Sequence record: PZ445450.1
DNA length: 64,000 bases
Direction: 5' to 3' (one strand)
Source: a phage
Each line of letters opens with the position of its first letter. Positions within the stretch are counted from its first letter, which is position 1. The position numbers and the translations under genes were made by a program. This document shows positions 1 through 64,000 of this stretch, in pieces. The notes under the pieces were generated by a model, which saw only the letters and a program-made list of their open reading frames with translations, was not told the origin of the DNA and made no database searches.

Positions 1-1
1 C

Positions 2-502
2 AACACCGATAAAACTGATGCTAAAGGTATACCTCCTTACAAGTTCCAAGTGGTTGTGTTTGGTGGTGCAACGGAGGACATTTGCCAAGCGCTTTACCAA
101 ACTATCGCCTGTACGAACAGGACTTATGGTAATATTTTCTACGATGTCACTACATCTGACGGTCAAACTGAAAGAATTTATTATTCCAAGGCAAATACCT
201 ACCGACTGGATGTAAGAATTACCTACTCCGGTGCTGCGCTTTCCACAACCGAAAAAGATGCCATTGTAGAGGCTCTTTTGCAGGTTGTTAACGGACTGGA
301 TGTTGCAGATACGTTGTATAATATCCAATTGGTCGGTGCTGCATCTGCTGCTGTGTCAATAGGCAGATTTAATAGACTGGTAATTCAAGTTAAACCAGTA
401 GGAGCTTCTGATGAAGCTTACACTACAAACGATATTGTTGCGAACATGACCGAGGTGTTTGACCTCGACGAAAGTAATATAACTTTCCAACAAACTATTT
501 AA
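2..502 (+). CDS. Tail/baseplate structural protein, C-terminal part (5' end lies outside window)
   Basis: Frame 2 is open from the window edge to the stop at 500-502; first gene of a co-directional structural block; product inferred from context only. Confidence 0.45.
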   Translation, partial: NTDKTDAKGIPPYKFQVVVFGGATEDICQALYQTIACTNRTYGNIFYDVTTSDGQTERIYYSKANTYRLDVRITYSGAALSTTEKDAIVEALLQVVNGLDVADTLYNIQLVGAASAAVSIGRFNRLVIQVKPVGASDEAYTTNDIVANMTEVFDLDESNITFQQTI

Positions 503-513
503 GGCGGCGAGAT

Positions 514-1200
514 ATGGCAGAGATTAAGTCGGATGTTAACCACATCCACACTCTGCCAGATTTTGTTCAGGGAGGTCTTGACTACCTGCCTGGAGATTTT
601 CTGGCTGAGAAGGTTAATTTAGTCACATTCTTAACCGTGTACCTTAAAAGGTTGGAGGATGTTGATAAGATGCTGGTAGGTTTGGCTGAAGGAAGATTGC
701 TTAACAATGCCAGCGGAAGATACCTTGACGAAGTTGGTAATCAACTTGGTATTCTTAGAAATGGACTTTCAGATGCTGATTTTCGTGCCACACTAATTAT
801 TCAGCAGGCCGCAGCATCAAGGGGCGGGACTCGCGAAGATGTCATCTCTACCTTGCGACAATTGTTCGGAAGAGACAATTTCGATACGTGGAAAGGAGAC
901 AACTTCAGGTTTGACATAAACATTAGAAAAACCTGCTTTGACATACTGCAGTCTATCGACCAGATCTTAGATATGCTACCATTGCCTTGTCATTTGCGTC
1001 TTACAGAATCGCAAGGGCAAGCTTTTGGTTTTGAAGGGGACTCCACAGCTCTTGGCTTCGGATCAGTATGGGAAGAAAACCAGTTCGGAGTTGGGGGGCT
1101 GGCTACTTTGCTGTATGTTCCTGACGTAAGACCTGATTGGGACACCACGACCATTTATTGTGAAAGTATTACAGTAAACGCAACTAGACAGGAGGGTTAA
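514..1200 (+). CDS. Putative small baseplate/tail protein
   Basis: 228-aa ORF packed between structural genes; N-terminal LPDFVQG..YLPGDF motif; function by position. Confidence 0.4.
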   Translation: MAEIKSDVNHIHTLPDFVQGGLDYLPGDFLAEKVNLVTFLTVYLKRLEDVDKMLVGLAEGRLLNNASGRYLDEVGNQLGILRNGLSDADFRATLIIQQAAASRGGTREDVISTLRQLFGRDNFDTWKGDNFRFDINIRKTCFDILQSIDQILDMLPLPCHLRLTESQGQAFGFEGDSTALGFGSVWEENQFGVGGLATLLYVPDVRPDWDTTTIYCESITVNATRQEG

Positions 1201-3272
1201 TGGCAACAGCTGTTTTTAAACCTTACCGTGATTACTCTACAATGGCTGCACAGTTTCATTACCGAACAGTTCAGGATACTGCCGTTCCTGGTAGGGATTA
1301 TAATCATGTTGAGGGCGATGTAACTATCCCAATTGGGGCAACCAGTATTGAGATCCCCGTGGAAATTGTTGACAAATTACCCAACAGGTTGCCAAGAAGC
1401 TTCTTTATGGAGTTTTCATCAAAATCTCAAGGGGTGATGATTGGAACACAAAGGGCGAAATGTACAATAGTTTCAGATGAGAATCTTGACAGGATATCTT
1501 GGGACACTGTTGAGGAGAGAATGTTTCACCCAAGGTATTGGGTTACAACTACTCAGCAGACTGAAAGTACCTGTATTGTTGCAGATAACAACTGTTGTAT
1601 TAACCGTTTAGTGTCAAGAACATATGGAGGTATGGCTGGGTGCATTTGGGAAACAGTTGACAAGTATGACCATTTCGGTATTGGGTTTGATGATCACTAT
1701 GAGATGAGAAACACCAAGCTTTGGTTCAGAATGTCAATAACCAATGCCAGCAACTTCTCCACTCCTGAAAAGATGATTATGACTGTAGACCTTGTTGATG
1801 GCACAATCATCTATGTTCCTTTAGCTCAATATGCTGTCAGCATCTCAGAGGACAAGAATGTTGCAGAAATTCATATTGATTTTGAGGACTGCGTCGGGAT
1901 GGACCAGAACAACAACATGATGGGTGTTGATCCTCGGCAGGTGAGAAGGATTTTAATACCGCTCATGCCTAAAGACTGGGTAAGTAATAGCACAGACCCG
2001 AGAACGGAAAATGTAGAGTGTGAGTTGCGCCTAGATCTGCTCCAGCCAGACACAGGCTGGAAAATGATGCAACTTAACAATATTCAGGTTAAAGAGCACG
2101 ATGTTGGGATCTGCACCGCATATGACGATATGTGGAACGTGTCTCCTTTAAGGGTGTTGAACAATATCAAGCGTCTGGGCTATACCGGAACCATAAACCA
2201 TTATGTTGGTATGAGTCATTATTATGACTACACATGGTCAGGAACCCAATGGTCTATAAACAGAACAGGAGCGCTAAACGCTGCAGCTTATAAATGGCAT
2301 GATGATTTTATGTACAATGCCAAACGACATAACTTCGACGTTATGCAATCTGTAAGTTTTGAGCTTTTCAGCGACGCCTGCCCGTTGGAATGGACCCAAA
2401 GAGACTGGAACGATAACTACGCTAAAACAGGGTATACACCTTGTAGCTACCTCCTGTCTCCAACCATTGAAGAGGGTATGAATTTCCTTACTGCAGTATT
2501 TAAGAATTTTGCATCAGCCGCTATGAGAAACAACCTGCCAGTGATTATGCAGGTTGGTGAACCGTGGTGGTGGTACAATACCGATACTCGTAGACCTTGT
2601 ATTTATGATTACCCTACAAAACAGGCGTTTTATGATGAGACAGGCGAGTATGCATTAGATATTGGGACTATTGACGATCCTAAAACTGGCGGTGTTTACG
2701 ACAAGTATGTAGCATTTTGTCGTGGTAAGCTTGGCGCTCGTATTGCGGCTATTTCAAAGGCAATAAAAGCACACGCTGCATCAGCTCAGATGACAGCTTT
2801 GCTGTTTTTCCCAACCATTATGGAAACCGAGCTTACGCAAAAGCTGAACCTTGCTGACCAATATAAAAAGGAAGCAGGTGCTCTTGATTTCTTCTGCACT
2901 GAGTGCTACGATTGGGTGATGCAGGGAGGTATTGAAAAGGCAAAAGAGTCTGTAAACATACCTATCGTTAAGTTAGGTTGGCAACCGTCTGAAATACAAT
3001 ACCTTGCAGGGTTCGTTCCTAGCAAAGAGCTTGCTCCGGTATATGGCTACGACCCAACTAGGAATTACCAAGAATTTTTATGGAGATGTATTTGCGGAAA
3101 CATGGCAACCATAGAGTATAGATACCCTGAGGTAAAACAGTATGTGTGGGCATACCCGCAAGTAATGTCTGACAGCATCACTGTTACCGCTAGAGATTCT
3201 ACCGTGCTTCATATGGGGCAGGTTGCTCTGAAAGGGTATGTAGAAGATGTTGTCCCGCCAGACTTCTCATAA
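1200..3272 (+). CDS. Putative tail/baseplate structural protein (690 aa)
   Basis: Long ORF, start shares a base with upstream stop (translational coupling), immediately upstream of tail fibre genes. Confidence 0.45.
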   Translation: MATAVFKPYRDYSTMAAQFHYRTVQDTAVPGRDYNHVEGDVTIPIGATSIEIPVEIVDKLPNRLPRSFFMEFSSKSQGVMIGTQRAKCTIVSDENLDRISWDTVEERMFHPRYWVTTTQQTESTCIVADNNCCINRLVSRTYGGMAGCIWETVDKYDHFGIGFDDHYEMRNTKLWFRMSITNASNFSTPEKMIMTVDLVDGTIIYVPLAQYAVSISEDKNVAEIHIDFEDCVGMDQNNNMMGVDPRQVRRILIPLMPKDWVSNSTDPRTENVECELRLDLLQPDTGWKMMQLNNIQVKEHDVGICTAYDDMWNVSPLRVLNNIKRLGYTGTINHYVGMSHYYDYTWSGTQWSINRTGALNAAAYKWHDDFMYNAKRHNFDVMQSVSFELFSDACPLEWTQRDWNDNYAKTGYTPCSYLLSPTIEEGMNFLTAVFKNFASAAMRNNLPVIMQVGEPWWWYNTDTRRPCIYDYPTKQAFYDETGEYALDIGTIDDPKTGGVYDKYVAFCRGKLGARIAAISKAIKAHAASAQMTALLFFPTIMETELTQKLNLADQYKKEAGALDFFCTECYDWVMQGGIEKAKESVNIPIVKLGWQPSEIQYLAGFVPSKELAPVYGYDPTRNYQEFLWRCICGNMATIEYRYPEVKQYVWAYPQVMSDSITVTARDSTVLHMGQVALKGYVEDVVPPDFS

Positions 3273-3284
3273 TCAGGAGATAAA

Positions 3285-4325
3285 ATGTCAAAACCTAGTT
3301 TTCCATTAGAGATTTGGGCAGAGGAGGATCAGGTTCTGCCTAACACCCACAGACAGAACAGGCTACGCCCGATTGATGATTTGTGGAGAAAAGGTTGGGA
3401 TCTTGGTCAAAAGCCCTCATGCGAAGAGCTTAACTATATTTTCAATATGCTCGGGACTTGGGCAAAATACATTGCTGACGAGCAGATTCCCGCTCAAGAA
3501 GGCCGTTATCTGGTACGTGATAATAACTTGAGTGATCTTTTGAACATTCCTGTTGCCCGTAGAAACCTTGGGATTATTACTAAGGAAGAGGCAGACGCCA
3601 GGTATGTAAAAGTTACAGGTGATACAATGACAGGCCCATTGGGTTTGCAACGTATCAACTTTAAAGCTGCCGAGACAGATAAGGCTTGGATAGAGACAAC
3701 TATTGGCCCAGATAAGACAACTCTCGACTTTGGGTTAAGTGATAATTTTGGGTCGTTTGATGATGGTGGCACATCTACAATAGATGCGTTTCGTTGGAGA
3801 TTCCAGCCAACTCAGCCGGATATTAATCCAGAGTTCACTTTGATGTACCTTAACGCGATCACGGCTAACCGTGCGCTGTTGAAAGTGGTAGGCAATGTTG
3901 AAGTTGTCGATAACATGAGGTGCAATAACCTTACTATCAGCAATACAGCAACATTCACCAACTGTAATGTGGCTAGTCAGTTGACGGCTGGGTCAGTATA
4001 TGTTAATGGTGGTGCAAGTTGTGACAGTATGGTTGTAAGAAGCCAGCACTGTGTTGTCGGTAACAGAAATGTGGTGCGCTCCGTGAATGGAGTGACGGCT
4101 AACGGTAACGGTGATGTAACGATCACTATCCCGCAGACAGGTGTGCAAGACATCAGAATCGGTGCAAGACTTGTGGACGGCGTTTCTGAATCTCCAATCC
4201 GCAACGGCTACGTTGTCACAGGCTGGCATTTCGGTGACAAAAAAGAGATGCGTGGTTCAACCTACTGGGCAGGACCTTTACAAAAACTTGTAAATGGTCA
4301 ATGGATCACTGTTAATTATGCATAG
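3285..4325 (+). CDS. Tail fibre protein, paralog A
   Basis: RBS AGGAGA before ATG; N-terminus PLEIWAEEDQV.. and C-terminus LVNGQWITVNYA shared with the 5340-6383 paralog; followed by a Tfa chaperone gene. Confidence 0.65.
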   Translation: MSKPSFPLEIWAEEDQVLPNTHRQNRLRPIDDLWRKGWDLGQKPSCEELNYIFNMLGTWAKYIADEQIPAQEGRYLVRDNNLSDLLNIPVARRNLGIITKEEADARYVKVTGDTMTGPLGLQRINFKAAETDKAWIETTIGPDKTTLDFGLSDNFGSFDDGGTSTIDAFRWRFQPTQPDINPEFTLMYLNAITANRALLKVVGNVEVVDNMRCNNLTISNTATFTNCNVASQLTAGSVYVNGGASCDSMVVRSQHCVVGNRNVVRSVNGVTANGNGDVTITIPQTGVQDIRIGARLVDGVSESPIRNGYVVTGWHFGDKKEMRGSTYWAGPLQKLVNGQWITVNYA

Positions 4326-4339
4326 ATCGGAGGACTAGC

Positions 4340-4924
4340 ATGAAAATACTTCAAGAGTTTAAACTTTACCAACCGGGATCTGGCGAATACCACTCCAACA
4401 AGGAAACCAAGGAGCTGACCCCTCAAGAGGTCGAGGATTACACCGCATACACTGGGTATTTTTTACGTAATGATGATGGTGATTGGTATGTGCAGTCACG
4501 AACATTACGACAAGAAAATCCAGGGTGTATCTTCCTACTTGTTGACGAGAAGGGAATTCTTAAGACATCTACAGAAGAACCTGATGCCTTATGGCCTGCT
4601 CCAGGTCTTCGTGTGGTTATCGCCAAAAAAGAAGAGGTACCAGAAAACATTATGCTTCACCACGACGCTTTGCGTTTAGTTGGTGATGAATTTGTCACAG
4701 ACAATGAATTCTTTGTTCAACAGGCAGAGGGTGTCATAGAGACAGAACTTGCTTGGGCTACTGCTAGAATTGGTGCCTATCAAGACATGATTGACCTTGA
4801 ATATGATCTTACTGATGACCAGAAACGTAACATCAGAGATTTGAAAATGTACAGGGTAAAACTTCTTGAAATAGATACATCTAAAGCCCCTGACATTTTC
4901 TTCCCGGAGCGACCTACCCTCTAA
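4340..4924 (+). CDS. Tail fibre assembly chaperone (Tfa family)
   Basis: C-terminal MYRVKLLEIDTSKAPDIFFPERP matches the conserved Tfa signature (W.KYRV.L..VDTS.APDI.WP); sits directly after a fibre gene; RBS GGAGGA. Confidence 0.7.
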   Translation: MKILQEFKLYQPGSGEYHSNKETKELTPQEVEDYTAYTGYFLRNDDGDWYVQSRTLRQENPGCIFLLVDEKGILKTSTEEPDALWPAPGLRVVIAKKEEVPENIMLHHDALRLVGDEFVTDNEFFVQQAEGVIETELAWATARIGAYQDMIDLEYDLTDDQKRNIRDLKMYRVKLLEIDTSKAPDIFFPERPTL

Positions 4925-4935
4925 GAGGAGGTGTT

Positions 4936-5250
4936 GTGGAGTTGGATTTGGCGGCATTGTACGGTATCTGCATGGGTACCGTTGTCCCGATCTGTGTATG
5001 GGCTTTCAACCAGTGGCACACCAAATGGAAAGGCATTTCCAAGAGGTTGGATGAGCTGGAGAAAGACCTCATCTTAGTGAAAAACAGTATGGTTACAAAA
5101 GATAGACTTGATTCCGTTATCGAGACTCGGTTAAGCAAGCTAGAGGCCGATATTAACGACCTTAAGCAGGATGTCAGGACAGATGTCTCCGGCATCCGAG
5201 CTGATGTACAAAAGATTTTGCACATGCTCGTAGAGCATAGTAAAAGGTAA
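4936..5250 (+). CDS. Membrane-anchored coiled-coil protein, unknown function
   Basis: 104-aa ORF, GTG start after GAGGAGG; N-terminal hydrophobic helix LAALYGICMGTVVPICVWAF then heptad-rich region. Confidence 0.4.
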   Translation: MELDLAALYGICMGTVVPICVWAFNQWHTKWKGISKRLDELEKDLILVKNSMVTKDRLDSVIETRLSKLEADINDLKQDVRTDVSGIRADVQKILHMLVEHSKR

Positions 5251-5259
5251 ACAAAGGTC

Positions 5260-5295
5260 AGAACGGAAAGGACTCCGTTCTTGCATTTTGTTCTC
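5260..5295 (+). terminator. Rho-independent terminator
   Basis: 8-bp stem AGAACGGA/TCCGTTCT with 6-nt loop, followed by TGCATTTTGTTCTC. Confidence 0.6.
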
Positions 5296-5339
5296 TAAAG
5301 TGTTAAAATAGTCCTAAGGAATTTTCTCAGGAGAACGTG

Positions 5340-6383
5340 ATGACTAAACCAGTTATCCCTCTTGATATTTGGGCCAATCAGGATGTTGTGCTTGAAAATA
5401 CGGGAGAGTTGAATAAATCTCAACCAAAAAAAGAAGAGAGATTGAAAGGTTGGGATATGACACAAAGAATGGCATGTGAAGTTGTTAACTTTGAACTTCA
5501 CATGCTTTCTGCGTGGTTGAAGCATTTAACAGAAGATGTTGTCCCAGGATGGGATAATAGATTCTTAAGGGTCACTAATAATCTAGCAGACGTTCCAGAC
5601 AAAGCTGCTGCACGTCAAGTTCTCAATGTATACTCACCTGAAGAAATGGACGATCTATATGTTGACAAGTCTGGAGACATAATGACTCAGACTCAAACTT
5701 TAGGTCTTCAAAGAATCGAGTTTGCATCTGCGTCAACAGACAGTGCGGCAATATATACCACCATAACTCCAGACAAGACGACGATGGATTTCTGGATTAT
5801 GGACAACATCGGTGGTGCTGACGGCACAGACCTTGATGATCCTTCTCACCAAATAGATGGGTTCCGTTGGAGATTTCAACCTTCTGGTGGGCAGCCTGTG
5901 TTTTCAGCTATGAAGCTCAATGCTATAACTGCCAACCGTGCAAGACTGGCTATCCAAGGAAATCTTGAATGCAACGATGCAAAAAGTTCCTCTGCAAATG
6001 CCAATGCGGTCACGATACCAAGAGCCACTGTTAATGGACAACAATCCTGCGGAAGCGCTCAAATAGGTGGAAGAGTTGATTGTAACGATGAAACCGTCAG
6101 GGGCCAATATGCAACAGTTGGTGGAAGAAACGTGGTCCGCAGGGTAAATGGTAACGGCGCAGACAGTAGCGGTAACCTTACTATCCCTATGCCTAGCAGA
6201 GGGGTTGATGATGTAAGGATAGCAAACCGTTTTAAAACCACCTACAGAGAGTCAAGAGTCTACCCTGGACATGTGATGTGCTCTGGTAACTACGCTTATA
6301 AACACCCTTATCAAGGTGATTACTGGACAGGTGCTATCCAAAAACTTGTAAATGGTCAATGGATCACTATATCTTATGCTTAA
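5340..6383 (+). CDS. Tail fibre protein, paralog B
   Basis: ATG at 5340 after AGGAGA (track start 5337 is GTG); N-terminus PLDIWANQD.. and C-terminus LVNGQWITISYA conserved with paralog A, middle divergent. Confidence 0.65.
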   Translation: MTKPVIPLDIWANQDVVLENTGELNKSQPKKEERLKGWDMTQRMACEVVNFELHMLSAWLKHLTEDVVPGWDNRFLRVTNNLADVPDKAAARQVLNVYSPEEMDDLYVDKSGDIMTQTQTLGLQRIEFASASTDSAAIYTTITPDKTTMDFWIMDNIGGADGTDLDDPSHQIDGFRWRFQPSGGQPVFSAMKLNAITANRARLAIQGNLECNDAKSSSANANAVTIPRATVNGQQSCGSAQIGGRVDCNDETVRGQYATVGGRNVVRRVNGNGADSSGNLTIPMPSRGVDDVRIANRFKTTYRESRVYPGHVMCSGNYAYKHPYQGDYWTGAIQKLVNGQWITISYA

Positions 6384-6394
6384 AAAGAGGGTAA

Positions 6395-6661
6395 ATGAAA
6401 CTAACTCAGTTTTTATGGGGACTGGTTGCGGCATCTGATGACCCTACGAAAGTGTCCCAATCTAAGCTATGGTCGAACATAGGCATGGCGGTGATGACTG
6501 GGGTGTTTATTCATATGGGGTATAATGATACGCTTCCTGAATGGTATGCGTGGATATACGCGCCTTCAGTAGCTTGCCCCCAGCTTATTAGCAAATTCAT
6601 CTCGCTCCGGTGGGGTTGCCAGCACCCTGACCACGTTAAAAACGAAGAGCAAAAAGCTTAA
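6395..6661 (+). CDS. Small hydrophobic protein, unknown function
   Basis: 88-aa ORF between fibre genes with hydrophobic segments; possible fibre accessory protein; no motif recognised. Confidence 0.4.
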   Translation: MKLTQFLWGLVAASDDPTKVSQSKLWSNIGMAVMTGVFIHMGYNDTLPEWYAWIYAPSVACPQLISKFISLRWGCQHPDHVKNEEQKA

Positions 6662-6670
6662 GGAGAAATC

Positions 6671-8416
6671 ATGGCGCAAGACATGACAAGCTTTGAGCAG
6701 GCGGTAGATCAAGTAATTGTTGATTCTGAACGTTTGCACCTGATTGTCAACGGTAACGCTGTGGATGAAGTTGTCGTAGAGGATGGGACCACCATCCCTA
6801 CGGTACGAAAAGCCATGCTTGACACCCTTTATTTTAAAACGCCACCGATCCCTTGGGCGTATGGTGCATCCACAACAGTTTTTAACCAGCTGTACGAGTT
6901 TAAAGGGGACACAGGCCCTCAGTGGTGGTACGCTCCCGCAGCATCAAAATCTAACCCGGTTAGAATGCCAGCAGATCCTTCACAATCCCCAAACTGGAGA
7001 TTATATACCGATTCTGCAGTAATGGCAAAATACTACGCAAAACTTAACAGTCCGAGGTTCGAAGGTGACCCGCGAGTACCTACGCCTCCAATGGACGACA
7101 AATCCGAGTCTATAGCAAACACAGAGTTTGTTGTTGACTATGTGGATAGCATATTTGAAGCCATGGAGGGAATGAAAGTTACTGTAGGGTCTTTGGTGGT
7201 AAAAGGTCTTACAGAACTTGCTAACACTATAGTTGGTGGCACACTCACCTTACATGGGCCTGTTAATGGAGCAGATTCTACTGCACGCTTCAGGAACCTA
7301 ATCCTCACGGCAAATACTTCTACACTTACTTTTGCGTGGAGTGATCCTAAGCATGCAGACTGGAGAAGCACAGAGCTGCAACCTCATGAAGTGTCCACCC
7401 ACAGGGTTATAGCTGACACTATAACTTCTGGGAAACCAGTGGCTAATAATAACGATGTGCATTTTGATGGTCTAGGTAATAACTTTTTTGACTACGTGTA
7501 CATTCGTGGTAATGCCATGAAGGCAGCAACCGAACCGACATTGCAGGTAGATGGAACCACCAGGGTTAAGAACCTTGAGGTGACAGGCACTGTTACAGGG
7601 ATAACCTACTCTGTCGATGGCACCATGATTTACCCTAGCTATATTGAAAGCACGGGGGACGCATTAATAAATGGTGATTTAGAAGTTGGCGGATCTGTAG
7701 TTATTCGAGGTACAGCCTCTATCCAAAACATAGCTCTGAATACCCTAAGAGTCAATGAGCGTGCAACTTTTGAAGGGGAAGGGCTTACAGCCAACAAAGG
7801 TGTAATTACCGAGCTGACAACCACTACTTTAACTGCAACAACTGCAAACTCTGAAAACTGCAACGTTACCAGAAACTTGCAGGTAAATGGAGATGTTAGT
7901 TTAAACGCAGCAGGGACGGGCACCACCTACCTTCACAACCTTGAAATATCCGGCACAGTGACTGGGTGGCTGCCAGACTTCTCTAATGTCAACTTTGTTT
8001 GTAATGGCATTAACTCCAGCGGCAAGATAACCACCTCTCAAGAAATTGAGGCGGGTAAAACCATTACTGCCCCTACTTTCCACGCAGGAAAGGTAGATTT
8101 TGATTTAGAGGAGGTTGACGCGTCCAGTGGGACATGGACACCTAACGGGCAGGCCAGTATGTATGTTGTCCACGCGAAAGGGGATTTTACAATAGGACAA
8201 TGGCCTGGTACATCAGCGGAAGATAAACCTTATCCATTCACTGCGGTTATCTATGTCATTCAGGATGCTGTAGGTCACAACGTGACTTTGCACGATAAGT
8301 ATGCTATCCTGTCGGCAACGCCTGTTATTAATAACAAGGCTAATAGTGTTACCTTGCTGCAATTAACATATTGTGGTGTTGGTGATATCGTAGACGTAGT
8401 AATTGCACAACGTTAA
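6671..8416 (+). CDS. Tail fibre protein with conserved phage fibre motif
   Basis: RBS AAGGAGA; contains LNSPRFEGDPRVPTPPMDDKSESIANTEFV, the conserved SP.F.G.P..PT...IANT.FV fibre motif seen in T4/P2/lambda fibres. Confidence 0.7.
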   Translation: MAQDMTSFEQAVDQVIVDSERLHLIVNGNAVDEVVVEDGTTIPTVRKAMLDTLYFKTPPIPWAYGASTTVFNQLYEFKGDTGPQWWYAPAASKSNPVRMPADPSQSPNWRLYTDSAVMAKYYAKLNSPRFEGDPRVPTPPMDDKSESIANTEFVVDYVDSIFEAMEGMKVTVGSLVVKGLTELANTIVGGTLTLHGPVNGADSTARFRNLILTANTSTLTFAWSDPKHADWRSTELQPHEVSTHRVIADTITSGKPVANNNDVHFDGLGNNFFDYVYIRGNAMKAATEPTLQVDGTTRVKNLEVTGTVTGITYSVDGTMIYPSYIESTGDALINGDLEVGGSVVIRGTASIQNIALNTLRVNERATFEGEGLTANKGVITELTTTTLTATTANSENCNVTRNLQVNGDVSLNAAGTGTTYLHNLEISGTVTGWLPDFSNVNFVCNGINSSGKITTSQEIEAGKTITAPTFHAGKVDFDLEEVDASSGTWTPNGQASMYVVHAKGDFTIGQWPGTSAEDKPYPFTAVIYVIQDAVGHNVTLHDKYAILSATPVINNKANSVTLLQLTYCGVGDIVDVVIAQR

Positions 8417-8425
8417 TATATATCT

Positions 8426-8455
8426 AACCGCTCCTGACGGGGCGGTTTTCTTATC
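8426..8455 (+). terminator. Rho-independent terminator
   Basis: Stem AACCGCTCC/GGGGCGGTT with TGAC loop, followed by TTCTTATCT. Confidence 0.55.
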
Positions 8456-8466
8456 TGGAGAACACA

Positions 8467-11400
8467 ATGCTTCCAATCCCTTTGCTAAAACTTGGTCGTC
8501 ATTTCCTCGATAAGAGAGGTGGAATTAAGGAACTTGCTGTTCTGTCATACCCAATAGACAACAGTGATGGTACAAGCAACACAGTATCCTATGTAAATAG
8601 CTTAGCTATACTTTTTGATGATGGTCAACTTAATATCACGGGCTATAACAGGTTCGGAGAGTGCCGCACTGGGGATCTTGACACGATAAACTATCCCAAC
8701 GAGGCTGCCTGGAACGTTGATCATGTGTGGAGAGCAGACCGTGCGTTTGTGATCCGAACTTTTGATAACCAGTTTTTCTACATCGGCTGCACTGCAGGGC
8801 TTATTGGGTCTGATGCTGCAGGCGGTAATGATGTTTGTGTAAGAGAGTGGACACCTCTTCCTGAACAGATCGTTAAAGGATTGCACCTTGACACCCACCC
8901 AGAGCGCCTTATTGAGGTGATGGGTGGTATTAACAACACTGTCTGGGTTATTGCAGAGGCAGAAGGCACTGGCATACTTAACCTGTATGGGTCTGGTAAC
9001 AACACCTACGGATCTTTGCATGTAGATAAAAATCAGCATGCAACCCCTGTAAAGATTGGTGAGACATCGGAAAATCCTGAAACAGGCCCTTGGAAAAACC
9101 CAAGCATCAACTGCGAGGTGCATGACAACTCTGTTATTTTCGGTGGTCCTAGGGGTTTCTGGATTGCTGGATACGACTTTCTGAGAAATAACAGTAGAAA
9201 CGACCTTGTTTGGCCTCCTGTGCAGATCACTCGTAACGATTTGAGGGGCATTCCTGCAGATGAGGAGTGGAAAGGGTTTATGTGTGGTCCTAACGGGGCA
9301 ATAATTGCCACACAGAGGATGCATAGACCCGATGACCAGCAGCTTGTTAACGTATTCTACGGGCAAGACGTTTGGGGAGATGACACATGGCGTTCCTTAA
9401 ATATCACCTACACCCATGAGGTAATAATGGCTCGTGGGTACGGCACAAGTGGCATTTTCTTCAATAATGGCACTAAGCAGTATCGTGGATTCTCTCGCAA
9501 CTTGTGTAATGATATTGGCGCACAATCTGCAAACAATAGCCCTAGGGCCAATTTTATCCACTATCAAGCTCTTGCTACAGCTAAATATGTTGAGCAACGC
9601 CTGCCAGTTAGCTGGACAGAGAGTGTTTATTTCCAAGGCATCCACAGGGAAGGTTTCTTAGGAACCTTTACTGTTGTTAATGGTAAACTTTGGTGGTCAG
9701 GCATCCCAAGGGGGAGTTTTGCAGGCTCTAACAACCTGTTTGGCGGCAGACTTAATAGTCAGGGGTTCACAGAGGTTCCTGAGAATTGGTATAAAAATGT
9801 CCCAGTAGACAGTTGGGGTGTTGATGATATTTTCGACGTTAACGGTGTTAGCAGCGTTAGCAATATTTACATTGGTGACACGGTCAAGATGAAATTGAAG
9901 CCTCAGCCAGAAGGGGCTACGTTCATTATTGACAAGATTGAACTGGTAAATGCTGCAGGCACGGTTGTTACAGATGCAAATTACCAATTCTCCACCAACT
10001 GGAACCACGGCGGGGCCAATGAAGTTGTTGTTACCCAGTATAACAGAAATGTTAACAGACGTGGCCTGTACTCTGTAAAAATAACTTATCATGACAAGCA
10101 TGGCACAGGCAGAACCCATACGACAAGGACTTTGAACTGGAACACCATAGTTCCTGCGTATCCGTCTAACGGCAAGTGGCATACCGTTGGTAGAAACAAG
10201 CAGTTCCATGTTAACGATACTGTATACTTTGGGCTGAATGGTACTCAGCCTGCAGTAGAAGGTGATACATCATATATGGTCCGACTCCACAGAATGGATG
10301 CTGGATCAGTCACTTACGATGTTACCCAAGAGATTTATGATCAGAGAAGAAATACCTACAACAACTTGGTGCAGACACAGGCCGTATGGGAGTTCAACCC
10401 TAACGGCAGAGGTGGTAAAATGTTGCAGGTTAACGAGCAAAACGGAACGTCGTTAACTGTCCACGAACACCCAGACCCTTGGCCTGATCCTGGAAAACCT
10501 CACCCAGGCGCTCGTACGCTGAAAATTGTCAGCCATGATGTAGGATATTTCGGAATACGCTGGGAAGCTACAGTAAGGTATGCCGACGGGACAACAAACA
10601 ACATAGGGATTACACTTGGTGGCACCAGTGAAGATAACTCGCTGAAAATTGCCTACACTCCTAGAGGTATATCTATTGACAATATGGATGTTGTTCGCAA
10701 TGGTTACGGCGATGTGAATGTCAAAGTTACTCTTGGCGAACATCTTGGTGGGGAAAGGATCATCATGTATGCTTTTGATCATGACCCGCGTACCAACGGA
10801 ACTTATGCAAATCAGGCATGGAGTTACCTGATAAATGCACCTGGGCCGAATACTAAAGAGTTCTACTACGGCATGAAGCGAGATGTGTGCAAGAAAACAG
10901 GAACACATGACTGGATTGCTATCTGCGTTAAAGATGAGCGCACAGCTTGGGATGAGCCTGTTAACAGATGGTTCATAGGTATTCCTACCAGAAGTGATAA
11001 GTATGTCGCAGAATATATTGTATGCATGGGCGGTACCAACCTGAACATGTGTTGGAACGAGGATGCAAACAAATACTCTGATTATGACTATATGAGGGAC
11101 TACTCTTGTAATCAGTGGTTTAACCAATCAACAGGATACCCTCCACGTCAGGCGAGAGTAAACCCTGCAATCTTCACAGATACGCAGGTTTTCTTGACAA
11201 AACAGGCCAACGAGGTTCAGACCTTCAAGAATAAATACGATCCTAACAAGTGGTTCTACAACTGTTACGGCGCATTTTTCTGGGGACCTGGTGAGTTACC
11301 TGGTGGAGGATCTTGCTTGAATGAGGCAACTTACGCCAGTGACTACATCATGGGGCAGGTCAAGAAGTATAAGATAATCCCCGGTCCTGAGACTCTGGGC

Positions 11401-14094
11401 AATGCCGTTGACCCTTATATCATCATGACTGCACTGAGATCAAACATGGACGGGACATCCATGTCTATGCAAATTCCGGTAACAAACGGGTACAAACGTG
11501 TTGTGATGATCATTAAGTGCGACTTAATAGGTAAACAAGTTCTTGCAGAAAACGGGACATCCACACATCCTTTTGAGATTGCTCTGCACTATCAGTTTGC
11601 TGACTCGCCTTTTGCAGGTGATAAGGGAATATCTGATACAGATGCACAGCGTTGTAAGAAAGTATTGTTGGGTGCAGGTTGGTGGTGGTATGAGTTTGAT
11701 TTAACAGACAAATTCACCGACACATCTAAAGTTGTAACAGGACTTCGTCTAGACCTTGGCGAGAACATGCACAAAGCTGTTTGTGATGGCACCTATGGTG
11801 ACCCTACAATATACCTAAAATATATTTCTTTTGAGCATCCGGAAGATGTTGTCTATGGTCCAAAACTGAGATTGTTTGGCAGTTGGATTGCAAAAGATAG
11901 GGTAGGCATGGGTAAGAAGGTAAGAGGGTTCTTGGTTGATGCAGGAACAGAAGACATGCTGGTTAATGCAGTATGGCCTGAATTACCTGGGACTCAGTGG
12001 GACAACTCAGCCAAATCTATAAACTGGTTTAACATTCATAGGGCCATGTGGACCACTAACTGCTACTTGTGGAGAGAGCTTAACGATCAGGCCTTTGGAT
12101 TCAGCGATGGTAGAAGGATGGCGATCATTTGCTGGACAACACTGCAAAGATGTTATGACCATGACTATGAGATTGGGGGCAGGGCATGGAAAAATATCAG
12201 GGATAGAATCATAACCAATTTTGCAGACGACAACGGTGGTGGAGCACATAACTTTGGCACAAGCCGACTCATCCATTTGAACGGATCCTCAGCCTACAAG
12301 AAAGAAGGTTACTCTGGGTCTATGATCGAGTGGGGTCTGGTGAAAGATGCTCGCGTATTGATGGGCCAGCAACTTGCTGCCGCAATAGGTCCCAGCGCAG
12401 TGCAGTCGGTTAAACCAGCGTGGTTCGATATTCCATTGTGGTCACCCGGAACACCGGGAACTGCTGCAATCAACCCTACCACTGGGGATCTAGAAATCTC
12501 CTGGGAGGACTTGAAGCAGGTCGGTGGTTGGGACAAAACAGGGTATCAGGTTCAGTGGTGGAGGGCTGATGGATCTTTAGCCGCTGATGAGTTTGTTAAG
12601 GACAATTTCTACACTATGTCCTCTGCAAAAGCACAGCAATTATTTGGTCAGGCAACTCCGTCAACGATCACCATGTCTATGTGCTGTAAAGACAACAGGA
12701 CTGGAGCTTTGGGGCCAAGGGTTGCTAAAGTTTTCTCAGGTATTAAATGGAATCTACCTGTCCAAAGTATTTCATGGAAGCAAATAGGTGATAACAAGCT
12801 GCTGGTTACCCCTGCCTGTCAGTTCAACGCAACTCTTAACGTTGATCCTGCTGTTGCGGCAAACTCAGCTAAAGCTTCTGACTTCTCTGTGTCTAACACT
12901 GCTATGGCAGATGTGAGGAAGATTGACACGCTGAACGCCAGAATTACCTGTAAAAACACTTATGGCACATTCCAGATCATCAACAACTTCACAGATGCTG
13001 ATTCTAAGGTAGTGAGGACAGCAAGCCAGACTTTGAGTTTAGGAACTCTGGCCTATGCGGCCCTGATCACTGAACAGTCGGCAACACTCCAAGGAGGTGG
13101 TGTAGGCAAGTCCATTACAACACCTGTGTGGAAGCCAAATGAGTGGGTTGTGTTTGATTTGACTGTGGACTTCTCCAGCGATAATAACTGGACATGGGTA
13201 AGGAATTGTTTGTCACAGTTGATGGGCGGTCCAAGCTCCGTTAGTGATAGTCACGACTCTACTGACCCGAGTGTGTTCCAGGTAGGTAAAACTCACCCAG
13301 AGACTGGAGAAACGTTGCCTGACAGGAAGTATGCGTTGGTTTGCATCTCTTACGGGAAGGCAGATGTCACCTTCTCAGGGACACACACTTATAACGGAAC
13401 CTACAATTTCTCAAGGAAGTATAGTCTCAAAGCAGGGAACATTATAGACGAGGTTGGTGCACTGTATAATCCTGGCAACGGCATAGGGATTGTGGGTGGT
13501 CAACTGCAGATGCAGGAACCTTCTATTACCCCTTCCAACGTATCTGGGATTAGAAAGACTTGGGAAAGTAGCAATACCAACATTGCAACAGTGGATGCTA
13601 CCACAGGACTGGTAACATTTAAAGCTACTGGGAATGTCACCATAAAGTTTGTAGTTACAGATGATGCAGGCCGCAAAACGTCCTCAACATCATTCACTGT
13701 CAAACAGATGGCACCTCAGTGGTTTATTTGGGAAGGAAATCCTCTTGACGGGGCCTACCCTAGACCTGCAGGAACGTCTAATATGAGGGTCTTTACCGGT
13801 CCGGTAATGAACAATCCGACCACAACCACCAACCCTACATTTTTTGGTGCTTACATACCTGAAATTATTGGCCTACCAAGGAACCAGATACAACTGCTTT
13901 TCGGAGCAGGTGTTGATGGTCTAGCCACTTTTGGGTACAGTGACAACATTGATGCAGCCAGAAGCTCGGGTTGGATTGGATTTAAGTTTCAGTGGAACCC
14001 TGGTGGTAGAACATTAGGTATTGCAAGCATAGGTGTTATGCTACCTGGTAACCAGCAATACCATCTCGAAGCTTATACAAACTTCCCTAGTTAA
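8467..14094 (+). CDS. Giant tail-associated protein (1875 aa) with Ig-like Big_2 domain; putative adhesin/host-specificity protein
   Basis: Uninterrupted 5.6-kb ORF with RBS; near C-terminus SNVSGIRKTWESSNTNIATVDATTGLVTFKATGNVTIKFVVTDDAGRKTSSTSFTV fits the Big_2 pattern. Confidence 0.6.
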   Translation: MLPIPLLKLGRHFLDKRGGIKELAVLSYPIDNSDGTSNTVSYVNSLAILFDDGQLNITGYNRFGECRTGDLDTINYPNEAAWNVDHVWRADRAFVIRTFDNQFFYIGCTAGLIGSDAAGGNDVCVREWTPLPEQIVKGLHLDTHPERLIEVMGGINNTVWVIAEAEGTGILNLYGSGNNTYGSLHVDKNQHATPVKIGETSENPETGPWKNPSINCEVHDNSVIFGGPRGFWIAGYDFLRNNSRNDLVWPPVQITRNDLRGIPADEEWKGFMCGPNGAIIATQRMHRPDDQQLVNVFYGQDVWGDDTWRSLNITYTHEVIMARGYGTSGIFFNNGTKQYRGFSRNLCNDIGAQSANNSPRANFIHYQALATAKYVEQRLPVSWTESVYFQGIHREGFLGTFTVVNGKLWWSGIPRGSFAGSNNLFGGRLNSQGFTEVPENWYKNVPVDSWGVDDIFDVNGVSSVSNIYIGDTVKMKLKPQPEGATFIIDKIELVNAAGTVVTDANYQFSTNWNHGGANEVVVTQYNRNVNRRGLYSVKITYHDKHGTGRTHTTRTLNWNTIVPAYPSNGKWHTVGRNKQFHVNDTVYFGLNGTQPAVEGDTSYMVRLHRMDAGSVTYDVTQEIYDQRRNTYNNLVQTQAVWEFNPNGRGGKMLQVNEQNGTSLTVHEHPDPWPDPGKPHPGARTLKIVSHDVGYFGIRWEATVRYADGTTNNIGITLGGTSEDNSLKIAYTPRGISIDNMDVVRNGYGDVNVKVTLGEHLGGERIIMYAFDHDPRTNGTYANQAWSYLINAPGPNTKEFYYGMKRDVCKKTGTHDWIAICVKDERTAWDEPVNRWFIGIPTRSDKYVAEYIVCMGGTNLNMCWNEDANKYSDYDYMRDYSCNQWFNQSTGYPPRQARVNPAIFTDTQVFLTKQANEVQTFKNKYDPNKWFYNCYGAFFWGPGELPGGGSCLNEATYASDYIMGQVKKYKIIPGPETLGNAVDPYIIMTALRSNMDGTSMSMQIPVTNGYKRVVMIIKCDLIGKQVLAENGTSTHPFEIALHYQFADSPFAGDKGISDTDAQRCKKVLLGAGWWWYEFDLTDKFTDTSKVVTGLRLDLGENMHKAVCDGTYGDPTIYLKYISFEHPEDVVYGPKLRLFGSWIAKDRVGMGKKVRGFLVDAGTEDMLVNAVWPELPGTQWDNSAKSINWFNIHRAMWTTNCYLWRELNDQAFGFSDGRRMAIICWTTLQRCYDHDYEIGGRAWKNIRDRIITNFADDNGGGAHNFGTSRLIHLNGSSAYKKEGYSGSMIEWGLVKDARVLMGQQLAAAIGPSAVQSVKPAWFDIPLWSPGTPGTAAINPTTGDLEISWEDLKQVGGWDKTGYQVQWWRADGSLAADEFVKDNFYTMSSAKAQQLFGQATPSTITMSMCCKDNRTGALGPRVAKVFSGIKWNLPVQSISWKQIGDNKLLVTPACQFNATLNVDPAVAANSAKASDFSVSNTAMADVRKIDTLNARITCKNTYGTFQIINNFTDADSKVVRTASQTLSLGTLAYAALITEQSATLQGGGVGKSITTPVWKPNEWVVFDLTVDFSSDNNWTWVRNCLSQLMGGPSSVSDSHDSTDPSVFQVGKTHPETGETLPDRKYALVCISYGKADVTFSGTHTYNGTYNFSRKYSLKAGNIIDEVGALYNPGNGIGIVGGQLQMQEPSITPSNVSGIRKTWESSNTNIATVDATTGLVTFKATGNVTIKFVVTDDAGRKTSSTSFTVKQMAPQWFIWEGNPLDGAYPRPAGTSNMRVFTGPVMNNPTTTTNPTFFGAYIPEIIGLPRNQIQLLFGAGVDGLATFGYSDNIDAARSSGWIGFKFQWNPGGRTLGIASIGVMLPGNQQYHLEAYTNFPS

Positions 14095-14105
14095 CAGGAG
14101 GAAAA

Positions 14106-14138
14106 TAAAAAAGGGGCCAAACGGCCCCTTTCTTTTTA
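14106..14138. terminator. Bidirectional rho-independent terminator between convergent genes
   Basis: Stem AAGGGGCC/GGCCCCTT with AAAC loop, flanked by A-run upstream and T-run downstream. Confidence 0.75.
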
Positions 14139-14141
14139 TAA

Positions 14142-14342
14142 TTAGTAATATTCCCAACACGACCCATCTTCAGACGGCTGGACACGCTTACCTTCATGAT
14201 CGACATAGGTGTAACCACAGCCTTCACAGATAACAGGTGCCGCGTAACCTTCCTTCCACTGGTCTTCTGTGATCAGTCCTTTCAGATCTCCGCAGTCACG
14301 ACCAAACAACTCTTCAGAACAATCTTTGCAAAAATCAGCCAT
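14142..14342 (-). CDS. Small Cys-rich zinc-ribbon-like protein
   Basis: 66-aa ORF with C..C pairs CKDCSEE and CEGCGY. Confidence 0.45.
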   Translation of the reverse strand: MADFCKDCSEELFGRDCGDLKGLITEDQWKEGYAAPVICEGCGYTYVDHEGKRVQPSEDGSCWEYY

Positions 14343-14345
14343 TTC

Positions 14346-14753
14346 TCAGTCCTCGCATTTAACAAATTTTTCTACAGATCCACCAAGCACAGCTTGCTGT
14401 TTTATGGCGCTTTCTTCATCATAGTGGATAGACTTATGTTCCGTACCCCCAAACTTACCTGTGTGAAAGGTGTGCACCCAAATCTCTTTGGGGAGGGATT
14501 TATTCTCTTTCTCCACCAACTCCCACATACCCCACAAGTGATCTGTGATATCTTTGATGAAATATCCCTCGCCGAGGTTTGTATTCACACTATAAGCTGA
14601 TTCGTGATCTCCACAAATATAACGGAAGGCTGTGTACTCTTTACCTGGTGTGAAGTGAGTATCCATTAGTATAGCTGTTAAAGAATAAGGGTCTCGAAAG
14701 CCCAAGAACTTTAGTTTAACAATTTCGACATTTACATCTGCAAGATTGTTCAT
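14346..14753 (-). CDS. Hypothetical protein
   Basis: Start moved to ATG 14753 (GAGGAG RBS); the track start 14792 would sit on the -10 of the adjacent promoter. Confidence 0.45.
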   Translation of the reverse strand: MNNLADVNVEIVKLKFLGFRDPYSLTAILMDTHFTPGKEYTAFRYICGDHESAYSVNTNLGEGYFIKDITDHLWGMWELVEKENKSLPKEIWVHTFHTGKFGGTEHKSIHYDEESAIKQQAVLGGSVEKFVKCED

Positions 14754-14783
14754 GACGATCTCCTCTGTTTGGTTGGTGAGATA

Positions 14784-14812
14784 ATCATACATAGATCTGA
14801 TGTTGGTGTCAA
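14784..14812 (-). promoter_or_regulatory. Sigma70-like promoter (minus strand)
   Basis: Minus strand reads TTGACA-N17-TATGAT; drives the leftward gene block. Confidence 0.55.
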
Positions 14813-14917
14813 GCTTAATTTTAAACGATTTTGGAGAGGTATTTTGTTCAGGAGGGTAATCACATAAGGTAGGACAATTTATGAAGGCACAGGCCTCGTT
14901 TGAGGCCTTAAAATCGA

Positions 14918-15298
14918 TTATGACACTTTTACGTAGCGCTCTGACAGGGCTGGAAAGCCAAAAGCAGTACCTATACTACCGTACGCTACCCACCATTGAA
15001 GTTCATCGTGACACCATTTTCCGATCAGGAAGGTGCTGGGGTAGCGGGTCAGTATTTTGGCATAAGCTTTAGGGTCTGCATCTTCTGGGATAATGATACT
15101 TGGAACATCTTTGTTATGACCACAGCAGCAGTTTAGAGTTTTCAATCCTGCCGCCCATAGACTCATGATAGGCTTAACCATGCACTTATCAAGGCACACA
15201 CGTTTTTTGCCGTCACGGAGCTTTTTAGGCACATCAACGATAACATTTTGATGCTTGGCACCTTTCACTTTCCAATTATAGGATTTACACTTGCACAT
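14918..15298 (-). CDS. Cys-rich hypothetical protein
   Basis: 126-aa ORF with CKCK and LNCCCGHNKD clusters; GGAG upstream. Confidence 0.45.
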   Translation of the reverse strand: MCKCKSYNWKVKGAKHQNVIVDVPKKLRDGKKRVCLDKCMVKPIMSLWAAGLKTLNCCCGHNKDVPSIIIPEDADPKAYAKILTRYPSTFLIGKWCHDELQWWVAYGSIGTAFGFPALSERYVKVS

Positions 15299-15328
15299 TT
15301 AATCAGTCTCCATCTAGAAAGCAATACT

Positions 15329-15499
15329 TTACTTAAAATCTTTGTCACCTATTACGATTGCACGAATCCACTCATTGTGATGTTCAATGGCGGCAAGGCG
15401 TAACATAATGCAGTGATTGTCATTACTAAACACGGTGCGGTAAGCTTTAGCAGCACCATGATATAACTTCCACATCAGGTAATGATATCTTCGCCTCAT
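15329..15499 (-). CDS. Small hypothetical protein (56 aa, not in ORF track)
   Basis: Hand-translated minus ORF filling the gap; ATG at 15499 preceded by GGAG. Confidence 0.3.
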   Translation of the reverse strand: MRRRYHYLMWKLYHGAAKAYRTVFSNDNHCIMLRLAAIEHHNEWIRAIVIGDKDFK

Positions 15500-15504
15500 G
15501 GCTC

Positions 15505-15975
15505 TTACTCCGGTTCAGGATCTGGGTAATCTTCAATAATAAAAGGCCATCCGTTCCGCTTAGCCTCAGACTTATACTCGATCTCCTTCATTGCAAACTC
15601 TAACTGATTTTTAGCCGGAATACATGCCGGAGAATCATCAATCCAAATATCCGGGTAGATATCAAACTGCGCCAGATAGGCTGCCTTCTGAACACCTCCA
15701 GTATAAAACACACCAACATCAAGCTCCTTGCGCCAATACTCAATGTCTACATTGTCTTGAGTAATGAATCGGAAAGTCACAAGGTAGACTGTCCACCCCT
15801 CCTTCTTCAGATCCCTGATCAGGCGGGAGAAGATGAAAGGGCTCGCATTAAATGTTCCATCAAAGTCAATGGCAATGATGTGTGTGCCGTGGCGTGTCTC
15901 ATATGGATTGCTTGTGGTAAGATTGCTGTAATTAAAAGGGACTTCTTCCCCGCAGTAGCTGTAGTCCATATTCAC
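15505..15975 (-). CDS. HAD-superfamily phosphatase-like protein
   Basis: Motif I IAIDFDGT (DxDGT), motif II YLVT, Lys region KAAY, motif IV IWIDDSP. Confidence 0.55.
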   Translation of the reverse strand: MNMDYSYCGEEVPFNYSNLTTSNPYETRHGTHIIAIDFDGTFNASPFIFSRLIRDLKKEGWTVYLVTFRFITQDNVDIEYWRKELDVGVFYTGGVQKAAYLAQFDIYPDIWIDDSPACIPAKNQLEFAMKEIEYKSEAKRNGWPFIIEDYPDPEPE

Positions 15976-16247
15976 ACCTTCTCGTTGATAAATTTACGGG
16001 CGGTTTGGTGAGTTGTTTCTGCTGTCTTCAGAATAATATTAATTTTATTGTCAAGATCATTCATCTCTGCAGTTAATTCAGGAATCTCCCCGGCATGCAT
16101 AGTGAAATCATACATAGACATGCCCAGAATCTCATTGATGCGGCGGTTGCATTCTGCAGCACGCTGGTTCATTTTCCAAGCTAACACCAAAGCCTCCTGC
16201 GTAGCCTCTAGTGCAAAATCTAATACGTCGGCCTCTTCTTTCGTCAT
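15972..16247 (-). CDS. Hypothetical protein
   Basis: Start moved to internal ATG 16247 with AGGAGA RBS; the track's longer form overlaps the next gene by 236 nt. Confidence 0.45.
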   Translation of the reverse strand: MTKEEADVLDFALEATQEALVLAWKMNQRAAECNRRINEILGMSMYDFTMHAGEIPELTAEMNDLDNKINIILKTAETTHQTARKFINEKV

Positions 16248-16302
16248 CTTTCTCTCCTGTTGTATTGTTGGTAGGTGTATGAATACCTTATAACCCACCT
16301 TT

Positions 16303-16869
16303 TTATTCAAACTGCAATAGTAAGTCCACCACCGCGCTAGGTCTGTCAACAAATTCCCCAGGTCCACATGCCCACAGAGGGTATCCGTCCACATACCGCC
16401 AAATCCAACCTGCAGTGTGGAGTTCGAGCAGGGCAGTACCGTCCTTACTGTCAACCACTCTTTCCCACAGTGTTGGGCAGCGAAGCTTGAGAATCGGATC
16501 ACCTCCCTTATACCCGTCCATGTAGATACCCATTGCAAAGTTCAGCATCATCTTTTTGTGCACTGATCTCTTACTGAGGGTGCTCATCACTTCCTCTTTG
16601 TGAATGTTTGTAAGCTTCTCTTTGGCTACCCGCAGATCGTTGCAACCATTGTTCAGCAGATCTTCCAGACACTTGATCCGGAGGTCGTGAATGTCTTTGT
16701 CGTGTACCGTTGGCACAGGGTCGTAGCGGTATAGCACTGTTGATACAAGGTTGCTCGGGTGTGGGTCTGACAGCAACCCATAACCCCAATACTCTTCTGT
16801 ATCTGAAAGGACAAGACACCCAATGTCTCTGTCAAGCTTTCCTGTGTTGTAAGCCACATTGACCGCCAT
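16303..16869 (-). CDS. Hypothetical protein (188 aa)
   Basis: ORF with GGAG upstream of ATG; no confident motif. Confidence 0.45.
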   Translation of the reverse strand: MAVNVAYNTGKLDRDIGCLVLSDTEEYWGYGLLSDPHPSNLVSTVLYRYDPVPTVHDKDIHDLRIKCLEDLLNNGCNDLRVAKEKLTNIHKEEVMSTLSKRSVHKKMMLNFAMGIYMDGYKGGDPILKLRCPTLWERVVDSKDGTALLELHTAGWIWRYVDGYPLWACGPGEFVDRPSAVVDLLLQFE

Positions 16870-16871
16870 GA

Positions 16872-17117
16872 CTATAGCTCCACTAGCAAAGTGCTTTCAA
16901 AGTGCCGTTCATGCAGACCGTTGTAAGGGACCACTTCCACAACACCATCACGGACATACGGGGCCATCATAGTGGTATAATCTCCAAACGGGTTGGTATT
17001 GTCACTAACCACAACCACCTTCTGCCCTTCCTTGGCAGAGTGCCAAATAGATCTACACTTCATCAGGTGTTCGAGAGCTCCAGGTAAAATTTTGTTACGT
17101 TCTTTACGGGTCTTCAT
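16872..17117 (-). CDS. Hypothetical protein
   Basis: 81-aa ORF tightly packed in leftward operon. Confidence 0.4.
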   Translation of the reverse strand: MKTRKERNKILPGALEHLMKCRSIWHSAKEGQKVVVVSDNTNPFGDYTTMMAPYVRDGVVEVVPYNGLHERHFESTLLVEL

Positions 17118-17563
17118 AACAGATATAGCTCCTTATGAAAGTGGTCTTTTAATTTCTCACTGAGAAACTTCTTGATACCTTCCTCTAAAGTGTTTTCGAT
17201 GTAGTCCAGCTTAACTGCTTCGATGGACATATCATAGATTGCCAGCTCTAAGCTGTCAAGTCCCATCATAGCATGAACCATAAGATTTTCATCTTCAGAT
17301 ACATTCAGGGGACTTCCTATAACATCTGGAGGCAGAATAGTTTCCCAATTATTCTGGGTGGTAGTTCTCCCGCCATCTACTTTACGGCGCAGTTCGAATG
17401 TGTTCTTAGTGTAGAACACTTCATAAGAAACGATACGACTGTCACTCTCATAATAAACGAAGTTCAGGTAGGAGCCTAGCCGCAGTCGGCAAACTTCCAC
17501 CCCAAACCATTGTTTCTTATAAGAATTCAGGCTAATGCTGTCGCATTCACGTTTGCTCAACAC
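17114..17563 (-). CDS. Hypothetical protein
   Basis: 149-aa ORF, 4-nt overlap with downstream gene. Confidence 0.4.
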   Translation of the reverse strand: MLSKRECDSISLNSYKKQWFGVEVCRLRLGSYLNFVYYESDSRIVSYEVFYTKNTFELRRKVDGGRTTTQNNWETILPPDVIGSPLNVSEDENLMVHAMMGLDSLELAIYDMSIEAVKLDYIENTLEEGIKKFLSEKLKDHFHKELYLL

Positions 17564-17579
17564 GGCTATCTCCTTTTTG

Positions 17580-17813
17580 TTAATCTTCGTAAATCAGGAT
17601 TTCTGCTTTAGGTTTTCGTGCTTTCAGGTCCAGCTCTATCCAGTGCACCACAGCTGTTTCAAGAAAAACAGCTTGGATGCATCCGTCCTCAGCGTGCCCC
17701 ACCAACATAACGAGATCTTCACCTTCGTCATCTGCATCACGAACATAAAGAATCTCTCCAGATTCGAAGTCTTTCACAACCTGATTGCTAGATAATTTTC
17801 GAATTTTTGCCAT
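17580..17813 (-). CDS. Hypothetical small protein, possible distant relative of the 87-aa triplet
   Basis: 77-aa ORF adjacent to the tandem triplet. Confidence 0.4.
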   Translation of the reverse strand: MAKIRKLSSNQVVKDFESGEILYVRDADDEGEDLVMLVGHAEDGCIQAVFLETAVVHWIELDLKARKPKAEILIYED

Positions 17814-17814
17814 A

Positions 17815-18078
17815 TCAGAAACCCTCTAAAAAGCTCTTGTAGAAAACAATCTCAGTATCCACACCAGTCACAATCTTGTCGTTCCTGATTTCATCGGTAA
17901 GATAGGTGTCAAAACGCAGAACCTGTGTGGTGTTGTCACACATCCACTCAGCTGTGACCATTGCGAAAATCTTAGCATCTTCATTATCTGGTGTGAATGT
18001 TACCACCTCACCGCACTTAAACTTTTCGATAGGCTGAGTGTTAGCTTTCGGTTCTGCGATAGTGATTTTTGTGGTCAT
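17815..18078 (-). CDS. Small protein, tandem paralog 1 of 3
   Basis: Exactly 264 nt like its two neighbours; shared pattern PGTVV / CGEVV ... ILGE. Confidence 0.5.
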   Translation of the reverse strand: MTTKITIAEPKANTQPIEKFKCGEVVTFTPDNEDAKIFAMVTAEWMCDNTTQVLRFDTYLTDEIRNDKIVTGVDTEIVFYKSFLEGF

Positions 18079-18341
18079 TATTCTCCTCCTTCTTTTGAAT
18101 AGCTTGTCTCTCCAAGGATGGTAATTTTGGTGTCAAGCTCTGTAACTTTCATGTTTGGCGGCAGATCGTACAACTCATTATTTTCTAAATCGAACCCCCA
18201 CACACAATGTTCTCCTGTTTTGACAATCATAACTATGTTTTGAATGCCGTCTCCGTCGCAACTTACCACGGTCCCACACGGAAAACTGTCTGCACGCTTT
18301 TTGTTCTTCACCTTAGAATTGAATACAATGCTGGTAGCCAT
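18078..18341 (-). CDS. Small protein, tandem paralog 2 of 3
   Basis: 264-nt ORF; start/stop overlap with neighbours; conserved CGTVV..IVMIVK..ILGE. Confidence 0.5.
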   Translation of the reverse strand: MATSIVFNSKVKNKKRADSFPCGTVVSCDGDGIQNIVMIVKTGEHCVWGFDLENNELYDLPPNMKVTELDTKITILGETSYSKEGGE

Positions 18342-18604
18342 TATTGTTCCTCCACCATAACTTCGCCAAGAATTTCTATGCAGGCATCCATTTCTGTAAC
18401 AACCAAACTGTGAGGTAGTTCTACAAACACCTTTCTGAACAGATCAAATACCCCAACATATATGTTTGCAGGATGTGATTTTACAACAAGTGCTGTATTC
18501 ACATCCCCAAGTTCATCAACAAACATCACCACAGTGCCTGGAGCTACTGAGGACAGATACTTCTTAGTTTTACGGTTTGATGCAAATTTTAACTCTGTTG
18601 CCAT
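18341..18604 (-). CDS. Small protein, tandem paralog 3 of 3
   Basis: 264-nt ORF; conserved PGTVV..ALVVK..ILGE. Confidence 0.5.
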   Translation of the reverse strand: MATELKFASNRKTKKYLSSVAPGTVVMFVDELGDVNTALVVKSHPANIYVGVFDLFRKVFVELPHSLVVTEMDACIEILGEVMVEEQ

Positions 18605-18619
18605 AAATAACCTCCTCTC

Positions 18620-20080
18620 TTACTTAGCGTACTCGATTAATTCCACAGTTTTCCCAAAGCTCGGGATATAATTTTTATTATACCCTTCAGTTAGGACCCA
18701 TAGAGTATCGTACTTTTTCCACTTGTTGTCAACAGCCTTTTGTTCAAAGTTATGCTCAAAGTATAGGTCGGTCAGGACGATGACATCTTTTGCATTCGGT
18801 ATGTTGGCATCCAGATACTCGAACACGCAAGCAGCTGTTGTGCCCCATGTTGAGTGGACCTCATAGTTGATCATCTCGTCTATGTTGCCGCGAGTGTATA
18901 CTTTAACCTCTCCAACCTCAGTTGACCAACAGAACATTGTAACCTTAAACTCTTTATACAGATTGCACAATCCGGTGATTTCATTGAACATTTTCTTTAA
19001 AGTTCTTTGAGAGATCGAGCCAGAAACGTCTAAAGCTACAACAATATCTATGGTGTTTTCCGGATTACGACCAGGAACAATAACGTGCTGGTTCTTGTTT
19101 ATAGCCCCAACTTTTCGCATTGTGCTGGTCAAAGACCCAGATCGGCGACCAGGTTTTCTGTAGGTCAGTTCAGCCTTTCGTTTAGACAACATGCGTTGCT
19201 TAATGATGTCTATATAGTTGATTACAGGCTTACCCCTGTTCTTGACAAACTCACGCACCGCCTCAGGGCAACGACCTCCGGAAGCTTGCATTGCTGCTTC
19301 CAGCATGTCACCAGAGTCTTGCATGGCCTGATCTTTATCAGATTGGCTGATTACAGGTTGTGGCTGATCATACCCCATAGCCTTTCCGAGATCATCACTG
19401 GTGCCACCGTTCCCACTCATGTGATCATCGGTTTGTCGCTTATCCCCCTGAGAGTTATCACCTTTACCACTCTTACTTTTACCGTTATTCTGATCTCTTT
19501 GCTTATCAAGAACTGCATAGACGTTCTCAGCAATCCATCCATGAAACCTCATGTCGCAGTAGCAGCTGGCTAAGAAACCAAAAGGCTTACCTTTTACGAA
19601 CGTAGTGCTTTTCCCCTTCGGGAAGAAAACACAAGGAGGCTTGCTAAAGTCCACCACAAGGCCTGTGTTGATAACGTGATCACAAGCAATATTGAACAGC
19701 TCTGGCTCAAAGCTTTTACCACGGACTAGGTGATCACAGATAATATGCCCCACCTCATGTGACAGAAGAAAGGCCACCTCTTTCACAGATTTGGGGGAAT
19801 AGAAAACCTCAGCCATTTCAAACTGCTCGTCAGTCAGAGATGCTTTAAGAATTGTTTTGCGCTCATCTGCCAATCCCATAATGAATTCGGGGCTGTAGTA
19901 GATGCGTTTATGGTCGGTTGCCATGGTGGAGCACCATGTGTGGTTTTCTACGAACTGCAACCCTGACAGCAGTGTGCCGTAAAACGGCAGCTTTTCAAGG
20001 AGATACATACGTGCAGCCTGCAACATTCTCAGGGCATCATCTTTTTGTGAGGCAATGATTTCTGAACTTCTGCTATCCAT
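18620..20080 (-). CDS. vWA-domain protein with N-terminal HExxH metallopeptidase-like motif
   Basis: HEVGHIICDH zinc-peptidase motif; C-terminal MIDAS-like VVALDVSGSIS; ATG 20080 with GGAG preferred over track TTG 20101. Confidence 0.65.
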   Translation of the reverse strand: MDSRSSEIIASQKDDALRMLQAARMYLLEKLPFYGTLLSGLQFVENHTWCSTMATDHKRIYYSPEFIMGLADERKTILKASLTDEQFEMAEVFYSPKSVKEVAFLLSHEVGHIICDHLVRGKSFEPELFNIACDHVINTGLVVDFSKPPCVFFPKGKSTTFVKGKPFGFLASCYCDMRFHGWIAENVYAVLDKQRDQNNGKSKSGKGDNSQGDKRQTDDHMSGNGGTSDDLGKAMGYDQPQPVISQSDKDQAMQDSGDMLEAAMQASGGRCPEAVREFVKNRGKPVINYIDIIKQRMLSKRKAELTYRKPGRRSGSLTSTMRKVGAINKNQHVIVPGRNPENTIDIVVALDVSGSISQRTLKKMFNEITGLCNLYKEFKVTMFCWSTEVGEVKVYTRGNIDEMINYEVHSTWGTTAACVFEYLDANIPNAKDVIVLTDLYFEHNFEQKAVDNKWKKYDTLWVLTEGYNKNYIPSFGKTVELIEYAK

Positions 20081-20113
20081 TAAAACTCCAGAAGGGGCCA
20101 ATGGCCCCTGTCA

Positions 20114-21091
20114 TTATTTAACGTGTTTGAAAATACCTGCCAACTCTGTCATTGTCATGCGGGTGGTCTTCATAAGATCTGTCATAGCTTTCTCCATAAT
20201 TGGAGATACTACCATAAAGTTACCTTTGGTGAAACCTTTATTCCAGTCGGTCACTAACAGGGGCTTAAGTCCAGCTCCGAGACGTTCACCAGTTAAAGCA
20301 CAGCATTTGCGAACATACGAACTCTTAAATTGGCTGAACGACAGATCAACTTTCATACCTGCATCGTAGAACGTTTGACAATAGAAAGTGTAAGCCTTAG
20401 CAACCTCAACATCATCAGGCAGTGCAGGAACCTCTTCTGCAATCTCCTCTTCGACCTCCTGAGGCTCTTTTTCCTCTTCAGAGTTCTGTTCTCCAATTTC
20501 TTCTGTCACAGTTTCGTTTACGATGTCTGAAATGTGTTTGTTGGCTGCACGATCAGCCATGAAATTTTTAAAGTCCTGCATTGGTGACATATCTTCTTCC
20601 TCTTCGTCAAAAAGTGCTAGTTTATCTTCTTCTGTCCCATATTGCAAGATGAAGTCTTCAAAAGTATAATCACCTTTCAATTTCTCCATACGCTCTTCGC
20701 TCAGGTGAAGCATCATCTGCTGGACAATTTTTCGATCAGTTTTGTCTTTTATCAATATTGCAGTCTTTTTATCTACCAGACAGTCTTTCAGAGCGTTGCA
20801 CCTCAACCCTACCACACAACAATTGTCAATTGCGTAAGGACCTTCATCATCTATCCGCTCCAGAGATGGGTAGAAAGGATTCCCCAGCCCGTTTTCATCT
20901 GTGTGCATGTCGAAAGGTATAAGGGTATAGTCGCATACCCCCTCTCCTAAAAGTTTTTTACCAAATAGGAGGTATTCTTCCCATGACAGGTTGAACTCTA
21001 TATCTCGTTTCCGTGCATTATTTTGTTTGCGTCTGTATTTTTTGAGCAGGCGCTCTAACTCTTCTGGTGTATAATATTTTTCAAGATTCAT
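20114..21091 (-). CDS. Nuclease-like protein with acidic linker (tentative)
   Basis: ERIDDEGPYAIDNCCVV..CNALK resembles HNH/AP2-type nuclease spacing but lacks the canonical His; central EEEEDM..EEEKEPQEVEEE; start set at ATG 21091. Confidence 0.35.
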   Translation of the reverse strand: MNLEKYYTPEELERLLKKYRRKQNNARKRDIEFNLSWEEYLLFGKKLLGEGVCDYTLIPFDMHTDENGLGNPFYPSLERIDDEGPYAIDNCCVVGLRCNALKDCLVDKKTAILIKDKTDRKIVQQMMLHLSEERMEKLKGDYTFEDFILQYGTEEDKLALFDEEEEDMSPMQDFKNFMADRAANKHISDIVNETVTEEIGEQNSEEEKEPQEVEEEIAEEVPALPDDVEVAKAYTFYCQTFYDAGMKVDLSFSQFKSSYVRKCCALTGERLGAGLKPLLVTDWNKGFTKGNFMVVSPIMEKAMTDLMKTTRMTMTELAGIFKHVK

Positions 21092-21164
21092 GAGTTGTCT
21101 CTCGTGCTCTGTAGGTGAAGAAATCTTATCAAGTGCCTCGACAGATGTCAACCTCAAAAACGTG

Positions 21165-21193
21165 TTGACTTTACTATAAATCTACGATATAGT
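21165..21193 (+). promoter_or_regulatory. Sigma70-like promoter
   Basis: TTGACT-N17-TATAGT in the divergent intergenic region upstream of the rightward block. Confidence 0.6.
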
Positions 21194-21233
21194 GCACCCA
21201 TTCGAAAGAAAACGAACACAGGAGCACTTAATC

Positions 21234-22133
21234 ATGGCAAATCTTAACAGCTTTAGCACTCGGTGGAAACAAGATATCACAACCAATCTCTCAGCAGGTG
21301 ATATCCTTTCTGCAATTTACGAGGCTTTGGATGATAAAGCTACTTCAAGATCGGTTTGTACTAACCCGCTAATTCCTATAGTGATGAAGGTAATTGAGCG
21401 GAGGTTGGTATCCGGGTCTGATAAGTGGACATATTTAGATAATGGAGGGCATACTTACTCCAACGGATATGTTGATATAAAAGTGGAATACGCAGTATCA
21501 TACCGCCGGAGCGGTTCTGTAACTTTCAACTTCTCTGGAGGTTTTCGATCTCTGGCTACTTCACCTTTTGTTTCCTCAGAGGAGAAGTATGAGCTGCCAT
21601 TTCTTTGGATGATGGCTAACGCGACAGGAAAAACCCCCGTTAGCATCCGAGTAAAATACAACTACAACGGATCTAGTAAGATCTATGCCGAAAGTGCCTC
21701 AGCAAGTTTTTATTTTGTGATGGGGGATGGAATCCTCAAACATATAAAGATGTGCGATATGCATGATGTTATAAATGAAGTGACTGATAAGAATGTTCTA
21801 GTGAAAGACCTCAACAATTTTTATACACCCGGAGACTATTACGTCAGCCGTCCACTGTGCATCTTTAATGCCGCACACCCTCTAGGTGAGTATTTGATCG
21901 CCAATAGCGATATTGCCAATAACCGCTTCGAGGTAGCAAGAGTTCAGAATGAGGTATTGACATCTTGCAAGAGCGGTGATAAGTTTACCGAAGAAGAGAT
22001 GGGTGTTTTAGAAATGATGGGATATAAGTGTAGCCTTTGGGTAGATGAGGTGTTTAATGATTGCATCTATGGACAGGATATTTACCCATTAAAGAAGTAT
22101 ACTGATACAAGTTTAATTTATGCGAGGGTTTGA
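21234..22133 (+). CDS. Hypothetical protein (299 aa)
   Basis: ATG 21234 after CAGGAG; first gene of the rightward module. Confidence 0.5.
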   Translation: MANLNSFSTRWKQDITTNLSAGDILSAIYEALDDKATSRSVCTNPLIPIVMKVIERRLVSGSDKWTYLDNGGHTYSNGYVDIKVEYAVSYRRSGSVTFNFSGGFRSLATSPFVSSEEKYELPFLWMMANATGKTPVSIRVKYNYNGSSKIYAESASASFYFVMGDGILKHIKMCDMHDVINEVTDKNVLVKDLNNFYTPGDYYVSRPLCIFNAAHPLGEYLIANSDIANNRFEVARVQNEVLTSCKSGDKFTEEEMGVLEMMGYKCSLWVDEVFNDCIYGQDIYPLKKYTDTSLIYARV

Positions 22134-22408
22134 CTATGATGAAGGCATGTGGTAATGTATATTACGTCGGTGAACATGTTCAGGCAGACAGTGTGTGGAA
22201 ATCTATTAAGTCCACCACTGACGATGCCTTTCTGAGCGGGTTATGCTTTCCCAGCCCAGGGGACACTCTCCCTTACCCTGGAGATTTTGTTGTCAACAAG
22301 ATGGACGGTTATACCGTGTGCCTGATGGTTGAAAAAATCTTTTTAGACACTAGACGCAATCACCGTTTTGTGTTAAAATTTCAAGAATGTAAAATGACAA
22401 TTGCCTAA
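22130..22408 (+). CDS. Hypothetical protein
   Basis: 92-aa ORF overlapping upstream stop. Confidence 0.4.
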   Translation: MTMMKACGNVYYVGEHVQADSVWKSIKSTTDDAFLSGLCFPSPGDTLPYPGDFVVNKMDGYTVCLMVEKIFLDTRRNHRFVLKFQECKMTIA

Positions 22409-22421
22409 GGAGACCTTGCCG

Positions 22422-22778
22422 ATGTCTAAAGTTACTTATCGTGCAGCTATTTACTGCAATGAACACCCAATCAATAATGATGGTCACTGCCTTTTTAAAG
22501 AAAATCAGTTGGGATGTATTGTCCTCCCTGATGAAGGGAAAGGTTATCTGATTGCATTGACAGGGTTTGAACCTGAAGCTCTGGAAGCCAATCTGGACTA
22601 CCTGGTAGAAGAGGGTGCTGCAGACCTGGTTGCCAATGGCCTCTCCATAAGCCTTGACGAAGTGGAGCGCTTCATGGGCAATTACCGTGTAGTGCGTGAG
22701 TTTACTATCGAGGTGGAAACTCCAGAGTGGGGTAGCCATGAAACTAATGCCGAAGAAAAAGAAGAGGAGGTAGAATAA
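22422..22778 (+). CDS. Hypothetical protein with acidic C-terminus
   Basis: ATG 22422 after TAAGGAGA; ends EEKEEEVE. Confidence 0.45.
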   Translation: MSKVTYRAAIYCNEHPINNDGHCLFKENQLGCIVLPDEGKGYLIALTGFEPEALEANLDYLVEEGAADLVANGLSISLDEVERFMGNYRVVREFTIEVETPEWGSHETNAEEKEEEVE

Positions 22779-23035
22779 TGAAAGTGCAGATCTTGACTAA
22801 TGCCGAGAAGATGTTTATTGAAGATACACCTTTTGAAGCTGGTGAGCTACAGTTCATTTATTTTGTTGACTTAGATAAGGTGTTCCCTGCACTGAATCTT
22901 GGTCTGGATGAAGTTCCTCATAAGGTTTTGTGCCAAGTTGTTCGTGCATTAGCGGCAGATGGGGAGTTCCACACCCTTGAAGATGTCCAGACCTACGGGT
23001 ATCTTGAACTACAACGAGAAGAAGAGGTGGACTGA
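22778..23035 (+). CDS. Hypothetical protein
   Basis: 85-aa ORF, start overlaps upstream stop. Confidence 0.4.
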   Translation: MKVQILTNAEKMFIEDTPFEAGELQFIYFVDLDKVFPALNLGLDEVPHKVLCQVVRALAADGEFHTLEDVQTYGYLELQREEEVD

Positions 23036-23037
23036 TA

Positions 23038-23418
23038 ATGGCCCGGTGGAAGACAACAGTTGACCTTCATGATCAGTGGTTAGGACGCATCACTGAAGAC
23101 GGGAAGCTAGTGGAGTGGGACAATAAGCATGTTAGCGAGTTGGCAAGTATTGTGGCTGGCAAGTTACGCTCCAAGTTCCCTGAACAACTGGATCCTGATA
23201 GTTCAAAGTTCGATCCTGAGTTGGAGGATGTTGTATACTACTTCGACACCGTTGATGACTACGACGCGTGGTTTGCAGCACGGGAGCTTTACCCACAAGG
23301 CTCTGCTATGCGTCAGATGGAAGAAGATTATCCTCCGTGTGAGCAATTCAATAGTGCAATGACTTGCCTCTATGATTGGGCAGATAAGAACCTTGTCTGG
23401 ATTCGGACTGCATTTTAG
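23038..23418 (+). CDS. Hypothetical protein
   Basis: 126-aa ORF in tight co-directional array. Confidence 0.4.
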   Translation: MARWKTTVDLHDQWLGRITEDGKLVEWDNKHVSELASIVAGKLRSKFPEQLDPDSSKFDPELEDVVYYFDTVDDYDAWFAARELYPQGSAMRQMEEDYPPCEQFNSAMTCLYDWADKNLVWIRTAF

Positions 23419-23462
23419 TGGGCAGGAATGGCGGCAAGGATGCTGCTTAAGGAGTAGTAGAG

Positions 23463-23732
23463 ATGTTATACCAGCAATATGAACTTCGTGCAGAAAAAGA
23501 GTTAAATTTTGACAAAGATATTCACAGATATTATTATGGGAAAGTTAGAGGGCAAGCAAGAAAGTGTACTCCAACACTCTTTTATGCCAGCAGACGACTA
23601 GCGCCAGAAGAGGCAACAGCAGAAAGGGTTGCGTACAACTGGAGAGTCACGTATGATATTGATAGATCCGATGTAATATCTGTTTTGGAAAACTTTGAAA
23701 ACACTTACACACAAGTAGAGGACTTTTACTAA
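23463..23732 (+). CDS. Hypothetical protein
   Basis: 89-aa ORF; stop overlaps start of the AAA ATPase gene. Confidence 0.4.
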   Translation: MLYQQYELRAEKELNFDKDIHRYYYGKVRGQARKCTPTLFYASRRLAPEEATAERVAYNWRVTYDIDRSDVISVLENFENTYTQVEDFY

Positions 23733-24916
23733 TGTCAAGAAACGTATTCGAAAGTGGTCAAATCACTGTCCGTGAGTTGCCAGCTATTATTCAGTTTGCC
23801 CAACGTCATAGCCGATCTGTCCTAATTTTGGGACCAATGGGTGTAGGTAAAAGCCAGGTGATGAAGCAGATCGCTGATAATATGTTCGGTGAGCGAGATG
23901 ACAACCTTGTTGACGTGCGACTGTCAGATAAAGATCCTGCCGACTTATCTGGGCTACCTATCCCTGTAGAAGCGGATGGAACTACACGTACAGTGTTTGC
24001 AATTCCAGAATTTTGGCCTGCGGATCCTGACTGGAGCGGAATTATCTTTCTGGATGAGCTCACTCATGCAGATAACTACCTGCAAAAGGTTGCAATGCAA
24101 ATTATGCTTGACCACAAGTGCGGTACTTATGCATTCCCTAAGGGGTCTGTTTTTGTGGCTGCTGGTAACCGTTCTACAGATGGTGCGGTTCTTTCGGCGC
24201 TCGAAGCCCCTCTGGCTAACCGTTTTATCATTGTAGAGGTTACAAGCAATGCAGAGGTGTTTATTGAGGACTACGCATTCCTTAATGGGGTGCACTCCTC
24301 TGTAATTGGATATCTGAAAAGAGTTCCATCAGCTATCGATAATTATGAGGCCATGGCTGAGATTAATTGTCCATCTTTTGCCACACCGCGATCTTGGGTT
24401 GCTGCATCTGATATCTTGCACGATTTTGACAGCGGTATTATTTCTGACGCTATGGCCCGTGTTCTTCTGCAAGGTGCTATTGGTCACACTGCAGCGGTAG
24501 AGATCTGGACTTACCACACCAAGAAACGCAACTTACCGGAAATCGGTCGGATTATGGCAGGAGGTTGCAAAGAATACGTAGGTCCTAAACAGCCAGACAT
24601 CTTGTGGATTCTTGGATCTGAAGGTTGCATCGCTATTCGTAATATGATGGAAAATGCAAGTATCTCCGACGAAGATCTTGTTAGCTGTGTGGCAAACTTT
24701 CTCGATTTCCTTTGGGAAAACTTCAAGGACGAGAACCGAGATTTTGTATTTTCAGTCTTTATGGCGATGATGAAACCTAATGCCTTAGGAAATGCCTTGC
24801 TTATCGGTAAAGGTCGTGACAAGATCGTTGCTCAGCTGATCAAAGCATACCCAAACCTGATGAAGATTGTAAAAGAGTTTGGTGAAGAGTTTAGCGCCAT
24901 TTTGGCTAAAGCTTAA
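23732..24916 (+). CDS. AAA+ ATPase (MoxR/CbbQ-like)
   Basis: Walker A GPMGVGKS, Walker B IIFLDEL; about 390 aa typical of MoxR-type ATPases that pair with vWA proteins. Confidence 0.7.
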   Translation: MSRNVFESGQITVRELPAIIQFAQRHSRSVLILGPMGVGKSQVMKQIADNMFGERDDNLVDVRLSDKDPADLSGLPIPVEADGTTRTVFAIPEFWPADPDWSGIIFLDELTHADNYLQKVAMQIMLDHKCGTYAFPKGSVFVAAGNRSTDGAVLSALEAPLANRFIIVEVTSNAEVFIEDYAFLNGVHSSVIGYLKRVPSAIDNYEAMAEINCPSFATPRSWVAASDILHDFDSGIISDAMARVLLQGAIGHTAAVEIWTYHTKKRNLPEIGRIMAGGCKEYVGPKQPDILWILGSEGCIAIRNMMENASISDEDLVSCVANFLDFLWENFKDENRDFVFSVFMAMMKPNALGNALLIGKGRDKIVAQLIKAYPNLMKIVKEFGEEFSAILAKA

Positions 24917-24925
24917 GGAGGTTGT

Positions 24926-25306
24926 ATGGCTAAAGTAGGTAAGCGGGGAAACTACCTGGTGGTATTGACCGAGGAGCCGGAGAAGGAGTACGAATGCAGC
25001 TCCACTTGCGTGATCGATATCCGAGAAAAAGATGTAGATGAAATCTGGTTTAAAATATTGGACGCTTGCGACAGCAGTGATTATTTCTTCATCTATGTCA
25101 ACGATAAGGCTGGGTTCTTCCATGACGACGGAGAGTTGCCGTATGAAATCTATGAACTTGTAGAGGCTTGCCATCGTGGAGATGCGGAGTTGTTTGGCTT
25201 ACGGCTGAAAAGCGGTAAATTCTTCTATCAAGATGAGTGCATGAATCTTCATAACTTTGTAGAGGGAACTTGCAACGATGGAGAGATTTTGGCACACTAC
25301 GATTAA
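24926..25306 (+). CDS. Hypothetical protein
   Basis: 126-aa ORF with AGGAGG RBS. Confidence 0.45.
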   Translation: MAKVGKRGNYLVVLTEEPEKEYECSSTCVIDIREKDVDEIWFKILDACDSSDYFFIYVNDKAGFFHDDGELPYEIYELVEACHRGDAELFGLRLKSGKFFYQDECMNLHNFVEGTCNDGEILAHYD

Positions 25307-25317
25307 TTTCTAAGACC

Positions 25318-25346
25318 TCCCCCGCTTCGGCGGGGATTTTCTATTT
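25318..25346 (+). terminator. Rho-independent terminator
   Basis: Stem CCCCGC/GCGGGG with TTCG tetraloop followed by ATTTTCTATTT. Confidence 0.65.
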
Positions 25347-25355
25347 GGAGTTATT

Positions 25356-25856
25356 GTGAAAATTAAGATCTTTGCTATTATTTTGAGCGCATTTTTATCG
25401 CTGCCTGTTGTTGCAGCACCAAAACAAAAAGTATACCATACTTGCAAGCCATCAGATACTAAGGAAAACATTCTAGCATGCAATATCTACAGGGAAGCTA
25501 GAGGGGATGGCACGATGGGTATGCTGGCATCTGGGTTTGCCACCCTAAACAGGAAATCTCACCCCAAATACCCGGACACCATAAGAAAGATTGTCTACCA
25601 ACCTAACCAGTTTTCGTGGACAAACCACGGCAAAACTTTTAAGGTGACAGAAAAAGATTCATGGGATCACGCTAAAAGTCTTGCAAAGATGCTTCTAAAG
25701 GTCTATAATAACAACCATGTTGCATACATGGCTATGGACATAACAGGTGGAGCAACACACTACCATACAACCAAAGTACGACCGAAATGGGCAAAAAAGA
25801 TGCAGAGGACAGCTCAATTCGGGAGTCATATCTACTACAAGGAGCGCAATAAATGA
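25356..25856 (+). CDS. Secreted cell-wall hydrolase (SleB/Hydrolase_2-like)
   Basis: N-terminal signal peptide MKIKIFAIILSAFLSLPVVAAP; CNIYREARGDG and VYQPNQFSW fit the Hydrolase_2 signature. Confidence 0.6.
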   Translation: MKIKIFAIILSAFLSLPVVAAPKQKVYHTCKPSDTKENILACNIYREARGDGTMGMLASGFATLNRKSHPKYPDTIRKIVYQPNQFSWTNHGKTFKVTEKDSWDHAKSLAKMLLKVYNNNHVAYMAMDITGGATHYHTTKVRPKWAKKMQRTAQFGSHIYYKERNK

Positions 25857-27835
25857 TTGTAAACAGTAATGAAACTAAAGCAGTACTAACCGGAAATATG
25901 GAGGTCACCAGGGGCTCAATTTCTCTGAACAAAGAGACTTTTGGGCTAATCATTAAAGGGATTTACGAAGATAAGGTGCTGGCAAGCTGCCGTGAACCAA
26001 TCTTCAATGCTGTGGACTCCCATGTTGAGTCTGGACGGGGTGATGTACCGATCATCATTCACTCCCCTACAGACCTTGAACCATACTTCTTTGTGCAGGA
26101 CGTTGGATTGGGCATGTCAGAAGAGATGGTCCGCAACACTTTCATGAACCTCGGTGAGTCAACCAAGCGCAACAGCAACGCTCTGGTTGGCAATAAAGGT
26201 GTTGGTTCAAAGGCTCCGTTCAGCATGGTGGACACTTTCGATGTTATCAGTGTGCACAATGGTATTGAAAGCACATATCTATTGTTCTTGGATCAGGGTA
26301 TCCCAAACGTTACCAAGATCCGCGAGCGGAAGACTGAAGAGCACAACGGGGTAAAAGTTCAGTTCCATGTTAAGAAAGAGCATGTCCTGAAATATCGCAC
26401 TGCTATTGCATCGTGCTTACGCTATGCGAAGTTTCCGTTCATCGTCACCGATCCCATGACCAGTAAGATGTTAGAAGGTGACAAGGTTGAGGCACAGTAT
26501 CATTACGAGAAGGATGGCTGGAAAATGACCATCCTGAAAGGTTATACCAGTTCTGATGAGAGCCGTGTTGTGATGGGTAACCAACCTTACCGCTCCAAGT
26601 TCCTGGAGACATTGACCGATTACCCTGCAATCTGCGTGGAAATTCCTATTGGGGATTGCAATATTAACCCTGGGCGTGAATGGACCATAGAGGGCCATGA
26701 CGACGGTGGATTCCAGGATCGCCTGGAGGCATTTGTCAAAGAAGGTATACGTCTTCGCGGGGCAGAAGTTGTTGCAGAACTGGAGACGGCAAAAACCTCC
26801 GCAGAAGCACGTGAAATGATGAAGAATAGTGGAGTGTTCGGACACATCTTCGGCAAGAACTTTATGTGGAACCGTTGGGAAGAAACAGGGCTTGGCGACT
26901 TAGGCGATTGTGAAATTTTCGCTGGAGGCTTAAATAAAGGCCGCATAGGCTATGCTTGTTACGGAAAGTCGGAGTTCTTACGAGGTGTATACCTTGTATT
27001 TAACGACGGAGACGGCAAATATAACCGGAATAAGTGTAACTACTTAAGCGAGATCACCGGACGCAACGTTTTCTATTGCCGGAACACGGATCTGGTGAAA
27101 GAGTTTAAAGAGGCGGCACACCATCCGTTCTTTGCAGATACGGTCAAATTGTTATCGGAGCTTCCACGCCGACCTGCGAAGAAAGGTGAAACCAAAACTC
27201 GTTACGAGCCAGGCTACTGGGTTAAGAAGCTTAGAGAGGATGGCTACTTCCATCGTGAGCGCCTCACGAAGGCAGAGTTCAAGAAGATTAAGCATTGCAT
27301 TCCTTATGAGGGGGATATCCAACGGGGAAGCTGCTGGCTGGGCCAGATGAGTAACATCTACCAGCAAAATTATGACCGTGTGCGTGCTGCACTCCAGATT
27401 CCTGAAGGTGAAGATCTGTACCTGGTATCAGAATCTCGTCTGCTTTGGACTGATCCTGATTGCCAGTATGTTACAGAGAAGAATGTGGAACATTTGTTGA
27501 AAGAGGATGCTTGGAAATTCTTACTGACTCGCGCAGCAAATGAAACTTCATATGACAGCCTGTATAGACAATTAGGGAAAATTATCCCCATGCAGGATTT
27601 TGGAAATTATCGGCCACATTTCCACAAGTGGGAAGGTAACACCGCGTGGAAGCACAGTGAGCTAAATCATCGTGCCAAAATCTTAATCGCCAACCGGGTT
27701 AAGTGCGGGAAGGCCTATATTGCAAGATTGGAAAAGAAATATCCACTTTTGAAGCATGTGGGCTTGAAATATTGGGACACTCCTGCTATGATTGAATACC
27801 GTGAACTGATCGATACAAAGAATAACATCAAATAA
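25853..27835 (+). CDS. rIIA: rIIA-like protein (GHKL ATPase fold)
   Basis: Bergerat-fold boxes DVGLGMSEE and GNKGVGSKAPFS; 660 aa; immediately upstream of an rIIB homolog. Confidence 0.7.
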   Translation: MIVNSNETKAVLTGNMEVTRGSISLNKETFGLIIKGIYEDKVLASCREPIFNAVDSHVESGRGDVPIIIHSPTDLEPYFFVQDVGLGMSEEMVRNTFMNLGESTKRNSNALVGNKGVGSKAPFSMVDTFDVISVHNGIESTYLLFLDQGIPNVTKIRERKTEEHNGVKVQFHVKKEHVLKYRTAIASCLRYAKFPFIVTDPMTSKMLEGDKVEAQYHYEKDGWKMTILKGYTSSDESRVVMGNQPYRSKFLETLTDYPAICVEIPIGDCNINPGREWTIEGHDDGGFQDRLEAFVKEGIRLRGAEVVAELETAKTSAEAREMMKNSGVFGHIFGKNFMWNRWEETGLGDLGDCEIFAGGLNKGRIGYACYGKSEFLRGVYLVFNDGDGKYNRNKCNYLSEITGRNVFYCRNTDLVKEFKEAAHHPFFADTVKLLSELPRRPAKKGETKTRYEPGYWVKKLREDGYFHRERLTKAEFKKIKHCIPYEGDIQRGSCWLGQMSNIYQQNYDRVRAALQIPEGEDLYLVSESRLLWTDPDCQYVTEKNVEHLLKEDAWKFLLTRAANETSYDSLYRQLGKIIPMQDFGNYRPHFHKWEGNTAWKHSELNHRAKILIANRVKCGKAYIARLEKKYPLLKHVGLKYWDTPAMIEYRELIDTKNNIK

Positions 27836-27845
27836 GGAGACCAAG

Positions 27846-29051
27846 ATGATTTTCATCTACGAACATTTCAAAACCCGTAAAGAAGCACGAGACCGCCGTG
27901 CAGAACTTGAGAAGAAGGGTTTCACATGTGCCATTGAGAAAGGCGACACAACCTGGACACTGGCAGTTGGTGCCCCAGAGTTGTTCGATCCTGACCGTGA
28001 CAGCGTCTGCTACACCCGTGAGGATTTTGAAACCCGCGAAGAGGCCCGTTTATTTCGATACGGTCTGGAAGATAACGGTAAGTACGCTATGATCTTAGAT
28101 TTAGGCGAAGGTTCCGTTAAACGTTGGGGCGTGGTATACCCACTGTGTGTTGTTCACGGTGTGGGGTTCACTGGGGTAGCAATCAAGTCAGAAGAACCTT
28201 TAGTAGAAGTCAAAGATCCGGTGCTGGAGGTGGTGAGCAGTGTGTCTCAGCAACAGACTCGAAGCATCGAGCCTTTGGTAGTTATTTGTGGGGAACTCCT
28301 CCAGATCACCTGCAACGAAGGCATTTTTGAAATTCGCCGCAGCGAAAGTGAGGAAGTTTACCAGAAAGTCTTCGACCATATCTCTGTTCAGGAATATGAT
28401 GAGGCAATTGGTGAAATCCTTGTCTGGCTGGAACGCAAGAATGAGTTCACCACACTTGCAGACAACCTGATCATGAAAGATGGCAAGCTCTACTACTACG
28501 GTGTAGAGATGCGATCCACCATTGCAAAGAAAATTGAGAAAGATTATGCAGACGGAACGCTGGATGACCGCTATGTGAAATTCCTCGTTCGCCTGCTACG
28601 CAATCCTTCTGCAAAATCTGTAAACATGCTCTACGATTTTATGCAGGCCAACGATATCCAGATTGCAGAAGATGGTCGAATCATTTGCTACAAAGGGGTT
28701 CAGTTTAACGGCAGCAAGTGGGTGGATTGGCACAGTGGTAAAGTTCCACAATACCAGGGTGCTTTTGTATCCATGCCTCGTAACTTTGTAGAGGATGATC
28801 CGGAAGCTGCGTGCTCCTATGGCTTACACTGCGCCAGCAAAGAGTATGCAAAGAGCTACGGCACTGTAATGACTGTCATGGTTGACCCTGCAGATGTGGT
28901 TAGTGTGCCATACCAACACAATAGCGCCAAGTGCCGTGCATGCCGCTATGAGATTGTGGTAGCTCCGGAAGCACGCAAAGATGGAGACCCTATTGAATAT
29001 GTAGTTGATCGTGACGGTAACACTATCGACATTCTTTACGAGGAGGCGTAA
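27846..29051 (+). CDS. rIIB: rIIB-like protein
   Basis: C-terminal CSYGLHCASKEYAKSYGTV..VDPADVVSVPYQHNSAKCRACRYEIV closely parallels T4 rIIB as recalled from memory; not database-verified. Confidence 0.75.
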   Translation: MIFIYEHFKTRKEARDRRAELEKKGFTCAIEKGDTTWTLAVGAPELFDPDRDSVCYTREDFETREEARLFRYGLEDNGKYAMILDLGEGSVKRWGVVYPLCVVHGVGFTGVAIKSEEPLVEVKDPVLEVVSSVSQQQTRSIEPLVVICGELLQITCNEGIFEIRRSESEEVYQKVFDHISVQEYDEAIGEILVWLERKNEFTTLADNLIMKDGKLYYYGVEMRSTIAKKIEKDYADGTLDDRYVKFLVRLLRNPSAKSVNMLYDFMQANDIQIAEDGRIICYKGVQFNGSKWVDWHSGKVPQYQGAFVSMPRNFVEDDPEAACSYGLHCASKEYAKSYGTVMTVMVDPADVVSVPYQHNSAKCRACRYEIVVAPEARKDGDPIEYVVDRDGNTIDILYEEA

Positions 29052-30421
29052 TGGAAAAAGGGCAGTATGATGTAGGCACAGATGCTGCCCTCGTTGCAAT
29101 CATGAGCGGTGAGAATGTCTTCGTTTCAGGACCTGCAGGTTGTGGGAAGACGTATCTCATCAACATGATCCAGTCGATGTATGGAGACTCTTGCATAACG
29201 GTTGCCCCGACAGGGGTAGCCGCTTTAAACGTTAATGGAGCAACAGCACACCGAACCTTCGATCTTGCAGCAGGTGTGAGCATGGAGTCAGACTGGACCG
29301 CAATAAGGGCAAAAACAGCAAAGCCTTTGAAAAGCAAGGCATTTACCATCCTAATTATCGATGAAATCTCTATGATCCGTGCTGATAAGTTTATAGAGAT
29401 GGATAGGAAACTCCGCTTCCTTCGAAAAAATGACAAACCTTTCGGAGGCATACAGGTCATATTGTTTGGCGATTTTTACCAGGCACCTCCTGTTGTCTCT
29501 TCTATGGAGAAGGAAGCCTACTTCAACTTCTACCATACGGACCTGTGTTGCTATACCGAATCTTGGAAAGAGCTTGACCTCCACAACATAGCCCTAGTAG
29601 ATCAGTTCCGACAGGAGTCTATTCGATTTGCTACAATGCTCAACTGTGTTCGTGAGGGTCGTCGCATAAAAGAGGTTGTAGCAGAACTTAATGCTCGCTG
29701 TTACAAAGGAGGTGTACCAACAGACGCTCTCACAATTTGCGCCACCAACAAACAAGCAGAGGAAGTGAACAGAAGGTTCTATGATGCCATCAACGCCCCA
29801 GAGAAGGTATACACTGGTGAAATGAAGGGTAAGTTTCCCTCCACCCTGCCAGTTGAGCAGGAGATGAAGTTGAAAATTGGCATGAAAGTTATGATAACCG
29901 CCAACGATGTTGACCCGACGCACAAAGTACCTTATTATGTTAACGGAACACGTGCTACAATTGTTAAATTTAAGAACAAGGCGGTGGTGGTAGAGCTTGA
30001 AGATGGAACACAGGTTGACATAGAGCAGAGGTTGTGGGAGAATAACGAGTATAAGCCATCTCAGAGATACAACATTGCAGAAAGGAAGATGGAGAAGTTT
30101 ATAGAGAGGGTAGTGATTGGGTCATACAAGCAACTTCCTCTGAAATCTGGGTACGCCGTAACATCTCATAAAAGTCAAGGACTTACACTAGATTGTTACA
30201 ACCTAGACCTTGGAAAGAACGGAGCTTTCTCTCCTGGGATGACGTATGTCGCTTTGAGTAGAGTTAAGACAATACAAGGAATAAACTTGTTGCGTCCACT
30301 AAGAGAGGTTGACATTATTGTTGACCCGCGAGTCGTAGAGTTTTACAATACAACATTCCCTGACTTAGACAAAATTGTCAGGAAAGATTTTGAAACCAGA
30401 GCAGAAGAGGGGGACGTATGA
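29051..30421 (+). CDS. dda: Dda-like SF1B DNA helicase
   Basis: Walker A GPAGCGKT, motif II IIDEISM, QAPPV, VTSHKSQGLTLD and YVALSRVK; 456 aa. Confidence 0.75.
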   Translation: MEKGQYDVGTDAALVAIMSGENVFVSGPAGCGKTYLINMIQSMYGDSCITVAPTGVAALNVNGATAHRTFDLAAGVSMESDWTAIRAKTAKPLKSKAFTILIIDEISMIRADKFIEMDRKLRFLRKNDKPFGGIQVILFGDFYQAPPVVSSMEKEAYFNFYHTDLCCYTESWKELDLHNIALVDQFRQESIRFATMLNCVREGRRIKEVVAELNARCYKGGVPTDALTICATNKQAEEVNRRFYDAINAPEKVYTGEMKGKFPSTLPVEQEMKLKIGMKVMITANDVDPTHKVPYYVNGTRATIVKFKNKAVVVELEDGTQVDIEQRLWENNEYKPSQRYNIAERKMEKFIERVVIGSYKQLPLKSGYAVTSHKSQGLTLDCYNLDLGKNGAFSPGMTYVALSRVKTIQGINLLRPLREVDIIVDPRVVEFYNTTFPDLDKIVRKDFETRAEEGDV

Positions 30422-30759
30422 GTTTGTGGAGAAATATCGTTAACTACGTGTGCGGCAATCCAACTCCTGAAGAGAAGGATGTTGTGATTCACGATTTTAC
30501 TAAAAGATCTCGTGAAAAAGATCTACTGCTAACAAAGGTGACTGATAAAGATCCTGCAGTAGGGGACTGGGCAGGTTTTGCGTTTACATCGGACAAATAC
30601 ACCTTTAACAAAGGTGACTACCTTGTTGTGGATTTTAACGAAGACATTGAGGGTGCTGAACCTTACTATCAAACCCTTATTGTTGCAGGGTGTGTTGATC
30701 TCTCTGCAGGCATGCACAGTTTGATTCTTTTTGAGCTTGACTCTGAAGACCTTGAGTAG
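30418..30759 (+). CDS. Hypothetical protein
   Basis: 113-aa ORF overlapping helicase stop. Confidence 0.4.
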   Translation: MSLWRNIVNYVCGNPTPEEKDVVIHDFTKRSREKDLLLTKVTDKDPAVGDWAGFAFTSDKYTFNKGDYLVVDFNEDIEGAEPYYQTLIVAGCVDLSAGMHSLILFELDSEDLE

Positions 30760-30819
30760 TAAGATGTGAGTATAAAGGGGAGGCACTCCTCCCCACAAAA
30801 ACTAAGGAAGCACTAAACG

Positions 30820-31122
30820 ATGAAACGTTATAAACCATACACTTTTGAAATCGATTTCGAACTTGACGATATGTTTACTGTGGAAGCTCAGGCAGTTGTC
30901 CAGTTGCCAGACTCGGAGTGCCGTGACTCTGATGTTGACTATTACGGGTTTAGACAAATTACCGATGTGCGTGTTTACCACAACGGTGAAGAGGTGGACT
31001 TCCACCAACTGCCAAACGATATGCGCCACTCAATTTACAAACGTGCAGCCCGTGAACTAGAGTCCTATCTGGATGCAGCGACGACAGCAGCTGCATTTGC
31101 TGAAGAAGTGGGAGGTTTCTGA
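30820..31122 (+). CDS. Hypothetical protein
   Basis: 100-aa ORF after a GC stem-loop near 30775-30792. Confidence 0.4.
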   Translation: MKRYKPYTFEIDFELDDMFTVEAQAVVQLPDSECRDSDVDYYGFRQITDVRVYHNGEEVDFHQLPNDMRHSIYKRAARELESYLDAATTAAAFAEEVGGF

Positions 31123-31517
31123 TGATTACAGGTGTGAAGATTATCCAATACCACTTAACCAAATTGGAAGATGCTGAAAAAGAGCTTGCAGAAGTTCTGA
31201 ATGGTGGATATACTTTGCTATCATGCGCCTGCTCAGACACATACGCTGTGTGGACACTTATCCGGAAGGAAGAGCCTGCGGGGATCTTGGTGCCAAACCC
31301 TAAGATCATTAGTGAGGTGGATGACTACGCTCAGGACGGCCTGCCAGAAGGCTGGGAAGTATGGGAAGGTGGTGAAAACCCTGCACCAGGTAAGTGGGTA
31401 AAATACAAACTGCGTAGTGGCGCACAGTACGCTGACTATTCTGATGACCTGGACTGGAGTCATTCTTCACCAGAATCATCTGCAAGTTCCTATGATATCA
31501 TAGCTTTTAAGGAATAA
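31122..31517 (+). CDS. Hypothetical protein
   Basis: 131-aa ORF; start overlaps upstream stop. Confidence 0.4.
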   Translation: MITGVKIIQYHLTKLEDAEKELAEVLNGGYTLLSCACSDTYAVWTLIRKEEPAGILVPNPKIISEVDDYAQDGLPEGWEVWEGGENPAPGKWVKYKLRSGAQYADYSDDLDWSHSSPESSASSYDIIAFKE

Positions 31518-31529
31518 GGAGAAGGTGGT

Positions 31530-32012
31530 ATGTCAGATTTTATGTGGAAAGTTGGTTATTCCTCCCCTGAAATGTGTAAGGCCTGTTTTGTGAAAATAGG
31601 TCGCGAGGATATCGACAAAGTGATTCTTAAGTTTCGTGATGTGGCTGTAATCGGCAACCGAGTGCTTAAGCACTTAAAGAATCTGAAGCTCACCAAAAAG
31701 AAGTTCTTTGGACTTTTCGAAGAGAAGGTTGATGCTTGGACCCATTGCATTCAGGAAGCTAAATCTCACTACAGTGCTATCATTACCCCAGAACGGGTAG
31801 CCAAGATGGAAGGATTCATAAACAGCACAGAGTTTGAGTGCCTGAAAGCTGCACTTGATAGTTATCCGAAATGCCTCAAGCACTTGGACAAGTATGTAGA
31901 AAAGGATGGGGAAATGTACCTAACCCTGGACGCATATTATGAGATGCAAGAAATTTTAAATTTAGATTTGACATTGGTATCCACCGAGTATACAATAGGT
32001 ATCCGGGTTTAA
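31530..32012 (+). CDS. Hypothetical protein
   Basis: 160-aa ORF with GGAGAAGG RBS. Confidence 0.45.
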   Translation: MSDFMWKVGYSSPEMCKACFVKIGREDIDKVILKFRDVAVIGNRVLKHLKNLKLTKKKFFGLFEEKVDAWTHCIQEAKSHYSAIITPERVAKMEGFINSTEFECLKAALDSYPKCLKHLDKYVEKDGEMYLTLDAYYEMQEILNLDLTLVSTEYTIGIRV

Positions 32013-32018
32013 CACTAG

Positions 32019-32047
32019 GCCCTGCCCGAAAGGGTGGGGCTTTTTGC
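32019..32047 (+). terminator. Rho-independent terminator (one of two identical copies)
   Basis: GCCCTGCCC-GAAA-GGGTGGGGC then TTTTT; identical 23-mer recurs at 42168. Confidence 0.7.
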
Positions 32048-32063
32048 ATTAGGAGACAGCAAA

Positions 32064-32828
32064 TTGAAATTCATCTACAAAGAACACTACCACAAAGGTG
32101 TTGTGTGGAGTCTATTTGACGGGTCTGGTGGTGCAGTTATTGACTGGGCAAAAGCTGGGTACCTGTGCCTGTGCTTTAATGCAGAAGGTGCTGACCACGG
32201 CAGTTATGCAGAGGTGATAACCGATCATCCTAACATTCACTATGTGGATTATTGGATTGACCCATGGTTCCCTCAAGAAACTTTTTGCATGTATCCAGCT
32301 CCAGACTTTATTCTTGCATTTCCTCCGTGCACGCATTTAGCAGTATCCGGAGCTGCACACTTTAAGAAAAAGCTGGCTAAGGACCCACTGATCCAAATTA
32401 ATGCTGTGAAAGATGCTCGGGTTGCGGAAGAGTTGGGAGAGATTTACGATTGCCCGTGGCATGTAGAGAATCCTGTAGGGGTTATGTCCACACTGTGGCG
32501 AAAACCTGATTACCGTTTTCATCCTTCGGATTATGGTGGGTATTTACCGGAGGATGATGTAAACCCCTGGTTTCCTGAATTTATAGCTCCACGTGATGCC
32601 TATCCAAAAATAACTTGCGGCTGGATAGGCAATGGATTTATAATCCCGGCCACAAAACCTGTCCCGCAAATAGTTGACGCGGTTAGCGGGTATTCCATGC
32701 AACACGCCAAGCTGGGTGGAAAGAGTGCAAGAACGAAGATGATCCGAAGCCTCACGCCACGTGGCTGGGCAAAAGCCGTATTCTTAGCAAACGAGCCTGT
32801 AGTAAGGAGCAGAATTAATGGGAAGTAA
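32064..32828 (+). CDS. Compact C5-cytosine DNA methyltransferase-like protein
   Basis: Motif I LFDGSGG, motif IV-like FPPCTHLAVSG (Thr where Gln is usual), motif VI HVENPVG, C-terminal RSLTPRGWAKAV; start tentatively TTG 32064 after AGGAGA. Confidence 0.5.
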   Translation: MKFIYKEHYHKGVVWSLFDGSGGAVIDWAKAGYLCLCFNAEGADHGSYAEVITDHPNIHYVDYWIDPWFPQETFCMYPAPDFILAFPPCTHLAVSGAAHFKKKLAKDPLIQINAVKDARVAEELGEIYDCPWHVENPVGVMSTLWRKPDYRFHPSDYGGYLPEDDVNPWFPEFIAPRDAYPKITCGWIGNGFIIPATKPVPQIVDAVSGYSMQHAKLGGKSARTKMIRSLTPRGWAKAVFLANEPVVRSRINGK

Positions 32829-34896
32829 ATTTATGGCATCTGCATACAACCGTTTCGGTGAGCCAAACCCGAAAGCAACTAAGTATAAAAGTGGGGGAAG
32901 TGTGAAACGAGACTATCGTGATGAAAAAGAGGTTGAAACTGTAGAGACTGTTTTAGAAAATACTAAAATCGTCCCTGTCCCACAACAAAATATCGGTCTG
33001 ATGGCTGCACAATATTTTGGTGTGCGATCAGCATTGTCCCAAGAAGACGGTGTGACAGTTACTGCAACATATTTCCCATATTACGACCGCTACGGAAATC
33101 TGTCCGGTTTCAAAAAGCGTGACTGGACGATTCCTAAAGAGCAAAGAGGCCATTTCTCCGTTGTTGGCATAGTAAAGGCTAACTCTCAGATGTTTGGTCA
33201 AAAGCTGTGTGCATCTTCCAACAACCGTAAGCAGATTAACGTTTGTGAGGGAGAAGGTGATGTTATTGCAGCATGGCAGGCTGCATATCAGATACAAGTA
33301 AAAGGGATTCTCACCAACGCTAAAGCCCCAGCAAAGGTGAAGCAGTGGGCTAAAGAGGTCCAGGACGGGATCGACGCAGTTATCAACGGTGGTGATCTGG
33401 CAGGAAAACCCTGCCTGCCTTTTGTTGGAATTAACTGTGGATGTGCAAACGCAGTAGATACTTTTGCAAACAATGAGAAGTTTATCCGTAGCTATGGAAC
33501 AGTTGTGCTGGCAATGGATAACGATGCAGCTAACGAGGTAGAGAAGCAAAAACACGTCATTAAAGGTGTTGAGGCTACGCACAATATCGCAGCATTTTTG
33601 ATGGCTGATAACGTTTACCACGTAGAGTACCCTGGTGAAGTAAACGATCCTGACGGTGTAAAAGATATCCGTGACATGCTGAAGGCTAAAAAGCTGGAAG
33701 ATATTGTAAACATGTTCCGGCATCCTGTTAAGTATGTACCGGATGCTGTATCGGATTTAGAAGACTTCTCTATCGAATCTTTGCGGAAAAAGACTTCCAA
33801 CGGGGTAGATATCAGCGCAGAGTTCCCAAAACTGCAAAAAATGCTAAAAGGCTTGCACAAAGGGACACTCGTAATGCTTACAGGTCCATCAGGAGGCGGT
33901 AAAACAACTGTAGCTAAAAAACTGGAACACTGTATTGCAAGATACCTAATGGACCCGACATGTCCAAAGGCTGATGATTACGAAGAGGATGATCGTCTAT
34001 GCATGATTCATCTTGAGGAGGACCCAGAGGAAGCAATTAACTCCTTGTATGCAAACCAGTTAGGGTTTGATGTTAAAGAGTTTGTTGAAGATCCTAGCCA
34101 GTTTTTAACTGATCAAGAACACGCAGAGATTCACCAATCATGGGCAAAAGCTGGAAAAATCAAAGTGTTCAAACATTTCGGGTCTATTCCGGTGGACGAG
34201 TTGATTACCAAGCTTAAGCAAATGGTTTGCCTGTACCATTGTCGTTATATTGTGCTGGATCACCTGTCCATGGTAATTTCGGGGCTTAATGTTAAGGATG
34301 AGCGAAAAGAGCTGGACATGGCTATGACCCAACTGGCTGCGTTTTGTAAGCAGTTTAACGTGTTTATCTTGGTGATCGCTCACCTCAAACGTACAGAGAT
34401 TGTGCCTCCTAAAGACAAGGATGGTAACCCGTTACCTTTCTGGTATCCTGTGCGAAAAGAGAATTTGCGAGGATCGGCTGGGCTTGAACAGTTGAGTTGG
34501 GTAGTCATAGGTGTCGAGGCCGAAGAAATGGTGGATCGTTCTCGTGGGCGTGTCCGTTTAGTAGGTCTTAAAAACCGTCCAGCAAAAACATTGGGTATTG
34601 CAGACACTTTGGTTATGGACCCACATACAGGTAAGTTTCATGATGCCAGTAATTGGTACTGGGACAAAGAAATGCAAATGTTTACAGATGGAGAAGGTGG
34701 GGAGGTTGTTTGGAGACCTCAGGCTATGTTTGAGGATCAGGAGCATGCAGTTGTAGAAACACCTATGGGCAAGGTTGTGGCTGATAAGGTTGTAACTCCT
34801 ACTGTTAAGCCTGTTGACACACAAGAAGACCTTCCGTATGATGATCCGTCCTCTGACCCTGTTCCTGGTTTTGAAGACGATGAAACACCTTTTTAA
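32818..34896 (+). CDS. Bifunctional primase-helicase (T7 gp4-like)
   Basis: TOPRIM-like CEGEGD; DnaB-family Walker A LTGPSGGGKTT; 692 aa. Confidence 0.75.
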   Translation: MGSKFMASAYNRFGEPNPKATKYKSGGSVKRDYRDEKEVETVETVLENTKIVPVPQQNIGLMAAQYFGVRSALSQEDGVTVTATYFPYYDRYGNLSGFKKRDWTIPKEQRGHFSVVGIVKANSQMFGQKLCASSNNRKQINVCEGEGDVIAAWQAAYQIQVKGILTNAKAPAKVKQWAKEVQDGIDAVINGGDLAGKPCLPFVGINCGCANAVDTFANNEKFIRSYGTVVLAMDNDAANEVEKQKHVIKGVEATHNIAAFLMADNVYHVEYPGEVNDPDGVKDIRDMLKAKKLEDIVNMFRHPVKYVPDAVSDLEDFSIESLRKKTSNGVDISAEFPKLQKMLKGLHKGTLVMLTGPSGGGKTTVAKKLEHCIARYLMDPTCPKADDYEEDDRLCMIHLEEDPEEAINSLYANQLGFDVKEFVEDPSQFLTDQEHAEIHQSWAKAGKIKVFKHFGSIPVDELITKLKQMVCLYHCRYIVLDHLSMVISGLNVKDERKELDMAMTQLAAFCKQFNVFILVIAHLKRTEIVPPKDKDGNPLPFWYPVRKENLRGSAGLEQLSWVVIGVEAEEMVDRSRGRVRLVGLKNRPAKTLGIADTLVMDPHTGKFHDASNWYWDKEMQMFTDGEGGEVVWRPQAMFEDQEHAVVETPMGKVVADKVVTPTVKPVDTQEDLPYDDPSSDPVPGFEDDETPF

Positions 34897-34911
34897 TGTT
34901 TAACCAAGAGT

Positions 34912-34940
34912 GGGAGGGGTAGTACAACCGCCTCCCCTTT
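34912..34940 (+). terminator. Stem-loop, possible terminator
   Basis: GGGAGG/CCTCCC stem with 13-nt loop then CTTT; weak U-tract. Confidence 0.35.
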
Positions 34941-34954
34941 AAGGAGAACACTTT

Positions 34955-37732
34955 ATGAGTATGTATAGCTTCGATTTTGAGGCCTCTGGGCTTTTGGAAG
35001 ATCCAGACCTTTATTATCACTGCGGCCTGTTTAAAGCGTTGAATAAGAACCGTTTTATGCTGTTCCTTCCTCTGAATGACCGCACACACTACTCCGAGGA
35101 GGATATAGAAAAGGCTAAGAACTTCATTCTGGCAAAGAAAACTCTTTATAAAGATTTTGAAGTTCGCATAGCAGATTTTTCGGAGTTGGAAGGTTGGCTT
35201 ACAGGCAATTCTGACTGGTCACCAACAGCTTTGAACTGCCATAACTGCTACAGTTATGACTTTATGCTAATGGAAAGATTATCCGGTATTCATTTTGATA
35301 TGTTCCGTGATCCTAAATGCATGGGGACTATCAACGACCACCAGGTTAACCTGTTTGATACGTTGGCTATGAGCCGAATCTTGTGGCCTGATCGCCCTTT
35401 ACCAAAAGGTTGTCCGGACGCTGTATTCAACCCGGTTACTAAGAAAATGCAACCTGTTGGTCCTCACGGCCTTATGGCATGGGGCTACGCCCTTGGTAAC
35501 CAGAAAGTTCAAATTGATGACTGGCGCGATCTTCCGCTGTGGAAATATGTGGATCGTGTGTTCGAGGACGTTATCATCCAGGAGTTGCTCTGGAAAGAGT
35601 TGGTAGCGGAATCAAAAGGTGTATTCTACGGCAAATCTGACATGCAGAACTTTATGTATGACCCTGCCAAAGAGAAGCCTAAAGGATTCAAGAAGATTAC
35701 CTGGAAGAATGCATTACGCCGAGGCATGCTGCAGCATTTCCTGATGGAGTTGCAGGCTCGACAGGGTGTGTATTTCGACATAGATGGGGCTATTGCTTTA
35801 CGTGACCGCTGCGATGCGTGGATGAAAGAGATCGCTGATCGTGTTGAACCACAACTTCCTTTAAAAGAGTTATCAATGTCTCAGCGGCCTAAGTTCCCTG
35901 AAAAGCCGTTTAACCAGGATGGGACAATCTCCAATAATGGTTGGAAATGGTTAAAAGACAAGCTTGGCTACCCTGTGGACATGAGTGCTTTAGAATTCAA
36001 AGCTCCTCCTAAGCGAGCATTTACCTCCACAGGAGATGTCAGTAAGATGGGGATAAAATGGTGTGAAGAGATGGGCTGTAAAGACCCTGATAAGATGGCG
36101 GATTTCTTGAGGGGCTATATCAAGGGCACCTCCACACCACAACCTTTACCTAAAGAGCTAATGGATCAGGCAATAAGCGATCTACAGCAGAAGCGAATGC
36201 CTGACTGCAAGATACCTATGAAAATCAGCAATCAGGACGATATTAAGCGATACCTGATCAGTGCTGGTTGGCTTCCGACAATGTGGAGAACTAAGGATGT
36301 AACTAAAGACAGCAAGAAGAAAGCTCTACCTGATGCAGATGTTGATGCACGAGTGTATGCATATATGGACGAGCTTTTAGAGTCAGAGTATTGTGACCTA
36401 ATTATCAACTTCTGGAACAAAACTGATGCTAAGTTCCAGACAACCGTGCACAAGTTCCGAAGCTTTCCTAACTCCGAAAGGATTAAAAAGGAAGTATTCG
36501 GGAAAATACGTAGAAAAGCTAGGGCACTTATTACTTCTCCGCAACTGAAAGATACGTTTGGACACCTATGCCCGAATCTTGAAAAATTGAACGGAGAGAT
36601 GGCTAAAGATATCGTCTTGTGGTTATCATTGCGAAACCGCAGATCGGTCCTTGATCCAATCAAGGAGGATAAGGTTGATACTGGTCTTCTTAATCACCCA
36701 CGTTTGAAGATTGACCATAAGCTTCCTGCTAAAAGTTCTGGATTAACAAACACTTCCCGACAGAAACACAGTATTTGTGCAAACATGCCTAAACCATCTC
36801 CTAAAGTGGTTATGGGTAAAGAGATGCGTAGTCTGTGGGGTGTTCCTCCAGGATACTTTGAGATCGGTATTGACGGGTCCAACTTAGAGCAGCTTATCGG
36901 GGCTTGGGGTGCCTTTGAGTTCGACAACGGCTTGTACTATGATGTTGTAAGTAACGGAGACGCACACCAAAACAATGCTGAGGCATATACAAAAGTAGCA
37001 GGCAAAGAGGTGTCTCGTAACGACGGTAAACCTATCACGTATGGGGTTATGTACGGGGCACAAAAAGATAAAGTTGCAGATATGCTGGATATCTCCCCAG
37101 AGTTGGGGCAAAGGGTGATCGATGCACTTTGGGATGCCAACCCCGGTCTTAAGGGGCGCAAAGAGGATCTGGAGAAATTCTGGGAAGCAACAGGTAAGAA
37201 GTTTATCTACTCTTTTGATGGTCATGCTATCTGGACCCGATCTAAACACTCTTTACTTAATGCATACCAACAAAATGGTGGTGCATCGCTGTGTGACTTA
37301 GTTGGGATACTCATGCACCACCAAATGGTGAAGCGTGGGTGGTACGATGAAGGTGTCCGTCGTATTATTTATTACCATGATGAGTACCAACTTCAGGTCC
37401 CTGACACACCTAAGTATAAGACTGTGTACACCTTCGACACAATTGAAGAATTGGAAGCATTTAAGGCAGAGCAGGAGGCCAAACTTCATGTGTTCGACGG
37501 TCATAAGTACAAAAAGGCACGCAAGGATGAAAACGGAAACGAAGTGGTTGACAGAGACGGAAACACGGTGTACGATCCTATCCTGAACGATGACGGAAAG
37601 CTTGAACTTATCTGGAGCCCTGTGGGTGAAATGGTGGTGCATTGCTTCTGGCAAGCTTCTAAAATGATGGGCGTTCCATTCCAGATCACAGGTGAATACT
37701 TGTGCGGTCGTAACTGGGGTGATTGTCACTAA
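34955..37732 (+). CDS. Family A DNA polymerase (Pol I/T7-type)
   Basis: Motif A-like IDGSNLEQLIGAW, motif B KPITYGVMYGAQ, motif C YYHDEYQL; 925 aa. Confidence 0.75.
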   Translation: MSMYSFDFEASGLLEDPDLYYHCGLFKALNKNRFMLFLPLNDRTHYSEEDIEKAKNFILAKKTLYKDFEVRIADFSELEGWLTGNSDWSPTALNCHNCYSYDFMLMERLSGIHFDMFRDPKCMGTINDHQVNLFDTLAMSRILWPDRPLPKGCPDAVFNPVTKKMQPVGPHGLMAWGYALGNQKVQIDDWRDLPLWKYVDRVFEDVIIQELLWKELVAESKGVFYGKSDMQNFMYDPAKEKPKGFKKITWKNALRRGMLQHFLMELQARQGVYFDIDGAIALRDRCDAWMKEIADRVEPQLPLKELSMSQRPKFPEKPFNQDGTISNNGWKWLKDKLGYPVDMSALEFKAPPKRAFTSTGDVSKMGIKWCEEMGCKDPDKMADFLRGYIKGTSTPQPLPKELMDQAISDLQQKRMPDCKIPMKISNQDDIKRYLISAGWLPTMWRTKDVTKDSKKKALPDADVDARVYAYMDELLESEYCDLIINFWNKTDAKFQTTVHKFRSFPNSERIKKEVFGKIRRKARALITSPQLKDTFGHLCPNLEKLNGEMAKDIVLWLSLRNRRSVLDPIKEDKVDTGLLNHPRLKIDHKLPAKSSGLTNTSRQKHSICANMPKPSPKVVMGKEMRSLWGVPPGYFEIGIDGSNLEQLIGAWGAFEFDNGLYYDVVSNGDAHQNNAEAYTKVAGKEVSRNDGKPITYGVMYGAQKDKVADMLDISPELGQRVIDALWDANPGLKGRKEDLEKFWEATGKKFIYSFDGHAIWTRSKHSLLNAYQQNGGASLCDLVGILMHHQMVKRGWYDEGVRRIIYYHDEYQLQVPDTPKYKTVYTFDTIEELEAFKAEQEAKLHVFDGHKYKKARKDENGNEVVDRDGNTVYDPILNDDGKLELIWSPVGEMVVHCFWQASKMMGVPFQITGEYLCGRNWGDCH

Positions 37733-37781
37733 TGTAAACTATCAGCACAGGGAGGTGCTGTTGAGCAAAGAGGAGACTTTT

Positions 37782-38066
37782 ATGGTAGTAGAGCCAACAA
37801 AAACATTTACATCCATGACCATTCCTGTTATTATGCAGGTGGAGTGTGTTCAGGTATCTCAAGTGTGGCCTGGCACCAAAATCCCAACAGGGCCTGATTT
37901 CTTTCAGGTTGGGAAAGTGTACAATGTCTGGAAGGCACCAGATTGTTACCCTTTCATTAAAGATGACCGTGGGATGCTGTGGTATCTTGGAAATGACTTG
38001 ACACTGCACCTTGGGAATGCTATTATTGCAGTATTCAGACTTAACAAGAAGGAGACCGATCAATGA
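37782..38066 (+). CDS. Small protein, paralog family X (1 of 3)
   Basis: ATG 37782 after AGGAGA; FQVGKVYNVWKAPDCYPFIKDDRGMLWYLGND shares a pattern with the next two ORFs. Confidence 0.45.
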   Translation: MVVEPTKTFTSMTIPVIMQVECVQVSQVWPGTKIPTGPDFFQVGKVYNVWKAPDCYPFIKDDRGMLWYLGNDLTLHLGNAIIAVFRLNKKETDQ

Positions 38067-38290
38067 CGACTTTGGTTAAAGCTACCTTTGTAGAAGAAAA
38101 GATGACAGACCTGTCATTCTTTAAAGAAGGAAAGACCTACGAGGTTTATTACGATAAAGCTCGTGCAAACAAAATGATTAAAGACGAGGAAGGGGTTGCC
38201 TGGTATATCTCTCACCTGGCAAACGGTGAGTATCATATCTACGGAACCACTTTGCTTGCCAAGTTTGTAGTTGTTGAAGAGGACCTATGA
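38063..38290 (+). CDS. Small protein, paralog family X (2 of 3)
   Basis: FKEGKTYEVYYDK..IKDEEGVAWYISHLANG. Confidence 0.45.
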   Translation: MTTLVKATFVEEKMTDLSFFKEGKTYEVYYDKARANKMIKDEEGVAWYISHLANGEYHIYGTTLLAKFVVVEEDL

Positions 38291-38481
38291 AAGTAAAGTA
38301 TCTTGCTGAAGGTATGAATAGGTATTTTACCCTTGGTGAAGAATATTGGCCCTTTACAAACAACGGTGATGTCTACGTGAAAGATAATTTCGGCACGCCG
38401 TGGTTTCTGCACTCTAATGGGCTGGGATACTCCATTTACTGCGGTGCAGTGAACAACACAACTCTTGCAGAGTTCGTTTAG
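38287..38481 (+). CDS. Small protein, paralog family X (3 of 3)
   Basis: FTLGEEYWPF..VKDNFGTPWFLHSNG. Confidence 0.45.
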   Translation: MKVKYLAEGMNRYFTLGEEYWPFTNNGDVYVKDNFGTPWFLHSNGLGYSIYCGAVNNTTLAEFV

Positions 38482-38491
38482 AGGAGGTAGG

Positions 38492-38863
38492 ATGTTAGTA
38501 AAAGGTACCCACACAGTCAAACAACGTATTGAAGTTGAGATTGATGATTGTGAGCTGAAGCATATTTTACGGTCATGCTCCAACGTTTTGCTCCTTAGTA
38601 TTCTCCAGGAGCGAGCGGAGAACGAGTTCTTAAATGCACTGGCAGGCCGCCCTGGTGATTTCTGTGTGCGTAAGCGTGGTGACAACAAGTCATGGCTGTG
38701 GGAGATAGACGCAGAATGGGATTACCATAAAAATGAGGGTATAGATGAACCTATTCGTGAATTGACGGACAACGAGGTTCAGATGTACAATGAAGTTTGT
38801 CAGTGGGCAAAAAGTCAACAAACTTATCTTGATCCTTGGTGGATGATCGAAAATAGTCGTTGA
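38492..38863 (+). CDS. Hypothetical protein
   Basis: ATG 38492 after GAGGAGG; 123 aa. Confidence 0.45.
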   Translation: MLVKGTHTVKQRIEVEIDDCELKHILRSCSNVLLLSILQERAENEFLNALAGRPGDFCVRKRGDNKSWLWEIDAEWDYHKNEGIDEPIRELTDNEVQMYNEVCQWAKSQQTYLDPWWMIENSR

Positions 38864-38888
38864 CAGGAAGTAAGATTAGATATAAGAT
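38860..38888 (+). promoter_or_regulatory. Sigma70-like promoter (weak -10)
   Basis: TTGACA-N17-TAAGAT upstream of 38940 gene. Confidence 0.4.
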
Positions 38889-38939
38889 GCTTCACACAAA
38901 CAGAGCGTTGATTGTTTAACACTTAAGGAGACCGCTAAG

Positions 38940-39194
38940 ATGAAAATTACTCTGAAGCCAGAATGCGTTGAAAATGACCGAGCTTTTAAAGATTGCACAA
39001 TCGGTGCAATTTATGAAGCAGAGTTTTGTGAGAACCCTTTGGTAAAAGCCCTTCTGGAAGAAGGAGCTCCTCTATCACAGGAAGAGCTTGATGAGTTGGA
39101 AAACTCAGCACAGTGCCTTACCTTTAAAGATGATGAAGGAGACTCTGTCTGGTGCACTGTTAATGAAGTAGTTTTTGTAAAACCTGAACATTAA
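38940..39194 (+). CDS. Small protein, paralog family Y (1 of 2)
   Basis: KPECVENDRAFKDCT..KDDEGDSVWCT pattern shared with 39258 gene. Confidence 0.45.
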   Translation: MKITLKPECVENDRAFKDCTIGAIYEAEFCENPLVKALLEEGAPLSQEELDELENSAQCLTFKDDEGDSVWCTVNEVVFVKPEH

Positions 39195-39197
39195 TGC

Positions 39198-39226
39198 TTG
39201 ACAACAGTCATAGGGCTTACTATAAT
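39198..39226 (+). promoter_or_regulatory. Consensus sigma70 promoter
   Basis: Exact TTGACA-N17-TATAAT. Confidence 0.7.
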
Positions 39227-39257
39227 GGCCCTATCAAAACGAAAGGGGACCACAGCA

Positions 39258-39530
39258 ATGACCAAACAATATCAACGAATTAAAGCCAAGGTTAAGCCAG
39301 ACTATCTGGAGAAGGACTCTGCTTTTCGGGACTGCACAGCTGACAAAGTTTACACAGGGGCCGTCCTGTTGAACGATGAACTTGAAGTAGATATTCTGGG
39401 TAAAGAGGCCACTATTAAGGACGACCAAGGCGATTATGTTTGCTGCACCACACGTGAGCTAGAAATCTTAGAATACTTCGGTGAAATCTTCACCTCTCTT
39501 GATGATTACTTAGATGATGAGGAAGCGTGA
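39258..39530 (+). CDS. Small protein, paralog family Y (2 of 2)
   Basis: ATG 39258 downstream of the promoter (track start 39198 lies on the -35); KPDYLEKDSAFRDCT..KDDQGDYVCCT. Confidence 0.45.
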   Translation: MTKQYQRIKAKVKPDYLEKDSAFRDCTADKVYTGAVLLNDELEVDILGKEATIKDDQGDYVCCTTRELEILEYFGEIFTSLDDYLDDEEA

Positions 39531-39919
39531 TGAAAAATATTTGGGATATCGATATCTTTGAAGCCTCTAAGCTTGATGGTGCTGATGGAGTGATTATGGT
39601 GTCTGATGGCAAGGCAACACTAACTTCCGGAGATATCATCTATGCCTTGGACGAGCTGGCGCTTCTGAAATCTACCGGTAACACTTTAGAGGAGCGTCTT
39701 CAAGGCTTCGCCTTCAAAGAAGGCACAAATACCGCCATGATGTGCACCACACGGACAGTTCAAGTTGGTAACGGTGTCTATATGATCATTGCTGTGTGTC
39801 CTAAATTCAGCAACGTCAACAAAGATGATGCTGACGCTGTCAACGATGTGGTTGTTCTCTTCGTGGGTGACGCTATGGCAGATCTGATGAATGCAGGAGA
39901 AGCAGCAAATGAAGACTGA
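39527..39919 (+). CDS. Hypothetical protein
   Basis: 130-aa ORF overlapping upstream stop. Confidence 0.4.
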   Translation: MMKNIWDIDIFEASKLDGADGVIMVSDGKATLTSGDIIYALDELALLKSTGNTLEERLQGFAFKEGTNTAMMCTTRTVQVGNGVYMIIAVCPKFSNVNKDDADAVNDVVVLFVGDAMADLMNAGEAANED

Positions 39920-40211
39920 AAACATCACCCCCGCAGGGTTCTTAAAAGTATACCGTGAACTGCTATATACTACAGAGGACAGTGTTCTAGAGTATCCAGA
40001 ATATCTTTTGCTGTATAAGTATCTGCAGGAGGCTGGTGAAAATCTGCCAGTTAGTGCAGAAGGTGGTCCGAACTGGATATACAGCGCATGGAGAAAGGTT
40101 GACATTCTCCCCGACCCAGGTAAAGATATGGTAGTTTGGCAGCTTATTAACAACATCGGGATTCCAATCTTTGATGAAGCTGTTAAAATCTATTTTGAAC
40201 TTGACGATTAA
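39909..40211 (+). CDS. Hypothetical protein
   Basis: ATG 39909 after AGGAGA; overlaps upstream stop. Confidence 0.4.
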   Translation: MKTENITPAGFLKVYRELLYTTEDSVLEYPEYLLLYKYLQEAGENLPVSAEGGPNWIYSAWRKVDILPDPGKDMVVWQLINNIGIPIFDEAVKIYFELDD

Positions 40212-40228
40212 TATCAGGAGACCTTAAG

Positions 40229-40474
40229 ATGACTGAAGTAGTTGCTCGCGCAGGACAGAAAGTACGTTGTGTTGAAGTAGGTTTTGGTGGCAAAGGGTGT
40301 CAAAACTTGACTCAAGGTAAGGAATACGCTGTTATTTCTGGTGGTGGCGACGAAAGTATTGTGTTCGAGGGCCACATCCTGGATGCTGAAAACTTTGAAA
40401 TCTTTGACGACGATGGGGATCCGATCACCTGCCTGCTGGACGGGAATTGGGGAACTTTCGAAGTGATTGGCTAA
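40229..40474 (+). CDS. Hypothetical small protein
   Basis: 81-aa ORF with AGGAGA RBS. Confidence 0.45.
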   Translation: MTEVVARAGQKVRCVEVGFGGKGCQNLTQGKEYAVISGGGDESIVFEGHILDAENFEIFDDDGDPITCLLDGNWGTFEVIG

Positions 40475-40557
40475 CAAATACCTATTGTAATTTACAGAAG
40501 GAGATGCTAAAATAGTGTCTCCTTCTATGTTGTTCAAATAAAATCGGAGATTCCATA

Positions 40558-40923
40558 ATGGAACAAATGAACGATCAAGCGTCGGTTGCGATGAACGAGC
40601 AAGAACAACCTCAAGAATTTTTCTTAGGGTTAAGTAAAGATCAAGTGTCTCTTTTGCTAGTGCTTTCTTCTTTCATGGGAAGACTTCAGGAGCTCACACA
40701 ACAACCGGAGGCTGAACAATTATTTCAGGCTCTGCGTGAAGAAGAAAAATATCGTCGTTTGGACTATGCCTTAGGTTGGGTAGCTCAACAACGAGATATG
40801 CTGATGGCCCTCTCTGGGACCACAAGTTTTGCAATGGGCCTGTTGGCTCAAGTTCAGGACAAATTAATTCAAGCAGGGTTTGCACACACGGCAAACACTA
40901 ACGAAGAACAAGGAGACAAATAA
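40558..40923 (+). CDS. Hypothetical protein
   Basis: 121-aa ORF; stop overlaps start of SSB-like gene; preceded by stem-loop GAAGGAGA..TCTCCTTC. Confidence 0.45.
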   Translation: MEQMNDQASVAMNEQEQPQEFFLGLSKDQVSLLLVLSSFMGRLQELTQQPEAEQLFQALREEEKYRRLDYALGWVAQQRDMLMALSGTTSFAMGLLAQVQDKLIQAGFAHTANTNEEQGDK

Positions 40924-42152
40924 TGAGCGTTATTCAACAATTCGCTAACCCGATGAATCCGCGTGAAACTGTTTTACTGGCTCACGGCATGATTAAACGC
41001 GTCAGCATCAAGCCTATCAAAGGTGCTGATCCTACAACAGGTATTAAAACCACTGTGTGGCAAGGTAAGAAAATTGAGTCCAGCCACACCATCTCTTTAC
41101 TGATTTCTGAACTGGATTCCTCTGATAACCTGCTTCAAGGTGGTGAAGAAGTCTGGATCAGCATGGGTGATAAACTGCTTAAACCGGGTCATCAAGACTC
41201 TGTCTCTGTTAAGATTGATGACAAGTGGGAAACCGTAACGCCAGGATGGATCGTAAATATCCCTTTGAAGGCAAACGAGCATAACGGTAAGACCTACTAC
41301 AAAGGCTCACTGGCTAAGATGGTTAAGCTGGGCGCAGGAGAGGCTCCAGCAGCGACTCAGCAGCAAAAACAGCAACAAGGTGCACAATCACAAGGCCAGA
41401 AGCAGAAACCTCAGCAGAATGCCAATCAGGACGTTTTACGCATCTATGGTGATGTGACTCAGATTGTTGGCAACGTGGTTACTGTAAATGACCACAAGAT
41501 TGGCGAAGGTGCTATGGTTGTAACTGATGAGCAGCTTAAAGACCTGGTGGTAGGCGGTCGTGTTGCAGCCATTGTGGACAAAGACACCGGAAACATTATC
41601 AGTGGTTTCAAAGCCTACCCACCTAAGGCAGAGAACGGCACTCAAGGCCCTGGTGGCAAGCGTAAATCCTCTTACGACCCTATTGGTGTGGAGACGGGGC
41701 ATAGCATCAATGCGTTGCAGATCATCCTGGATCGTGGGTTTAAGGTAGACGACCCACTAGGCGTGGCTAAAACACTGCACGTAGTCACCATCGAGCTTAA
41801 GAAAGAGTATGCTCAAGCCACCAACCGAACTGAAGATGAAGTAGGTGCCAGTGTCGGTAATGCGGTGTTGAACGCTTGTCGCCGTATTGACAAGAAAACG
41901 AAAGTTGATGATTTTGCAGCGGCAATTACTGCAGAAGCAAAAGATGTTTTGACTAATCTGGCTGAGCCGTTGTACGATTGGATCAAGAACGGTGCTGAGT
42001 CCACTGACCATCAAGAACCTCAAGCTGCCAAACAGGAAGAAGCCGCTCCACAGCAAAACACTGTAGACGCCCCTCCTGTAAATGATGAGGAAGATGACCC
42101 GATGGATCAGAATCCAGCACAGTACGCCTTTGATGATGACATCCCTTTTTAA
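40923..42152 (+). CDS. SSB-like protein with host-type acidic C-terminal tip
   Basis: Ends FDDDIPF, identical to the bacterial SSB C-terminal tip; Gln-rich low-complexity linker QQQKQQQGAQSQGQKQKPQQ; in replication module. Confidence 0.55.
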   Translation: MSVIQQFANPMNPRETVLLAHGMIKRVSIKPIKGADPTTGIKTTVWQGKKIESSHTISLLISELDSSDNLLQGGEEVWISMGDKLLKPGHQDSVSVKIDDKWETVTPGWIVNIPLKANEHNGKTYYKGSLAKMVKLGAGEAPAATQQQKQQQGAQSQGQKQKPQQNANQDVLRIYGDVTQIVGNVVTVNDHKIGEGAMVVTDEQLKDLVVGGRVAAIVDKDTGNIISGFKAYPPKAENGTQGPGGKRKSSYDPIGVETGHSINALQIILDRGFKVDDPLGVAKTLHVVTIELKKEYAQATNRTEDEVGASVGNAVLNACRRIDKKTKVDDFAAAITAEAKDVLTNLAEPLYDWIKNGAESTDHQEPQAAKQEEAAPQQNTVDAPPVNDEEDDPMDQNPAQYAFDDDIPF

Positions 42153-42167
42153 CATCTAGTCAACATG

Positions 42168-42197
42168 GCCCTGCCCGAAAGGGTGGGGCATTTTTGT
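42168..42197 (+). terminator. Rho-independent terminator (second identical copy)
   Basis: Same 23-mer GCCCTGCCC-GAAA-GGGTGGGGC followed by ATTTTTGT. Confidence 0.7.
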
Positions 42198-42214
42198 ATA
42201 AGGAGATCTGAAAA

Positions 42215-42631
42215 ATGACATTAGAAGATATCATTGTTAAGCCTGAGAACTATGACCAATACAACCTGTCAACTCAATCTGTAGACCTTGGATGCGCCAC
42301 GGTCAGTGCGTGGCTGGTTAACGGAAAAGAGTTGGATAAATGCTTGGAAGCCCACATGTCTGTTAACAAGTTCCTGGATGAAAACACTCACTGGCTTGAG
42401 GGTGCAGGCGTATATGCTTCATGGTTGGAGAGTATGGGATTCGACTACCAATCTGAAGAGGGGTGGTGGAGCTATTTAGCTATCTGCCCAGAGACGCTAC
42501 AATGCTTCATGAAATATTCTGAAGATTTGGAGTACCGTGCGGTGGTTGATAGTGCTATTGCCCGTTATAGCCGTAAACCTTTTTCCCACGACATTAAAAC
42601 TGTGGAAGAATTTGTTGAAGTTTTCTGTTGA
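42215..42631 (+). CDS. Hypothetical protein
   Basis: 138-aa ORF with AAGGAGA RBS. Confidence 0.45.
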   Translation: MTLEDIIVKPENYDQYNLSTQSVDLGCATVSAWLVNGKELDKCLEAHMSVNKFLDENTHWLEGAGVYASWLESMGFDYQSEEGWWSYLAICPETLQCFMKYSEDLEYRAVVDSAIARYSRKPFSHDIKTVEEFVEVFC

Positions 42632-42657
42632 CACGGATTGAAAGGTGTGCAATTATA
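42628..42657 (+). promoter_or_regulatory. Sigma70-like promoter
   Basis: TTGACA then AT-rich -10 (AATTATAAC) at 17-19 nt. Confidence 0.45.
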
Positions 42658-42727
42658 ACTTCATAGAACGGGAGGACGTGATGAACGAAGAAAACTGGGA
42701 TGTATAACTAACAGGAGGCCACTGCCC

Positions 42728-42925
42728 ATGATTTATCGAATCCGTGTAAGAGAAGATGCACCAGGCTGTTACTTTGACTGGCGTGGGTGGTGGTTTCTCC
42801 ACCCGATGGATGGACTCACAGATAGAATGCTGGATGCTGCCCTTTATACAGATACCGATATAGAATATAATCTCTATCTGAAGGACGGTATAGATAACGG
42901 TCTATTTGAAGCAATTCCTGTGTAA
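42728..42925 (+). CDS. Hypothetical small protein
   Basis: 65-aa ORF. Confidence 0.4.
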   Translation: MIYRIRVREDAPGCYFDWRGWWFLHPMDGLTDRMLDAALYTDTDIEYNLYLKDGIDNGLFEAIPV

Positions 42926-42993
42926 GAGACTGTGATAGCCATGTTTTATGATCTTCCTGTAGCACCACCACCTGTTGAACCCGGAGAACTAAG

Positions 42994-43419
42994 ATGATCT
43001 ATGAAATGCCAAAACTGATTCGTGACGATGCCCAAAACGCTCACACCATTATTATGGGCAAACGCATGGATATTATTTGTCATAAAGATTTCTGGGAAGG
43101 AAGTTACTTCACAGAGTATTTTGGTAAACTGGACAATGGTCTGCTGATCCAGTTCTACACCGATGCGGAAAACAACATTCACTGGGAGTTCGAAACTGAA
43201 GATATCCATAAACTTTTCACCTTCCTCGGTATTAAGGTTGAGGCCAAGTTTGAAGAAGGTGAGTGCGACGATTGTGGATTCTATGAGGTAACAGATTTCT
43301 ACCTTCCAAGTGGTAAAAATCTCTACTACGAAAGCCACTTCGGCAACTCAAATATGCCACAGGGTTGGGATGAGTTTTTGGAAATTGCAGAAGAGGAGCT
43401 GGAATACCGTGATTATTGA
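42994..43419 (+). CDS. Hypothetical protein, translationally coupled to the macro-like gene
   Basis: 141-aa ORF; stop overlaps downstream start. Confidence 0.45.
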   Translation: MIYEMPKLIRDDAQNAHTIIMGKRMDIICHKDFWEGSYFTEYFGKLDNGLLIQFYTDAENNIHWEFETEDIHKLFTFLGIKVEAKFEEGECDDCGFYEVTDFYLPSGKNLYYESHFGNSNMPQGWDEFLEIAEEELEYRDY

Positions 43420-43867
43420 TACTGTAAAGGGAGATCTAATCTCCATTTTCAAGAAAGGGTCAGGCCACATGATCCACGGTTGTAACTGCTTTCACACAAT
43501 GGGTGCAGGTATAGCGAAAGATATTGCCCGTGAGTTCCCTCAAGCACTGGCAGCCGACAAAGAGACTGCTTATGGTAATCTAGACAAGCTGGGTATGTTT
43601 TCTTGTTGGGAGCATTTTGCCAAGGCCAGGGTCGTATATGGAATCAACCTGTATACCCAGTTCTACCCAGGGCCCAATGCTGAATACTTCTCAATCATGA
43701 AAGGTTTTGAGCGAGTCAACGAGGTATTCAAAGGTATGTCATTGCCGTTCTACATTCCTAAAATCGGATGCGGTATTGGAGGTCTAAAGTGGGAACATGT
43801 AGAAGATGTAATTAATCTTGCAACCACAGATATTGATGTGGTTGTAGTAGAGTACAAAAAGTGTTGA
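43409..43867 (+). CDS. Macro-like domain protein (ADP-ribose binding/processing fold)
   Basis: IHGCNCFHTMGAGIAKDIAREFP and PKIGCGIGG fit the Macro_2/Poa1p-like signature; start proposed at GTG 43409 after GAGGAG (track start would overlap upstream gene by 110 nt). Confidence 0.5.
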   Translation: MIIDTVKGDLISIFKKGSGHMIHGCNCFHTMGAGIAKDIAREFPQALAADKETAYGNLDKLGMFSCWEHFAKARVVYGINLYTQFYPGPNAEYFSIMKGFERVNEVFKGMSLPFYIPKIGCGIGGLKWEHVEDVINLATTDIDVVVVEYKKC

Positions 43868-43892
43868 CGACCATCTTCTGAGGTGATATAGT
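43864..43892 (+). promoter_or_regulatory. Sigma70-like promoter
   Basis: TTGACG-N17-TATAGT. Confidence 0.55.
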
Positions 43893-43921
43893 TTCCACAA
43901 CAACTAAGAGAGGAGAGCACT

Positions 43922-44092
43922 GTGGAGACTAAAATCTTAATTCTTGCTGTGGTAGATACAACCGAAGGAGCTATATTCGAATCTGCAGGAGGGTATTTCT
44001 ACCTACCATACGGAAAAAGAACTTCCGAGCCAAGTAAAGATTCAATCCTCAAAGTGTTCCCGTGTGCTTTCTGGCTGGAGATTTTGGTATAA
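43922..44092 (+). CDS. Small hypothetical protein (56 aa, not in ORF track)
   Basis: GTG start after GAGGAGA, hand-translated, downstream of promoter. Confidence 0.3.
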   Translation: METKILILAVVDTTEGAIFESAGGYFYLPYGKRTSEPSKDSILKVFPCAFWLEILV

Positions 44093-44118
44093 GATTGCAG
44101 ATGATTTGGGAGAGAATT

Positions 44119-44313
44119 ATGAGAAACAAGAAAGAACTTTACTCTGGTGAGTGGATCAACGATCAACAGGTGGGAGAGGTAACCTGCTTCCGATGTTTTA
44201 CCAGGTACAATCTTAAAACTGCACCAAAAAGTGTTCCAAAGACTGATGGTTATTATATAAAAGAACCCCATTGCCCAAAATGTAAATGCCGATTGTACTG
44301 GAGCAATCTGTAA
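44119..44313 (+). CDS. Small zinc-ribbon-like protein
   Basis: CFRCF and CPKCKC pairs; ATG 44119 after GGAG. Confidence 0.4.
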   Translation: MRNKKELYSGEWINDQQVGEVTCFRCFTRYNLKTAPKSVPKTDGYYIKEPHCPKCKCRLYWSNL

Positions 44314-44317
44314 GAGG

Positions 44318-44345
44318 TTGACATCTGAAAACTGCAGTGTATAAT
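44318..44345 (+). promoter_or_regulatory. Sigma70-like promoter
   Basis: TTGACA-N16-TATAAT. Confidence 0.65.
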
Positions 44346-44376
44346 ATACGCATAAACTAACAGAGAGCGATGTATT

Positions 44377-44568
44377 ATGGTAATTTTTAACCGAGATGGT
44401 ATCATAGTTAGACAGCACCCGTTCCTTGAATACTATCAAATTGAGCAATGGTGCTACGGGGATTGCAGTCACTCCTATGGGCAAAGTTGGGGATACCGTA
44501 CAGTTTTTGAATCCACAGACCTTGACAAAGTAAGACAGAAAGTTTTAGAACTTATTAACAACAAGTGA
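44377..44568 (+). CDS. Hypothetical small protein
   Basis: 63-aa ORF downstream of promoter. Confidence 0.4.
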   Translation: MVIFNRDGIIVRQHPFLEYYQIEQWCYGDCSHSYGQSWGYRTVFESTDLDKVRQKVLELINNK

Positions 44569-44575
44569 GTATGAT

Positions 44576-44908
44576 ATGGTAACATTGGAAAGACGTAAAG
44601 CTATCGCCGCCACACTGGCAGACATCTTTTGGGATTGCAACTTAAAAGATACCAGAAATTGTGGCGCATCTGTAGATGTATTATTCTCACGGCCCACCAT
44701 TGTTGCAATGGGAAACCTGTTAAACGTAGTGTACGGAGCATGGGATAAAGAGGGTGGATTTTACATCTGGCAACCTGACTACGGGACCTGGAAAGAGGTA
44801 AGGGGTGCGGATGACTTTGGGCCTGCAGCTGCTAAGATGGATGGCTGGCAAATTTATGTTGGAAACGACATGAAGCTGAAAGGCGAGATTGTTTACTGGT
44901 TACCTTAA
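44576..44908 (+). CDS. Hypothetical protein
   Basis: 110-aa ORF. Confidence 0.4.
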   Translation: MVTLERRKAIAATLADIFWDCNLKDTRNCGASVDVLFSRPTIVAMGNLLNVVYGAWDKEGGFYIWQPDYGTWKEVRGADDFGPAAAKMDGWQIYVGNDMKLKGEIVYWLP

Positions 44909-44928
44909 GAGAATGCAGGAGATAAAGT

Positions 44929-45174
44929 ATGAACAAAGGGTGGACATTTGTAGACGGCGTTAAAAACATGCCTCTAGGGAAGTATATTGTAGCCATGGCA
45001 GATGAGAATGGCAAGGTGGATTTCGGAGTTTGCGAGGTTGTTCTTGCAGGATCTGGTGACTATGCTCACAAAACTGGGATAATTAACGGTCATTTCTACT
45101 TTGATTACAACCCTGTTGTGGCGTATATGGCTATGCCAGAGTTAGAGCTCCCAAAGGAGGGTGCAGATGTTTAA
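44929..45174 (+). CDS. Hypothetical protein
   Basis: 81-aa ORF with GGAG RBS. Confidence 0.4.
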   Translation: MNKGWTFVDGVKNMPLGKYIVAMADENGKVDFGVCEVVLAGSGDYAHKTGIINGHFYFDYNPVVAYMAMPELELPKEGADV

Positions 45175-45364
45175 GCTTAAATCTGCATGGAACATCGCTG
45201 TGGGGGACGAGATCCGCATCCCAGGTGGAAAGACCATTATGAAGATATCACGTATCGAGTATGAAGGTGATCGTGTATTTCATATCTTTGCAGAAGATGG
45301 TCGAGAAATTTATATACAGGCAGGCTCTCACATCTATATCCGTAAGAAAGGGGACGACAAATGA
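45161..45364 (+). CDS. Hypothetical protein
   Basis: 67-aa ORF overlapping neighbours. Confidence 0.4.
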   Translation: MQMFKLKSAWNIAVGDEIRIPGGKTIMKISRIEYEGDRVFHIFAEDGREIYIQAGSHIYIRKKGDDK

Positions 45365-45693
45365 CAGAGATCATCGTTTCAACTGCAGGGTATGTATTCC
45401 TGACAATCATTGCGTTGGCTATTCTGGTGGCGGTGTATGGATTTGTTATCCTGCCTATTCTTGAGACATTTAGTTTGTGTCGGTGTTGGAGAAAAGCTTA
45501 CGGACCACAACCGTGGAAAGACTGGTTCCATTTGGTGCGTATAGCGTTCTCTTATGCCTATGACCACTCTAGCAGTGCATGCGTAACCGGGTACCATGCC
45601 TACAACTGGAACTGGGAAGGGCTGGGGAGATGGACTGTTACAAAAACTATACCCTTACGGTTGTATAAAGGAAAGAACAAACTGGGCACCTGA
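45361..45693 (+). CDS. Small membrane protein
   Basis: Hydrophobic N-terminal helices GYVFLTIIALAILVAVYGFVILPIL. Confidence 0.45.
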   Translation: MTEIIVSTAGYVFLTIIALAILVAVYGFVILPILETFSLCRCWRKAYGPQPWKDWFHLVRIAFSYAYDHSSSACVTGYHAYNWNWEGLGRWTVTKTIPLRLYKGKNKLGT

Positions 45694-46005
45694 TATTTTT
45701 AAGTTATCAGGTTGCTAGAGATCAGGAGGATTTCTAAAATGGATTTCCTCCTTTTGATATTTCACCGGACCAGATATTTTAAAATTCTTAGAAAATCAGA
45801 AAATGGATCGAAAACTAAAATGGATTTTTCAGAGTAGGCGCGACAAGCTGAATCGCTCATCCTATCGTTTGCACCATATTCTAGACCACCATTACAGATT
45901 TCCCGCACATGCTCACATCCTTCTACTAGAACTTCCTCCACTTACCCTTGACTTTTTATGGTAATAGTCTAACCACTATCTTGAGGTTGCGGTACAGCTT
46001 TCCGG

Positions 46006-46170
46006 GTACTCGATCTGTTTTTCGTTTCAAAGATTGAATTTTCTGAAAATTTTTCTCGATAAATTTCTCAGTACTCGATCTGTTTTTCGTTTTCTGAATC
46101 GGATTTTCTGGAAATCGTTCCGGAGCTCGACCTGAAATTTTTGGGGACGAAATCGATTTTTCGTTTTCAG
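46006..46170. repeat. Imperfect direct repeats with about 65-bp period
   Basis: GTACTCGATCTGTTTTTCGTTT at 46006 and 46071, related CGATTTTTCGTTTTC at 46154; AAATGGATTTTT motif recurs in the region. Confidence 0.6.
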
Positions 46171-46242
46171 AAATGGATTTTTAAAATTTCTATATGGGAA
46201 TATTTTATAGGATACTGTTTTATAGGAAATTGTTACGGAGGG

Positions 46243-46260
46243 TAATTAGCATGCTAATTA
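46243..46260. repeat. Perfect 18-bp palindrome
   Basis: TAATTAGCATGCTAATTA; operator-like. Confidence 0.6.
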
Positions 46261-46330
46261 AATTTATTAAATGCGAGGAGTTCTCATTTAGAATTTTGAA
46301 TGATAATCATTCTCGTTTGCAGAATAACGG

Positions 46331-46370
46331 GCAGGCCCGGTGATTGTCTCCCGGCCCCTGTTGCCCCGGC
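46331..46370 (+). repeat. GC-rich element, copy 1
   Basis: Core CCGGTGATTGTCTCCC within GGGCAGGCCCGG..CCGGCCCCTG. Confidence 0.55.
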
Positions 46371-46464
46371 TTGTTATTATAGTATCACACAGGACAAAGA
46401 AAGCAAGGACTTTTTGCATAAATTTTTAAATGATAATGATAACCGTTCTCATTTTATGCAGCGC

Positions 46465-46505
46465 CCATCCCCGGTGGTTGTCTCCCCCGTCACCGGTGCC
46501 TGCCG
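46465..46505 (+). repeat. GC-rich element, copy 2
   Basis: Core CCGGTGGTTGTCTCCC followed by CACCGGTGCCTGCC; reverse complement matches copy at 55694. Confidence 0.55.
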
Positions 46506-46675
46506 TCCTTTCGATAGGTATATTGTGCCACCTGGCGGGGCCGCTGTCAACACTTTTCAAAAAATTTTTCTAACCTGATGCGCTAACCGTTGCAACCTGG
46601 CGGGGCCAGCCTGGCAGGGGGGTGAAAGCTTGCAAACCTGGTAGTAGGGTAAACAATTGAAGAGGAGGTACAAAA

Positions 46676-46849
46676 ATGAAAGGTAATGCTACTCACCTGG
46701 AGAATGTAGCGATTAATGACGCTGAGGCTATCGCCCTGGTTGAAAAGGCTATGGCGGGAGCGTTGGAACATAAAGAAGAGTACGAAAAAATGGTGGTTAA
46801 CCTAGCGGGGGCGGCAGGTGGATTCTATCATAAAAATAATTTAAAATAG
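46676..46849 (+). CDS. Small early protein (57 aa, not in ORF track)
   Basis: ATG after GAGGAGG; hand-translated to TAG 46847-46849. Confidence 0.4.
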   Translation: MKGNATHLENVAINDAEAIALVEKAMAGALEHKEEYEKMVVNLAGAAGGFYHKNNLK

Positions 46850-46852
46850 TCG

Positions 46853-46880
46853 TTGACAACAAGGTTAATCATGGTATTAT
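46853..46880 (+). promoter_or_regulatory. Sigma70-like early promoter
   Basis: TTGACA-N16-TATTAT; the track ORF start at 46853 lies on this promoter. Confidence 0.6.
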
Positions 46881-46930
46881 TACCCTACAAGGTGAACAAC
46901 ACCGCACTAACCAGTAAAGAGGATAAATTT

Positions 46931-47128
46931 ATGAACGCATACGGGATCAAAGTACGTTGCAACACTCGCCAGGTGGTCACCAATCAAGTGATTTGCCGGG
47001 TGGATGTAACCATCAACAACGGGCAAGGCCTTTATAAATTTCGTCGCGGTCATAGCTATACCCTGCAACAGCTTAATCGTTGCGCCCTGACAAAAGGTCA
47101 GATCAACCACTGGTTTAATAAAAAATAA
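46931..47128 (+). CDS. Small early protein
   Basis: ATG 46931 after AAAGAGGA. Confidence 0.45.
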   Translation: MNAYGIKVRCNTRQVVTNQVICRVDVTINNGQGLYKFRRGHSYTLQQLNRCALTKGQINHWFNKK

Positions 47129-47131
47129 ATA

Positions 47132-47160
47132 TTGACATGTAGTCTGAAACAAAATATACT
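47132..47160 (+). promoter_or_regulatory. Sigma70-like early promoter
   Basis: TTGACA-N17-TATACT. Confidence 0.6.
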
Positions 47161-47192
47161 GAAAGCACAAAAGACACTAAGAGGATAAAATC

Positions 47193-47591
47193 ATGAAAAC
47201 CACAACCTTTAATTTTGACAATGCTGACTTCTCTTTTTCTGATGTTAAAAGCTGCCGCCGTGATCGCGGATTCTACAAGGCCTATAATCTGGTTGGCCTG
47301 GACGATGATAATAATTTGCACGAAGTAGCGGAGATCCGGTACTATGCCGCCGCCAGCGGTAACACTCACTACTGTGTATTTTGGATTCACGACAACAAGA
47401 ACAATAAGTACGGTTATACTGGCGGCAAGGCGAGCGGTCACGGTTATGATAAAGCCAACGCTGCACTTGAAAGCGCATTAAGTGCCATGGGAATCACTGC
47501 CGACGGCTGGATCTATGAAGAAGAGTTTTTGGCGGCACTTGCTAACCACCTGGGCTATAAAAAGCACATTGTAACATGTGCCCACGAATAA
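47193..47591 (+). CDS. Early protein, unknown function
   Basis: 132-aa ORF with AAGAGGA RBS. Confidence 0.5.
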   Translation: MKTTTFNFDNADFSFSDVKSCRRDRGFYKAYNLVGLDDDNNLHEVAEIRYYAAASGNTHYCVFWIHDNKNNKYGYTGGKASGHGYDKANAALESALSAMGITADGWIYEEEFLAALANHLGYKKHIVTCAHE

Positions 47592-47599
47592 AAAAATTA

Positions 47600-47627
47600 T
47601 TGACACGCTGCAAAATTCAAGTAAACT
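47600..47627 (+). promoter_or_regulatory. Sigma70-like early promoter
   Basis: TTGACA-N16-TAAACT, then 5' hairpin GGCGGGAATGTTTCCCGCC. Confidence 0.5.
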
Positions 47628-47675
47628 ATACACAAAAGGCGGGAATGTTTCCCGCCAACACAAAGGAAAAAGATC

Positions 47676-48071
47676 ATGAATAAGAACGTACGCCGCATCA
47701 TGAACGAACTGGCAAACGATGAAAAAATTATTGACATGCATTTAGTCAACATTTGCCGCCGTTGTGTAACATATAACAACCGCGCCGCAAAAGCGCGTGA
47801 GATGAACGCAAAAGGCACCTTAAAGCCTTTTCAGGTGGTTGTAAAATCTATAACTAATGCAGCAGGCCAGGCGCATGACCACAACAACGAGAGCACTAAT
47901 ATTGATCCGTCTTACGTAATGAAACGGATCCGGACTTGCAAGAATAAAGAGCAGGTGTATAACGTCATAGATTGGCTGGACTCCCTGGGCGATGTGGTTT
48001 ACAATAGGTTTTCTGCAGCCATCGAGATCCAGCTTGACAGATTGGACGGGAAAGTACTAAAAACTTATTGA
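47676..48071 (+). CDS. Early protein, unknown function
   Basis: 131-aa ORF; leader ..CCAACACAAAGGAAAAAGATC ATG. Confidence 0.5.
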   Translation: MNKNVRRIMNELANDEKIIDMHLVNICRRCVTYNNRAAKAREMNAKGTLKPFQVVVKSITNAAGQAHDHNNESTNIDPSYVMKRIRTCKNKEQVYNVIDWLDSLGDVVYNRFSAAIEIQLDRLDGKVLKTY

Positions 48072-48082
48072 GTTTATTTTTA

Positions 48083-48119
48083 GATGGCCTTGACTCCAGG
48101 GCCATCAATAAAGTAAACT
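48083..48119 (+). repeat. Conserved hairpin-promoter repeat, copy 1
   Basis: GATGGCC-TTGACTCCAG-GGCCATC hairpin holding TTGACT, then AATAAAGTAAACT; near-identical at 48704 and 52448. Confidence 0.6.
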
Positions 48120-48151
48120 AACCACAATTAAGCGGAAAAGGAGGCTTAAAG

Positions 48152-48271
48152 ATGAGCACTACACGCCAGCACACAAAGGTAACTATTATCGTTTGCATCA
48201 TTGGTTACATCCTGGCGCAAATGTTGATGGGTAGCGCCAACGGTGTAGCAAAATTTTTCTTAAACTTTTAA
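48152..48271 (+). CDS. Small hydrophobic peptide (39 aa)
   Basis: RBS AAAAGGAGG; VTIIVCIIGYILAQMLMG. Confidence 0.35.
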   Translation: MSTTRQHTKVTIIVCIIGYILAQMLMGSANGVAKFFLNF

Positions 48272-48299
48272 TTGACAAGCTAACTTAGATCAGTATACT
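48272..48299 (+). promoter_or_regulatory. Sigma70-like early promoter
   Basis: TTGACA-N16-TATACT. Confidence 0.6.
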
Positions 48300-48350
48300 A
48301 AGCACATAGACGGGAAAACTTCCCCAGACACACGAAAGGAGAAAAACACC

Positions 48351-48692
48351 ATGACTACTATGACCGCCGAAGAAAAAGCCCTGCAGATCGCCGCTCTGAA
48401 AAAACAGATCGCAGACCTTGAGAATAAGATCGATAACTTTGAAATCGACGAGGACAAGTACGACGAAAACTATGATGAATGGCTAGACGAGGTTTATGGC
48501 GAAATTATGATCGGAAACATTTCTTTTCTTCCGTCGCGTATCCTCAAGGAGTTAGATCCTATCGCTTACCGCTGCGGATTTAGCGACTACATCGACAGCC
48601 TGGATATTGAGGACGATGAAGAATACCGGGAATTACAGACAGAGTTGGAAGAAGCAAAAGAAGAGCTTGCGGAGCTGGAAGAAAACGAGTAA
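48351..48692 (+). CDS. Highly acidic early protein (113 aa)
   Basis: About one third Asp/Glu with coiled-coil segments; strong promoter and AAAGGAGA RBS. Confidence 0.5.
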   Translation: MTTMTAEEKALQIAALKKQIADLENKIDNFEIDEDKYDENYDEWLDEVYGEIMIGNISFLPSRILKELDPIAYRCGFSDYIDSLDIEDDEEYRELQTELEEAKEELAELEENE

Positions 48693-48703
48693 GATTATTT
48701 TTA

Positions 48704-48740
48704 GATGGCCTTGACTCCAGGGCCATCAATAAAGTAAACT
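48704..48740 (+). repeat. Conserved hairpin-promoter repeat, copy 2
   Basis: Same GATGGCCTTGACTCCAGGGCCATC..AAAGTAAACT element. Confidence 0.6.
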
Positions 48741-48781
48741 TTATACTGTTAACACTGAACTAATGCATAGGAGTTAAAACC

Positions 48782-49027
48782 ATGGCAGCACTAATCACTA
48801 AATATTACGCCCCTACCAACACCAAAAGCGCCCGTATCATGGTAAAAGGCTTCGGACGTAAAAAGGTTTACACCTGGGATTATGCCTTAGACACGGAAGA
48901 CAACTACACCAACGCGATGACAGATTTTATTAATGAGCTGAACACGCGGATCTTGACAAATTATAAAATTACCGATATTGCCTATATAGGGGAAGGCGGG
49001 ATCTGTTTTGTCGGTATCGTCAAATAA
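48782..49027 (+). CDS. Early protein, unknown function
   Basis: 81-aa ORF after repeat copy 2. Confidence 0.45.
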   Translation: MAALITKYYAPTNTKSARIMVKGFGRKKVYTWDYALDTEDNYTNAMTDFINELNTRILTNYKITDIAYIGEGGICFVGIVK

Positions 49028-49103
49028 ACTGTTTTTTCGGTGGTCCTGGTAGCAGGGCCATCTATAAAGATAGTTTATCAATACAATGAAAGGAGAAAGT
49101 AAC

Positions 49104-49451
49104 ATGATCAGTGGGGCAAGTTTTATTATTGGCGCTATTGCTACGGCTTTAATTGTAAACAAGATCCAATCTAAAAACGAAAAAGAGAGCAACGCGCTCA
49201 CAGAATACCCATTTTGGATATTCAACGACAATGAAGACTACATTATCAAGTACAAGAATGAGAAGGGCGACCAGGTAACACCGCGACCGATCCCGGCCTA
49301 CAAGATGCAAGAAACACTATACCGCCTAAAGGCTGGAGGCGCAAAAATCGTAGACTTTTGGGGATATGATTGCAAGGATCAGGAGGTTATAAAACGGCGT
49401 ATCCGGGCTATTCAGGCCAATATTGAAGTTAGCAAGGGGGGGAATATATGA
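49104..49451 (+). CDS. Early protein with N-terminal hydrophobic helix
   Basis: ATG 49104 after AAGGAGAAAG; N-terminus ISGASFIIGAIATALIV. Confidence 0.45.
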   Translation: MISGASFIIGAIATALIVNKIQSKNEKESNALTEYPFWIFNDNEDYIIKYKNEKGDQVTPRPIPAYKMQETLYRLKAGGAKIVDFWGYDCKDQEVIKRRIRAIQANIEVSKGGNI

Positions 49452-49645
49452 AGATTAATTTTGAGAAGATTGTAAAGCGATCTCATGTTTCCGAAGAGCT
49501 GCCGGAACGACGCCAGCGTAACAATAAACTGAATAAGCCAAAAAGATTTGGAAAGATCTGGCGAAATCATTATGATCGTAAATTGCCTGGCCTACTTTTG
49601 GAACGTGAACGACAGGCAGAACGATACCGCCATAAAGACAAATAA
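49448..49645 (+). CDS. Small basic protein
   Basis: 65-aa Lys/Arg-rich ORF overlapping upstream stop. Confidence 0.4.
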   Translation: MKINFEKIVKRSHVSEELPERRQRNNKLNKPKRFGKIWRNHYDRKLPGLLLERERQAERYRHKDK

Positions 49646-49653
49646 CAACCAAC

Positions 49654-49683
49654 GCCCCGCCATTGTGCGGGGCTTTTTATTTC
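49654..49683 (+). terminator. Rho-independent terminator
   Basis: Stem GCCCCGC/GCGGGGC, loop CATTGT, then TTTTTATTTC. Confidence 0.7.
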
Positions 49684-49826
49684 TATCCTACGAATAGCGC
49701 CCCTGGTTGGCCCTGTAAGCGCCAAAAAGGCCCCACCTATGCAATCGCCCCCCTTTAACCTGAAAACATCGCTTAGGGCCGTTTTATGGCGTTAAAAATA
49801 TCATTGACAGTGATTTTATTTAAAGC

Positions 49827-49854
49827 TTGACATCTTAAACAGGTTAGCTATACT
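49827..49854 (+). promoter_or_regulatory. Sigma70-like early promoter
   Basis: TTGACA-N16-TATACT; second TTGACA at 49804. Confidence 0.6.
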
Positions 49855-49886
49855 AACCACATCAAAGAGAGAAAGGAGTAAACGCC

Positions 49887-50147
49887 ATGCGTAAATTAAA
49901 AAATTTTGATAAAGTTGATGTTGTCCTGAATAATTTTTACTACTGCAACAACAAGGCCATTTGGTGGCGTGATAGTTCCACCGATAAAGTCAAGGCGCGC
50001 TTTCTCCAGGGGCACTGGCAAGGCCGCCCAGTGATTAAAATCATGGGGCAATTGGTAGCGTTTAAAAATTGCCGCCGTGTTGATGACGTTGAGGAGATTT
50101 TAAACATTTTGCGCCACAATAATTTAAAAAATAGTGTTGACAAGTAA
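49887..50147 (+). CDS. Early protein, unknown function
   Basis: 86-aa ORF; 3' end overlaps next promoter. Confidence 0.45.
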   Translation: MRKLKNFDKVDVVLNNFYYCNNKAIWWRDSSTDKVKARFLQGHWQGRPVIKIMGQLVAFKNCRRVDDVEEILNILRHNNLKNSVDK

Positions 50148-50164
50148 ATCTCAATAAGTATAAT
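50137..50164 (+). promoter_or_regulatory. Sigma70-like early promoter
   Basis: TTGACA-N16-TATAAT, then 5' hairpin GGCGGGAAAACTTACCGCC. Confidence 0.65.
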
Positions 50165-50221
50165 TAAACACACAGGCGGGAAAACTTACCGCCACTAACA
50201 AAGAAAACAGGAGAAAATATC

Positions 50222-50845
50222 ATGACCACCGTTAACATTACCACAGGTTACAATTTATCTTTCGACGTGCTGACCGACGAACAAAAAGAAAAAGCCATTG
50301 AAATGGTACGCGAAAGAGAAGAACACAGCGGGGATGACTTTTTTGCAGAAAGTGTAATTGAACACTACAAAGAATATATCTTTCCAGAGTACGGCCTTGA
50401 AGATACCGAAGTACATTGGTCCGGCTTTTGGTGCCAGGGTGACGGCGCGTCAATCAGTGCTGAAAACGTGGATTTAGAAAAATTTTTGCGTAAAGTAAAG
50501 GCCCTGACCAAGTTCCGATCAATTCGTCACTTGTTCGGCACAATGCACGATGGCGAGTTATCAGCCAGTGTTGAACGCGACAAGTACAGCCATTACAGCC
50601 ATGAAAACACTGTAAGCGGATACATTGATACCACCTGGCTAGATCTGACCGCCAAACAAGAAAACAAAGTGGAAGACCTGGAAGAGCTGATCACCGAGAC
50701 GGTACGGGAGCTATCCCGCAAGGTTTACGTAGACCTGGAGGAGGCCTATCTAGAACAGTTCACTACCGAAAACCTGATCGGCCTTATTGAGGCCAATGAT
50801 TGGCGGTTTGATGTGGATGAATATGGAGAGATGAGTTTTTCATAA
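50222..50845 (+). CDS. Acidic early protein (207 aa), unknown function
   Basis: ORF with CAGGAGA RBS; Glu/Asp-rich. Confidence 0.5.
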   Translation: MTTVNITTGYNLSFDVLTDEQKEKAIEMVREREEHSGDDFFAESVIEHYKEYIFPEYGLEDTEVHWSGFWCQGDGASISAENVDLEKFLRKVKALTKFRSIRHLFGTMHDGELSASVERDKYSHYSHENTVSGYIDTTWLDLTAKQENKVEDLEELITETVRELSRKVYVDLEEAYLEQFTTENLIGLIEANDWRFDVDEYGEMSFS

Positions 50846-50853
50846 ATAAAGTG

Positions 50854-50881
50854 TTGCAATAATCTAAAAACCTGCTATATT
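50854..50881 (+). promoter_or_regulatory. Sigma70-like early promoter
   Basis: TTGCAA-N16-TATATT, then hairpin GGGGCAAGACGTTTGCCCC. Confidence 0.5.
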
Positions 50882-50934
50882 AAAACTCAAGGGGGCAAGA
50901 CGTTTGCCCCACACAAAACAAAGAGGAAAACATT

Positions 50935-51315
50935 ATGAAAAACACTACTAAAGCTATTGACACCGTTATGTTTAACCTGGTTACCTTTCGCGAGGATATG
51001 AAAGATCTTCCACGTGAAACAGTGTGCGATCACATTGAAAACTATCGCAAACTAATCAAAGAGTTGCCTTTAAAACGTGACCAGTATGCGGCTAACGCTA
51101 TGCTCAACGCCATGATCAAAAAGATGATTCAGTGTGATTTAACCCTGGCCTATGATTATGCAGGTGGTCGTTTTGCAGTATACAATCAGCCCGTGCCTGG
51201 TATGGGCACCACTGAAGAATTGCACGCGCTCAATCTAAAACAAGACGTGTGGGATAGTATGCCCCGCGTGGTGGTGTGGGCAGAAAGCGGAAAGATTTAC
51301 GGCGATAATTTTTAA
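50935..51315 (+). CDS. Early protein, unknown function
   Basis: 126-aa ORF with AAGAGGAAAA RBS. Confidence 0.5.
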   Translation: MKNTTKAIDTVMFNLVTFREDMKDLPRETVCDHIENYRKLIKELPLKRDQYAANAMLNAMIKKMIQCDLTLAYDYAGGRFAVYNQPVPGMGTTEELHALNLKQDVWDSMPRVVVWAESGKIYGDNF

Positions 51316-51324
51316 TCAGGTAAC

Positions 51325-51351
51325 AGGCGGCATATTTGCCGCCTTATTGTT
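51325..51351 (+). terminator. Rho-independent terminator
   Basis: Stem AGGCGGCA/TGCCGCCT, loop TATT, then TATTGTT. Confidence 0.6.
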
Positions 51352-51379
51352 AAACAGAACTGCAAAAGAGGTACATAGA

Positions 51380-51751
51380 ATGGAATTTATTATTTTGGCC
51401 GTATTAGTTGCCTTGTTTAACGCCTGGATCGCTGGCAAGATGGGTAGATCCGCCTTTTTATGGTTTATTATATCTATTTTCCTGGGGGTGGTTGCAACTA
51501 TTGTACTTGTTATCCTTGCAATTGTTGACAAAGGCGATAATAGAAAGGGTAAAGTATTTTCCGACCTGTATGACGCGCAAACATTTGTCAACGCCTATTA
51601 TAGTGATCTTCCAGTCTCCCTACGCTGCAGCCTTGCACAACAGGTTTTCGATGAAGCTAAAACCAGAGATCACGCCCATGAGATTTGTTTAACTGAGGCG
51701 GATCGCCTATTTGAGAGGAATAGAAAATATGTGGGCCAGCCGTTTAAATAA
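51380..51751 (+). CDS. Membrane protein
   Basis: ATG 51380 after AAAGAGG; two hydrophobic helices FIILAVLVALFNAWIAG and LWFIISIFLGVVATIVLVILAIV. Confidence 0.45.
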   Translation: MEFIILAVLVALFNAWIAGKMGRSAFLWFIISIFLGVVATIVLVILAIVDKGDNRKGKVFSDLYDAQTFVNAYYSDLPVSLRCSLAQQVFDEAKTRDHAHEICLTEADRLFERNRKYVGQPFK

Positions 51752-51974
51752 TACCACGTTAATTAATCCCTTTGATGAAGATTTGAAGCCAGCCGCCTGG
51801 CGTGATGGATTCAATAACGAACGCTTTATTTTCAGGCCTGATCTTAAGGAATTTTATAACAATGGATCGAACAACGACAGAGATAATTTTTCTTGTGATG
51901 TGCGTGGTGATGGTACTCCTGGGGGCCATTGTAAACCACGTCACTACTACCAGGATGAAAGGGGGAGACGATGA
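51729..51974 (+). CDS. Hypothetical protein
   Basis: ATG 51729 after GAGGAA; overlaps neighbours. Confidence 0.35.
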   Translation: MWASRLNNTTLINPFDEDLKPAAWRDGFNNERFIFRPDLKEFYNNGSNNDRDNFSCDVRGDGTPGGHCKPRHYYQDERGRR

Positions 51975-52090
51975 CAACCAAGGATAAGCCCCGCACCGAT
52001 AAGGTGCGCCGGGTTATGGTATGGCTTGAGATCATCGCCCTTGAAATATTGTTAGGCGTAGGGATGTATTTTATCGCTGTAAGTAACTGA
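51971..52090 (+). CDS. Small membrane peptide (39 aa, not in ORF track)
   Basis: ATGA overlap with upstream stop; WLEIIALEILLGVGMYFIAV. Confidence 0.3.
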   Translation: MTTKDKPRTDKVRRVMVWLEIIALEILLGVGMYFIAVSN

Positions 52091-52094
52091 TAAC

Positions 52095-52125
52095 GGCCCC
52101 CGATCCCTGGGGGCCTAACTTTTTC
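52095..52125 (+). terminator. Rho-independent terminator
   Basis: Stem GGCCCCC/GGGGGCC, loop GATCCCT, then TAACTTTTTC. Confidence 0.65.
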
Positions 52126-52147
52126 AAAAAATTTTTCTTCCGGGGTG

Positions 52148-52175
52148 TTGCAATCCGGTCCGAAATATGGATAAT
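52148..52175 (+). promoter_or_regulatory. Sigma70-like promoter, TTGCA-type
   Basis: TTGCAA-N16-GATAAT preceded by TG; same ATATGGATAAT box as promoter at 53314. Confidence 0.5.
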
Positions 52176-52234
52176 AATAATAATCAACGGGGAGCTAATC
52201 CCCACCAACACAAAAACCAGAAAGGAGAAACAAA

Positions 52235-52435
52235 ATGAGCAACAATATCCGCGTTATTAACTTCAAAAAAGAAGAAAAAATTGCCGTGCTGATTGACGGT
52301 CAAGAAATCTTCAAGGGCGACTATGAAGATCATCAAACGGCGATTAGTATCACTCGCGTGATTGGTTACCATAATTTTTACCCCCAAGGCGCTGAGGCAG
52401 CTGTTAAACGAATCAAAGAGATTGTAGGCCTGTAA
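52235..52435 (+). CDS. Small early protein
   Basis: 66-aa ORF; leader hairpin GGGGAGCTAATCCCC + CCAACACAAAAACC + AAAGGAGA. Confidence 0.5.
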   Translation: MSNNIRVINFKKEEKIAVLIDGQEIFKGDYEDHQTAISITRVIGYHNFYPQGAEAAVKRIKEIVGL

Positions 52436-52447
52436 AATTTATTTTTA

Positions 52448-52484
52448 GATGGCCTTGACTCCAGGGCCATCAATAAAGTAAATT
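52448..52484 (+). repeat. Conserved hairpin-promoter repeat, copy 3
   Basis: GATGGCCTTGACTCCAGGGCCATC..AAAGTAAATT. Confidence 0.6.
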
Positions 52485-52528
52485 TAAACCCTGTTAAAAT
52501 ACCACGCAGTTAACAAGGAGTGATAGAC

Positions 52529-52828
52529 ATGTTTATCCAGGCTAATAATCTTTATTTCTTTGATGGTCAGATCGTAGACGGCGTGGAAGTAGAGATCACC
52601 GGGTGCCCTGGCGGTCAGGTTATGACTTTTCGGAATAATGCCTTTGATGATTCTCATATCGTTATGAGAATGGAAGTTAGTAAGCTGGACGATAAGAAAA
52701 CACTCATTGATTATTCCGTGAAAGATCATCCAGACTACCACATGATCTATGGCGATTTGTGCATTGTTGACCGTGACAAGGTGAACGGCATTGTGATCGC
52801 TATTGTGAACGATGTTTTCTCAAACTAG
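52529..52828 (+). CDS. Early protein, unknown function
   Basis: ATG 52529 after AAGGAG. Confidence 0.45.
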   Translation: MFIQANNLYFFDGQIVDGVEVEITGCPGGQVMTFRNNAFDDSHIVMRMEVSKLDDKKTLIDYSVKDHPDYHMIYGDLCIVDRDKVNGIVIAIVNDVFSN

Positions 52829-52845
52829 TTTCAGCAGGTTATTTT

Positions 52846-53196
52846 ATGAAAGTAAAACTATATTACCTTAATGAGCTTAACCCCCTTGCCCAGGTCCGCG
52901 CCCTGGCTAATACCTTGATTTGTGAGAAATCTGTATATTGTGTTGAGATTAACGCCATGCGTGAACGTCTCAAAGGTGGTTACTTTGACATCCATGCTGC
53001 AATCAACGGCCTGAATATGGAATTTATCCGCTTACGTAACAGCCGCCAGAGTCTGGCAAGAATGGAACAAGATCCGGCCCACCTTCGTAAGCTGGTTATT
53101 GAAAACCATCTGATGTTCAATGCCGATGGCGATTATTACCATTTTCACCGTAAACGCTGGTACCGTAGCGGCAATATAGGAAATAATGCAAAATAA
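52846..53196 (+). CDS. Early protein, unknown function
   Basis: 116-aa ORF. Confidence 0.45.
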   Translation: MKVKLYYLNELNPLAQVRALANTLICEKSVYCVEINAMRERLKGGYFDIHAAINGLNMEFIRLRNSRQSLARMEQDPAHLRKLVIENHLMFNADGDYYHFHRKRWYRSGNIGNNAK

Positions 53197-53232
53197 GGCC
53201 CCCGGCAGGGCCTACAGCGATATAATCATCTA

Positions 53233-53266
53233 AAGGCTATGCAACCGCATGGCCTTTATTATTTTG
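53233..53266 (+). terminator. Rho-independent terminator
   Basis: 10-bp stem AAGGCTATGC/GCATGGCCTT, loop AACC, then TATTATTTT. Confidence 0.6.
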
Positions 53267-53313
53267 GCGTTACAGCGGCCCCAAGGCGCTTAAAAATTTT
53301 TTTAAAGAAGTGC

Positions 53314-53341
53314 TTGCATCAAGTCCTACAATATGGATAAT
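53314..53341 (+). promoter_or_regulatory. Sigma70-like promoter, TTGCA-type
   Basis: TTGCAT-N16-GATAAT with upstream TG; 5' hairpin GGGGGCGGCCCCC follows. Confidence 0.5.
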
Positions 53342-53397
53342 AGGACGTGTCAGGGGGCGGCCCCCAATCATTAACCGGATAGATAGGAGTTAAAACT

Positions 53398-53682
53398 ATG
53401 GCTATTGTTACCGTTGGCGATGTAGTAGAAATGGAAGCCAAATACTTAAAAGCGGGTATGCATATCCTACGCAACGATCTTGAGCTAGTCCTGACAATGG
53501 TCGACTATAATCCCGGCCAGGATTATCCAAGCATCGACTACTTTTTTGAGTATGTTGATGAAGAGCTAAAAGAAGACGAAGCCTATTGCGGTGAATTTTG
53601 CAACTTCTTTTGCCCTGATGAGGTTGTAAAAGTTATCTATCAACCTGGCGTACCTTTCCCGTTGCACGCCATCAATAAATAA
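53398..53682 (+). CDS. Early protein, unknown function
   Basis: 94-aa ORF with TAGGAG RBS. Confidence 0.5.
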   Translation: MAIVTVGDVVEMEAKYLKAGMHILRNDLELVLTMVDYNPGQDYPSIDYFFEYVDEELKEDEAYCGEFCNFFCPDEVVKVIYQPGVPFPLHAINK

Positions 53683-53744
53683 GCCTAGCGGGGCCGAAAA
53701 GGCCCCTCCTGAAATTATGAAAAAATAAAGAGGGGTAAATCATC

Positions 53745-53981
53745 ATGATTGAACAAATTAAAAGCACTAAACCGAACGTTAACGGCAATGTTTCTCACTT
53801 TATTGGTGATAATGAAAGAGGGACACCGTACGCTGCGGTAACAGTTCAACCGAACGGGGATTATTGGTTTACTGTATACGGATCTTATTCTTTTGGGCGT
53901 CCGGTGCATGATAGAATTTTAAAAGTAGCTAATCCGACCGGGAAGAATATCACAGCAGAAAAATTTTTTGAAAATAGTTGA
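53745..53981 (+). CDS. Early protein, unknown function
   Basis: 78-aa ORF with AGAGGGG RBS. Confidence 0.45.
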   Translation: MIEQIKSTKPNVNGNVSHFIGDNERGTPYAAVTVQPNGDYWFTVYGSYSFGRPVHDRILKVANPTGKNITAEKFFENS

Positions 53982-54008
53982 CATGACCGTATAAGACTGT
54001 AGTATATA
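53978..54008 (+). promoter_or_regulatory. Sigma70-like promoter
   Basis: TTGACA then TATATA at about 19 nt; 5' hairpin GGGGGCAAGCCCC follows. Confidence 0.4.
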
Positions 54009-54053
54009 AATCAAAGGGGGCAAGCCCCACCAACCACAAAGAGGATAAAAATC

Positions 54054-54233
54054 ATGGCTATTATTGCAAAGACCGAGATTGTAGGGTTAGATTCTATTCT
54101 CCTGGCATATGAGGAAGCTATAGAAATGTATGTGGTTTCCTACGGTGAGTATATCCGTGAATATAAATCTGTTGATCTAGCTTTTGAATGTTATATTCGC
54201 CAGGTCAATAAAGCATATGATGATTATCGTTAA
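54054..54233 (+). CDS. Small early protein (59 aa, not in ORF track)
   Basis: ATG after AAGAGGA; hand-translated to TAA 54231-54233. Confidence 0.35.
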   Translation: MAIIAKTEIVGLDSILLAYEEAIEMYVVSYGEYIREYKSVDLAFECYIRQVNKAYDDYR

Positions 54234-54239
54234 AATAGT

Positions 54240-54267
54240 TTGACAACAATTATAAATCGGGTAGAAT
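54240..54267 (+). promoter_or_regulatory. Sigma70-like promoter
   Basis: TTGACA-N16-TAGAAT, then hairpin GCGGCA-ATGA-TGCCGC. Confidence 0.55.
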
Positions 54268-54318
54268 GTATTTCGTAGGGCGGCAATGATGCCGCTCACA
54301 ACTAGAAGAGGGGTCATC

Positions 54319-54513
54319 ATGGCGCTTAAAAAACTAACAAGCAATACTCGTTGGGATGAAATCGACGGGGAAGTTTACATTTTCGCCCGTAAACCAGGGG
54401 ATCAAAAATGGTCAAAGGCTTTTACTTGCCACCCTGCAACAATAGACCTGATAAAAAGGGAAGGTCTACGTGAAGCAGTATCAAGAAGCCTACTGATCCC
54501 TTGTAAAAAATAG
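54319..54513 (+). CDS. Small early protein
   Basis: ATG 54319 after AGAAGAGGGG; track start 54286 lies inside the leader hairpin. Confidence 0.45.
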   Translation: MALKKLTSNTRWDEIDGEVYIFARKPGDQKWSKAFTCHPATIDLIKREGLREAVSRSLLIPCKK

Positions 54514-54594
54514 TTGGACAATACGCGGTTACCTGGTAAAGTGTACGACATAGGGCGGGGCAATAAGGCAACGCCCATTAATGAGGGTGGAATC

Positions 54595-54699
54595 ATGTTA
54601 GAGAAAATTTTCACGGTTGTAGTAGTGGGCCTGGCGTTATCGGTTGGAGTAGTTGCAACTATGGCTAACATGATCCTATCTTCCCACGGTATTGGATAA
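54595..54699 (+). CDS. Small membrane peptide (34 aa)
   Basis: ATG 54595 after GAGGGTGG; FTVVVVGLALSVGVVATMANMIL; the track's 54514 start is probably an artefactual extension. Confidence 0.3.
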   Translation: MLEKIFTVVVVGLALSVGVVATMANMILSSHGIG

Positions 54700-54925
54700 G
54701 GTGAATCAAATGATCACGAATAAAACAGGTAAAACAGAATTTTTACGCGGCTTGCAGATCGGCAAGCCTGAGATCTGGTATTGCACTAAAACACCACGTG
54801 ACGAAATGAAAGACTTCACCGCCACGCTACAACGGGTAAAGATATCCATCACACAGAAAAAGGCCTTGATAGTGGTGGAAGGTGAGATCCCCCAAGCCGT
54901 TGTTATAGTTGAGCGTACAGCATAG
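54692..54925 (+). CDS. Hypothetical protein
   Basis: Track ORF; alternative in-frame ATG at 54710. Confidence 0.4.
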   Translation: MDKVNQMITNKTGKTEFLRGLQIGKPEIWYCTKTPRDEMKDFTATLQRVKISITQKKALIVVEGEIPQAVVIVERTA

Positions 54926-55014
54926 TTTAATCTATACCGTACACCCCATTAACTAACAAAGCATAAACAGGCGGCGGTGACCGCCTTAAACGCAACAGAA
55001 AGAGGATAGACACA

Positions 55015-55299
55015 ATGAAAAAGATGATCGCAGTGGTTGCCCTGGTTGTTGGACTTAATGCGCCTGCAATGGCTAAAGAGCTGGCAAAAGAGGTAGATCT
55101 AACTGATATCCATGCCGTCAATCAAATCGGGGTTACTTATCGCTTATGCCTTGCCGCTAAAACTTTTAAGGACGGCACTACAGAGTACTACGGATTCGAG
55201 GGCGTCCGGTGCGGTGAACTTGCTCGCGACCTTAAAGAAGATCCAGACCTGGAGGATCTGCCGATAACCGTAAACGGGAAAACTTACGTGAACCGTTAA
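55015..55299 (+). CDS. Secreted small protein
   Basis: Signal-peptide-like MKKMIAVVALVVGLNAPAMA; RBS AAAGAGGA. Confidence 0.5.
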   Translation: MKKMIAVVALVVGLNAPAMAKELAKEVDLTDIHAVNQIGVTYRLCLAAKTFKDGTTEYYGFEGVRCGELARDLKEDPDLEDLPITVNGKTYVNR

Positions 55300-55444
55300 C
55301 CATGAGAAAGATAATTATTACCATAGGGATCGTGGCGGCAATGTTGGCGATCTTTCCCCTTATGGTTAGGTATGTGCTGATCAGTGTTGTCCTGGTAGTC
55401 AGCGATCTAATGTTATATATTAACTCATTGTTTTAGGTGGAATA

Positions 55445-55636
55445 ATGACAGCAGAAGAAGTTAAAAAAGTACTGGCAGTACTACGTTACCATAATCATTG
55501 CAAGGTGAAGAATGATCCTGATTATCTCGATTCATCCCTTGAAGAGGATACACTGCAAGCCATAAGCAACATGCAAGAATTGCTTAAGCGTATGACAGAG
55601 AAAAACCGACCGGACTATATAGGCGAAAAAATATAA
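55445..55636 (+). CDS. Small early protein
   Basis: 63-aa ORF. Confidence 0.45.
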   Translation: MTAEEVKKVLAVLRYHNHCKVKNDPDYLDSSLEEDTLQAISNMQELLKRMTEKNRPDYIGEKI

Positions 55637-55650
55637 TCTTTATAAACCAT

Positions 55651-55684
55651 AAAACAGGGCTTGTAATGGTCCTGTTTTTTGTTA
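55651..55684 (+). terminator. Rho-independent terminator
   Basis: Stem AAAACAGG/CCTGTTTT with wobble-extended inner pairs, T-run TTTTTTGTT. Confidence 0.65.
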
Positions 55685-55693
55685 TACTTATTT

Positions 55694-55745
55694 CACGGCA
55701 GGCACCTGGCGACGGGGGGAGACAATCACCGGGGGTGCCTGTCAT
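55694..55745 (-). repeat. GC-rich element, copy 3 (inverted)
   Basis: GGCAGGCACC..GACGGGGGGAGACAATCACCGGGGGTGCCTGTC is the near reverse complement of copy 2. Confidence 0.55.
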
Positions 55746-55765
55746 ATAAAAAACTATAAAAACCG

Positions 55766-55794
55766 TTGACACCTGCCAGGCGGTGGGGTAACAT
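55766..55794 (+). promoter_or_regulatory. Sigma70-like promoter
   Basis: TTGACA-N17-TAACAT. Confidence 0.45.
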
Positions 55795-55848
55795 TTATCT
55801 TGAAGGGGCAAAAGTGCTCACACAACAACCAGAAGAGAGGAAAACGCC

Positions 55849-56121
55849 ATGTTAAGCTGGATTAACCAAGAAGTCGAATCACGTTTTAATACTATTTAGG
55901 ATCTCATCGAAAAAGAGGACGGAACATCAAGCCCTTATCTCAATAATCTTGAATTCCATTTCGTGGAAGCGATGAACGCAGAACATGATCACGAAGGTGG
56001 TGCGGACGAGTTCGCTAAAGGGTATGGCTTCAACAATGCCAACGAAATGATCGAGGCGGTTGTACTCCAGGCTGAGGAAGATTATCAATTAAAAACGCTT
56101 GAATTCTGCCGCCGTAAGTAA
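55849..56121 (+). other. Early ORF interrupted by an in-frame TAG at 55897-55899 (codon 17 of 90)
   Basis: ATG 55849 after AGAAGAGAGGAAAA; frame open on both sides of a single amber codon to TAA 56119-56121; alternative downstream start ATG 55975. Confidence 0.4.
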
Positions 56122-56183
56122 TAAGATAATGACACGGGCCAAAAGGCCCACTAATCAGAACCGCACAAAAAGAGAGAAAGAAA

Positions 56184-56402
56184 ATGGCAACCCGTAAAAT
56201 TAAAGTTGTTTGCATTGAATCAACTGGTAGCGCTTTTGTAGTTGGTCAGAAATATAATGCGGTTTTAATGGGTACGGATTGGAAGGTTAAAGGCCTTGAT
56301 GGTTACGAATACGGCACTACTCGGGGATTGCGTGGTCGAATCGGATACGTGAGTTTTGACAACAAAGAAAAATTTGTTTTCGATATTGTTGTGAGTAAAT
56401 AG
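56184..56402 (+). CDS. Small early protein
   Basis: 72-aa ORF with AAAGAGAGAAAG RBS. Confidence 0.45.
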   Translation: MATRKIKVVCIESTGSAFVVGQKYNAVLMGTDWKVKGLDGYEYGTTRGLRGRIGYVSFDNKEKFVFDIVVSK

Positions 56403-56458
56403 CAATTCATGCTATATTATCAACTAATCAAAACGAACCGCATAAAGAGGAAAACATC

Positions 56459-56722
56459 ATGAAACGTCTTGACCAGCTCAAACTAGTTCAGTACATGGCT
56501 TACAGAATTCTTGAAGTCCAAAAAGGTAGCAAAAAAGAAGTTTGCGAGAAAGCGTACAAGATCTTTACTCGCAAAAAAGACGATTGGATGTTACGCCAGA
56601 CCAAAAAAGCCGATATCTTGGGGTACCTGGAAGAAGAGATCCGGCTTGAAGAACAAGAAGAGATCCGCCGTAGTGAGGCAGATTATCAGGCAGCTTGGGA
56701 AAACTGGATGAGCAACAAATAA
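56459..56722 (+). CDS. Small early protein
   Basis: 87-aa charged ORF with AAAGAGGAAAA RBS. Confidence 0.45.
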   Translation: MKRLDQLKLVQYMAYRILEVQKGSKKEVCEKAYKIFTRKKDDWMLRQTKKADILGYLEEEIRLEEQEEIRRSEADYQAAWENWMSNK

Positions 56723-56788
56723 TACAACAGGTTGCATGGTCAGGGGCGATAAAGCCCCTTGATCACATAAAAATTATGCTATCCCTTG

Positions 56789-56817
56789 TTGACAGGGATC
56801 GGCAGTTTTGCTATATT
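56789..56817 (+). promoter_or_regulatory. Sigma70-like promoter
   Basis: TTGACA-N17-TATATT. Confidence 0.6.
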
Positions 56818-56866
56818 CTTTTTTGAAGGGAAGTTGTAAGAAAATTAACTAAGAGGTAAAAACACC

Positions 56867-57286
56867 ATGAACATTAAATCTGATAATCCGGCATATAGCT
56901 TTGATAACGCTTTTTGTCACGGTCCGGCGGCGAAAGGATTCGAAATCGATGGTAAACTAATTATTGTCAATGTTGACGGGGAAGAGGTTGCAGTATATCC
57001 GGTGGCAGACGTTAAAAGCCGTCTACAATGCCGCATAGATGTTACCGCCTATCAGCTTGATCCGGTCCGGGTAGTTGCCCTGGTCCTGGAAGAAGAAATT
57101 AAAGCAATGCACCACAGCAACAAGTTTATTGGTGACGCTCAAGATAATATGCAGGTATGCCGCTATAAAGTTAATGAAGTGCTTAAAGAGTACGGCTATA
57201 AGGATTTAATGATCAAGCGCGATGAAAAATTCCGCTACCGTAACAACCTGGCAAATCGGATTTTTGAAATATACGAATCATTATAA
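56867..57286 (+). CDS. Early protein, unknown function
   Basis: 139-aa ORF with TAAGAGGTAAAA RBS; last gene of rightward early cluster. Confidence 0.5.
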   Translation: MNIKSDNPAYSFDNAFCHGPAAKGFEIDGKLIIVNVDGEEVAVYPVADVKSRLQCRIDVTAYQLDPVRVVALVLEEEIKAMHHSNKFIGDAQDNMQVCRYKVNEVLKEYGYKDLMIKRDEKFRYRNNLANRIFEIYESL

Positions 57287-57304
57287 TTTCTTAACTGAAT
57301 TATC

Positions 57305-57334
57305 AAGGGGCTTAAAGGCCCCTTTCTTTTTGTC
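57305..57334 (+). terminator. Rho-independent terminator closing the early cluster
   Basis: Stem AAGGGGC/GCCCCTT then TCTTTTTGTC. Confidence 0.75.
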
Positions 57335-58046
57335 TGCTCTTCTCCTACCATAAACGGCCCTACCTGGCAAGTGGAATAATTGACTAGCCATCAATCCCAC
57401 ATACTGTACAAATATACATGGAAAATAACTATTGCATAATCTTTCATTGTGCGGTAGCAGGGCCATTTTTACCCGTTTTCTCTCCCAAAAGTGCACGTAA
57501 TGCCGCTATTGCACAAATTTTAACCTGATGCACATATCCAATATCTTGTCAACAACTAAAAATCTTTATAAGTCATACACTTATACAGCATCGAAAGCGT
57601 GTTCTACGTGAAAAATCGAGTATAACTATAGCCGCCAGATCTCAGAATTCACGTACGCACGCCATTCTATAGCCTGCAAAGTATTTATTCCAACCACAGA
57701 ATAACGGAATAGTCAATACCTGCATAAAATAATTATTCGTGTAAACTGCATAACATAAATCAGCTCAGGTGTCAACATTTTTCGTAAACAGTCCGAAATT
57801 ATCACGATGAGTTATCATAAACAGAGAAATCTTTAGTCGTCTAATGTTTACTGTACATTACTATACTGACTGGAATCATTAGATGACTAAGAAAAAGATA
57901 AGAAATAATTAATAATGTAATTGTTTTATCTGTAACAATAAGGCAACCATGCAAACGAATGTCATGGCGCGACGGAGTCGCGACATAATATAAAAGCAGT
58001 AACCATCACCCCCGTGATAGTTTGTCTGCAATCTATTATTCAGATC

Positions 58047-58118
58047 ATAGTTGCCTTGTATTTAGTTAATCATGACATAACAAGCAAGGCAACTATAGCT
58101 CTGATAATAGTTGCCCTG
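58047..58118. repeat. 12-bp inverted repeat pair plus a direct copy
   Basis: ATAGTTGCCTTG (58047) / CAAGGCAACTAT (58085) with 26-bp spacer; direct variant ATAGTTGCCCTG at 58107. Confidence 0.6.
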
Positions 58119-58247
58119 CTTTTATATTATGTCATAGATTGTTAGCTTGTTAACTGTCAGCCTGTTGGCTGTTAGCTTGTCAATTATTAAATTGCTAATC
58201 TTTATCATGCAAACGAATGTCATGGCTTATCATCTCTGTGTAAACAG

Positions 58248-58302
58248 TTTGGGCGTAAACTATTCAGGCGTAAACAGTCTATGCGTAAACAGTGAGATAT
58301 GG
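58248..58302 (+). repeat. Four tandem 15-bp repeats (iteron-like)
   Basis: Units start 58248, 58263, 58278, 58293, each G(T/C)GTAAAC(A/T)..; dispersed GTAAACAG copies also near 57783, 58587, 59347. Confidence 0.65.
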
Positions 58303-59837
58303 AATAGTAACAGCCGTTATTGTGTCATATTGTGTGACATTGTGTCCGGTGTCTGGTGTCCAGTGTGTCAGACAAGTTTTTCTCCTCTTTGTCAAGTGCT
58401 GCATGAAAAATTTACAAACTGGTATGGTAGCATTTTTGCGGCCCTGTTTACATTCAGTTGTGTATGTATAACCCTTGTTGTGTGGGCGTTTAGACGTCTA
58501 GACGGTTGGAAGTCTGCAGGTCAATATCTAATCTATCGGCTGCTAACTATATCCCACACAAATAGTAAGAAATATAATTGTTATGTGCGTAAACAGTAAC
58601 TCATGTTATCAATCCCTGTATGTATCGCCAGTGGTGCGCATAATGGGTATTATGTTAAATTGCCCGTAATGATAATGGTTCTCACAATGATAGGTATTCT
58701 CATTCATCCACACAAAATAGGTTGCAAATGTTGTGCCACTGTGTGAACGGCCTGGCCTATTAATTTCCCTCACTGCCTCGATATTTGAGAATTGTTATAA
58801 GAATGAGAAGTATTCCCATTTCGTCCGCCTGGCAGCACTCCTGTAGTCCTACAAGGACTCTAGCTGAAAGCTAGACCCTTCGGGCCTCCCTGCAGGTCAG
58901 GTCAAAATCGTGGTAGAATTGGGCTTATTCAGATATTTCTGGCCGACTCTTCAGGTCTGTGTGGGAAAAGCCAACCTCTCCGGCGGGGCAGGGGGAGGTC
59001 AATTAAAAAATTTACGTGGTGTATGAAGCGCTCTTCAGGTAAGGCAGGTATTATGGGATGAAACCCTCTTCAGGCAATGATATTTGTGGGTGTGATATTT
59101 GCTGGAAAGCCAGATATGACGGGACTCCCGGCGGGGATGGGGCAGTACAGACAGGGAAAATATGGGGATGTAGTTGGGTAAATTGATCAGACAGGTAGAG
59201 TATGGAATATGTTACAAGTATGTTAAATATGGAGGGTGAATATCTGTAGGATTTGTGTGTAAAATCAAAGACTTAAGCGGTGTTGTGGTATTTTCTATAA
59301 ATAATTCAAGTTTAATAGGTAATATTTGTCTCTATCCACTCTGTGTGGTAAACAGATTCAGATGATATTGGTTTGCAAGTGTATACATAATATACAAATT
59401 AAAGATACAAGAAACCCCCCTCCCCCTTCGGCTACCATTCACCTTTTCCTCTGACTGGTACTTAAACACTTATTCAGACTCTTCAGGTTATCACCCATAT
59501 ATCATATGGCAGTGACTGGTGTCCTCCGGCCCCTCTTTCGTCACCCGTCCGCTTCGCCATGCTAATGCCATAGCCAAATGTTCGGTTGTTCACCCTGTTC
59601 ACTCAGGTGTATCTCCATACCCCTTCAAACCGAAGAGAACAGAAAACCCGAATTACTCGGTAAAAGAAAAGAGAAGAACTTAATTTTATCATGATAGGCA
59701 AGAATGTCAAGGCATGACTGCTCACTAAACAAGCAAACAGTCATGTGTGGAAGGTAAGTGATTGTGGTGGTAGGAAATTTAGTTGAAAGATGTGTTATAG
59801 GTGCTCCCAGCACTTTAGCCGGGTAGCTAATTGTGTG

Positions 59838-60053
59838 TCAGTCCAGTGGTTCATCACCTACTTCACTGAAATCAATGTTCATGGTCTCCTCCCAACCATC
59901 AATCTCAGCACCAGAGTAGAGATCTTTAGGACTTACTCCCAAAGCCTCAGCAACAGAGTCTATATTTAACACCTCTGGCAGGTATGATTCATCGAATTCA
60001 AGGTAAATCAGGCCACGAGTGTTGTCAGCTCCACCAAATATTTCTATCTTCAT
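59838..60053 (-). CDS. Small acidic protein
   Basis: Start set at ATG 60053 with GAGGAGA RBS; 71 aa. Confidence 0.45.
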   Translation of the reverse strand: MKIEIFGGADNTRGLIYLEFDESYLPEVLNIDSVAEALGVSPKDLYSGAEIDGWEETMNIDFSEVGDEPLD

Positions 60054-60173
60054 GAAATCTCCTCTGGAAATGAGAATGTGAACAGGGTTTATATGTTCCA
60101 ATGCACTGGAATTATGCACGTTTGCCTCTTCAGGCCATGCTTTAGCATGAGGAACCTGTGTGGGCTCGGTGCT

Positions 60174-60386
60174 TCATAGTCTACCACCTCTGAACTCTTC
60201 GTGCTCAGGCATAATAGAGAACCAGATATCTACGATGTCTTCCCACGTTAGGTCATCAGCCTCAGGATCTACCTGGAGCGAAGATGGAGAATCTTCAGAA
60301 TTGAAGTTTTCCTCTTGCACTGGCTCAGTCAAGGGACATATAGTCACTCCTTTGGATGTCTCTTCAGACGCATGTGTGGTAGTCAT
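60174..60386 (-). CDS. Small acidic protein
   Basis: 70-aa Asp/Glu-rich ORF; weak RBS. Confidence 0.35.
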   Translation of the reverse strand: MTTTHASEETSKGVTICPLTEPVQEENFNSEDSPSSLQVDPEADDLTWEDIVDIWFSIMPEHEEFRGGRL

Positions 60387-60689
60387 GTTCCACCCGTGAG
60401 TATTCCGGCAACAGCCGCTATGGAAGTAATGATCATCAGGATCACCACTAAAACTTCAGACAATGTTCTCATTGTGTATTCCATATTCTCCAAACTGTGT
60501 GTGGATACTATCACGGGAGCGGTAATGTGTCAACAGCAACGCCGCGAGGGTTTGGTTAAAATCCGAGCGTATGGTGATTTGGGTCAAAACGGACGTGCGT
60601 TCTCGCTACGCTCGAAAGAGAGGTTTGTTTATAGACCGTCCTTAAACGCTCTGTAACGAGATTATCTGTCCAAGGTATGCAATCGTGCA

Positions 60690-60722
60690 CCAGATAAAGA
60701 AAAGGACGCCATAGAGCGTCCT
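60690..60722 (-). terminator. Rho-independent terminator (minus strand)
   Basis: Stem AGGACGC/GCGTCCT; minus-strand RNA gets a U-tract from the + strand A-run CAGATAAAGAAAAGG. Confidence 0.55.
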
Positions 60723-60752
60723 AGGTGTCTTAAATTTGATATTTTGCTATAC

Positions 60753-61058
60753 CTATGAGGGCTTATCAAGGTTGGAGTAGCTGAAAGGTGTCAAAAGGTG
60801 ATTGTCAAAATCTCTCAAACTGTCCAGATCTTTTTCCTCGTCCTGACACCATCTGTGCCTACATTTATTGTTGTAGTGCATAGAATGCATAGCGTTCTGC
60901 AACTTAACAGGCACAAGTGATTCAGGAGTGGATAGTATTGTTGGGTATGCCAGAACCACCTCAAATAGTGGGAACACATCGAAACTAAAGTCTACCTCTG
61001 CAGAGGTTGATGGCATGTAGGAGTATTTAGCCGCCTTTGTAGACATAATCCACCTCAC
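60753..61058 (-). CDS. Hypothetical protein
   Basis: 101-aa ORF. Confidence 0.45.
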   Translation of the reverse strand: MRWIMSTKAAKYSYMPSTSAEVDFSFDVFPLFEVVLAYPTILSTPESLVPVKLQNAMHSMHYNNKCRHRWCQDEEKDLDSLRDFDNHLLTPFSYSNLDKPS

Positions 61059-61381
61059 ACAGGTTTGATAATACCTTTACCGAATAATTCTTCGTATCTA
61101 ATCTTATCCGGATCCCACTCCTGGATAATTTCGAAGACAATATCCAACCCAGGGATAATCACTTCTCCAGTGTCAAGTTTGGCAAGAACAAAACCAGAAG
61201 GCTGAATGGTTTCCCAGTTGCGACGATTGGAATAGAAGACCTCGAAAATATCACCGACCTTGATCTGTTGATCAAGATGTTCAAGATTCTCTTTCATATA
61301 GATGCAGCGGATTTTTCGTGCAGGCCATAGACCGCCTGCATCACGTTCATTTAGTTCTTTTACAGTAATCGGTATACCCAT
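61055..61381 (-). CDS. Hypothetical protein
   Basis: 108-aa ORF with AAGGAGA RBS. Confidence 0.45.
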   Translation of the reverse strand: MGIPITVKELNERDAGGLWPARKIRCIYMKENLEHLDQQIKVGDIFEVFYSNRRNWETIQPSGFVLAKLDTGEVIIPGLDIVFEIIQEWDPDKIRYEELFGKGIIKPV

Positions 61382-61404
61382 CTCAAATCTCCTTCATGGA
61401 TAGT

Positions 61405-61432
61405 AAAAGAGGGGCTTGGGCCCCTCTTTGTC
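61405..61432. terminator. Stem-loop terminator/attenuator between minus-strand genes
   Basis: Stem AGAGGGG/CCCCTCT flanked by A-run and T-run. Confidence 0.5.
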
Positions 61433-61433
61433 A

Positions 61434-61739
61434 TTATTCTACAGAGCGTTTGAACAGAATGTCTGCCTCAGACATGTGCTCAACCTCTTCTTCGATTTTA
61501 GCTCGACGTTTTTCAGCCTCATAGCGAATATCGAACTCGGTAGCCACCAGAGATTTGATGAATTTAGGAGAATACAGATGATCCTGCTTCTCAACAAGAA
61601 TGATATCCTTGATGGCATCTTTCAGATCTTTAATCTGAAGCTGGAGTTCCACCAGTTCTTCGATTGTTTTGCGAAGGCGATCACGTTCTGCAGTGTCAGA
61701 AGGAAGAGAGGTGAACAGTTCAACTTTAGATTTAGCCAT
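61434..61739 (-). CDS. Coiled-coil protein
   Basis: 101-aa charged heptad-rich ORF. Confidence 0.45.
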   Translation of the reverse strand: MAKSKVELFTSLPSDTAERDRLRKTIEELVELQLQIKDLKDAIKDIILVEKQDHLYSPKFIKSLVATEFDIRYEAEKRRAKIEEEVEHMSEADILFKRSVE

Positions 61740-61767
61740 AGTAGGAGTCTCCTTATGTTGTTTTAAA

Positions 61768-62019
61768 TTAACGTTCTACAAAAATACCATTCAGTTCAAT
61801 AACCAGGAATTTCTGGTCTTCACTATCGTCTCGTGCCAGTACCTCACAGACGTATCGGTCATCCCCATCATCATCGCAGTCAAATACAAGACTGAGGACT
61901 TTATCATGGTAAACCTTCGCCACTACCGCCTCGTAAGTATTGCCGATTGTGAATCCAAGATAATCTCCGATGCATTTGACAACAACATGGTCTCCAGCAT
62001 TTAAGTCAATCTTTGTCAT
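61768..62019 (-). CDS. Small protein
   Basis: Start moved to ATG 62019 with AAGGAG RBS; acidic patch DCDDDGDD. Confidence 0.45.
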   Translation of the reverse strand: MTKIDLNAGDHVVVKCIGDYLGFTIGNTYEAVVAKVYHDKVLSLVFDCDDDGDDRYVCEVLARDDSEDQKFLVIELNGIFVER

Positions 62020-62174
62020 TACTGCGCTCCTTGGGTAATAATACTGTATGTAAAACTTTAACCAGAGATGTGAATAACGCCCCAAAACACACCGATAGCA
62101 CTAAAACAGACAAGGCCATCATTAAAGCTTCAGTAAAATCAGTCACTCCTCACCTCTTGTTAGTCACTATACTG

Positions 62175-62438
62175 TCATTTATCCTTGCCGTCAAGAACTT
62201 TTTTAAATCTTTCAGGGATATCTCCTGTTCTTAGATAGTTCATGACCTCGCAAGGTTCCCACTTGAATTTCTTACAGAGCAGGACGGCTGAGATTGTTTC
62301 ATTGCGAAAAGAAAGGATATTAATATCCCACTCTGAGAACCCCAACTTCCGAAGGGTAGCTATAGAAATCCTCACCGCAACCCAGCAGCAAAAACATGCA
62401 ACAAACGCCACTGCTACAACCCACATCAGGATGTTCAT
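62175..62438 (-). CDS. Small membrane protein
   Basis: N-terminal helix ILMWVVAVAFVACFCCWVAV. Confidence 0.45.
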   Translation of the reverse strand: MNILMWVVAVAFVACFCCWVAVRISIATLRKLGFSEWDINILSFRNETISAVLLCKKFKWEPCEVMNYLRTGDIPERFKKVLDGKDK

Positions 62439-62527
62439 ACAAGCACCTTACTGAAATACAAGACACAGTGTTAAGGTTACTGACCAGCAAATAATTAACA
62501 GAACTGTTGCAACCTTGGCAAGATTTA

Positions 62528-62815
62528 TCATAGTGCCTCTAAGATTTCATATCCATCTGGTCGGAATACAAGCCACTCCGTGGCTCCGTTTGGTCGATAC
62601 GCTTTATACAGAACAACCTGATCTCGGCACATGCACATAGCTACATAGTTTTCATCCACACCTGCAGCCTGCATTGCAGCTTCTTCTCCGGCAACTGCTT
62701 TGCTTACAACCTCCTTGGTAGGCAGGTGTGCGATCAGTTCGTCACCATCATTAACTCCAAAATGGCTGAGCTCCCCATTGGTATCTTTAATCTTAATCTT
62801 AACCAGATCTTTCAT
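62528..62815 (-). CDS. Hypothetical protein
   Basis: 95-aa ORF. Confidence 0.4.
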   Translation of the reverse strand: MKDLVKIKIKDTNGELSHFGVNDGDELIAHLPTKEVVSKAVAGEEAAMQAAGVDENYVAMCMCRDQVVLYKAYRPNGATEWLVFRPDGYEILEAL

Positions 62816-63144
62816 TAGTCTTCCTCCAGGTTCAAAGGCCCTAAGATTTCATATGCCAGATTAGAAGTTACCAGAGGGTCTTCTGCATCTTTAGTATTAT
62901 ACCACCCGTGAATAACCAGAGTCCCACTCTGTTTCATATCCAACTGGAACTGTTCTGCAGTTTCCTCCTCCATCTCTAAGATTTCCATAAGGTATTTGAT
63001 GTTAGGAAGGTATGCAGCTGTTACAGTCCCCTCTACCAGACCTTCAGGCCAACCTACATCTGGATGACAAGTAGGAACCAGGTTGGTCAGCTTAATGGTG
63101 TACGCTTTTTCTGCACGAGCCTTCAGTAACGGGTCAATCTTCAT
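62815..63144 (-). CDS. Hypothetical protein
   Basis: 109-aa ORF, start/stop overlap with neighbours. Confidence 0.4.
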   Translation of the reverse strand: MKIDPLLKARAEKAYTIKLTNLVPTCHPDVGWPEGLVEGTVTAAYLPNIKYLMEILEMEEETAEQFQLDMKQSGTLVIHGWYNTKDAEDPLVTSNLAYEILGPLNLEED

Positions 63145-63494
63145 TATTCGTCCTCCTCTTCGGTGCCTGCTTCCAGTAATAAGTTAAGAATATCTTCTGC
63201 ACAAGGCTCATAGAACTCTTGGCCTTCATTATCGATGATTTTGTAGTCATCTCCACGAATAATCAGGGGATCACTCTCAAAATTATCGAGACCTTTAACA
63301 ACGACAACACGATCGATTGCCATCATTGTAAGAACTTTATCGACATCTTCCTCTGCTACACCATACTGCAGCAGAATGTCCTTGGTAGGAGGAACAGCAT
63401 CCACCACAACACCGTTACCAAAACCTTCCGGCAAGTTAGCTAAAATATCTTCCGGAACCACATTAGTATCAAAACCGGTAATTTCTACTTTCAT
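63144..63494 (-). CDS. Hypothetical acidic protein
   Basis: 116-aa ORF. Confidence 0.4.
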   Translation of the reverse strand: MKVEITGFDTNVVPEDILANLPEGFGNGVVVDAVPPTKDILLQYGVAEEDVDKVLTMMAIDRVVVVKGLDNFESDPLIIRGDDYKIIDNEGQEFYEPCAEDILNLLLEAGTEEEDE

Positions 63495-63755
63495 TTACAG
63501 CACCTCTTCGTCAACTACTTCATAAAAATGGCCTGGGATTGCAATAGCGTTCTCACCTTCACCTACAAACACAGTTCCATCAAGAATCAACATCATAAGA
63601 ATTTCTGTAATATCCTCTTCCGGAACGTTGCCAAAACCTTTAATCAGCTCGTAGGTTGGGAGATTTACCTCTAAGATGTCACCATCTTTAGAACGGAAAT
63701 CAACACCGTCCTGAATCTCTGCCGTTTCAAGGTTTTTCAATTTAATCTTCATCAA
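63495..63755 (-). CDS. Hypothetical protein
   Basis: 86-aa ORF with AGGAGA RBS. Confidence 0.45.
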   Translation of the reverse strand: MMKIKLKNLETAEIQDGVDFRSKDGDILEVNLPTYELIKGFGNVPEEDITEILMMLILDGTVFVGEGENAIAIPGHFYEVVDEEVL

Positions 63756-63784
63756 TCAGTCTCCTGTCTTGTTAAGATGAAGGT

Positions 63785-63813
63785 ATTATTTCACACAGGG
63801 TTGGCGTTGTCAA
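63785..63813 (-). promoter_or_regulatory. Sigma70-like promoter (minus strand) with -35 inside a hairpin loop
   Basis: Minus strand TTGACA-N17-AATAAT; -35 lies in loop of CACACAGG/CCTGTGTG hairpin (63792-63823). Confidence 0.45.
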
Positions 63814-63831
63814 CACCTGTGTGCAAGAAAA

Positions 63832-64000
63832 TTACTGAAACAGTGTGAATAAATTACCTTCCGGTGGGAACTTATCTGCCAAAAACGGTGTTAGCACAGT
63901 AGCCTTCTGAAGATCTGGGGTCCACTCGTTGTTCAGAACATCCCAATAGTACGCAATGTTGCTGTGTGGGTGCCGCATTACGAACTTTTTCCCTTCGTAG
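63832..64000 (-). CDS. Hypothetical protein, C-terminal part (5' end outside window)
   Basis: Minus frame open from window edge to TAA at 63834-63832; hand-translated; not in ORF track. Confidence 0.3.
   Translation of the reverse strand, partial: YEGKKFVMRHPHSNIAYYWDVLNNEWTPDLQKATVLTPFLADKFPPEGNLFTLFQ

What the first reader, a model, noticed from the sequence alone, without database searches (positions are those of the whole stretch)
40923..42152. Phage SSB-like protein ending in the bacterial SSB tip DDDIPF
The C-terminal hexapeptide is identical to the conserved bacterial SSB protein-interaction tip and is preceded by a Gln-rich disordered linker. This suggests the phage protein could recruit host SSB-interacting factors to its own replication forks; at 409 aa it is about twice the size of a typical bacterial SSB.
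Basis: partly seen in the sequence, partly recalled or inferred. Interest (0 to 1): 0.55.

Follow-up and report, generated by a model that had tools for sequence, protein, structure and literature searches.

The report
Phage SSB-like protein with host tip

Summary
The ORF is real: 40923-42152, + strand, 409 aa. Its last 7 residues (FDDDIPF) match E. coli SSB. The window is an rV5-like Vequintavirus.

The protein is 99% identical (404/409) to Bas52_0087 of phage RudolfGeigy. A bioRxiv preprint of April 2026 already describes Bas52_0087 as "SSB-like" (two OB folds, disordered C-terminus, E. coli-like C-tip) and shows genetically that it is needed to trigger DRT10.

My tests agree:
- A second compact OB fold probably follows.
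- A conserved four-helix domain has no recognisable relative and holds the escape sites D252 and Y351.
- The acidic tail is predicted disordered.

No Pfam, NCBIfam or PDB-sequence match appears, even with a 142-sequence profile, so this is a sequence-orphan family (PHROG 4477, at least 229 clusters). It usually lies beside primase-helicase and DNA polymerase genes, and one well-annotated relative has no other annotated SSB. The tip is the most conserved segment family-wide.

ssDNA binding and tip-partner binding remain untested. Verdict: already known, moderate interest.

Side observation: some alleles add a conserved 15-residue extension after IPF; in Vequintavirus it comes with an endonuclease VII gene.

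The parts
40558..40923 (+). Upstream 121-aa ORF (PHROG 7310, unknown function). Its TAA stop overlaps the ATG of the SSB-like gene (TAATG). Probably co-transcribed and translationally coupled, but not conserved next to distant homologs.
   Evidence: overlap; no similarity to the upstream gene in L011, E 0.065; no Pfam or NCBIfam hit
40910..40916 (+). Ribosome-binding site AAGGAGA, 6 nt upstream of the ATG
   Evidence: sequence 40890-40940; an RBS is annotated at the same place in phage Mangalyan
40923..42152 (+). SSB-like gene, 409 aa plus stop; ortholog of Bas52_0087 (99% identical)
   Evidence: (PHROG 4477, E 5e-172)
40923..41339 (+). Residues 1-139: OB fold 1, the presumed ssDNA-binding domain. 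Conserved aromatic positions W78, W102 and position 120; conserved basic positions K97 and K123.
41340..41429 (+). Residues 140-169: Gln-rich disordered linker (13 Q in 30 residues)
   Evidence: (pLDDT < 50 for 140-168)
41430..41630 (+). Residues 170-236: small beta domain, probably a second compact OB fold. Absent from about three quarters of family representatives.
41631..41669 (+). Residues 237-249: short Gly- and Lys/Arg-containing disordered linker
41670..41990 (+). Residues 250-356: four-helix domain present in nearly all family members (motifs D252-x2-G-x3-GH-x2-N and G308-x3-G312). It contains both DRT10 escape sites, D252 (codon 41676-41678) and Y351 (codon 41973-41975). It has no recognisable structural relative; the preprint proposes it as the oligomerisation interface.
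   Evidence: preprint
41991..42122 (+). Residues 357-400: disordered acidic, Pro/Gln-rich tail
   Evidence: (pLDDT < 50 for 359-409)
42123..42149 (+). Residues 401-409 (YAFDDDIPF): SSB-type acidic tip with a free C-terminal Phe; the most conserved segment of the family
42168..42196 (+). Intrinsic-terminator-like hairpin (9 bp stem, 7 GC pairs) followed by a T-run, 16 nt after the stop

Best explanation
This is the phage's own single-stranded-DNA-binding protein, from a lineage not detectably related by sequence to bacterial SSB, T4 gp32 or T7 gp2.5. Proposed mechanism: OB fold 1 binds ssDNA at phage replication and recombination intermediates, helped in this lineage by OB fold 2. The conserved four-helix domain joins subunits together. 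A long disordered acidic tail presents a free C-terminal ...FDDDIPF peptide identical to the host SSB tip. That peptide docks into the hydrophobic-pocket-plus-basic-rim sites of SSB partners: host enzymes such as ExoI, and possibly also phage replisome proteins. The resulting change in ssDNA handling during infection is what DRT10 senses. Shown: the sequence and its family-wide conservation, and (by others) the genetic requirement of the 99%-identical ortholog for DRT10 triggering. Predicted: the folds and the disorder. Inferred: ssDNA binding, oligomerisation through the helical domain, and tip-partner docking.
Confidence: 0.7

Rival explanations
1. It is an SSB, but the tip serves the phage's own machinery (its family-A polymerase, primase-helicase, exonucleases or recombination proteins) rather than host partners. 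The identity with the host tip would then reflect common descent or capture of a generally useful docking peptide, not hijacking. This overlaps with the main explanation and could be true at the same time.
For: The phage encodes its own polymerase, primase-helicase, second helicase, ligase, RNase H and exonucleases, so it may need little from the host replisome. There is precedent: the terminal Phe232 of T7 gp2.5 is needed to contact T7 polymerase, and the six C-terminal residues of HK620 SSB (NDYPPF) recruit the phage's own Sak4. The tip is conserved in family members from metagenomes with varied endings (LPF, VPF, PW, DF).
Against: The window's tip matches E. coli SSB over 7 residues, and other members over 11-13 residues, beyond what a generic acidic-plus-Phe tail needs. 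DRT10 triggering by the ortholog is genetically tied to the host tip-binder ExoI.
Confidence: 0.35
2. It is mainly a decoy. The tip titrates host SSB-interacting proteins (for example ExoI, RecQ, RecJ, PriA) away from host SSB to disable host repair, restart or nucleases, and DNA binding is secondary or absent.
For: The tip is the most conserved segment of the family. [quoted passage not shown]
Against: Expressing Bas52_0087 alone did not affect host viability and did not trigger DRT10, which argues against strong titration of essential SSB partners. Two OB folds with conserved aromatic and basic positions, plus a conserved helical domain, are far more than a decoy peptide needs. The position in the replication module fits a replisome part.
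Confidence: 0.12
3. It is not a general SSB but another OB-fold DNA-metabolism factor, such as a recombination mediator or annealing protein, or a helicase or primase loader, that happens to carry an SSB-type tail.
Confidence: 0.1
4. The DDDIPF ending is a chance resemblance with no function.
For: None found.
Against: Expected occurrences in the window are 5.8e-6. P and F are 95-96% conserved across 142 sequences that average about 25% identity.
Confidence: 0.01

Closest known systems
Bas52_0087 (QXV84166.1) of Escherichia phage RudolfGeigy/Bas52, the DRT10 trigger (bioRxiv 10.64898/2026.04.29.721553)
   Same: It is the same gene: 404 of 409 residues identical, the same D252 and Y351, the same FDDDIPF ending, and the same neighbours. 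The preprint's AlphaFold reading (two OB folds, disordered C-terminus, E. coli-like C-tip) matches my independent models and fold searches.
   Different: Five substitutions or indels, none in the tip's last 7 residues (position -8 is A here and S in Bas52). Not stated in the text I read: the family is a sequence orphan with at least 229 clusters; the tip is its most conserved segment; OB2 is optional; the escape sites lie in a helical domain with no known relative; and capped (extended) alleles exist.
Bacterial SSB (E. coli SSB, Pfam PF00436)
   Different: No detectable sequence homology in the folded part. It has two different OB folds plus a four-helix domain in one 409-aa chain, whereas E. 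coli SSB has a single OB fold that tetramerises. The oligomerisation mode is unknown.
T7 gp2.5 and the DUF2815 phage SSBs
   Same: A phage-encoded OB-fold SSB with an acidic C-terminal tail whose terminal Phe is the docking residue. It is also a recurrent trigger of defence systems.
   Different: Only weak Foldseek similarity to the DUF2815 structures 4klk and 4jg2 (E 0.06-0.23) and no sequence match. The T7 tail is known to contact T7's own polymerase and helicase and is not the bacterial IPF tip.
Phage-encoded bacterial-type SSBs (for example HK620 SSB, tail NDYPPF)
   Same: A phage SSB whose C-terminal hexapeptide is needed to recruit a partner to SSB-coated ssDNA.
   Different: As I understand it, those are true homologs of host SSB that inherited the tail (the paper reports a roughly 95 kDa, tetramer-sized protein; I did not test family membership). 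Here the folded part is unrelated by sequence, so the tail was either captured or converged.
Tandem-OB SSBs (Thermus/Deinococcus SSB, RPA)
   Different: The two OB folds here are unlike each other in size (139 and 67 residues) and are separated by a 30-residue Gln-rich linker. An extra helical domain is present.

Membership tests
Bas52_0087 orthologs / PHROG 4477 | Full-length sequence match to the family profile and to Bas52_0087 | tested here: met
   PHROG 4477 E 5.3e-172 over residues 1-409; 99% identity to QXV84166.1
Bas52_0087 orthologs / PHROG 4477 | Residues D252 and Y351 (DRT10 escape sites) present | tested here: met
   D252 is 84% conserved family-wide
Bas52_0087 orthologs / PHROG 4477 | Triggers DRT10 during infection | not testable with these tools
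   Shown for the ortholog only, in the preprint
Bacterial SSB (Pfam PF00436) | Sequence match to the SSB profile | tested here: not met
   No Pfam hit for the protein or for any of 142 family members; no PDB-sequence hit with the family profile; no NCBIfam hit
Bacterial SSB (Pfam PF00436) | OB fold of the SSB/RPA/PriB type | tested here: met
Bacterial SSB (Pfam PF00436) | Disordered linker ending in the acidic tip D-D-D-I-P-F with a free C-terminus | tested here: met
Bacterial SSB (Pfam PF00436) | Homotetramer (or dimer of tandem OB folds) formed through the OB domains | not testable with these tools
   No multimer prediction was available. The preprint places the escape sites at a putative oligomerisation interface.
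Functional SSB (any lineage) | High-affinity, sequence-independent ssDNA binding | not testable with these tools
   Only indirect support: conserved aromatic and basic positions in OB1
SSB-Ct interaction hub | The tip peptide binds SSB-interacting proteins (ExoI, RecQ, PriA, chi, DnaG and others) | not testable with these tools
   Sequence identity with the E. coli tip. There is a genetic link between the ortholog and SbcB/ExoI through DRT10, but no binding data.
T7 gp2.5-like SSB (DUF2815) | Sequence or clear structural match to gp2.5/DUF2815 | tested here: not met
T4 gp32-like SSB | Sequence match to the gp32 family | tested here: not met
   No Pfam or PDB-sequence hit of any kind

The most novel reading that the evidence does not exclude
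This is an independent SSB lineage that captured the bacterial SSB tail. Some members share 11-13 terminal residues with E. coli SSB although the folded part shows no homology. The lineage uses the tail to plug phage ssDNA into the host SSB interactome. A sub-population of alleles masks that tip with a conserved 15-residue cap ([AS]P[VIL]G[LK]QY-x4-[IVL][YH]x[LM]), which in Vequintavirus travels with an endonuclease VII gene. The population would then be polymorphic for an 'open' and a 'capped' tip, perhaps under pressure from defences such as DRT10 that sense the consequences of tip activity.
Probability: 0.2. Interest if true: 0.6.

Novelty: already known. Interest (0 to 1): 0.3.

Why it matters
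Phage SSBs are emerging as common alarm signals for bacterial immunity (Retron-Eco8, DARNA, Hna, DRT10). This protein is the DRT10 trigger of rV5-like phages, a group used in E. coli O157 biocontrol. If the host-identical tip really docks host SSB partners, that would explain how infection disturbs ExoI-controlled ssDNA turnover and sets off DRT10. It would also give a clean example of a virus copying a host hub peptide onto an unrelated scaffold. The protein and the idea are already published as a preprint, so what remains of value is biochemical proof and the family-level picture: an orphan SSB lineage, an optional second OB fold, an unknown helical core, and capped alleles.

Tried and rejected
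1. Sequence-based family assignment found nothing. I tried Pfam on the protein, Pfam on each of 142 family members, NCBIfam, PDB sequences with the single protein and PDB sequences with the 142-sequence profile.
4. The upstream 121-aa gene as a conserved partner: rejected, because it shows no similarity to the upstream gene of a distant homolog. The JLBYU08 label 'putative SSB' for it has no support.
5. My first idea that the post-IPF extension is merely read-through into an inserted homing-endonuclease cassette: rejected as a full explanation. Two distant homologs carry the extension followed directly by a stop and a terminator with no endonuclease, and the codons differ synonymously.
6. Testing whether the tip varies with the host's own SSB tip was not possible. 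Cultured members are almost all from enterobacterial hosts, and metagenomic members have no host assignment.
7. A literature search for earlier descriptions of rV5 SSB found nothing before the 2026 preprint.

Full report
OBSERVATION. The ORF exists exactly as described: 40923..42152, + strand, ATG start, 409 aa, ending ...NPAQYAFDDDIPF followed by TAA. It has a strong ribosome-binding site (AAGGAGA, 40910-40916). Its ATG overlaps the stop of the upstream 121-aa ORF (TAATG), and a GC-rich hairpin plus T-run follows at 42168-42196. I verified the E. coli SSB sequence against PDB 1eqq/4mz9. The window protein shares its last 7 residues (FDDDIPF) with it. Only 1 of 357 six-frame segments of at least 60 aa in the window ends in [DE]3[ILVM]PF, against 5.8e-6 expected from composition. 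The really Gln-rich linker (13 Q in 30 residues, 140-169) lies between the first two folded domains. The stretch before the tip is disordered and acidic, with Pro and Gln (the tail 357-409 has net charge -14).

WHERE IT COMES FROM. The gene is 93-99% identical in DNA to 115 records of rV5-like Escherichia phages (Vequintavirus), nearly all of which annotate it as 'hypothetical protein'. It lies on the same strand downstream of a Dcm methyltransferase, a primase-helicase and a DNA polymerase. A full read of the best-annotated relative (JLBYU08, 236 features) shows a complete replication set: polymerase, primase-helicase, second helicase, ligase, RNase H, exonucleases and nucleotide-metabolism genes. 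No other gene there is annotated as an SSB. That is annotation-level evidence only, because most genes are hypothetical.

IT IS ALREADY DESCRIBED. A literature search found bioRxiv 10.64898/2026.04.29.721553 (Sanchez-Nieto et al., April 2026). Two Bas52 mutants that escape the DRT10 (UG17) reverse-transcriptase defence carry D252V or Y351C in Bas52_0087 (QXV84166.1). Wild-type protein supplied in trans enhances restriction and the mutants do so much less. The protein alone neither harms the host nor triggers DRT10. [quoted passage not shown] The host exonuclease SbcB/ExoI, a known tip partner, suppresses DRT10 toxicity, and its overexpression weakens defence. I located Bas52 (phage RudolfGeigy, MZ501102.1) among my hits. 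bas52_0087 is the matching CDS, and the window protein is 404/409 identical to it, with D252 and Y351 in place. In the text I read, that preprint reports no ssDNA-binding or tip-binding biochemistry.

THE FAMILY. By sequence the protein is an orphan. It has no Pfam, NCBIfam or PDB-sequence relative, even when each of 142 members is scanned or a 142-sequence profile is used. Only PHROG 4477, 'unknown function', matches it. An exhaustive profile search finds 229 cluster representatives at 50% identity. Among 131 representatives of at least 230 aa, 100 are short forms (under 340 aa) and 31 are long forms like this one. In the alignments the short forms examined lack the middle domain, so the core architecture is OB1, helical domain and tail, and OB2 is an insertion in a subset. 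Across 142 sequences that average about 25% identity to the window protein, the nine-residue tip is the most conserved segment (mean top-residue frequency 0.72, against 0.41-0.42 for the OB1 and helical domains). P is 95% and F 96% conserved. D252 is 84% conserved. OB1 keeps aromatic positions (78, 102, 120) and basic positions (97, 123). Of 206 family sequences, 157 end in PF. Thirteen share 9-13 terminal residues with E. coli SSB, for example NEPPMDFDDDIPF in P0123. That reaches beyond the nine-residue functional tip, so I think capture of a bacterial ssb 3' end is more likely than pure convergence (inference). Cultured members are confined to the 135-155 kb rV5-like myoviruses, almost all with enterobacterial hosts. 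Two of three distant metagenomic loci inspected over 8-kb flanks keep the order primase-helicase, polymerase, small genes, then this gene. The third does not.

MECHANISM. The best reading (confidence about 0.7) is that this is the phage's replicative and recombinational SSB. The OB folds bind ssDNA, the helical domain mediates self-association (the escape mutations map there), and the disordered acidic tail presents a host-identical docking peptide. T7 gp2.5 uses its terminal Phe for T7 polymerase, and HK620 SSB uses its last six residues for the phage's own Sak4. A pure decoy role is unlikely. The ortholog is not toxic when expressed alone, and the protein carries far more conserved structure than a decoy needs. 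A RecO-like mediator role is a weak alternative.

AN UNEXPLAINED POLYMORPHISM. Twenty-one family sequences continue past IPF. In about 14 of them the addition is a conserved peptide of roughly 15 residues, [AS]P[VIL]G[LK]QY-x4-[IVL][YH]x[LM]; the others add only one residue (N or S). The long form includes P0001, a 90%-identity cluster of 533 sequences. In Vequintavirus (Mangalyan, MaxBurger) the difference from the window is a single 638-bp block inserted exactly after the terminal Phe codon. It contains the extension plus a 207-aa endonuclease VII-type gene (PHROG 1035, E 1e-40), whose ATG lies inside the extension codons. The window has the uninterrupted allele. The extension is not just insertion debris. 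Two distant homologs have it followed directly by a stop and a terminator, with no endonuclease, and the GLQY codons differ synonymously between lineages. A different HNH endonuclease abuts the 3' end of another homolog. Modelling of the DnaG pocket has the terminal Phe carboxylate contacting a basic residue. The same is true of other SSB-Ct pockets as far as I recall. The extension should therefore mask the tip. What it does is unknown.

VERDICT. Novelty is 'already known'. Interest is moderate to low (0.3). What is left is biochemical proof, the unknown helical core and the capped alleles.

Noticed in passing
L005:2824-3461 (phage Mangalyan) against window 42148/42149; also L004, and proteins P0001, P0006, P0020, P0022, P0044, P0051, P0053, P0061, P0092: Many alleles of this gene continue past ...IPF with a conserved peptide of about 15 residues (for example APVGLQYGKSRIHAL). 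In Vequintavirus it comes as one 638-bp block together with an endonuclease VII-type gene (PHROG 1035), inserted exactly after the terminal Phe codon. In two distant homologs (L014, L015) the extension is present without any endonuclease and with synonymous codon differences, so the peptide itself seems to be under selection. It should bury the Phe carboxylate of the tip. Its function is unknown.
   Followed up: partly
L013:9161-9670: A different endonuclease (Pfam HNH_3) directly abuts the 3' end of the homolog P0054, which has no extension. Mobile endonuclease genes therefore recur at the tip-coding end of this gene family.
   Followed up: no
L012:7837-8001: In a 45-kb metagenomic phage contig, the gene immediately upstream of the homolog P0058, with its stop overlapping the homolog's start, is a T7 gp5.9-like RecBCD inhibitor (PF25708, E 9e-19). 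This places the family next to anti-RecBCD functions and outside the rV5-like myoviruses.
   Followed up: partly
window 39198-39226: A perfect sigma-70 consensus promoter (TTGACA, 17 nt, TATAAT; 12 of 12 matches) on the + strand at the start of ORF 39198-39530. It may drive the downstream block of small genes that leads to the SSB-like gene.
   Followed up: no
window 38940-39194 and 39198-39530: Two adjacent small ORFs hit each other's PHROG families (12544 and 11936), so they look like tandem paralogs of unknown function.
   Followed up: no
window 43310-43867: A Macro-domain protein (PF01661, E 5.8e-6; PHROG 335 'phosphatase') about 1.2 kb downstream of the SSB-like gene. It may act on ADP-ribose. 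The ORF listing start (GTG at 43310) is probably too far upstream, because relatives annotate a 152-aa product.
   Followed up: no
window 40558-40923; L001:8636-9001: The upstream 121-aa gene is labelled 'putative single-stranded DNA-binding protein' in phage JLBYU08. It has no Pfam or NCBIfam hit, falls in a PHROG of unknown function, and is not conserved next to distant homologs. The label looks like an annotation carried over from its neighbour.
   Followed up: partly
phage records MG065654-MG065690: About 16-21 records named 'Campylobacter phage' with host Campylobacter jejuni are 95-97% identical to E. coli rV5-like phages over this gene. The host labels look doubtful, or the phages were co-isolated coliphages.
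   Followed up: no
L002:2203-5822 (phage AlexBoehm): The DNA polymerase gene upstream is annotated as joined from two pieces, with a homing-endonuclease gene inside. In JLBYU08 it is annotated as two separate polymerase CDSs. I did not check whether the window's polymerase is interrupted in the same way.
   Followed up: no

What the first reader, a model, noticed from the sequence alone, without database searches (positions are those of the whole stretch)
42994..43867. Macro-like domain protein translationally coupled to an unknown upstream gene
HGCNCFHTMGAGIAKDI is a recognisable macro-type signature, and macro domains reverse ADP-ribosylation or degrade ADP-ribose-derived signals. A phage copy could counter ADP-ribosylating host defence toxins; the overlapping upstream ORF may be a functional partner.
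Basis: partly seen in the sequence, partly recalled or inferred. Interest (0 to 1): 0.6.

Follow-up and report, generated by a model that had tools for sequence, protein, structure and literature searches.

The report
Phage macrodomain, likely anti-DarT enzyme
This is an ordinary, already-annotated macrodomain gene of an rV5-like coliphage; its phage T4 relative protects T4 from a bacterial toxin that ADP-ribosylates DNA, and the overlapping upstream gene shows no sign of being its partner.

Summary
Window 43409-43867 (+) encodes a 152-aa macrodomain protein. It starts at a GTG that overlaps the stop of a conserved 141-aa ORF (42994-43419) by 11 nt.

The window is a Vequintavirus (rV5-like coliphage). 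Identical or near-identical proteins are already deposited as "macro domain protein", "Poa1p-like" or "Tk.4".

The protein is a full-length homologue of phage T4 Tk.4 (39% identity, E 6e-44) and groups with it in 97 of 100 bootstraps. A 2025 preprint named T4 Tk.4 AdfM because deleting it sensitises T4 to the DarTG2 defence system.

The catalytic Lys of DarG and TARG1 is replaced by an invariant Gln (Q84). Streptomyces SCO6735 has the same replacement and is a proven hydrolase of thymidine-linked ADP-ribose on DNA.

A sister clade, Adpp, dephosphorylates ADPR-1''-phosphate inside NARP1 operons. No NARP1 genes were found in the Vequintavirus sequence searched.

The upstream ORF has no recognisable fold. 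Its distant homologues are not next to macro genes, most macro homologues lack it, and a recombination boundary lies between the two genes. Overlapping starts are also common in this genome.

Verdict: a known kind of gene.

The parts
43409..43867 (+). Macrodomain gene (152 aa, GTG start, TGA stop) of the T4 Tk.4/AdfM clade
   Evidence: Pfam Macro above its gathering score. phrog_335 at 6.8e-60. 39% identity to T4 Tk.4, E 6e-44. AF2 pLDDT 93.8. Foldseek top hits are TARG1, Poa1p, DarG and SCO6735.
42994..43419 (+). Upstream conserved ORF (141 aa, phrog_8157), function unknown
43409..43419 (+). 11-nt overlap between the macro start (GTG) and the upstream stop (TGA): GTGATTATTGA
   Evidence: Read directly from the sequence. 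The same overlap is annotated in relatives.
43393..43398 (+). Shine-Dalgarno-like GAGGAG, 10 nt before the GTG and inside the upstream ORF
   Evidence: Read from the sequence. A ribosome-binding site is annotated at the equivalent place in phage Mangalyan.
43475..43525 (+). HGCNCFHTMGAGIAKDI: the H23-x-C-N26 motif plus the first Gly-rich ADP-ribose-binding loop (M31-G32-A33-G34)
   Evidence: Translation. H23, G24, N26, C27, M31, G32, G34 and A36 are invariant in 33-43 homologues. N26 aligns with SCO6735 N27 and DarG N22.
43646..43660 (+). N80-L-Y-T-Q84: an invariant Gln at the position of the catalytic Lys of TARG1 (K84) and DarG (K80), and of SCO6735 Q85
   Evidence: Alignments. N80, Y82, T83 and Q84 are invariant. 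The role of SCO6735 Q85 comes from PMC9411070.
43757..43792 (+). PKIGCGIGGLKW: the second Gly-rich (diphosphate-binding) loop. G124 sits where TARG1 has D125.
   Evidence: Translation. P117, G120 and G122 are invariant. Alignment to TARG1 and DarG.
42628..42656 (+). Candidate sigma-70-like promoter (TTGACA-17-AATTAT, with TG) upstream of the 65-aa ORF, the 141-aa ORF and the macro gene
   Evidence: Consensus scan only: 16 sites found against 8.7 +/- 3.0 expected. Not evidence of function.
42728..42925 (+). 65-aa ORF (phrog_9903), possibly the first gene of the same small early transcription unit
   Evidence: phrog_9903 at 1.5e-45. Annotated as a CDS in relatives. Unit membership is inferred from the promoter-like sites.
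43149..43158 (+). Left copy of the 10-bp direct repeat CCAGTTCTAC (inside the upstream ORF)
   Evidence: A deletion between the two copies reproduces public protein P0016 exactly.
43657..43666 (+). Right copy of the 10-bp direct repeat CCAGTTCTAC (inside the macro gene, over the Q84-F-Y codons)

Best explanation
The gene encodes a small stand-alone macrodomain ADP-ribosyl hydrolase of the phage T4 Tk.4 ('AdfM') clade. It probably acts as an orphan-antitoxin-like counter-defence enzyme.

Proposed course of events: host RNA polymerase expresses the gene from an early block that follows the replication genes. The protein then removes the ADP-ribose that a host DarT2-type toxin places on thymidines of single-stranded phage DNA, so replication can continue.

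Chemistry, inferred by analogy: the two Gly-rich loops hold the ADP-ribose diphosphate. N26 positions the invariant Q84, which orients the distal ribose for water-mediated cleavage. This is the lysine-independent mechanism proposed for Streptomyces SCO6735, not the Lys-based mechanism of DarG and TARG1.

Shown here: gene structure, macrodomain fold, clade membership, active-site residues and genomic context.

Inferred: the substrate (thymidine-linked ADP-ribose on DNA), early timing, and the anti-DarTG2 role in this phage.

The upstream ORF is most likely just a neighbouring gene.
For: - Macro family and fold. Among defence and annotation models the only specific match is DarG (NCBIfam 4.8e-12, PADLOC 8.8e-13).
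- Homology to T4 Tk.4: full length, 39% identity, E 6e-44, with every family-invariant residue shared.
- Clade membership: the clade containing the window protein, T4 Tk.4 and RB49 is recovered in 97 of 100 NJ bootstraps, apart from the Adpp proteins and from DarG.
- Function of the T4 relative: tk.4 was the single hit of a transposon screen against DarTG2, and a clean knockout became DarTG2-sensitive (bioRxiv 10.1101/2025.11.20.689424).
- Active site: Q84 and N26 match SCO6735 Q85 and N27. SCO6735 cleaves thymidine-linked ADP-ribose on DNA, rescues cells from DarT toxicity, and loses all activity as Q85A (PMC9411070).
- Context: the gene lies about 6 kb downstream of helicase, primase and DNA polymerase genes. 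Family members elsewhere sit between PolA, DnaB, primase, UvsY or thymidine kinase genes.
- NARP1 is absent from the Vequintavirus sequence searched.
- The gene is dispensable, as expected of an accessory gene: a natural deletion variant exists, and T4 tk.4 is non-essential on K-12.
Against: - No experiment exists on this protein or on any Vequintavirus copy.
- The T4 evidence is genetic, comes from a preprint, and concerns a protein only 39% identical. DNA de-ADP-ribosylation by T4 Tk.4 was inferred there, not shown.
- The catalytic Lys of DarG and the SCO6735 residue K34 are absent (here A33). The loop after Q84 lacks the basic residues that SCO6735 and DarG use for DNA.
- A sister clade 31-35% identical to this protein is a proven ADPR-1''-phosphate phosphatase.
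- A minority of 'HGCNCF...YTQ'-type members do sit in or beside NARP1 operons: 3 of 80 viral loci and the Acinetobacter phiAbaA1 group.
Confidence: 0.6

Rival explanations
1. It is an Adpp-type ADP-ribose-1''-phosphate phosphatase. It would convert the ADPR-1''-P made by RES-domain (aRES) NAD+-degrading defence proteins back to ADPR, or otherwise clear ADPR-1''-P, rather than acting on DNA.
For: - Adpp of Vibrio phage Gary, biochemically an ADPR-1P phosphatase, and the other NARP1-linked macro proteins are homologues with the same overall motifs, including Gln at position 84 (31-36% identity).
- PHROG and several GenBank records call the family 'phosphatase' or 'Poa1p-like'.
- The H-x-C-N motif is shared with yeast Poa1p.
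- Three of 80 related viral loci and the Acinetobacter phiAbaA1 group carry this type of macro next to Namat/Adps.
Against: - No Adps or Namat homologue was found in the window or in about 137 kb of Vequintavirus sequence (tblastn E>1), and none is annotated. The ADPR produced could therefore not be rebuilt into NAD+ by the phage.
- The tested Adpp belongs to the HQxNCF...YGQ group, which falls outside the clade holding the window protein (97/100 bootstrap).
- T4 also lacks an adjacent NARP1, yet needs its copy against DarTG2.
Confidence: 0.15
2. It reverses some other ADP-ribose conjugate or derivative. Candidates are ADP-ribosylated protein or RNA made by other host toxins, or O-acetyl-ADP-ribose or an ADP-ribosyl product of the phage's own SIR2-family enzyme.
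For: - The closest solved relatives act on several substrates. TARG1 and SCO6735 hydrolyse protein-linked ADP-ribose and TARG1 also O-acetyl-ADP-ribose.
- Vequintavirus genomes encode a SIR2-family protein, an RNA ligase and a phosphoesterase elsewhere.
- A comparative survey argued that most phage macrodomains target small ADPR derivatives (PMC9503650).
Against: - No ADP-ribosyltransferase or sirtuin lies near the gene. The SIR2 gene is about 50 kb away, and T4-like phages with the same macro clade have different gene sets.
- The only functional datum for this clade is DarTG2-specific.
- Neighbourhoods are dominated by DNA-metabolism genes.
Confidence: 0.15
3. The upstream ORF and the macrodomain form a two-protein module, for example a split DarG mimic in which the upstream protein binds and blocks the toxin while the macrodomain erases its product. 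Translational coupling would set their ratio.
For: - The 11-nt overlap, with a Shine-Dalgarno sequence inside the upstream ORF, is conserved in all rV5-like relatives examined.
- Both genes are under purifying selection.
- Both families are present in Vequintavirus and Krischvirus genomes.
- DarG itself combines a macrodomain with a toxin-binding domain.
Against: - In Krischvirus-like and other phages the upstream-ORF homologues are not within 3 kb of a macro gene, and RB49's macro has a different upstream gene.
- About 2650 phage records have the macro without it.
- Against typing phage 14, dS is 0.17 for the upstream ORF and 1.15 for the macro, so the two genes recombine independently.
- Overlaps are common in this genome.
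- The upstream ORF resembles neither the DarG C-terminal domain nor any other solved structure.
Confidence: 0.07

Closest known systems
Phage T4 Tk.4 = AdfM (anti-DarT factor macrodomain; HIDEN-SEQ preprint, bioRxiv 10.1101/2025.11.20.689424)
   Same: Same size (152 vs 155 aa). Homologous over the full length (39% identity, E 6e-44). All invariant residues are shared, including H23, N26, the N80-x-Y-T-Q84 motif and both Gly loops. Same bootstrap-supported clade. Both are stand-alone, non-essential early-region genes.
   Different: Different phage family (Vequintavirus vs Tequatrovirus) and different neighbours: vs and tk.3 in T4, against phrog_8157 and small ORFs here. 61% of residues differ. 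The anti-DarTG2 phenotype has been shown only for T4.
Streptomyces coelicolor SCO6735 (PDB 5E3B), an ALC1-like macrodomain that hydrolyses thymidine-linked ADP-ribose on DNA
   Same: Best single-sequence PDB match (E 3.8e-6). Same fold (TM about 0.72). It has Gln (Q85) where DarG and TARG1 have the catalytic Lys, plus the Asn (N27) that positions it and the H-x-C-N motif.
   Different: Only about 27% identical. It is a cellular protein. It carries a longer, Lys-rich mobile loop (K89, K93) and K34, all important for its DNA activity and absent here (A33 and the loop FYPGPNAEY). Its pI is 9.9 against 6.5 here.
DarG antitoxin macrodomain (T. aquaticus and M. tuberculosis; PDB 5M31, 5M3E, 5M3I)
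   Same: Same fold (TM 0.70-0.75). It is the only specific family hit in NCBIfam and PADLOC. The Asn (N22 vs N26) and the Gly loops are conserved. It is the presumed functional analogue: erasing DarT2's thymidine ADP-ribosylation.
   Different: The catalytic K80 is replaced by Q84. There is no C-terminal DarT-binding domain and no adjacent darT. The score of 45.8 bits is far below the equivalog cut-off of 250. About 24% identity.
Chimallivirus AdfM (PhiKZ gp104; Cell Rep 2026, PMC13309987)
   Same: A phage-encoded stand-alone macrodomain that counters DarTG2 by removing ADP-ribose from DNA. It carries the same name.
   Different: A different macrodomain subfamily. It is 21% identical, keeps the DarG-type Lys (K78), and groups with DarG in 97 of 100 bootstraps rather than with the window protein. 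It is imported into the phage nucleus.
Adpp, the ADPR-1''-phosphate phosphatase of NARP1-AP operons (Vibrio phage Gary; bioRxiv 10.64898/2026.01.28.702374)
   Same: A homologous sister group (31-35% identity) of the same length, with the same Gln and the same Gly loops. Also a phage counter-defence macrodomain.
   Different: Its signature is HQ(A/C)NCF...YGQ rather than HGCNCF...YTQ. It is encoded between or beside Adps and Namat, which the Vequintavirus lacks. Its substrate is a free nucleotide, not DNA.
Human TARG1/OARD1 and yeast Poa1p
   Same: Top Foldseek and profile matches. Same ALC1-like/Poa1p-like macrodomain class, which is also the CDD label used in GenBank records.
   Different: TARG1's catalytic dyad K84/D125 corresponds to Q84/G124 here. 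These are eukaryotic housekeeping enzymes acting on protein-linked ADP-ribose, O-acetyl-ADP-ribose or ADPR-1''-P.

Membership tests
Macrodomain superfamily (Pfam PF01661) | Profile score above the curated gathering threshold | tested here: met
   26.2 bits against a cut-off of 22, covering profile positions 1-117 of 118.
Macrodomain superfamily (Pfam PF01661) | Three-layer alpha/beta/alpha macro fold | tested here: met
   AF2 pLDDT 93.8, pTM 0.89. 168 PDB matches with E<=0.001; the top 50 are macrodomain structures apart from a few computationally designed serine hydrolase entries. TM is 0.68-0.75 to TARG1, DarG, Poa1p and SCO6735.
Macrodomain superfamily (Pfam PF01661) | Two Gly-rich loops that bind the ADP-ribose diphosphate | tested here: met
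   M31-G32-A33-G34 and G120-C-G122-I-G-G are invariant or nearly so, and align with the loops of solved macrodomains.
Macrodomain superfamily (Pfam PF01661) | Binds or hydrolyses ADP-ribose derivatives | not testable with these tools
   Needs biochemistry.
T4 Tk.4 / AdfM clade | Full-length homology to T4 Tk.4 with the clade signature HG(C/A)NCF ... N-x-Y-T-Q ... P-x-I-G-x-G | tested here: met
   39% identity over 150 aa, E 6e-44. The signature is present. The clade is monophyletic in 97 of 100 bootstraps. rV5's own record calls the gene 'Tk.4'.
T4 Tk.4 / AdfM clade | Required for plating on DarTG2-expressing hosts | not testable with these tools
   Shown for T4 only.
DarG antitoxin (NCBIfam NF048014 equivalog) | Score above the equivalog cut-off; macrodomain plus C-terminal DarT-binding domain | tested here: not met
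   45.8 bits against a cut-off of 250. The match covers only profile positions 2-144 of 338, and the protein ends at residue 152.
DarG antitoxin (NCBIfam NF048014 equivalog) | Catalytic lysine (K80) | tested here: not met
   Q84 occupies that column in the HMMER and MAFFT alignments.
DarG antitoxin (NCBIfam NF048014 equivalog) | Encoded next to a darT toxin gene | tested here: not met
   The flanking ORFs have no Pfam match or are a phage Zn-binding domain protein. Relatives' annotations show only small hypothetical genes.
SCO6735-type (Gln) ALC1-like DNA ADP-ribosyl hydrolases | Gln at the Lys position, positioned by the Asn of the H-x-C-N motif | tested here: met
   Q84 aligns with Q85 and N26 with N27. 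The roles of these residues come from PMC9411070.
SCO6735-type (Gln) ALC1-like DNA ADP-ribosyl hydrolases | Basic residues K34 and K89 and the extended mobile loop used for DNA substrate | tested here: not met
   A33 is at the K34 position. The loop is about 5 residues shorter and uncharged (FYPGPNAEY).
Adpp (NARP1-AP phosphatase) | Encoded within or beside an Adps-Namat (NARP1) operon | tested here: not met
   tblastn with PAK_P1 Adps and Namat finds nothing (E>1) in the window, L009, L017 or L018. None is annotated.
Adpp (NARP1-AP phosphatase) | Groups with the characterised Adpp (Vibrio phage Gary); HQxNCF...YGQ signature | tested here: not met
   31.5% identity. The window protein falls in the separate YTQ clade.
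Adpp (NARP1-AP phosphatase) | ADPR-1''-phosphate phosphatase activity | not testable with these tools
   Needs an LC-MS assay.
PhiKZ-type AdfM (DarG2-like, Lys type) | Close similarity to DarG2 macrodomains, with N23 and K78 | tested here: not met
   21% identity by BLASTP, E 8e-4. K78 aligns with Q84. PhiKZ gp104 groups with DarG, not with the window protein.

The most novel reading that the evidence does not exclude
The T4 Tk.4/rV5 clade and the Adpp clade may be two branches of one lysine-less, Gln-type phage macrodomain family whose members are bifunctional. One 150-aa early protein would then both erase thymidine ADP-ribosylation of DNA (DarTG2) and dephosphorylate ADPR-1''-phosphate (RES-type NAD+ depletion).

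Alternatively, in Vequintaviruses the translationally coupled upstream protein could add toxin binding, giving a split DarG mimic.

Either would be a new mechanistic variant rather than a plain orthologue.
Probability: 0.12. Interest if true: 0.5.

Novelty: already known. Interest (0 to 1): 0.2.

Why it matters
The practical value is modest. The analysis assigns a likely role, countering the DarTG2 toxin-antitoxin defence, to a gene carried by essentially all rV5-like coliphages, which are candidates for phage therapy and biocontrol. It therefore predicts that these phages tolerate DarTG2-bearing E. coli.

It also clarifies three points. First, two unrelated macrodomain subfamilies now share the name AdfM: the T4 type with Gln and the PhiKZ type with Lys. 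Second, the T4 type is sister to the Adpp phosphatases. Third, an annotation of 'phosphatase' or 'Poa1p-like' cannot by itself tell these functions apart.

Nothing here opens a new question. The decisive experiments are routine.

Tried and rejected
- Upstream ORF as a diverged T4 Vs (the gene that precedes tk.4 in T4): BLASTP E 36, rejected.
- A conserved macro plus Zn-ribbon pair across T4-like phages: the Phage_zn_bind_2 neighbour is shared with RB49, but T4 tk.3 is DUF7202 with no similarity. Rejected as a general link.
- Matches of the upstream-ORF profile to 3189-aa and 1626-aa proteins: the first is an animal VWD/C8/TIL Cys-rich repeat protein and the second a repetitive protein. Both are spurious hits on the EGECDDCG motif.
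- NARP1 genes in the phage: none found.
- Isoelectric point as a clue to DNA binding: not discriminating, because the validated DNA enzyme PhiKZ AdfM has pI 5.05.
- The first phmmer alignment to SCO6735 misplaced the Gln because of SCO6735's longer loop. MAFFT and the published structural alignment place Q84 with Q85.
- I looked for Bas54 (Vequintavirinae) essentiality data for this gene in the HIDEN-SEQ supplements, but could not map the gene there.
Full report
WHAT IS THERE. The window is part of an rV5-like coliphage (Vequintavirus). A 3-kb stretch around the finding is 96-98% identical to more than 100 deposited genomes.

- The first is a 141-aa ORF at 42994-43419.
- The second is mechanically open from a GTG at 43310, but its real start is the GTG at 43409. 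A GAGGAG sequence lies 10 nt upstream. The N-terminus MIIDTVKGD is conserved in homologues and forms the first beta-strand of a confident model. Four annotated relatives place the start at the same position.

The product is 152 aa. Its start overlaps the upstream stop by 11 nt (GTGATTATTGA). 'Translational coupling' remains an inference from the overlap.

IT IS A MACRODOMAIN, AND A KNOWN ONE.
- Pfam Macro is matched above its gathering score (26.2 vs 22 bits).
- PHROG 335 ('phosphatase') is matched at 6.8e-60.
- The only specific hit in NCBIfam and PADLOC is DarG, at 4.8e-12 and 8.8e-13. That is far below the equivalog cut-off and covers only the macro part of the model.
- AlphaFold2 gives pLDDT 93.8. 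Foldseek's best PDB matches are TARG1, Poa1p, BT1257, DarG (T. aquaticus and M. tuberculosis) and SCO6735, with TM 0.68-0.75.
- The protein is 100% identical to a cluster representative that includes bas59_0089 of phage EduardKellenberger.
- Relatives annotate the gene as 'macro domain protein', 'Poa1p-like family protein', 'putative phosphatase' or, in rV5 itself, 'Tk.4 conserved hypothetical protein'.
- tblastn finds a homologue in 2832 of 50,697 phage records.

RELATION TO CHARACTERISED PROTEINS. Phage T4 Tk.4 is 39% identical over its whole length (E 6e-44). It shares every residue that is invariant in an alignment of 33 family members: H23, G24, N26, C27, M31, G32, G34, A36, P44, D50, G62, N80, Y82, T83, Q84, P117, G120 and G122.

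A 2025 preprint reported that tk.4 was the single hit when a T4 transposon library was challenged with DarTG2. A clean knockout became DarTG2-sensitive, and the authors named the gene adfM. The gene is non-essential on K-12.

A different protein, PhiKZ gp104, was also named AdfM, and it was shown to remove DarT2-made ADP-ribose from DNA. It is only 21% identical to the window protein.

A third relevant group is Adpp, a macrodomain encoded inside NARP1 NAD+-reconstitution operons. The Vibrio phage Gary enzyme converts ADPR-1''-phosphate to ADPR, and this lets NARP1 defeat the aRES defence. From that paper's Table S1 the Adpp proteins proved to be homologues of the window protein, at 31-36% identity.

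In a neighbour-joining tree:
- The window protein, T4 Tk.4, RB49 and the metagenomic relatives (signature HGCNCF...N-x-Y-T-Q) form a clade in 97 of 100 bootstraps.
- The Gary and PAK_P1-type Adpp proteins (HQ(A/C)NCF...Y-G-Q) lie outside that clade.
- PhiKZ gp104 groups with DarG in 97 of 100 bootstraps.

ACTIVE SITE. HMMER and MAFFT alignments place the invariant Q84 in the column of the catalytic lysine of TARG1 (K84), DarG (K80) and PhiKZ AdfM (K78). TARG1's D125 corresponds to G124.

This would argue against a DarG-like activity were it not for SCO6735, the best single-sequence PDB match. SCO6735 has Gln85 at that same position. It cleaves thymidine-linked ADP-ribose from ssDNA more efficiently than DarG, rescues E. 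coli from DarT, and is inactivated by Q85A and by N27S, N27 being the Asn that positions Q85. The window protein has both residues, as Q84 and N26.

It lacks SCO6735's K34 (A33 here) and its long Lys-bearing loop. Its DNA-binding mode, if it has one, is therefore not explained. Isoelectric point does not help, since the validated DNA enzyme PhiKZ AdfM is acidic.

CONTEXT. The gene lies in a long co-directional block of small, mostly unannotated genes about 6 kb downstream of the helicase, primase and DNA polymerase genes. Sigma-70-like promoter matches lie at 42628-42656 and 43864-43892, and a terminator-like hairpin at 42168-42189 (consensus scans only).

No Adps or Namat (NARP1) homologue is present in the window, or in Vequintavirus loci that together span roughly one genome. 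None is annotated.

Elsewhere, members of the clade sit among replication and nucleotide-metabolism genes:
- PolA-macro-helicase-DnaB, DnaB-macro-primase, and UvsY/RNA ligase/PD-(D/E)XK-macro.
- In 80 viral loci the commonest large neighbours are thymidine kinase (21 loci), an SLT-like protein (14), AAA_24 (6), topoisomerase, a QueC-like protein and primase (5 each), and DnaB and Dda helicases (4 each).
- Only 3 of the 80 loci have a Namat homologue nearby.

This favours a DNA-directed role over NAD+ reconstitution for this phage. It also shows that the clade is not functionally uniform.

THE UPSTREAM ORF. It is a real gene: homologues are 68-95% identical at the protein level and dN/dS is 0.06-0.18. 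It has no family, structural or fold match.

The evidence is against a specific partnership with the macrodomain.
- Only 176 phage records carry the family, against 2832 for the macro.
- Its roughly 35%-identical homologues in Krischvirus-like and other phages are followed by a Dam methylase, a QueC-like gene or small ORFs. No macro gene lies within 3 kb. RB49's macro gene, 68% identical to the window's, has a different upstream gene.
- Against typing phage 14, synonymous divergence is 0.17 in the upstream ORF but 1.15 in the macro gene. A recombination boundary therefore lies at the junction.
- 17 of 63 adjacent same-strand pairs overlap in this part of a relative's genome, four of them by exactly 11 nt.

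VERDICT. The most likely mechanism (confidence about 0.6) is a T4-AdfM-type orphan 'antitoxin': an early macrodomain that erases DarT2's thymidine ADP-ribosylation of phage ssDNA, using a Gln-based, SCO6735-like active site.

The rivals are:
- an Adpp-like ADPR-1''-P phosphatase (0.15);
- action on another ADP-ribose conjugate or derivative (0.15);
- a two-protein module with the upstream ORF (0.07).

The gene and its family are already annotated, and for T4 already functionally characterised, so novelty and interest are low. The one point of specialist interest is that T4-type AdfM, Adpp and SCO6735 share a lysine-less active site, so sequence alone cannot assign the substrate.

Noticed in passing
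window 43149-43158 and 43657-43666: The 10-bp direct repeat CCAGTTCTAC occurs once in the upstream ORF and once in the macro gene. A 508-bp deletion between the copies yields exactly the public 121-aa protein P0016, found on a 135.5-kb contig. This is a natural Vequintavirus variant that has lost both genes' function, so both are dispensable.
   Followed up: yes
window 43409-43419 (gene junction); L006 2086-2956: Against E. coli O157 typing phage 14, nucleotide identity drops from 95% in the upstream ORF to 78.5% in the macro gene (dS 0.17 vs 1.15). This marks a mosaic or recombination boundary at the junction. The macro allele is exchanged independently of its neighbour.
   Followed up: partly
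window 43409-43867 and 44119-44313; L005 2501-3140: Krischvirus RB49, a T4-like phage, carries a macro gene 68% identical to the window's, far closer than other T4-like copies at 39-46%. It is followed directly by a Phage_zn_bind_2 gene 77% identical to window 44119-44313. This suggests lateral exchange of a macro plus Zn-ribbon block between the two coliphage groups.
   Followed up: partly
window ~42152-42215: Several relatives (Mangalyan, bov10K2, PMBT16, slur16, MaxBurger) carry an extra ~620-bp 'endonuclease VII' or homing-endonuclease gene between the 409-aa ORF and the 138-aa ORF. The window lacks it and has only a terminator-like hairpin at 42168-42189. This is a presence/absence polymorphism of a mobile endonuclease.
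   Followed up: no
window 44318-44345: A perfect sigma-70 consensus promoter match (TTGACA, 16 nt, TATAAT) lies just upstream of the 63-aa ORF at 44377. Promoter-like sites are about twice as frequent as expected across 40.5-45.5 kb (16 vs 8.7 +/- 3.0), consistent with a host-RNA-polymerase-transcribed early region.
   Followed up: no
phage records MG065654, MG065666, MG065658, MG065635: Sixteen records labelled 'Campylobacter phage' (host C. jejuni) are about 95-96% identical to E. coli Vequintaviruses across this region. The host label looks doubtful.
   Followed up: no
L018 15786-17817 (A51.2 65.8-67.8 kb; outside the window): Vequintavirus genomes encode a SIR2-family 'NAD-dependent deacetylase' next to an RNA ligase, with a phosphoesterase and an AAA ATPase nearby. 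This is another NAD+/ADP-ribose-related gene set whose relation to the macrodomain is unknown.
   Followed up: no
L089 3245-5935; L071 425-2576; L083 1601-2581: Three of 80 viral contigs with an 'HG[CA]NCF'-type macro gene have a Namat homologue nearby. In L089 the macro lies between Adps and Namat. A minority of this clade may therefore act as Adpp-like phosphatases.
   Followed up: partly
L004 12518-13006 vs L003 6923-7390: The name AdfM has been given independently to two macrodomain proteins that are only about 18% identical and belong to different subfamilies. PhiKZ gp104 is DarG-like with a catalytic Lys, and T4 Tk.4 is of the Gln type. This is a naming collision that could mislead annotation.
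   Followed up: yes
L009 (A51.2) 5572-8404, 13038-13719, 16499-17372, 22540-23080: Four gene pairs in this genome region overlap by exactly 11 nt, the same length as the macro/upstream overlap. I did not check whether this reflects a shared sequence pattern at coupled starts.
   Followed up: no

What the first reader, a model, noticed from the sequence alone, without database searches (positions are those of the whole stretch)
45694..46675. Second gene-free regulatory region with 65-bp-period repeats and an 18-bp perfect palindrome
Between the replication module and the early cluster: GTACTCGATCTGTTTTTCGTTT twice 65 bp apart, recurrent AAATGGATTTTT, and palindrome TAATTAGCATGCTAATTA. Combined direct repeats and a palindrome resemble an origin or operator complex.
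Basis: seen in the sequence. Interest (0 to 1): 0.55.

Follow-up and report, generated by a model that had tools for sequence, protein, structure and literature searches.

The report
Conserved phage control region with Fur boxes
This gene-free kilobase of an rV5-like E. coli phage is a deeply conserved cis-acting control region, made of a triple AT-rich repeat array beside binding sites for the host iron sensor Fur and leftward promoters, and it may be an iron-linked replication origin or transcription switch that nobody has described.

Summary
The two exact 22-mers lie 65 bp apart, the AAATGGATTTTT copies cluster here, and the 18-bp palindrome sits at 46243-46260. All lie in a non-coding gap of an rV5-like phage (Vequintavirus), between the replication genes and the early-gene cluster.

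1. The 22-mers belong to three tandem ~57-nt units. Their number and spacing recur in four other Vequintavirinae-like lineages.
2. To the right lie three Fur-box-like 19-mers. They match the consensus better than E. coli's own ent/fep operators do. One shares a 16-mer with the fhuA promoter.
3. Two or three tandem leftward sigma70-type promoters, syntenic across genera, point through the Fur boxes into the AT-rich array. Each is followed by a conserved GAGACAAnCACCG box.

Positions 46005-46560 are more conserved than the flanking genes. The ORFs annotated here in relatives are not real. No DnaA or IHF sites and no GC-skew turn were found.

Best reading, at moderate confidence: a Fur-gated, transcription-activated origin-type element. 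The rivals are a pure transcriptional insulator or iron switch, Fur decoy sites, and an sRNA locus. The palindrome alone is not statistically special. The Fur connection appears undescribed for virulent coliphages.

The parts
45724..45755 (+). Hairpin AGGAGGA-N15-TCCTCCT followed by a T-run. Probable terminator of the upstream 110-aa gene. Its loop holds the first AAATGGATTT copy.
   Evidence: Read. A G-C to A-T compensatory change in L131/L132 and a G-U wobble in L001 keep the stem.
45692..45779 (+). Three GATATTT repeats at 45692, 45756 and 45773.
   Evidence: Two to three copies sit at the same relative position in PVP-SE1, GAP31, KpS8, L027, L114 and ukendt.
45730..45835 (+). Conserved block of short GAAAT(G/C)GATTT-type direct repeats, including AAATGGATTT at 45737 and 45818.
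   Evidence: family D2. Mean pairwise identity is 0.906, against 0.80 for the upstream CDS.
45836..46004 (.). Fast-evolving spacer.
   Evidence: Mean pairwise identity 0.70, with 27% invariant columns.
45999..46194 (+). Three tandem ~57-nt iteron-like units (45999-46055, 46064-46120, 46138-46194). Each has (G)TACTCGATC-NN-TTTTTCG, then a GGATTTTC-type motif, then an AAAATTTTT A/T-tract junction. The exact 22-mers lie at 46006 and 46071.
   Evidence: The same three-unit architecture, with spacing 74-76 then 67-69 bp, occurs in L004, L005, L007 and L027. Identity within Vequintavirus is 0.918.
46172..46272 (.). Most easily melted DNA of the locus (77% A+T). It includes a 15-bp tandem repeat (46203-46234) and the palindrome.
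   Evidence: Second least stable 100-bp window of the 64 kb.
46243..46260 (.). 18-bp perfect palindrome TAATTAGCATGCTAATTA.
   Evidence: Not significant alone. Variants in relatives are a central A>G and an arm T>C. The T>C change would be a G-U pair only in a leftward RNA.
46270..46288 (.). Fur box 0, degenerate: AATGCGAGGAGTTCTCATT.
   Evidence: Four mismatches to AATGAKAATNATTMTCATT. It aligns with a full Fur box in GAP31 and KpS8.
46299..46317 (.). Fur box 1: AATGATAATCATTCTCGTT.
   Evidence: One mismatch to the consensus. It shares the 16-mer ATAATCATTCTCGTTT with the E. coli K-12 fhuA promoter. It is invariant in 13 Vequintavirus sequences and is the core of the only segment that blastn finds in other genera.
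46296..46325 (+). Candidate rightward promoter TTGAAT-N18-CAGAAT bracketing Fur box 1. Weak.
   Evidence: Read. The spacing matches the Certrevirus early-promoter consensus TGTTGAC(N19)TATAAT (PMC7344957). However, the critical -11 A is not conserved across genera.
46338..46350 (-). GC box 1: CGGTGATTGTCTC on the + strand, which is GAGACAATCACCG in a leftward RNA.
   Evidence: Conserved across genera.
46379..46406 (-). Leftward promoter P(-)1: TTGCTT-N16-TACTAT, or N19-TATAAT.
   Evidence: Found by eye in the window. Syntenic tool-detected sites are PVP-SE1 2113>2086 (TTGATC-N16-TATTAT) and KpS8 2146>2118 (TTGCAA-N17-TATATT). The hexamers are conserved while the spacers differ.
46429..46453 (.). 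Fur box 2, in two overlapping registers: AATGATAATGATAACCGTT and AATGATAACCGTTCTCATT.
   Evidence: Three and two mismatches. It matches the E. coli 19-mer GATAATGATAATCATTATC at 16 of 19 positions.
46472..46484 (-). GC box 2: CGGTGGTTGTCTC.
   Evidence: (family D6).
46522..46550 (-). Leftward promoter P(-)2: TTGACA-N17-CACAAT with an upstream TG.
   Evidence: 10 of 12 matches. Syntenic strong sites are ukendt 2316>2288 (11 of 12), PVP-SE1 2273>2245 and KpS8 2306>2278.
46561..46675 (.). Variable, indel-rich tail. It holds the second copy of TGC(C/A)ACCTGGCGGGGCC (46591), 65 bp from the first (46526).
   Evidence: family D7. Identity 0.57.

Best explanation
The region is one conserved, non-coding, multipartite cis-acting locus. 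It is shared by Vequintavirus, Seunavirus, Mydovirus, an Erwinia-phage lineage and, in looser form, Phapecoctavirus.

**Shown by the sequence**
1. The left half is an AT-rich array: GATATTT repeats, short GAAATGGATTT-type repeats, then exactly three ~57-67-nt tandem units ending in A/T-tract junctions. It runs into the most meltable DNA of the locus.
2. The middle holds one to four 19-bp boxes that match the Fur operator consensus.
3. The right half holds two or three tandem sigma70-type promoters. All point leftward, against the surrounding genes. Each is followed by a G+C-rich leader with the box GAGACAAnCACCG. No ORF lies downstream of them.

**Inferred mechanism**
Host RNA polymerase starts at the leftward promoters. 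It transcribes the G+C-rich leader, passes the Fur boxes and enters the AT-rich repeat array. There the transcript, or the act of transcription, opens the duplex for the phage's T7-like replisome (gp4-type primase-helicase plus PolA). This would be an origin activated by transcription, as at the T7 primary origin or T4 oriF/oriG. The three units would be binding sites for a phage protein not yet identified. Fe2+-Fur bound at the boxes would act as a roadblock or gate, coupling this event to the host's iron status.

**My sub-confidences**
- Boxes bind Fur: about 0.75.
- Leftward promoters are active: about 0.7.
- The locus is an origin: about 0.35.
For: - **Non-coding and constrained.** Positions 46263-46560 have 0.947 mean pairwise identity, against 0.80 and 0.45 for the flanking CDSs. 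ORF198 is broken in 2 of 13 sequences.
- **Three-unit array.** It keeps its number and spacing in four other lineages while the sequence diverges. The upstream repeat classes are also conserved. The unit motifs are essentially confined to this locus within the 64 kb.
- **Fur boxes, enrichment.** There are 7 matches within 3 mismatches in the window, against 0.14 expected.
- **Fur boxes, quality.** The phage boxes score 1-3 mismatches. The bona fide fepA-fes, fepD-entS and fepB-entC operators of E. coli K-12 score 3-4, and fhuA scores 3. Box 1 shares a 16-mer with the fhuA promoter.
- **Fur boxes, consensus.** The consensus equals the published Xanthomonas Fur box AATGAgAATcATTctCATT (PMC1790865) and the E. 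faecalis Fur sites (PMC6056675).
- **Fur boxes, spread.** The 20-mer hits at least 120 viral contigs, against 3 for a composition-matched control palindrome.
- **Leftward promoters.** They are syntenic across genera.
- **Meltability.** The least stable DNA of the locus lies at 46172-46272, rank 2 of the window.
- **Replisome context.** T7-type replisome genes lie immediately upstream.
- **Open question.** The origin of rV5 is unknown; skew analysis failed to find it (PMC3606486).
Against: - No DnaA box, IHF site or GATC cluster.
- No GC-skew inflection at 46 kb.
- No recognisable initiator among neighbouring ORFs.
- The 57.3-59.5 kb non-coding region also has repeats, Fur boxes and the single least stable DNA. 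It could be the origin instead.
- P(-)1 in the window is weak by consensus: 7 of 12 with N16, or 9 of 12 with a long N19 spacer.
- Fur repression of replication in iron-replete cells has no obvious selective logic.
- There is no experimental data of any kind on transcripts, binding or initiation.
Confidence: 0.35

Rival explanations
1. A transcriptional boundary and iron switch, with no role in replication. The locus insulates the rightward replication (middle) operon from the rightward early cluster. The AT-rich hairpin-plus-T-run units act as tandem weak terminators. The convergent leftward promoters cause transcriptional interference. Fur sets the balance, including a Fur-repressed rightward promoter (TTGAAT-N18-CAGAAT) feeding the early genes when iron is low.
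For: - The position lies between two same-direction gene modules.
- The + strand has a hairpin plus T-run at 45724-45755 with a compensatory change and a terminator-like site at 46137-46174.
- Each unit in Seunavirus has ATTTTTTC-N8-GAAAAAAT followed by Ts.
- Fur box 1 sits exactly between a -35-like and a -10-like hexamer, with the spacing of the family's early promoters (PMC7344957).
- The convergent leftward promoters are conserved.
Against: - Terminators and insulators do not need near-invariant sequence over 550 bp, nor exactly three units with fixed spacing across genera.
- The stems are almost pure A-T.
- The -11 A of the rightward -10 is not conserved across genera.
Confidence: 0.28
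2. Fur decoy sites. The boxes do not regulate phage transcription. As the genome is amplified, the roughly six boxes per genome titrate host Fur. That would derepress iron uptake and RyhB, and free iron for phage needs. The neighbouring repeats would serve some unrelated function.
For: - The boxes cluster in the two non-coding regions, 46.3-46.5 kb and 58.67-58.82 kb.
- They match the consensus better than host operators do.
- There are arrays of up to four boxes at 29-bp spacing in phage ukendt.
- The same box occurs in unrelated phages, including the T5-like terminal repeat.
- Multicopy Fur boxes are known to derepress the regulon, which is the principle of the FURTA assay (my own knowledge).
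Against: The fixed position of the boxes relative to the promoters and the GC box in every genus argues for a position-dependent role. Nothing is known about iron demand of this phage.
Confidence: 0.12
3. A locus of small non-coding RNAs. These would be the leftward leaders carrying the GAGACAAnCACCG seed (two copies here, a third at 55690-55745), or a Fur-repressed rightward sRNA analogous to RyhB or the tandem PrrF1/PrrF2. They would act by base-pairing on host or phage mRNAs.
For: - There are three paralogous promoter-proximal GC boxes.
- Single-sequence folds place the box in a hairpin, with z of -3.7, -2.5 and -1.3.
- In Seunavirus, Mydovirus and Phapecoctavirus a + strand terminator-like hairpin (CGCCGTGGGGTGGCG plus a T-rich tail) lies about 200 nt downstream of the Fur-box promoter.
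- The tandem Fur-box modules recall prrF1/prrF2.
Against: - No Rfam match.
- RNAalifold finds no conserved structure or covariation on either strand.
- No intrinsic terminator follows either candidate RNA in the window.
- An sRNA would not explain the conserved repeat array.
Confidence: 0.12
4. A packaging (pac) recognition site or physical genome end. The repeat array would be bound by the small terminase subunit.
For: pac sites of SPP1 and P1 are repeat-rich and bent (my own knowledge). Two GenBank assemblies of relatives begin or end inside 46510-46620 (H49, H58).
Against: - No terminase gene is nearby; the neighbours are replication and early genes.
- Two of 121 records starting here is what random assembly breaks would give.
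- The breaks coincide with the 65-bp CCTGGCGGGGCC duplication.
Confidence: 0.04
5. The region is protein-coding, as annotated in rV5 (ORF199, ORF198) and several relatives.
For: ORFs of 32-92 aa exist. They are annotated in some records.
Against: - Annotation differs between records, and several records annotate nothing here.
- The 92-aa ORF is frameshifted in Alma and has two stops in L002. Nearly all its substitutions change the amino acid, and its ATG lies inside Fur box 1.
- The ORFs over the repeats in Seunavirus and Mydovirus align only as low-complexity translations with large indels.
Confidence: 0.02

Closest known systems
Fur operators of Enterobacteria (fhuA, fepA-fes, fepB-entC; 19-bp 9-1-9 or 7-1-7 Fur box)
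   Same: The palindromic consensus is the same. Box 1 shares 16 consecutive bases with the fhuA operator region. The boxes occur in arrays, as in iron-uptake promoters.
   Different: They lie in a virulent phage genome, not upstream of any iron gene. They sit downstream of leftward promoters that have no ORF. Binding has not been tested.
T7 primary origin (tandem promoters phi1.1A/B followed by an AT-rich region) and T4 oriF/oriG (promoter plus downstream unwinding element, R-loop primer)
   Same: Tandem same-direction promoters aim into the most meltable AT-rich DNA. The phage has a T7-type primase-helicase and PolA.
   Different: - The promoters are host sigma70-type.
- The transcripts are antisense to the neighbouring genes.
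- A triple iteron-like array and Fur boxes are interposed.
- There is no functional evidence.
Iteron-type origins (lambda ori, T4 oriE, P1 and plasmid iterons)
   Same: Direct repeats in one orientation lie next to an AT-rich stretch. Across genera the repeat sequence diverges while the architecture is kept.
   Different: The units are long (57-67 nt rather than 12-22 bp) and only three in number. No initiator gene encloses or adjoins them. There are no DnaA or IHF sites.
Host nutrient-sensor sites in lytic phage genomes (PhoB boxes and NtcA sites in cyanophages; the Fur-regulated stx1 promoter of Shiga-toxin prophages). Named from my own knowledge.
   Same: A phage borrows a host nutrient-responsive transcription factor.
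   Different: Those sites control identifiable auxiliary or toxin genes. Here no regulated gene is evident, and the sensor is iron in a virulent coliphage.
Tandem Fur-regulated sRNA genes prrF1/prrF2 of Pseudomonas and ryhB. Named from my own knowledge.
   Same: There are two tandem paralogous modules, 134-136 bp apart, each with a Fur box.
   Different: No terminator, no conserved fold and no sequence similarity were found.

Membership tests
Fur box (Fur operator) | 19-bp 9-1-9 inverted repeat matching the Fur consensus | tested here: met
   Box 1 has 1 mismatch and box 2 has 2-3 mismatches to AATGAKAATNATTMTCATT. The window has 7 hits against 0.14 expected. The consensus is identical to published Fur boxes.
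Fur box (Fur operator) | Scores as well as experimentally established operators of the host | tested here: met
   The same scan finds the E. coli K-12 fepA-fes, fepD-entS and fepB-entC intergenic operators at 3-4 mismatches and fhuA at 3. Box 1 shares a 16-mer with the fhuA promoter.
Fur box (Fur operator) | Overlaps or closely follows a promoter that it can repress | tested here: inconclusive
   Box 1 lies between a weak -35-like and -10-like pair on the + strand. It is also about 50-70 nt downstream of the leftward P(-)1 start. Box 2 lies just upstream of P(-)1 and downstream of P(-)2. No transcription start data exist.
Fur box (Fur operator) | Bound by Fe2+-Fur, with iron- and fur-dependent expression | not testable with these tools
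   This needs EMSA or footprinting, FURTA, ChIP, or RNA-seq in a delta-fur host.
Replication origin, iteron or DnaA type | Array of direct repeats adjacent to an easily melted AT-rich element | tested here: met
   Three units lie at 45999-46194. Positions 46172-46272 are the second least stable 100 bp of 64 kb.
Replication origin, iteron or DnaA type | DnaA boxes, IHF sites or a GATC cluster | tested here: not met
   One DnaA-like hit with a mismatch, no IHF site, and GATC density 0.8 times the window average.
Replication origin, iteron or DnaA type | Initiator gene in or beside the origin | tested here: not met
   Pfam finds nothing initiator-like in ten ORFs between 37.7 and 44.9 kb. PHROGs names only helicases, a primase-helicase and a polymerase further upstream.
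Replication origin, iteron or DnaA type | Strand-composition (GC skew) inflection | tested here: not met
   Cumulative skew rises monotonically from 21 to 57 kb. The rV5 authors also found only transcription-linked switches.
Transcription-activated origin (T7 primary origin / T4 oriF-oriG type) | Promoter(s) directed into a downstream unwinding element | tested here: met
   This rests on sequence prediction only. P(-)2 is at 46550>46522 and P(-)1 at 46406>46379. Both point at the AT-rich array, and they are syntenic in other genera.
Transcription-activated origin (T7 primary origin / T4 oriF-oriG type) | RNA-DNA transition, R-loop, or initiation mapped at the site | not testable with these tools
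   This needs nascent-strand or marker-frequency mapping.
Small regulatory RNA | Promoter plus intrinsic terminator delimiting a short transcript | tested here: not met
   The window has no terminator-like site after either candidate. A + strand terminator-like hairpin exists only in other genera.
Small regulatory RNA | Conserved secondary structure with covariation, or a known family | tested here: not met
   RNAalifold finds 3-4 pairs and negligible covariation on either strand. Rfam finds nothing beyond chance.
Protein-coding gene | ORF intact and under purifying selection in relatives | tested here: not met
   A frameshift and stop codons occur in 2 of 13 sequences. Substitutions are almost all non-synonymous. 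The ORFs in other genera are low-complexity translations.

The most novel reading that the evidence does not exclude
Virulent enterobacterial phages of two subfamilies share a roughly 1-kb non-coding organ. In it, operators for the host iron sensor Fur gate non-coding leftward transcription into an iteron and unwinding array. That would be an iron-sensing replication origin or a replication-coupled Fur sponge. The same Fur box recurs after early promoters and in the T5-type terminal repeat of unrelated phages. If so, wiring into host iron status would be a widespread and so far unrecognised phage strategy.
Probability: 0.2. Interest if true: 0.8.

Novelty: new variant of a known kind. Interest (0 to 1): 0.6.

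Why it matters
The replication origin and early control circuitry of rV5-like phages are unknown, although these phages are widely used in biocontrol and therapy cocktails. This locus gives a precise, testable candidate.

If Fur really binds here, infection by these phages would be coupled to iron availability. Many unrelated phages carry the same box, so the same could hold for them. Iron is scarce in the gut and in infected tissue, so this would bear on phage-therapy efficacy. It would also add iron to the short list of host nutrient signals (phosphate, nitrogen) known to be read directly by lytic phages.

Separately, the result corrects the annotation of two or three spurious ORFs that have been propagated through many GenBank records.

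Tried and rejected
- **Rfam.** The whole window at gathering thresholds gave nothing. The locus at E-value up to 1 gave only chance snoRNA and thermometer hits.
- **RNA structure.** RNAalifold on a multi-genus alignment of the module found no conserved structure on the + strand or the - strand including paralogues. Single-sequence folds of the + strand were not better than shuffles.
- **Similarity to E. coli.** blastn of the Fur-box modules against E. coli genomes found no match. The resemblance to fhuA is too short for BLAST and was found by fetching the locus directly.
- **Host origin motifs.** DnaA, IHF, Fis and GATC scans were negative. The oriC 13-mer resemblance of GATCTGTTTTTCG (11 of 13) is weak, with 42 such hits in the window.
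- **Initiator gene.** Pfam on upstream ORFs found no initiator.
- **Coding reading.** The ORFs here were rejected as coding.
- **The palindrome as a special signal.** Rejected statistically.
- **Literature.** I found no paper on this region, on an origin in Vequintavirinae, or on Fur boxes in virulent phages. The rV5 and CB7 genome papers do not mention it.
- **Recalled motifs.** From memory, TCGATAAATT at 46056-46065 resembles the H-NS high-affinity motif, and CTGAATCGGATT resembles a Cra box. Neither was tested, so I make no claim for them.
Full report
**Identity and context**

The window is an rV5-like myophage (genus Vequintavirus). The 1.8 kb around the finding matches 121 phage records at 80-97% identity. 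PHROGs places RIIA/RIIB, a Dda-like helicase, a DNA methyltransferase, a gp4-type primase-helicase and a family-A DNA polymerase at 25.8-37.7 kb, all on the + strand. Small + strand ORFs follow from 46.7 kb; the first has its own sigma70-like promoter, and the annotation of relatives predicts promoters before most of the others.

**Checking the observation**

- The 22-mer occurs exactly twice, at 46006 and 46071. No shuffle gave a match.
- The palindrome is at 46243-46260.
- AAATGGATTTTT-like sequences occur four times between 45737 and 46182, all on the + strand.
- Window-wide that motif is not enriched, so the signal is its clustering.
- The palindrome is the only perfect palindrome of 16 bp or more in 64 kb. 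However, a quarter of composition-matched shuffles also contain an 18-bp palindrome. Its significance rests on conservation alone.

**The region is non-coding**

GenBank records annotate anywhere from no ORF to several ORFs here, with no agreement between them. The longest ORF (46300-46578, rV5 ORF198) starts inside a Fur box. It is frameshifted in phage Alma and carries two stop codons in L002. Almost all of its substitutions change the amino acid. ORFs drawn over the equivalent repeats in Seunavirus and Mydovirus align only as low-complexity strings with large indels.

**Conservation profile**

I aligned 13 Vequintavirus sequences and measured mean pairwise identity per segment.

| Segment | Coordinates | Mean pairwise identity |
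|---|---|---|
| Upstream CDS | 45601-45693 | 0.80 |
| Short-repeat block | 45730-45835 | 0.91 |
| Spacer | 45836-46004 | 0.70 |
| Three units | 46005-46200 | 0.92 |
| Fur and promoter modules | 46263-46560 | 0.95 (85% invariant columns) |
| Tail | 46561-46675 | 0.57 |
| Downstream small ORF | 46676-46760 | 0.45 |

About 550 bp of non-coding DNA is thus under stronger constraint than its neighbouring genes.

**The 65-bp repeat is a conserved triple array**

The two 22-mers are the cores of three tandem 57-nt units at 45999, 46064 and 46138, with spacing 65 and 74 bp. The same architecture of exactly three units appears in four other phages.

| Phage (locus) | Spacing between units (bp) |
|---|---|
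| Salmonella phage PVP-SE1 (L004) | 75, 67 |
| Cronobacter phage GAP31 (L005) | 76, 67 |
| Klebsiella phage KpS8 (L007) | 74, 67 |
| Erwinia-phage-like contig (L027) | 76, 69 |

In those four phages each unit reads roughly G(T/G)(A/T)CTCGATC-NN-TTTTTC(G/A), then AAAATCG or AAATGGA, then TATTTTTTCT-N8-GAAAAAATTTTT. The sequence drifts from genus to genus while the layout is kept.

To the left, every genus also has two or three GATATTT repeats and a run of GAAAT(G/C)G(A/T)TTT repeats. Phapecoctavirus ukendt has a different AT-rich repeat set in the same place. Within the 64-kb window the unit motifs are essentially confined to this locus. They are therefore not a general promoter motif.

**Fur boxes**

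A distant blastn of the region finds only one segment outside Vequintavirus, about 46258-46407. It hits Seunavirus, Mydovirus, Certrevirus, Phapecoctavirus and Erwinia phages, always inside a 0.7-1.3 kb gene-poor gap. Its core is AATGATAATCATTCTCGTT.

This is the 9-1-9 Fur box. It matches the published Xanthomonas Fur consensus AATGAgAATcATTctCATT (PMC1790865), and its core matches the E. faecalis Fur sites TGAGAATGATTCTCA (PMC6056675). It contains the 7-1-7 motif TGATAATnATTATCA with two mismatches.

The window has three boxes in this locus:
- box 0 at 46270, degenerate;
- box 1 at 46299;
- box 2 at 46429-46453.

A second cluster lies at 58668, 58686 and 58802. In total there are 7 matches within 3 mismatches, against 0.14 expected.

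I calibrated the scan on E. coli K-12. Across the 18.5 kb ent/fep locus, the matches within 4 mismatches fall in the three classical Fur-controlled intergenic regions: fepA-fes, fepD-entS and fepB-entC. These score 3-4 mismatches, and there is one match inside a coding sequence. The fhuA operator scores 3 mismatches. The phage boxes score 1-3. Box 1 shares the 16-mer ATAATCATTCTCGTTT with the fhuA promoter.

Other genera carry one to four boxes. Phage ukendt has four at 29-bp spacing.

A composition-matched control palindrome is found in 3. The contigs include unrelated phages. In many of them the box directly follows a TTGACA-N17-TAAAAT-CGGCGCC promoter. In T5-like phages it lies in the terminal repeat. 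A site shared by unrelated phages and by host operators points to a host factor rather than a phage repressor.

**Leftward promoters and GC boxes**

To the right of the boxes, sigma70-type promoters point leftward, against all surrounding genes.

| Phage | Leftward promoter sites | Source |
|---|---|---|
| Window | 46550>46522 (TTGACA-N17-CACAAT with an upstream TG) | |
| Window | 46406>46379 (TTGCTT-N16-TACTAT, or N19-TATAAT) | by eye |
| PVP-SE1 | 1987>1958, 2113>2086, 2273>2245 | |
| KpS8 | 1989>1961, 2146>2118, 2306>2278 | |
| ukendt | 2316>2288 (11 of 12 matches) | |

Across genera the hexamers are conserved while the spacers differ. This is the expected signature of real promoters.

Each promoter is followed within 15-45 nt by the box GAGACAAnCACCG (46338-46350 and 46472-46484 on the - strand). 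A third paralogue lies on the + strand at 55690-55745, after a TTGTAA-N16-TATACT promoter. Single sequences fold into hairpins that present this box, with z-scores from -1.3 to -3.7. RNAalifold finds no conserved structure on either strand, and Rfam finds nothing.

No conserved ORF lies downstream of these promoters. Box 1 is also bracketed by a weak rightward pair, TTGAAT-N18-CAGAAT. Its spacing fits the family's early-promoter consensus (PMC7344957), but its -11 A is not conserved.

**Origin-type tests**

In favour:
- the repeat array;
- the second least stable 100 bp of the window at 46172;
- promoters aimed at that stretch;
- a T7-type replisome encoded next door.

Against:
- no DnaA or IHF sites and no GATC cluster;
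- no skew inflection;
- no initiator found.

The 57.3-59.5 kb non-coding region has more repeats, its own Fur boxes and the single least stable DNA. The rV5 genome paper looked for the origin by skew analysis and found only transcription-linked switches. It does not discuss this locus (PMC3606486).

**Interpretation**

*Shown.* This is a conserved multipartite cis-acting locus whose recognisable parts are Fur-type operators, leftward sigma70-type promoters and an iteron-like AT-rich triple array.

*Inferred.* Leftward non-coding transcription runs through the Fur boxes into the array. The most economical function is transcriptional activation of a replication origin, of the T7 or T4 oriF/oriG kind, gated by Fe-Fur.

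I give this composite reading 0.35. The rivals are:
- a purely transcriptional boundary and iron switch (0.28);
- Fur decoy sites (0.12);
- an sRNA locus (0.12);
- a pac site (0.04);
- coding sequence (0.02).

There is an operator complex, though it is not the palindrome. The origin idea survives but is untested.

**Novelty**

Searches of the paper library found no description of this locus, of an origin in Vequintavirinae, or of Fur boxes in virulent phages. Host nutrient-sensor sites in lytic phages are a known kind, for example PhoB and NtcA sites in cyanophages (my own knowledge). So are transcription-activated origins. I therefore rate this a new variant of a known kind.

Noticed in passing
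window 57290-59500: A larger ORF-poor region of more than 2 kb. It corresponds to the 'non-coding' box and a skew switch in the rV5 paper. It has many short direct repeats: GCGTAAACAG about five times, TGTTAGCTTG twice, a duplicated ATGCAAACGAATGTCATGGC, and GATATTT four times. It also has three Fur-box-like 19-mers at 58668, 58686 and 58802, and the least stable DNA of the whole window (57842-57942). It is at least as good an origin candidate as the region under study.
   Followed up: partly
window 55640-55800: A third paralogue of the GC box, on the + strand. The order is terminator hairpin, promoter TTGTAA-N16-TATACT, a 47-nt hairpin GGCAGGCACC...GAGACAATCACC...GGTGCCTGTC (z = -3.7), an A-rich stretch, then the next promoter. 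This suggests the GC box is a promoter-proximal leader element used elsewhere in the early region.
   Followed up: partly
IMG/VR loci L008-L127 (e.g. L023, L048, L050, L090, L096): The exact Fur-box 20-mer occurs in at least 120 viral contigs of very different phages, against 3 for a control palindrome. It is often placed right after a conserved TTGACA-N17-TAAAAT-CGGCGCC promoter, and sometimes occurs in tandem (L084 has three copies at 30-bp spacing).
   Followed up: partly
L013 2950-3400; phage chee24 (MF431730) 8943-9393: T5-like phages carry the same Fur box, followed by a GC hairpin, inside the annotated left terminal repeat at about 9 kb. From memory, that is near the end of the first-step-transfer DNA. 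T5's receptor FhuA is itself Fur-regulated.
   Followed up: no
window 46676-46849: The first ORF after the locus (57 aa) is unstable in relatives. It is deleted in phiWec191 (L135), has ATA in place of ATG in B9-1 (L130), and has indels that are not multiples of three in others. It is probably dispensable or a pseudogene. A 13-nt deletion in the window also removes the TTGCAA-N17-TATAGG promoter seen upstream of it in relatives.
   Followed up: partly
L004 2294-2476, L005 2317-2508, L007 2327-2518; L006 about 2310-2585: Seunavirus and Mydovirus have a small conserved leftward gene (PVP-SE1 gp201, 60 aa) with its own promoter to the right of the promoter modules. Phage ukendt has an unannotated leftward ORF of about 90 aa in the same place. 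The rV5-like window lacks it. Those genera also share a conserved segment absent from the window: CTTTACAAAT twice, then CTACCGGCGATCCACCTTCC, ending in a + strand terminator-like hairpin CGCCGTGGGGTGGCG.
   Followed up: partly
GenBank records MG0656xx: Sixteen records named 'Campylobacter phage', with host given as C. jejuni, are 92-97% identical to this rV5-like coliphage region. They carry no annotation. The host labels are probably wrong or result from contamination.
   Followed up: no
window 46056-46065: TCGATAAATT inside unit 1 matches what I recall as the H-NS high-affinity nucleation motif. This is from memory only. I did not test it against a matrix or against background.
   Followed up: no
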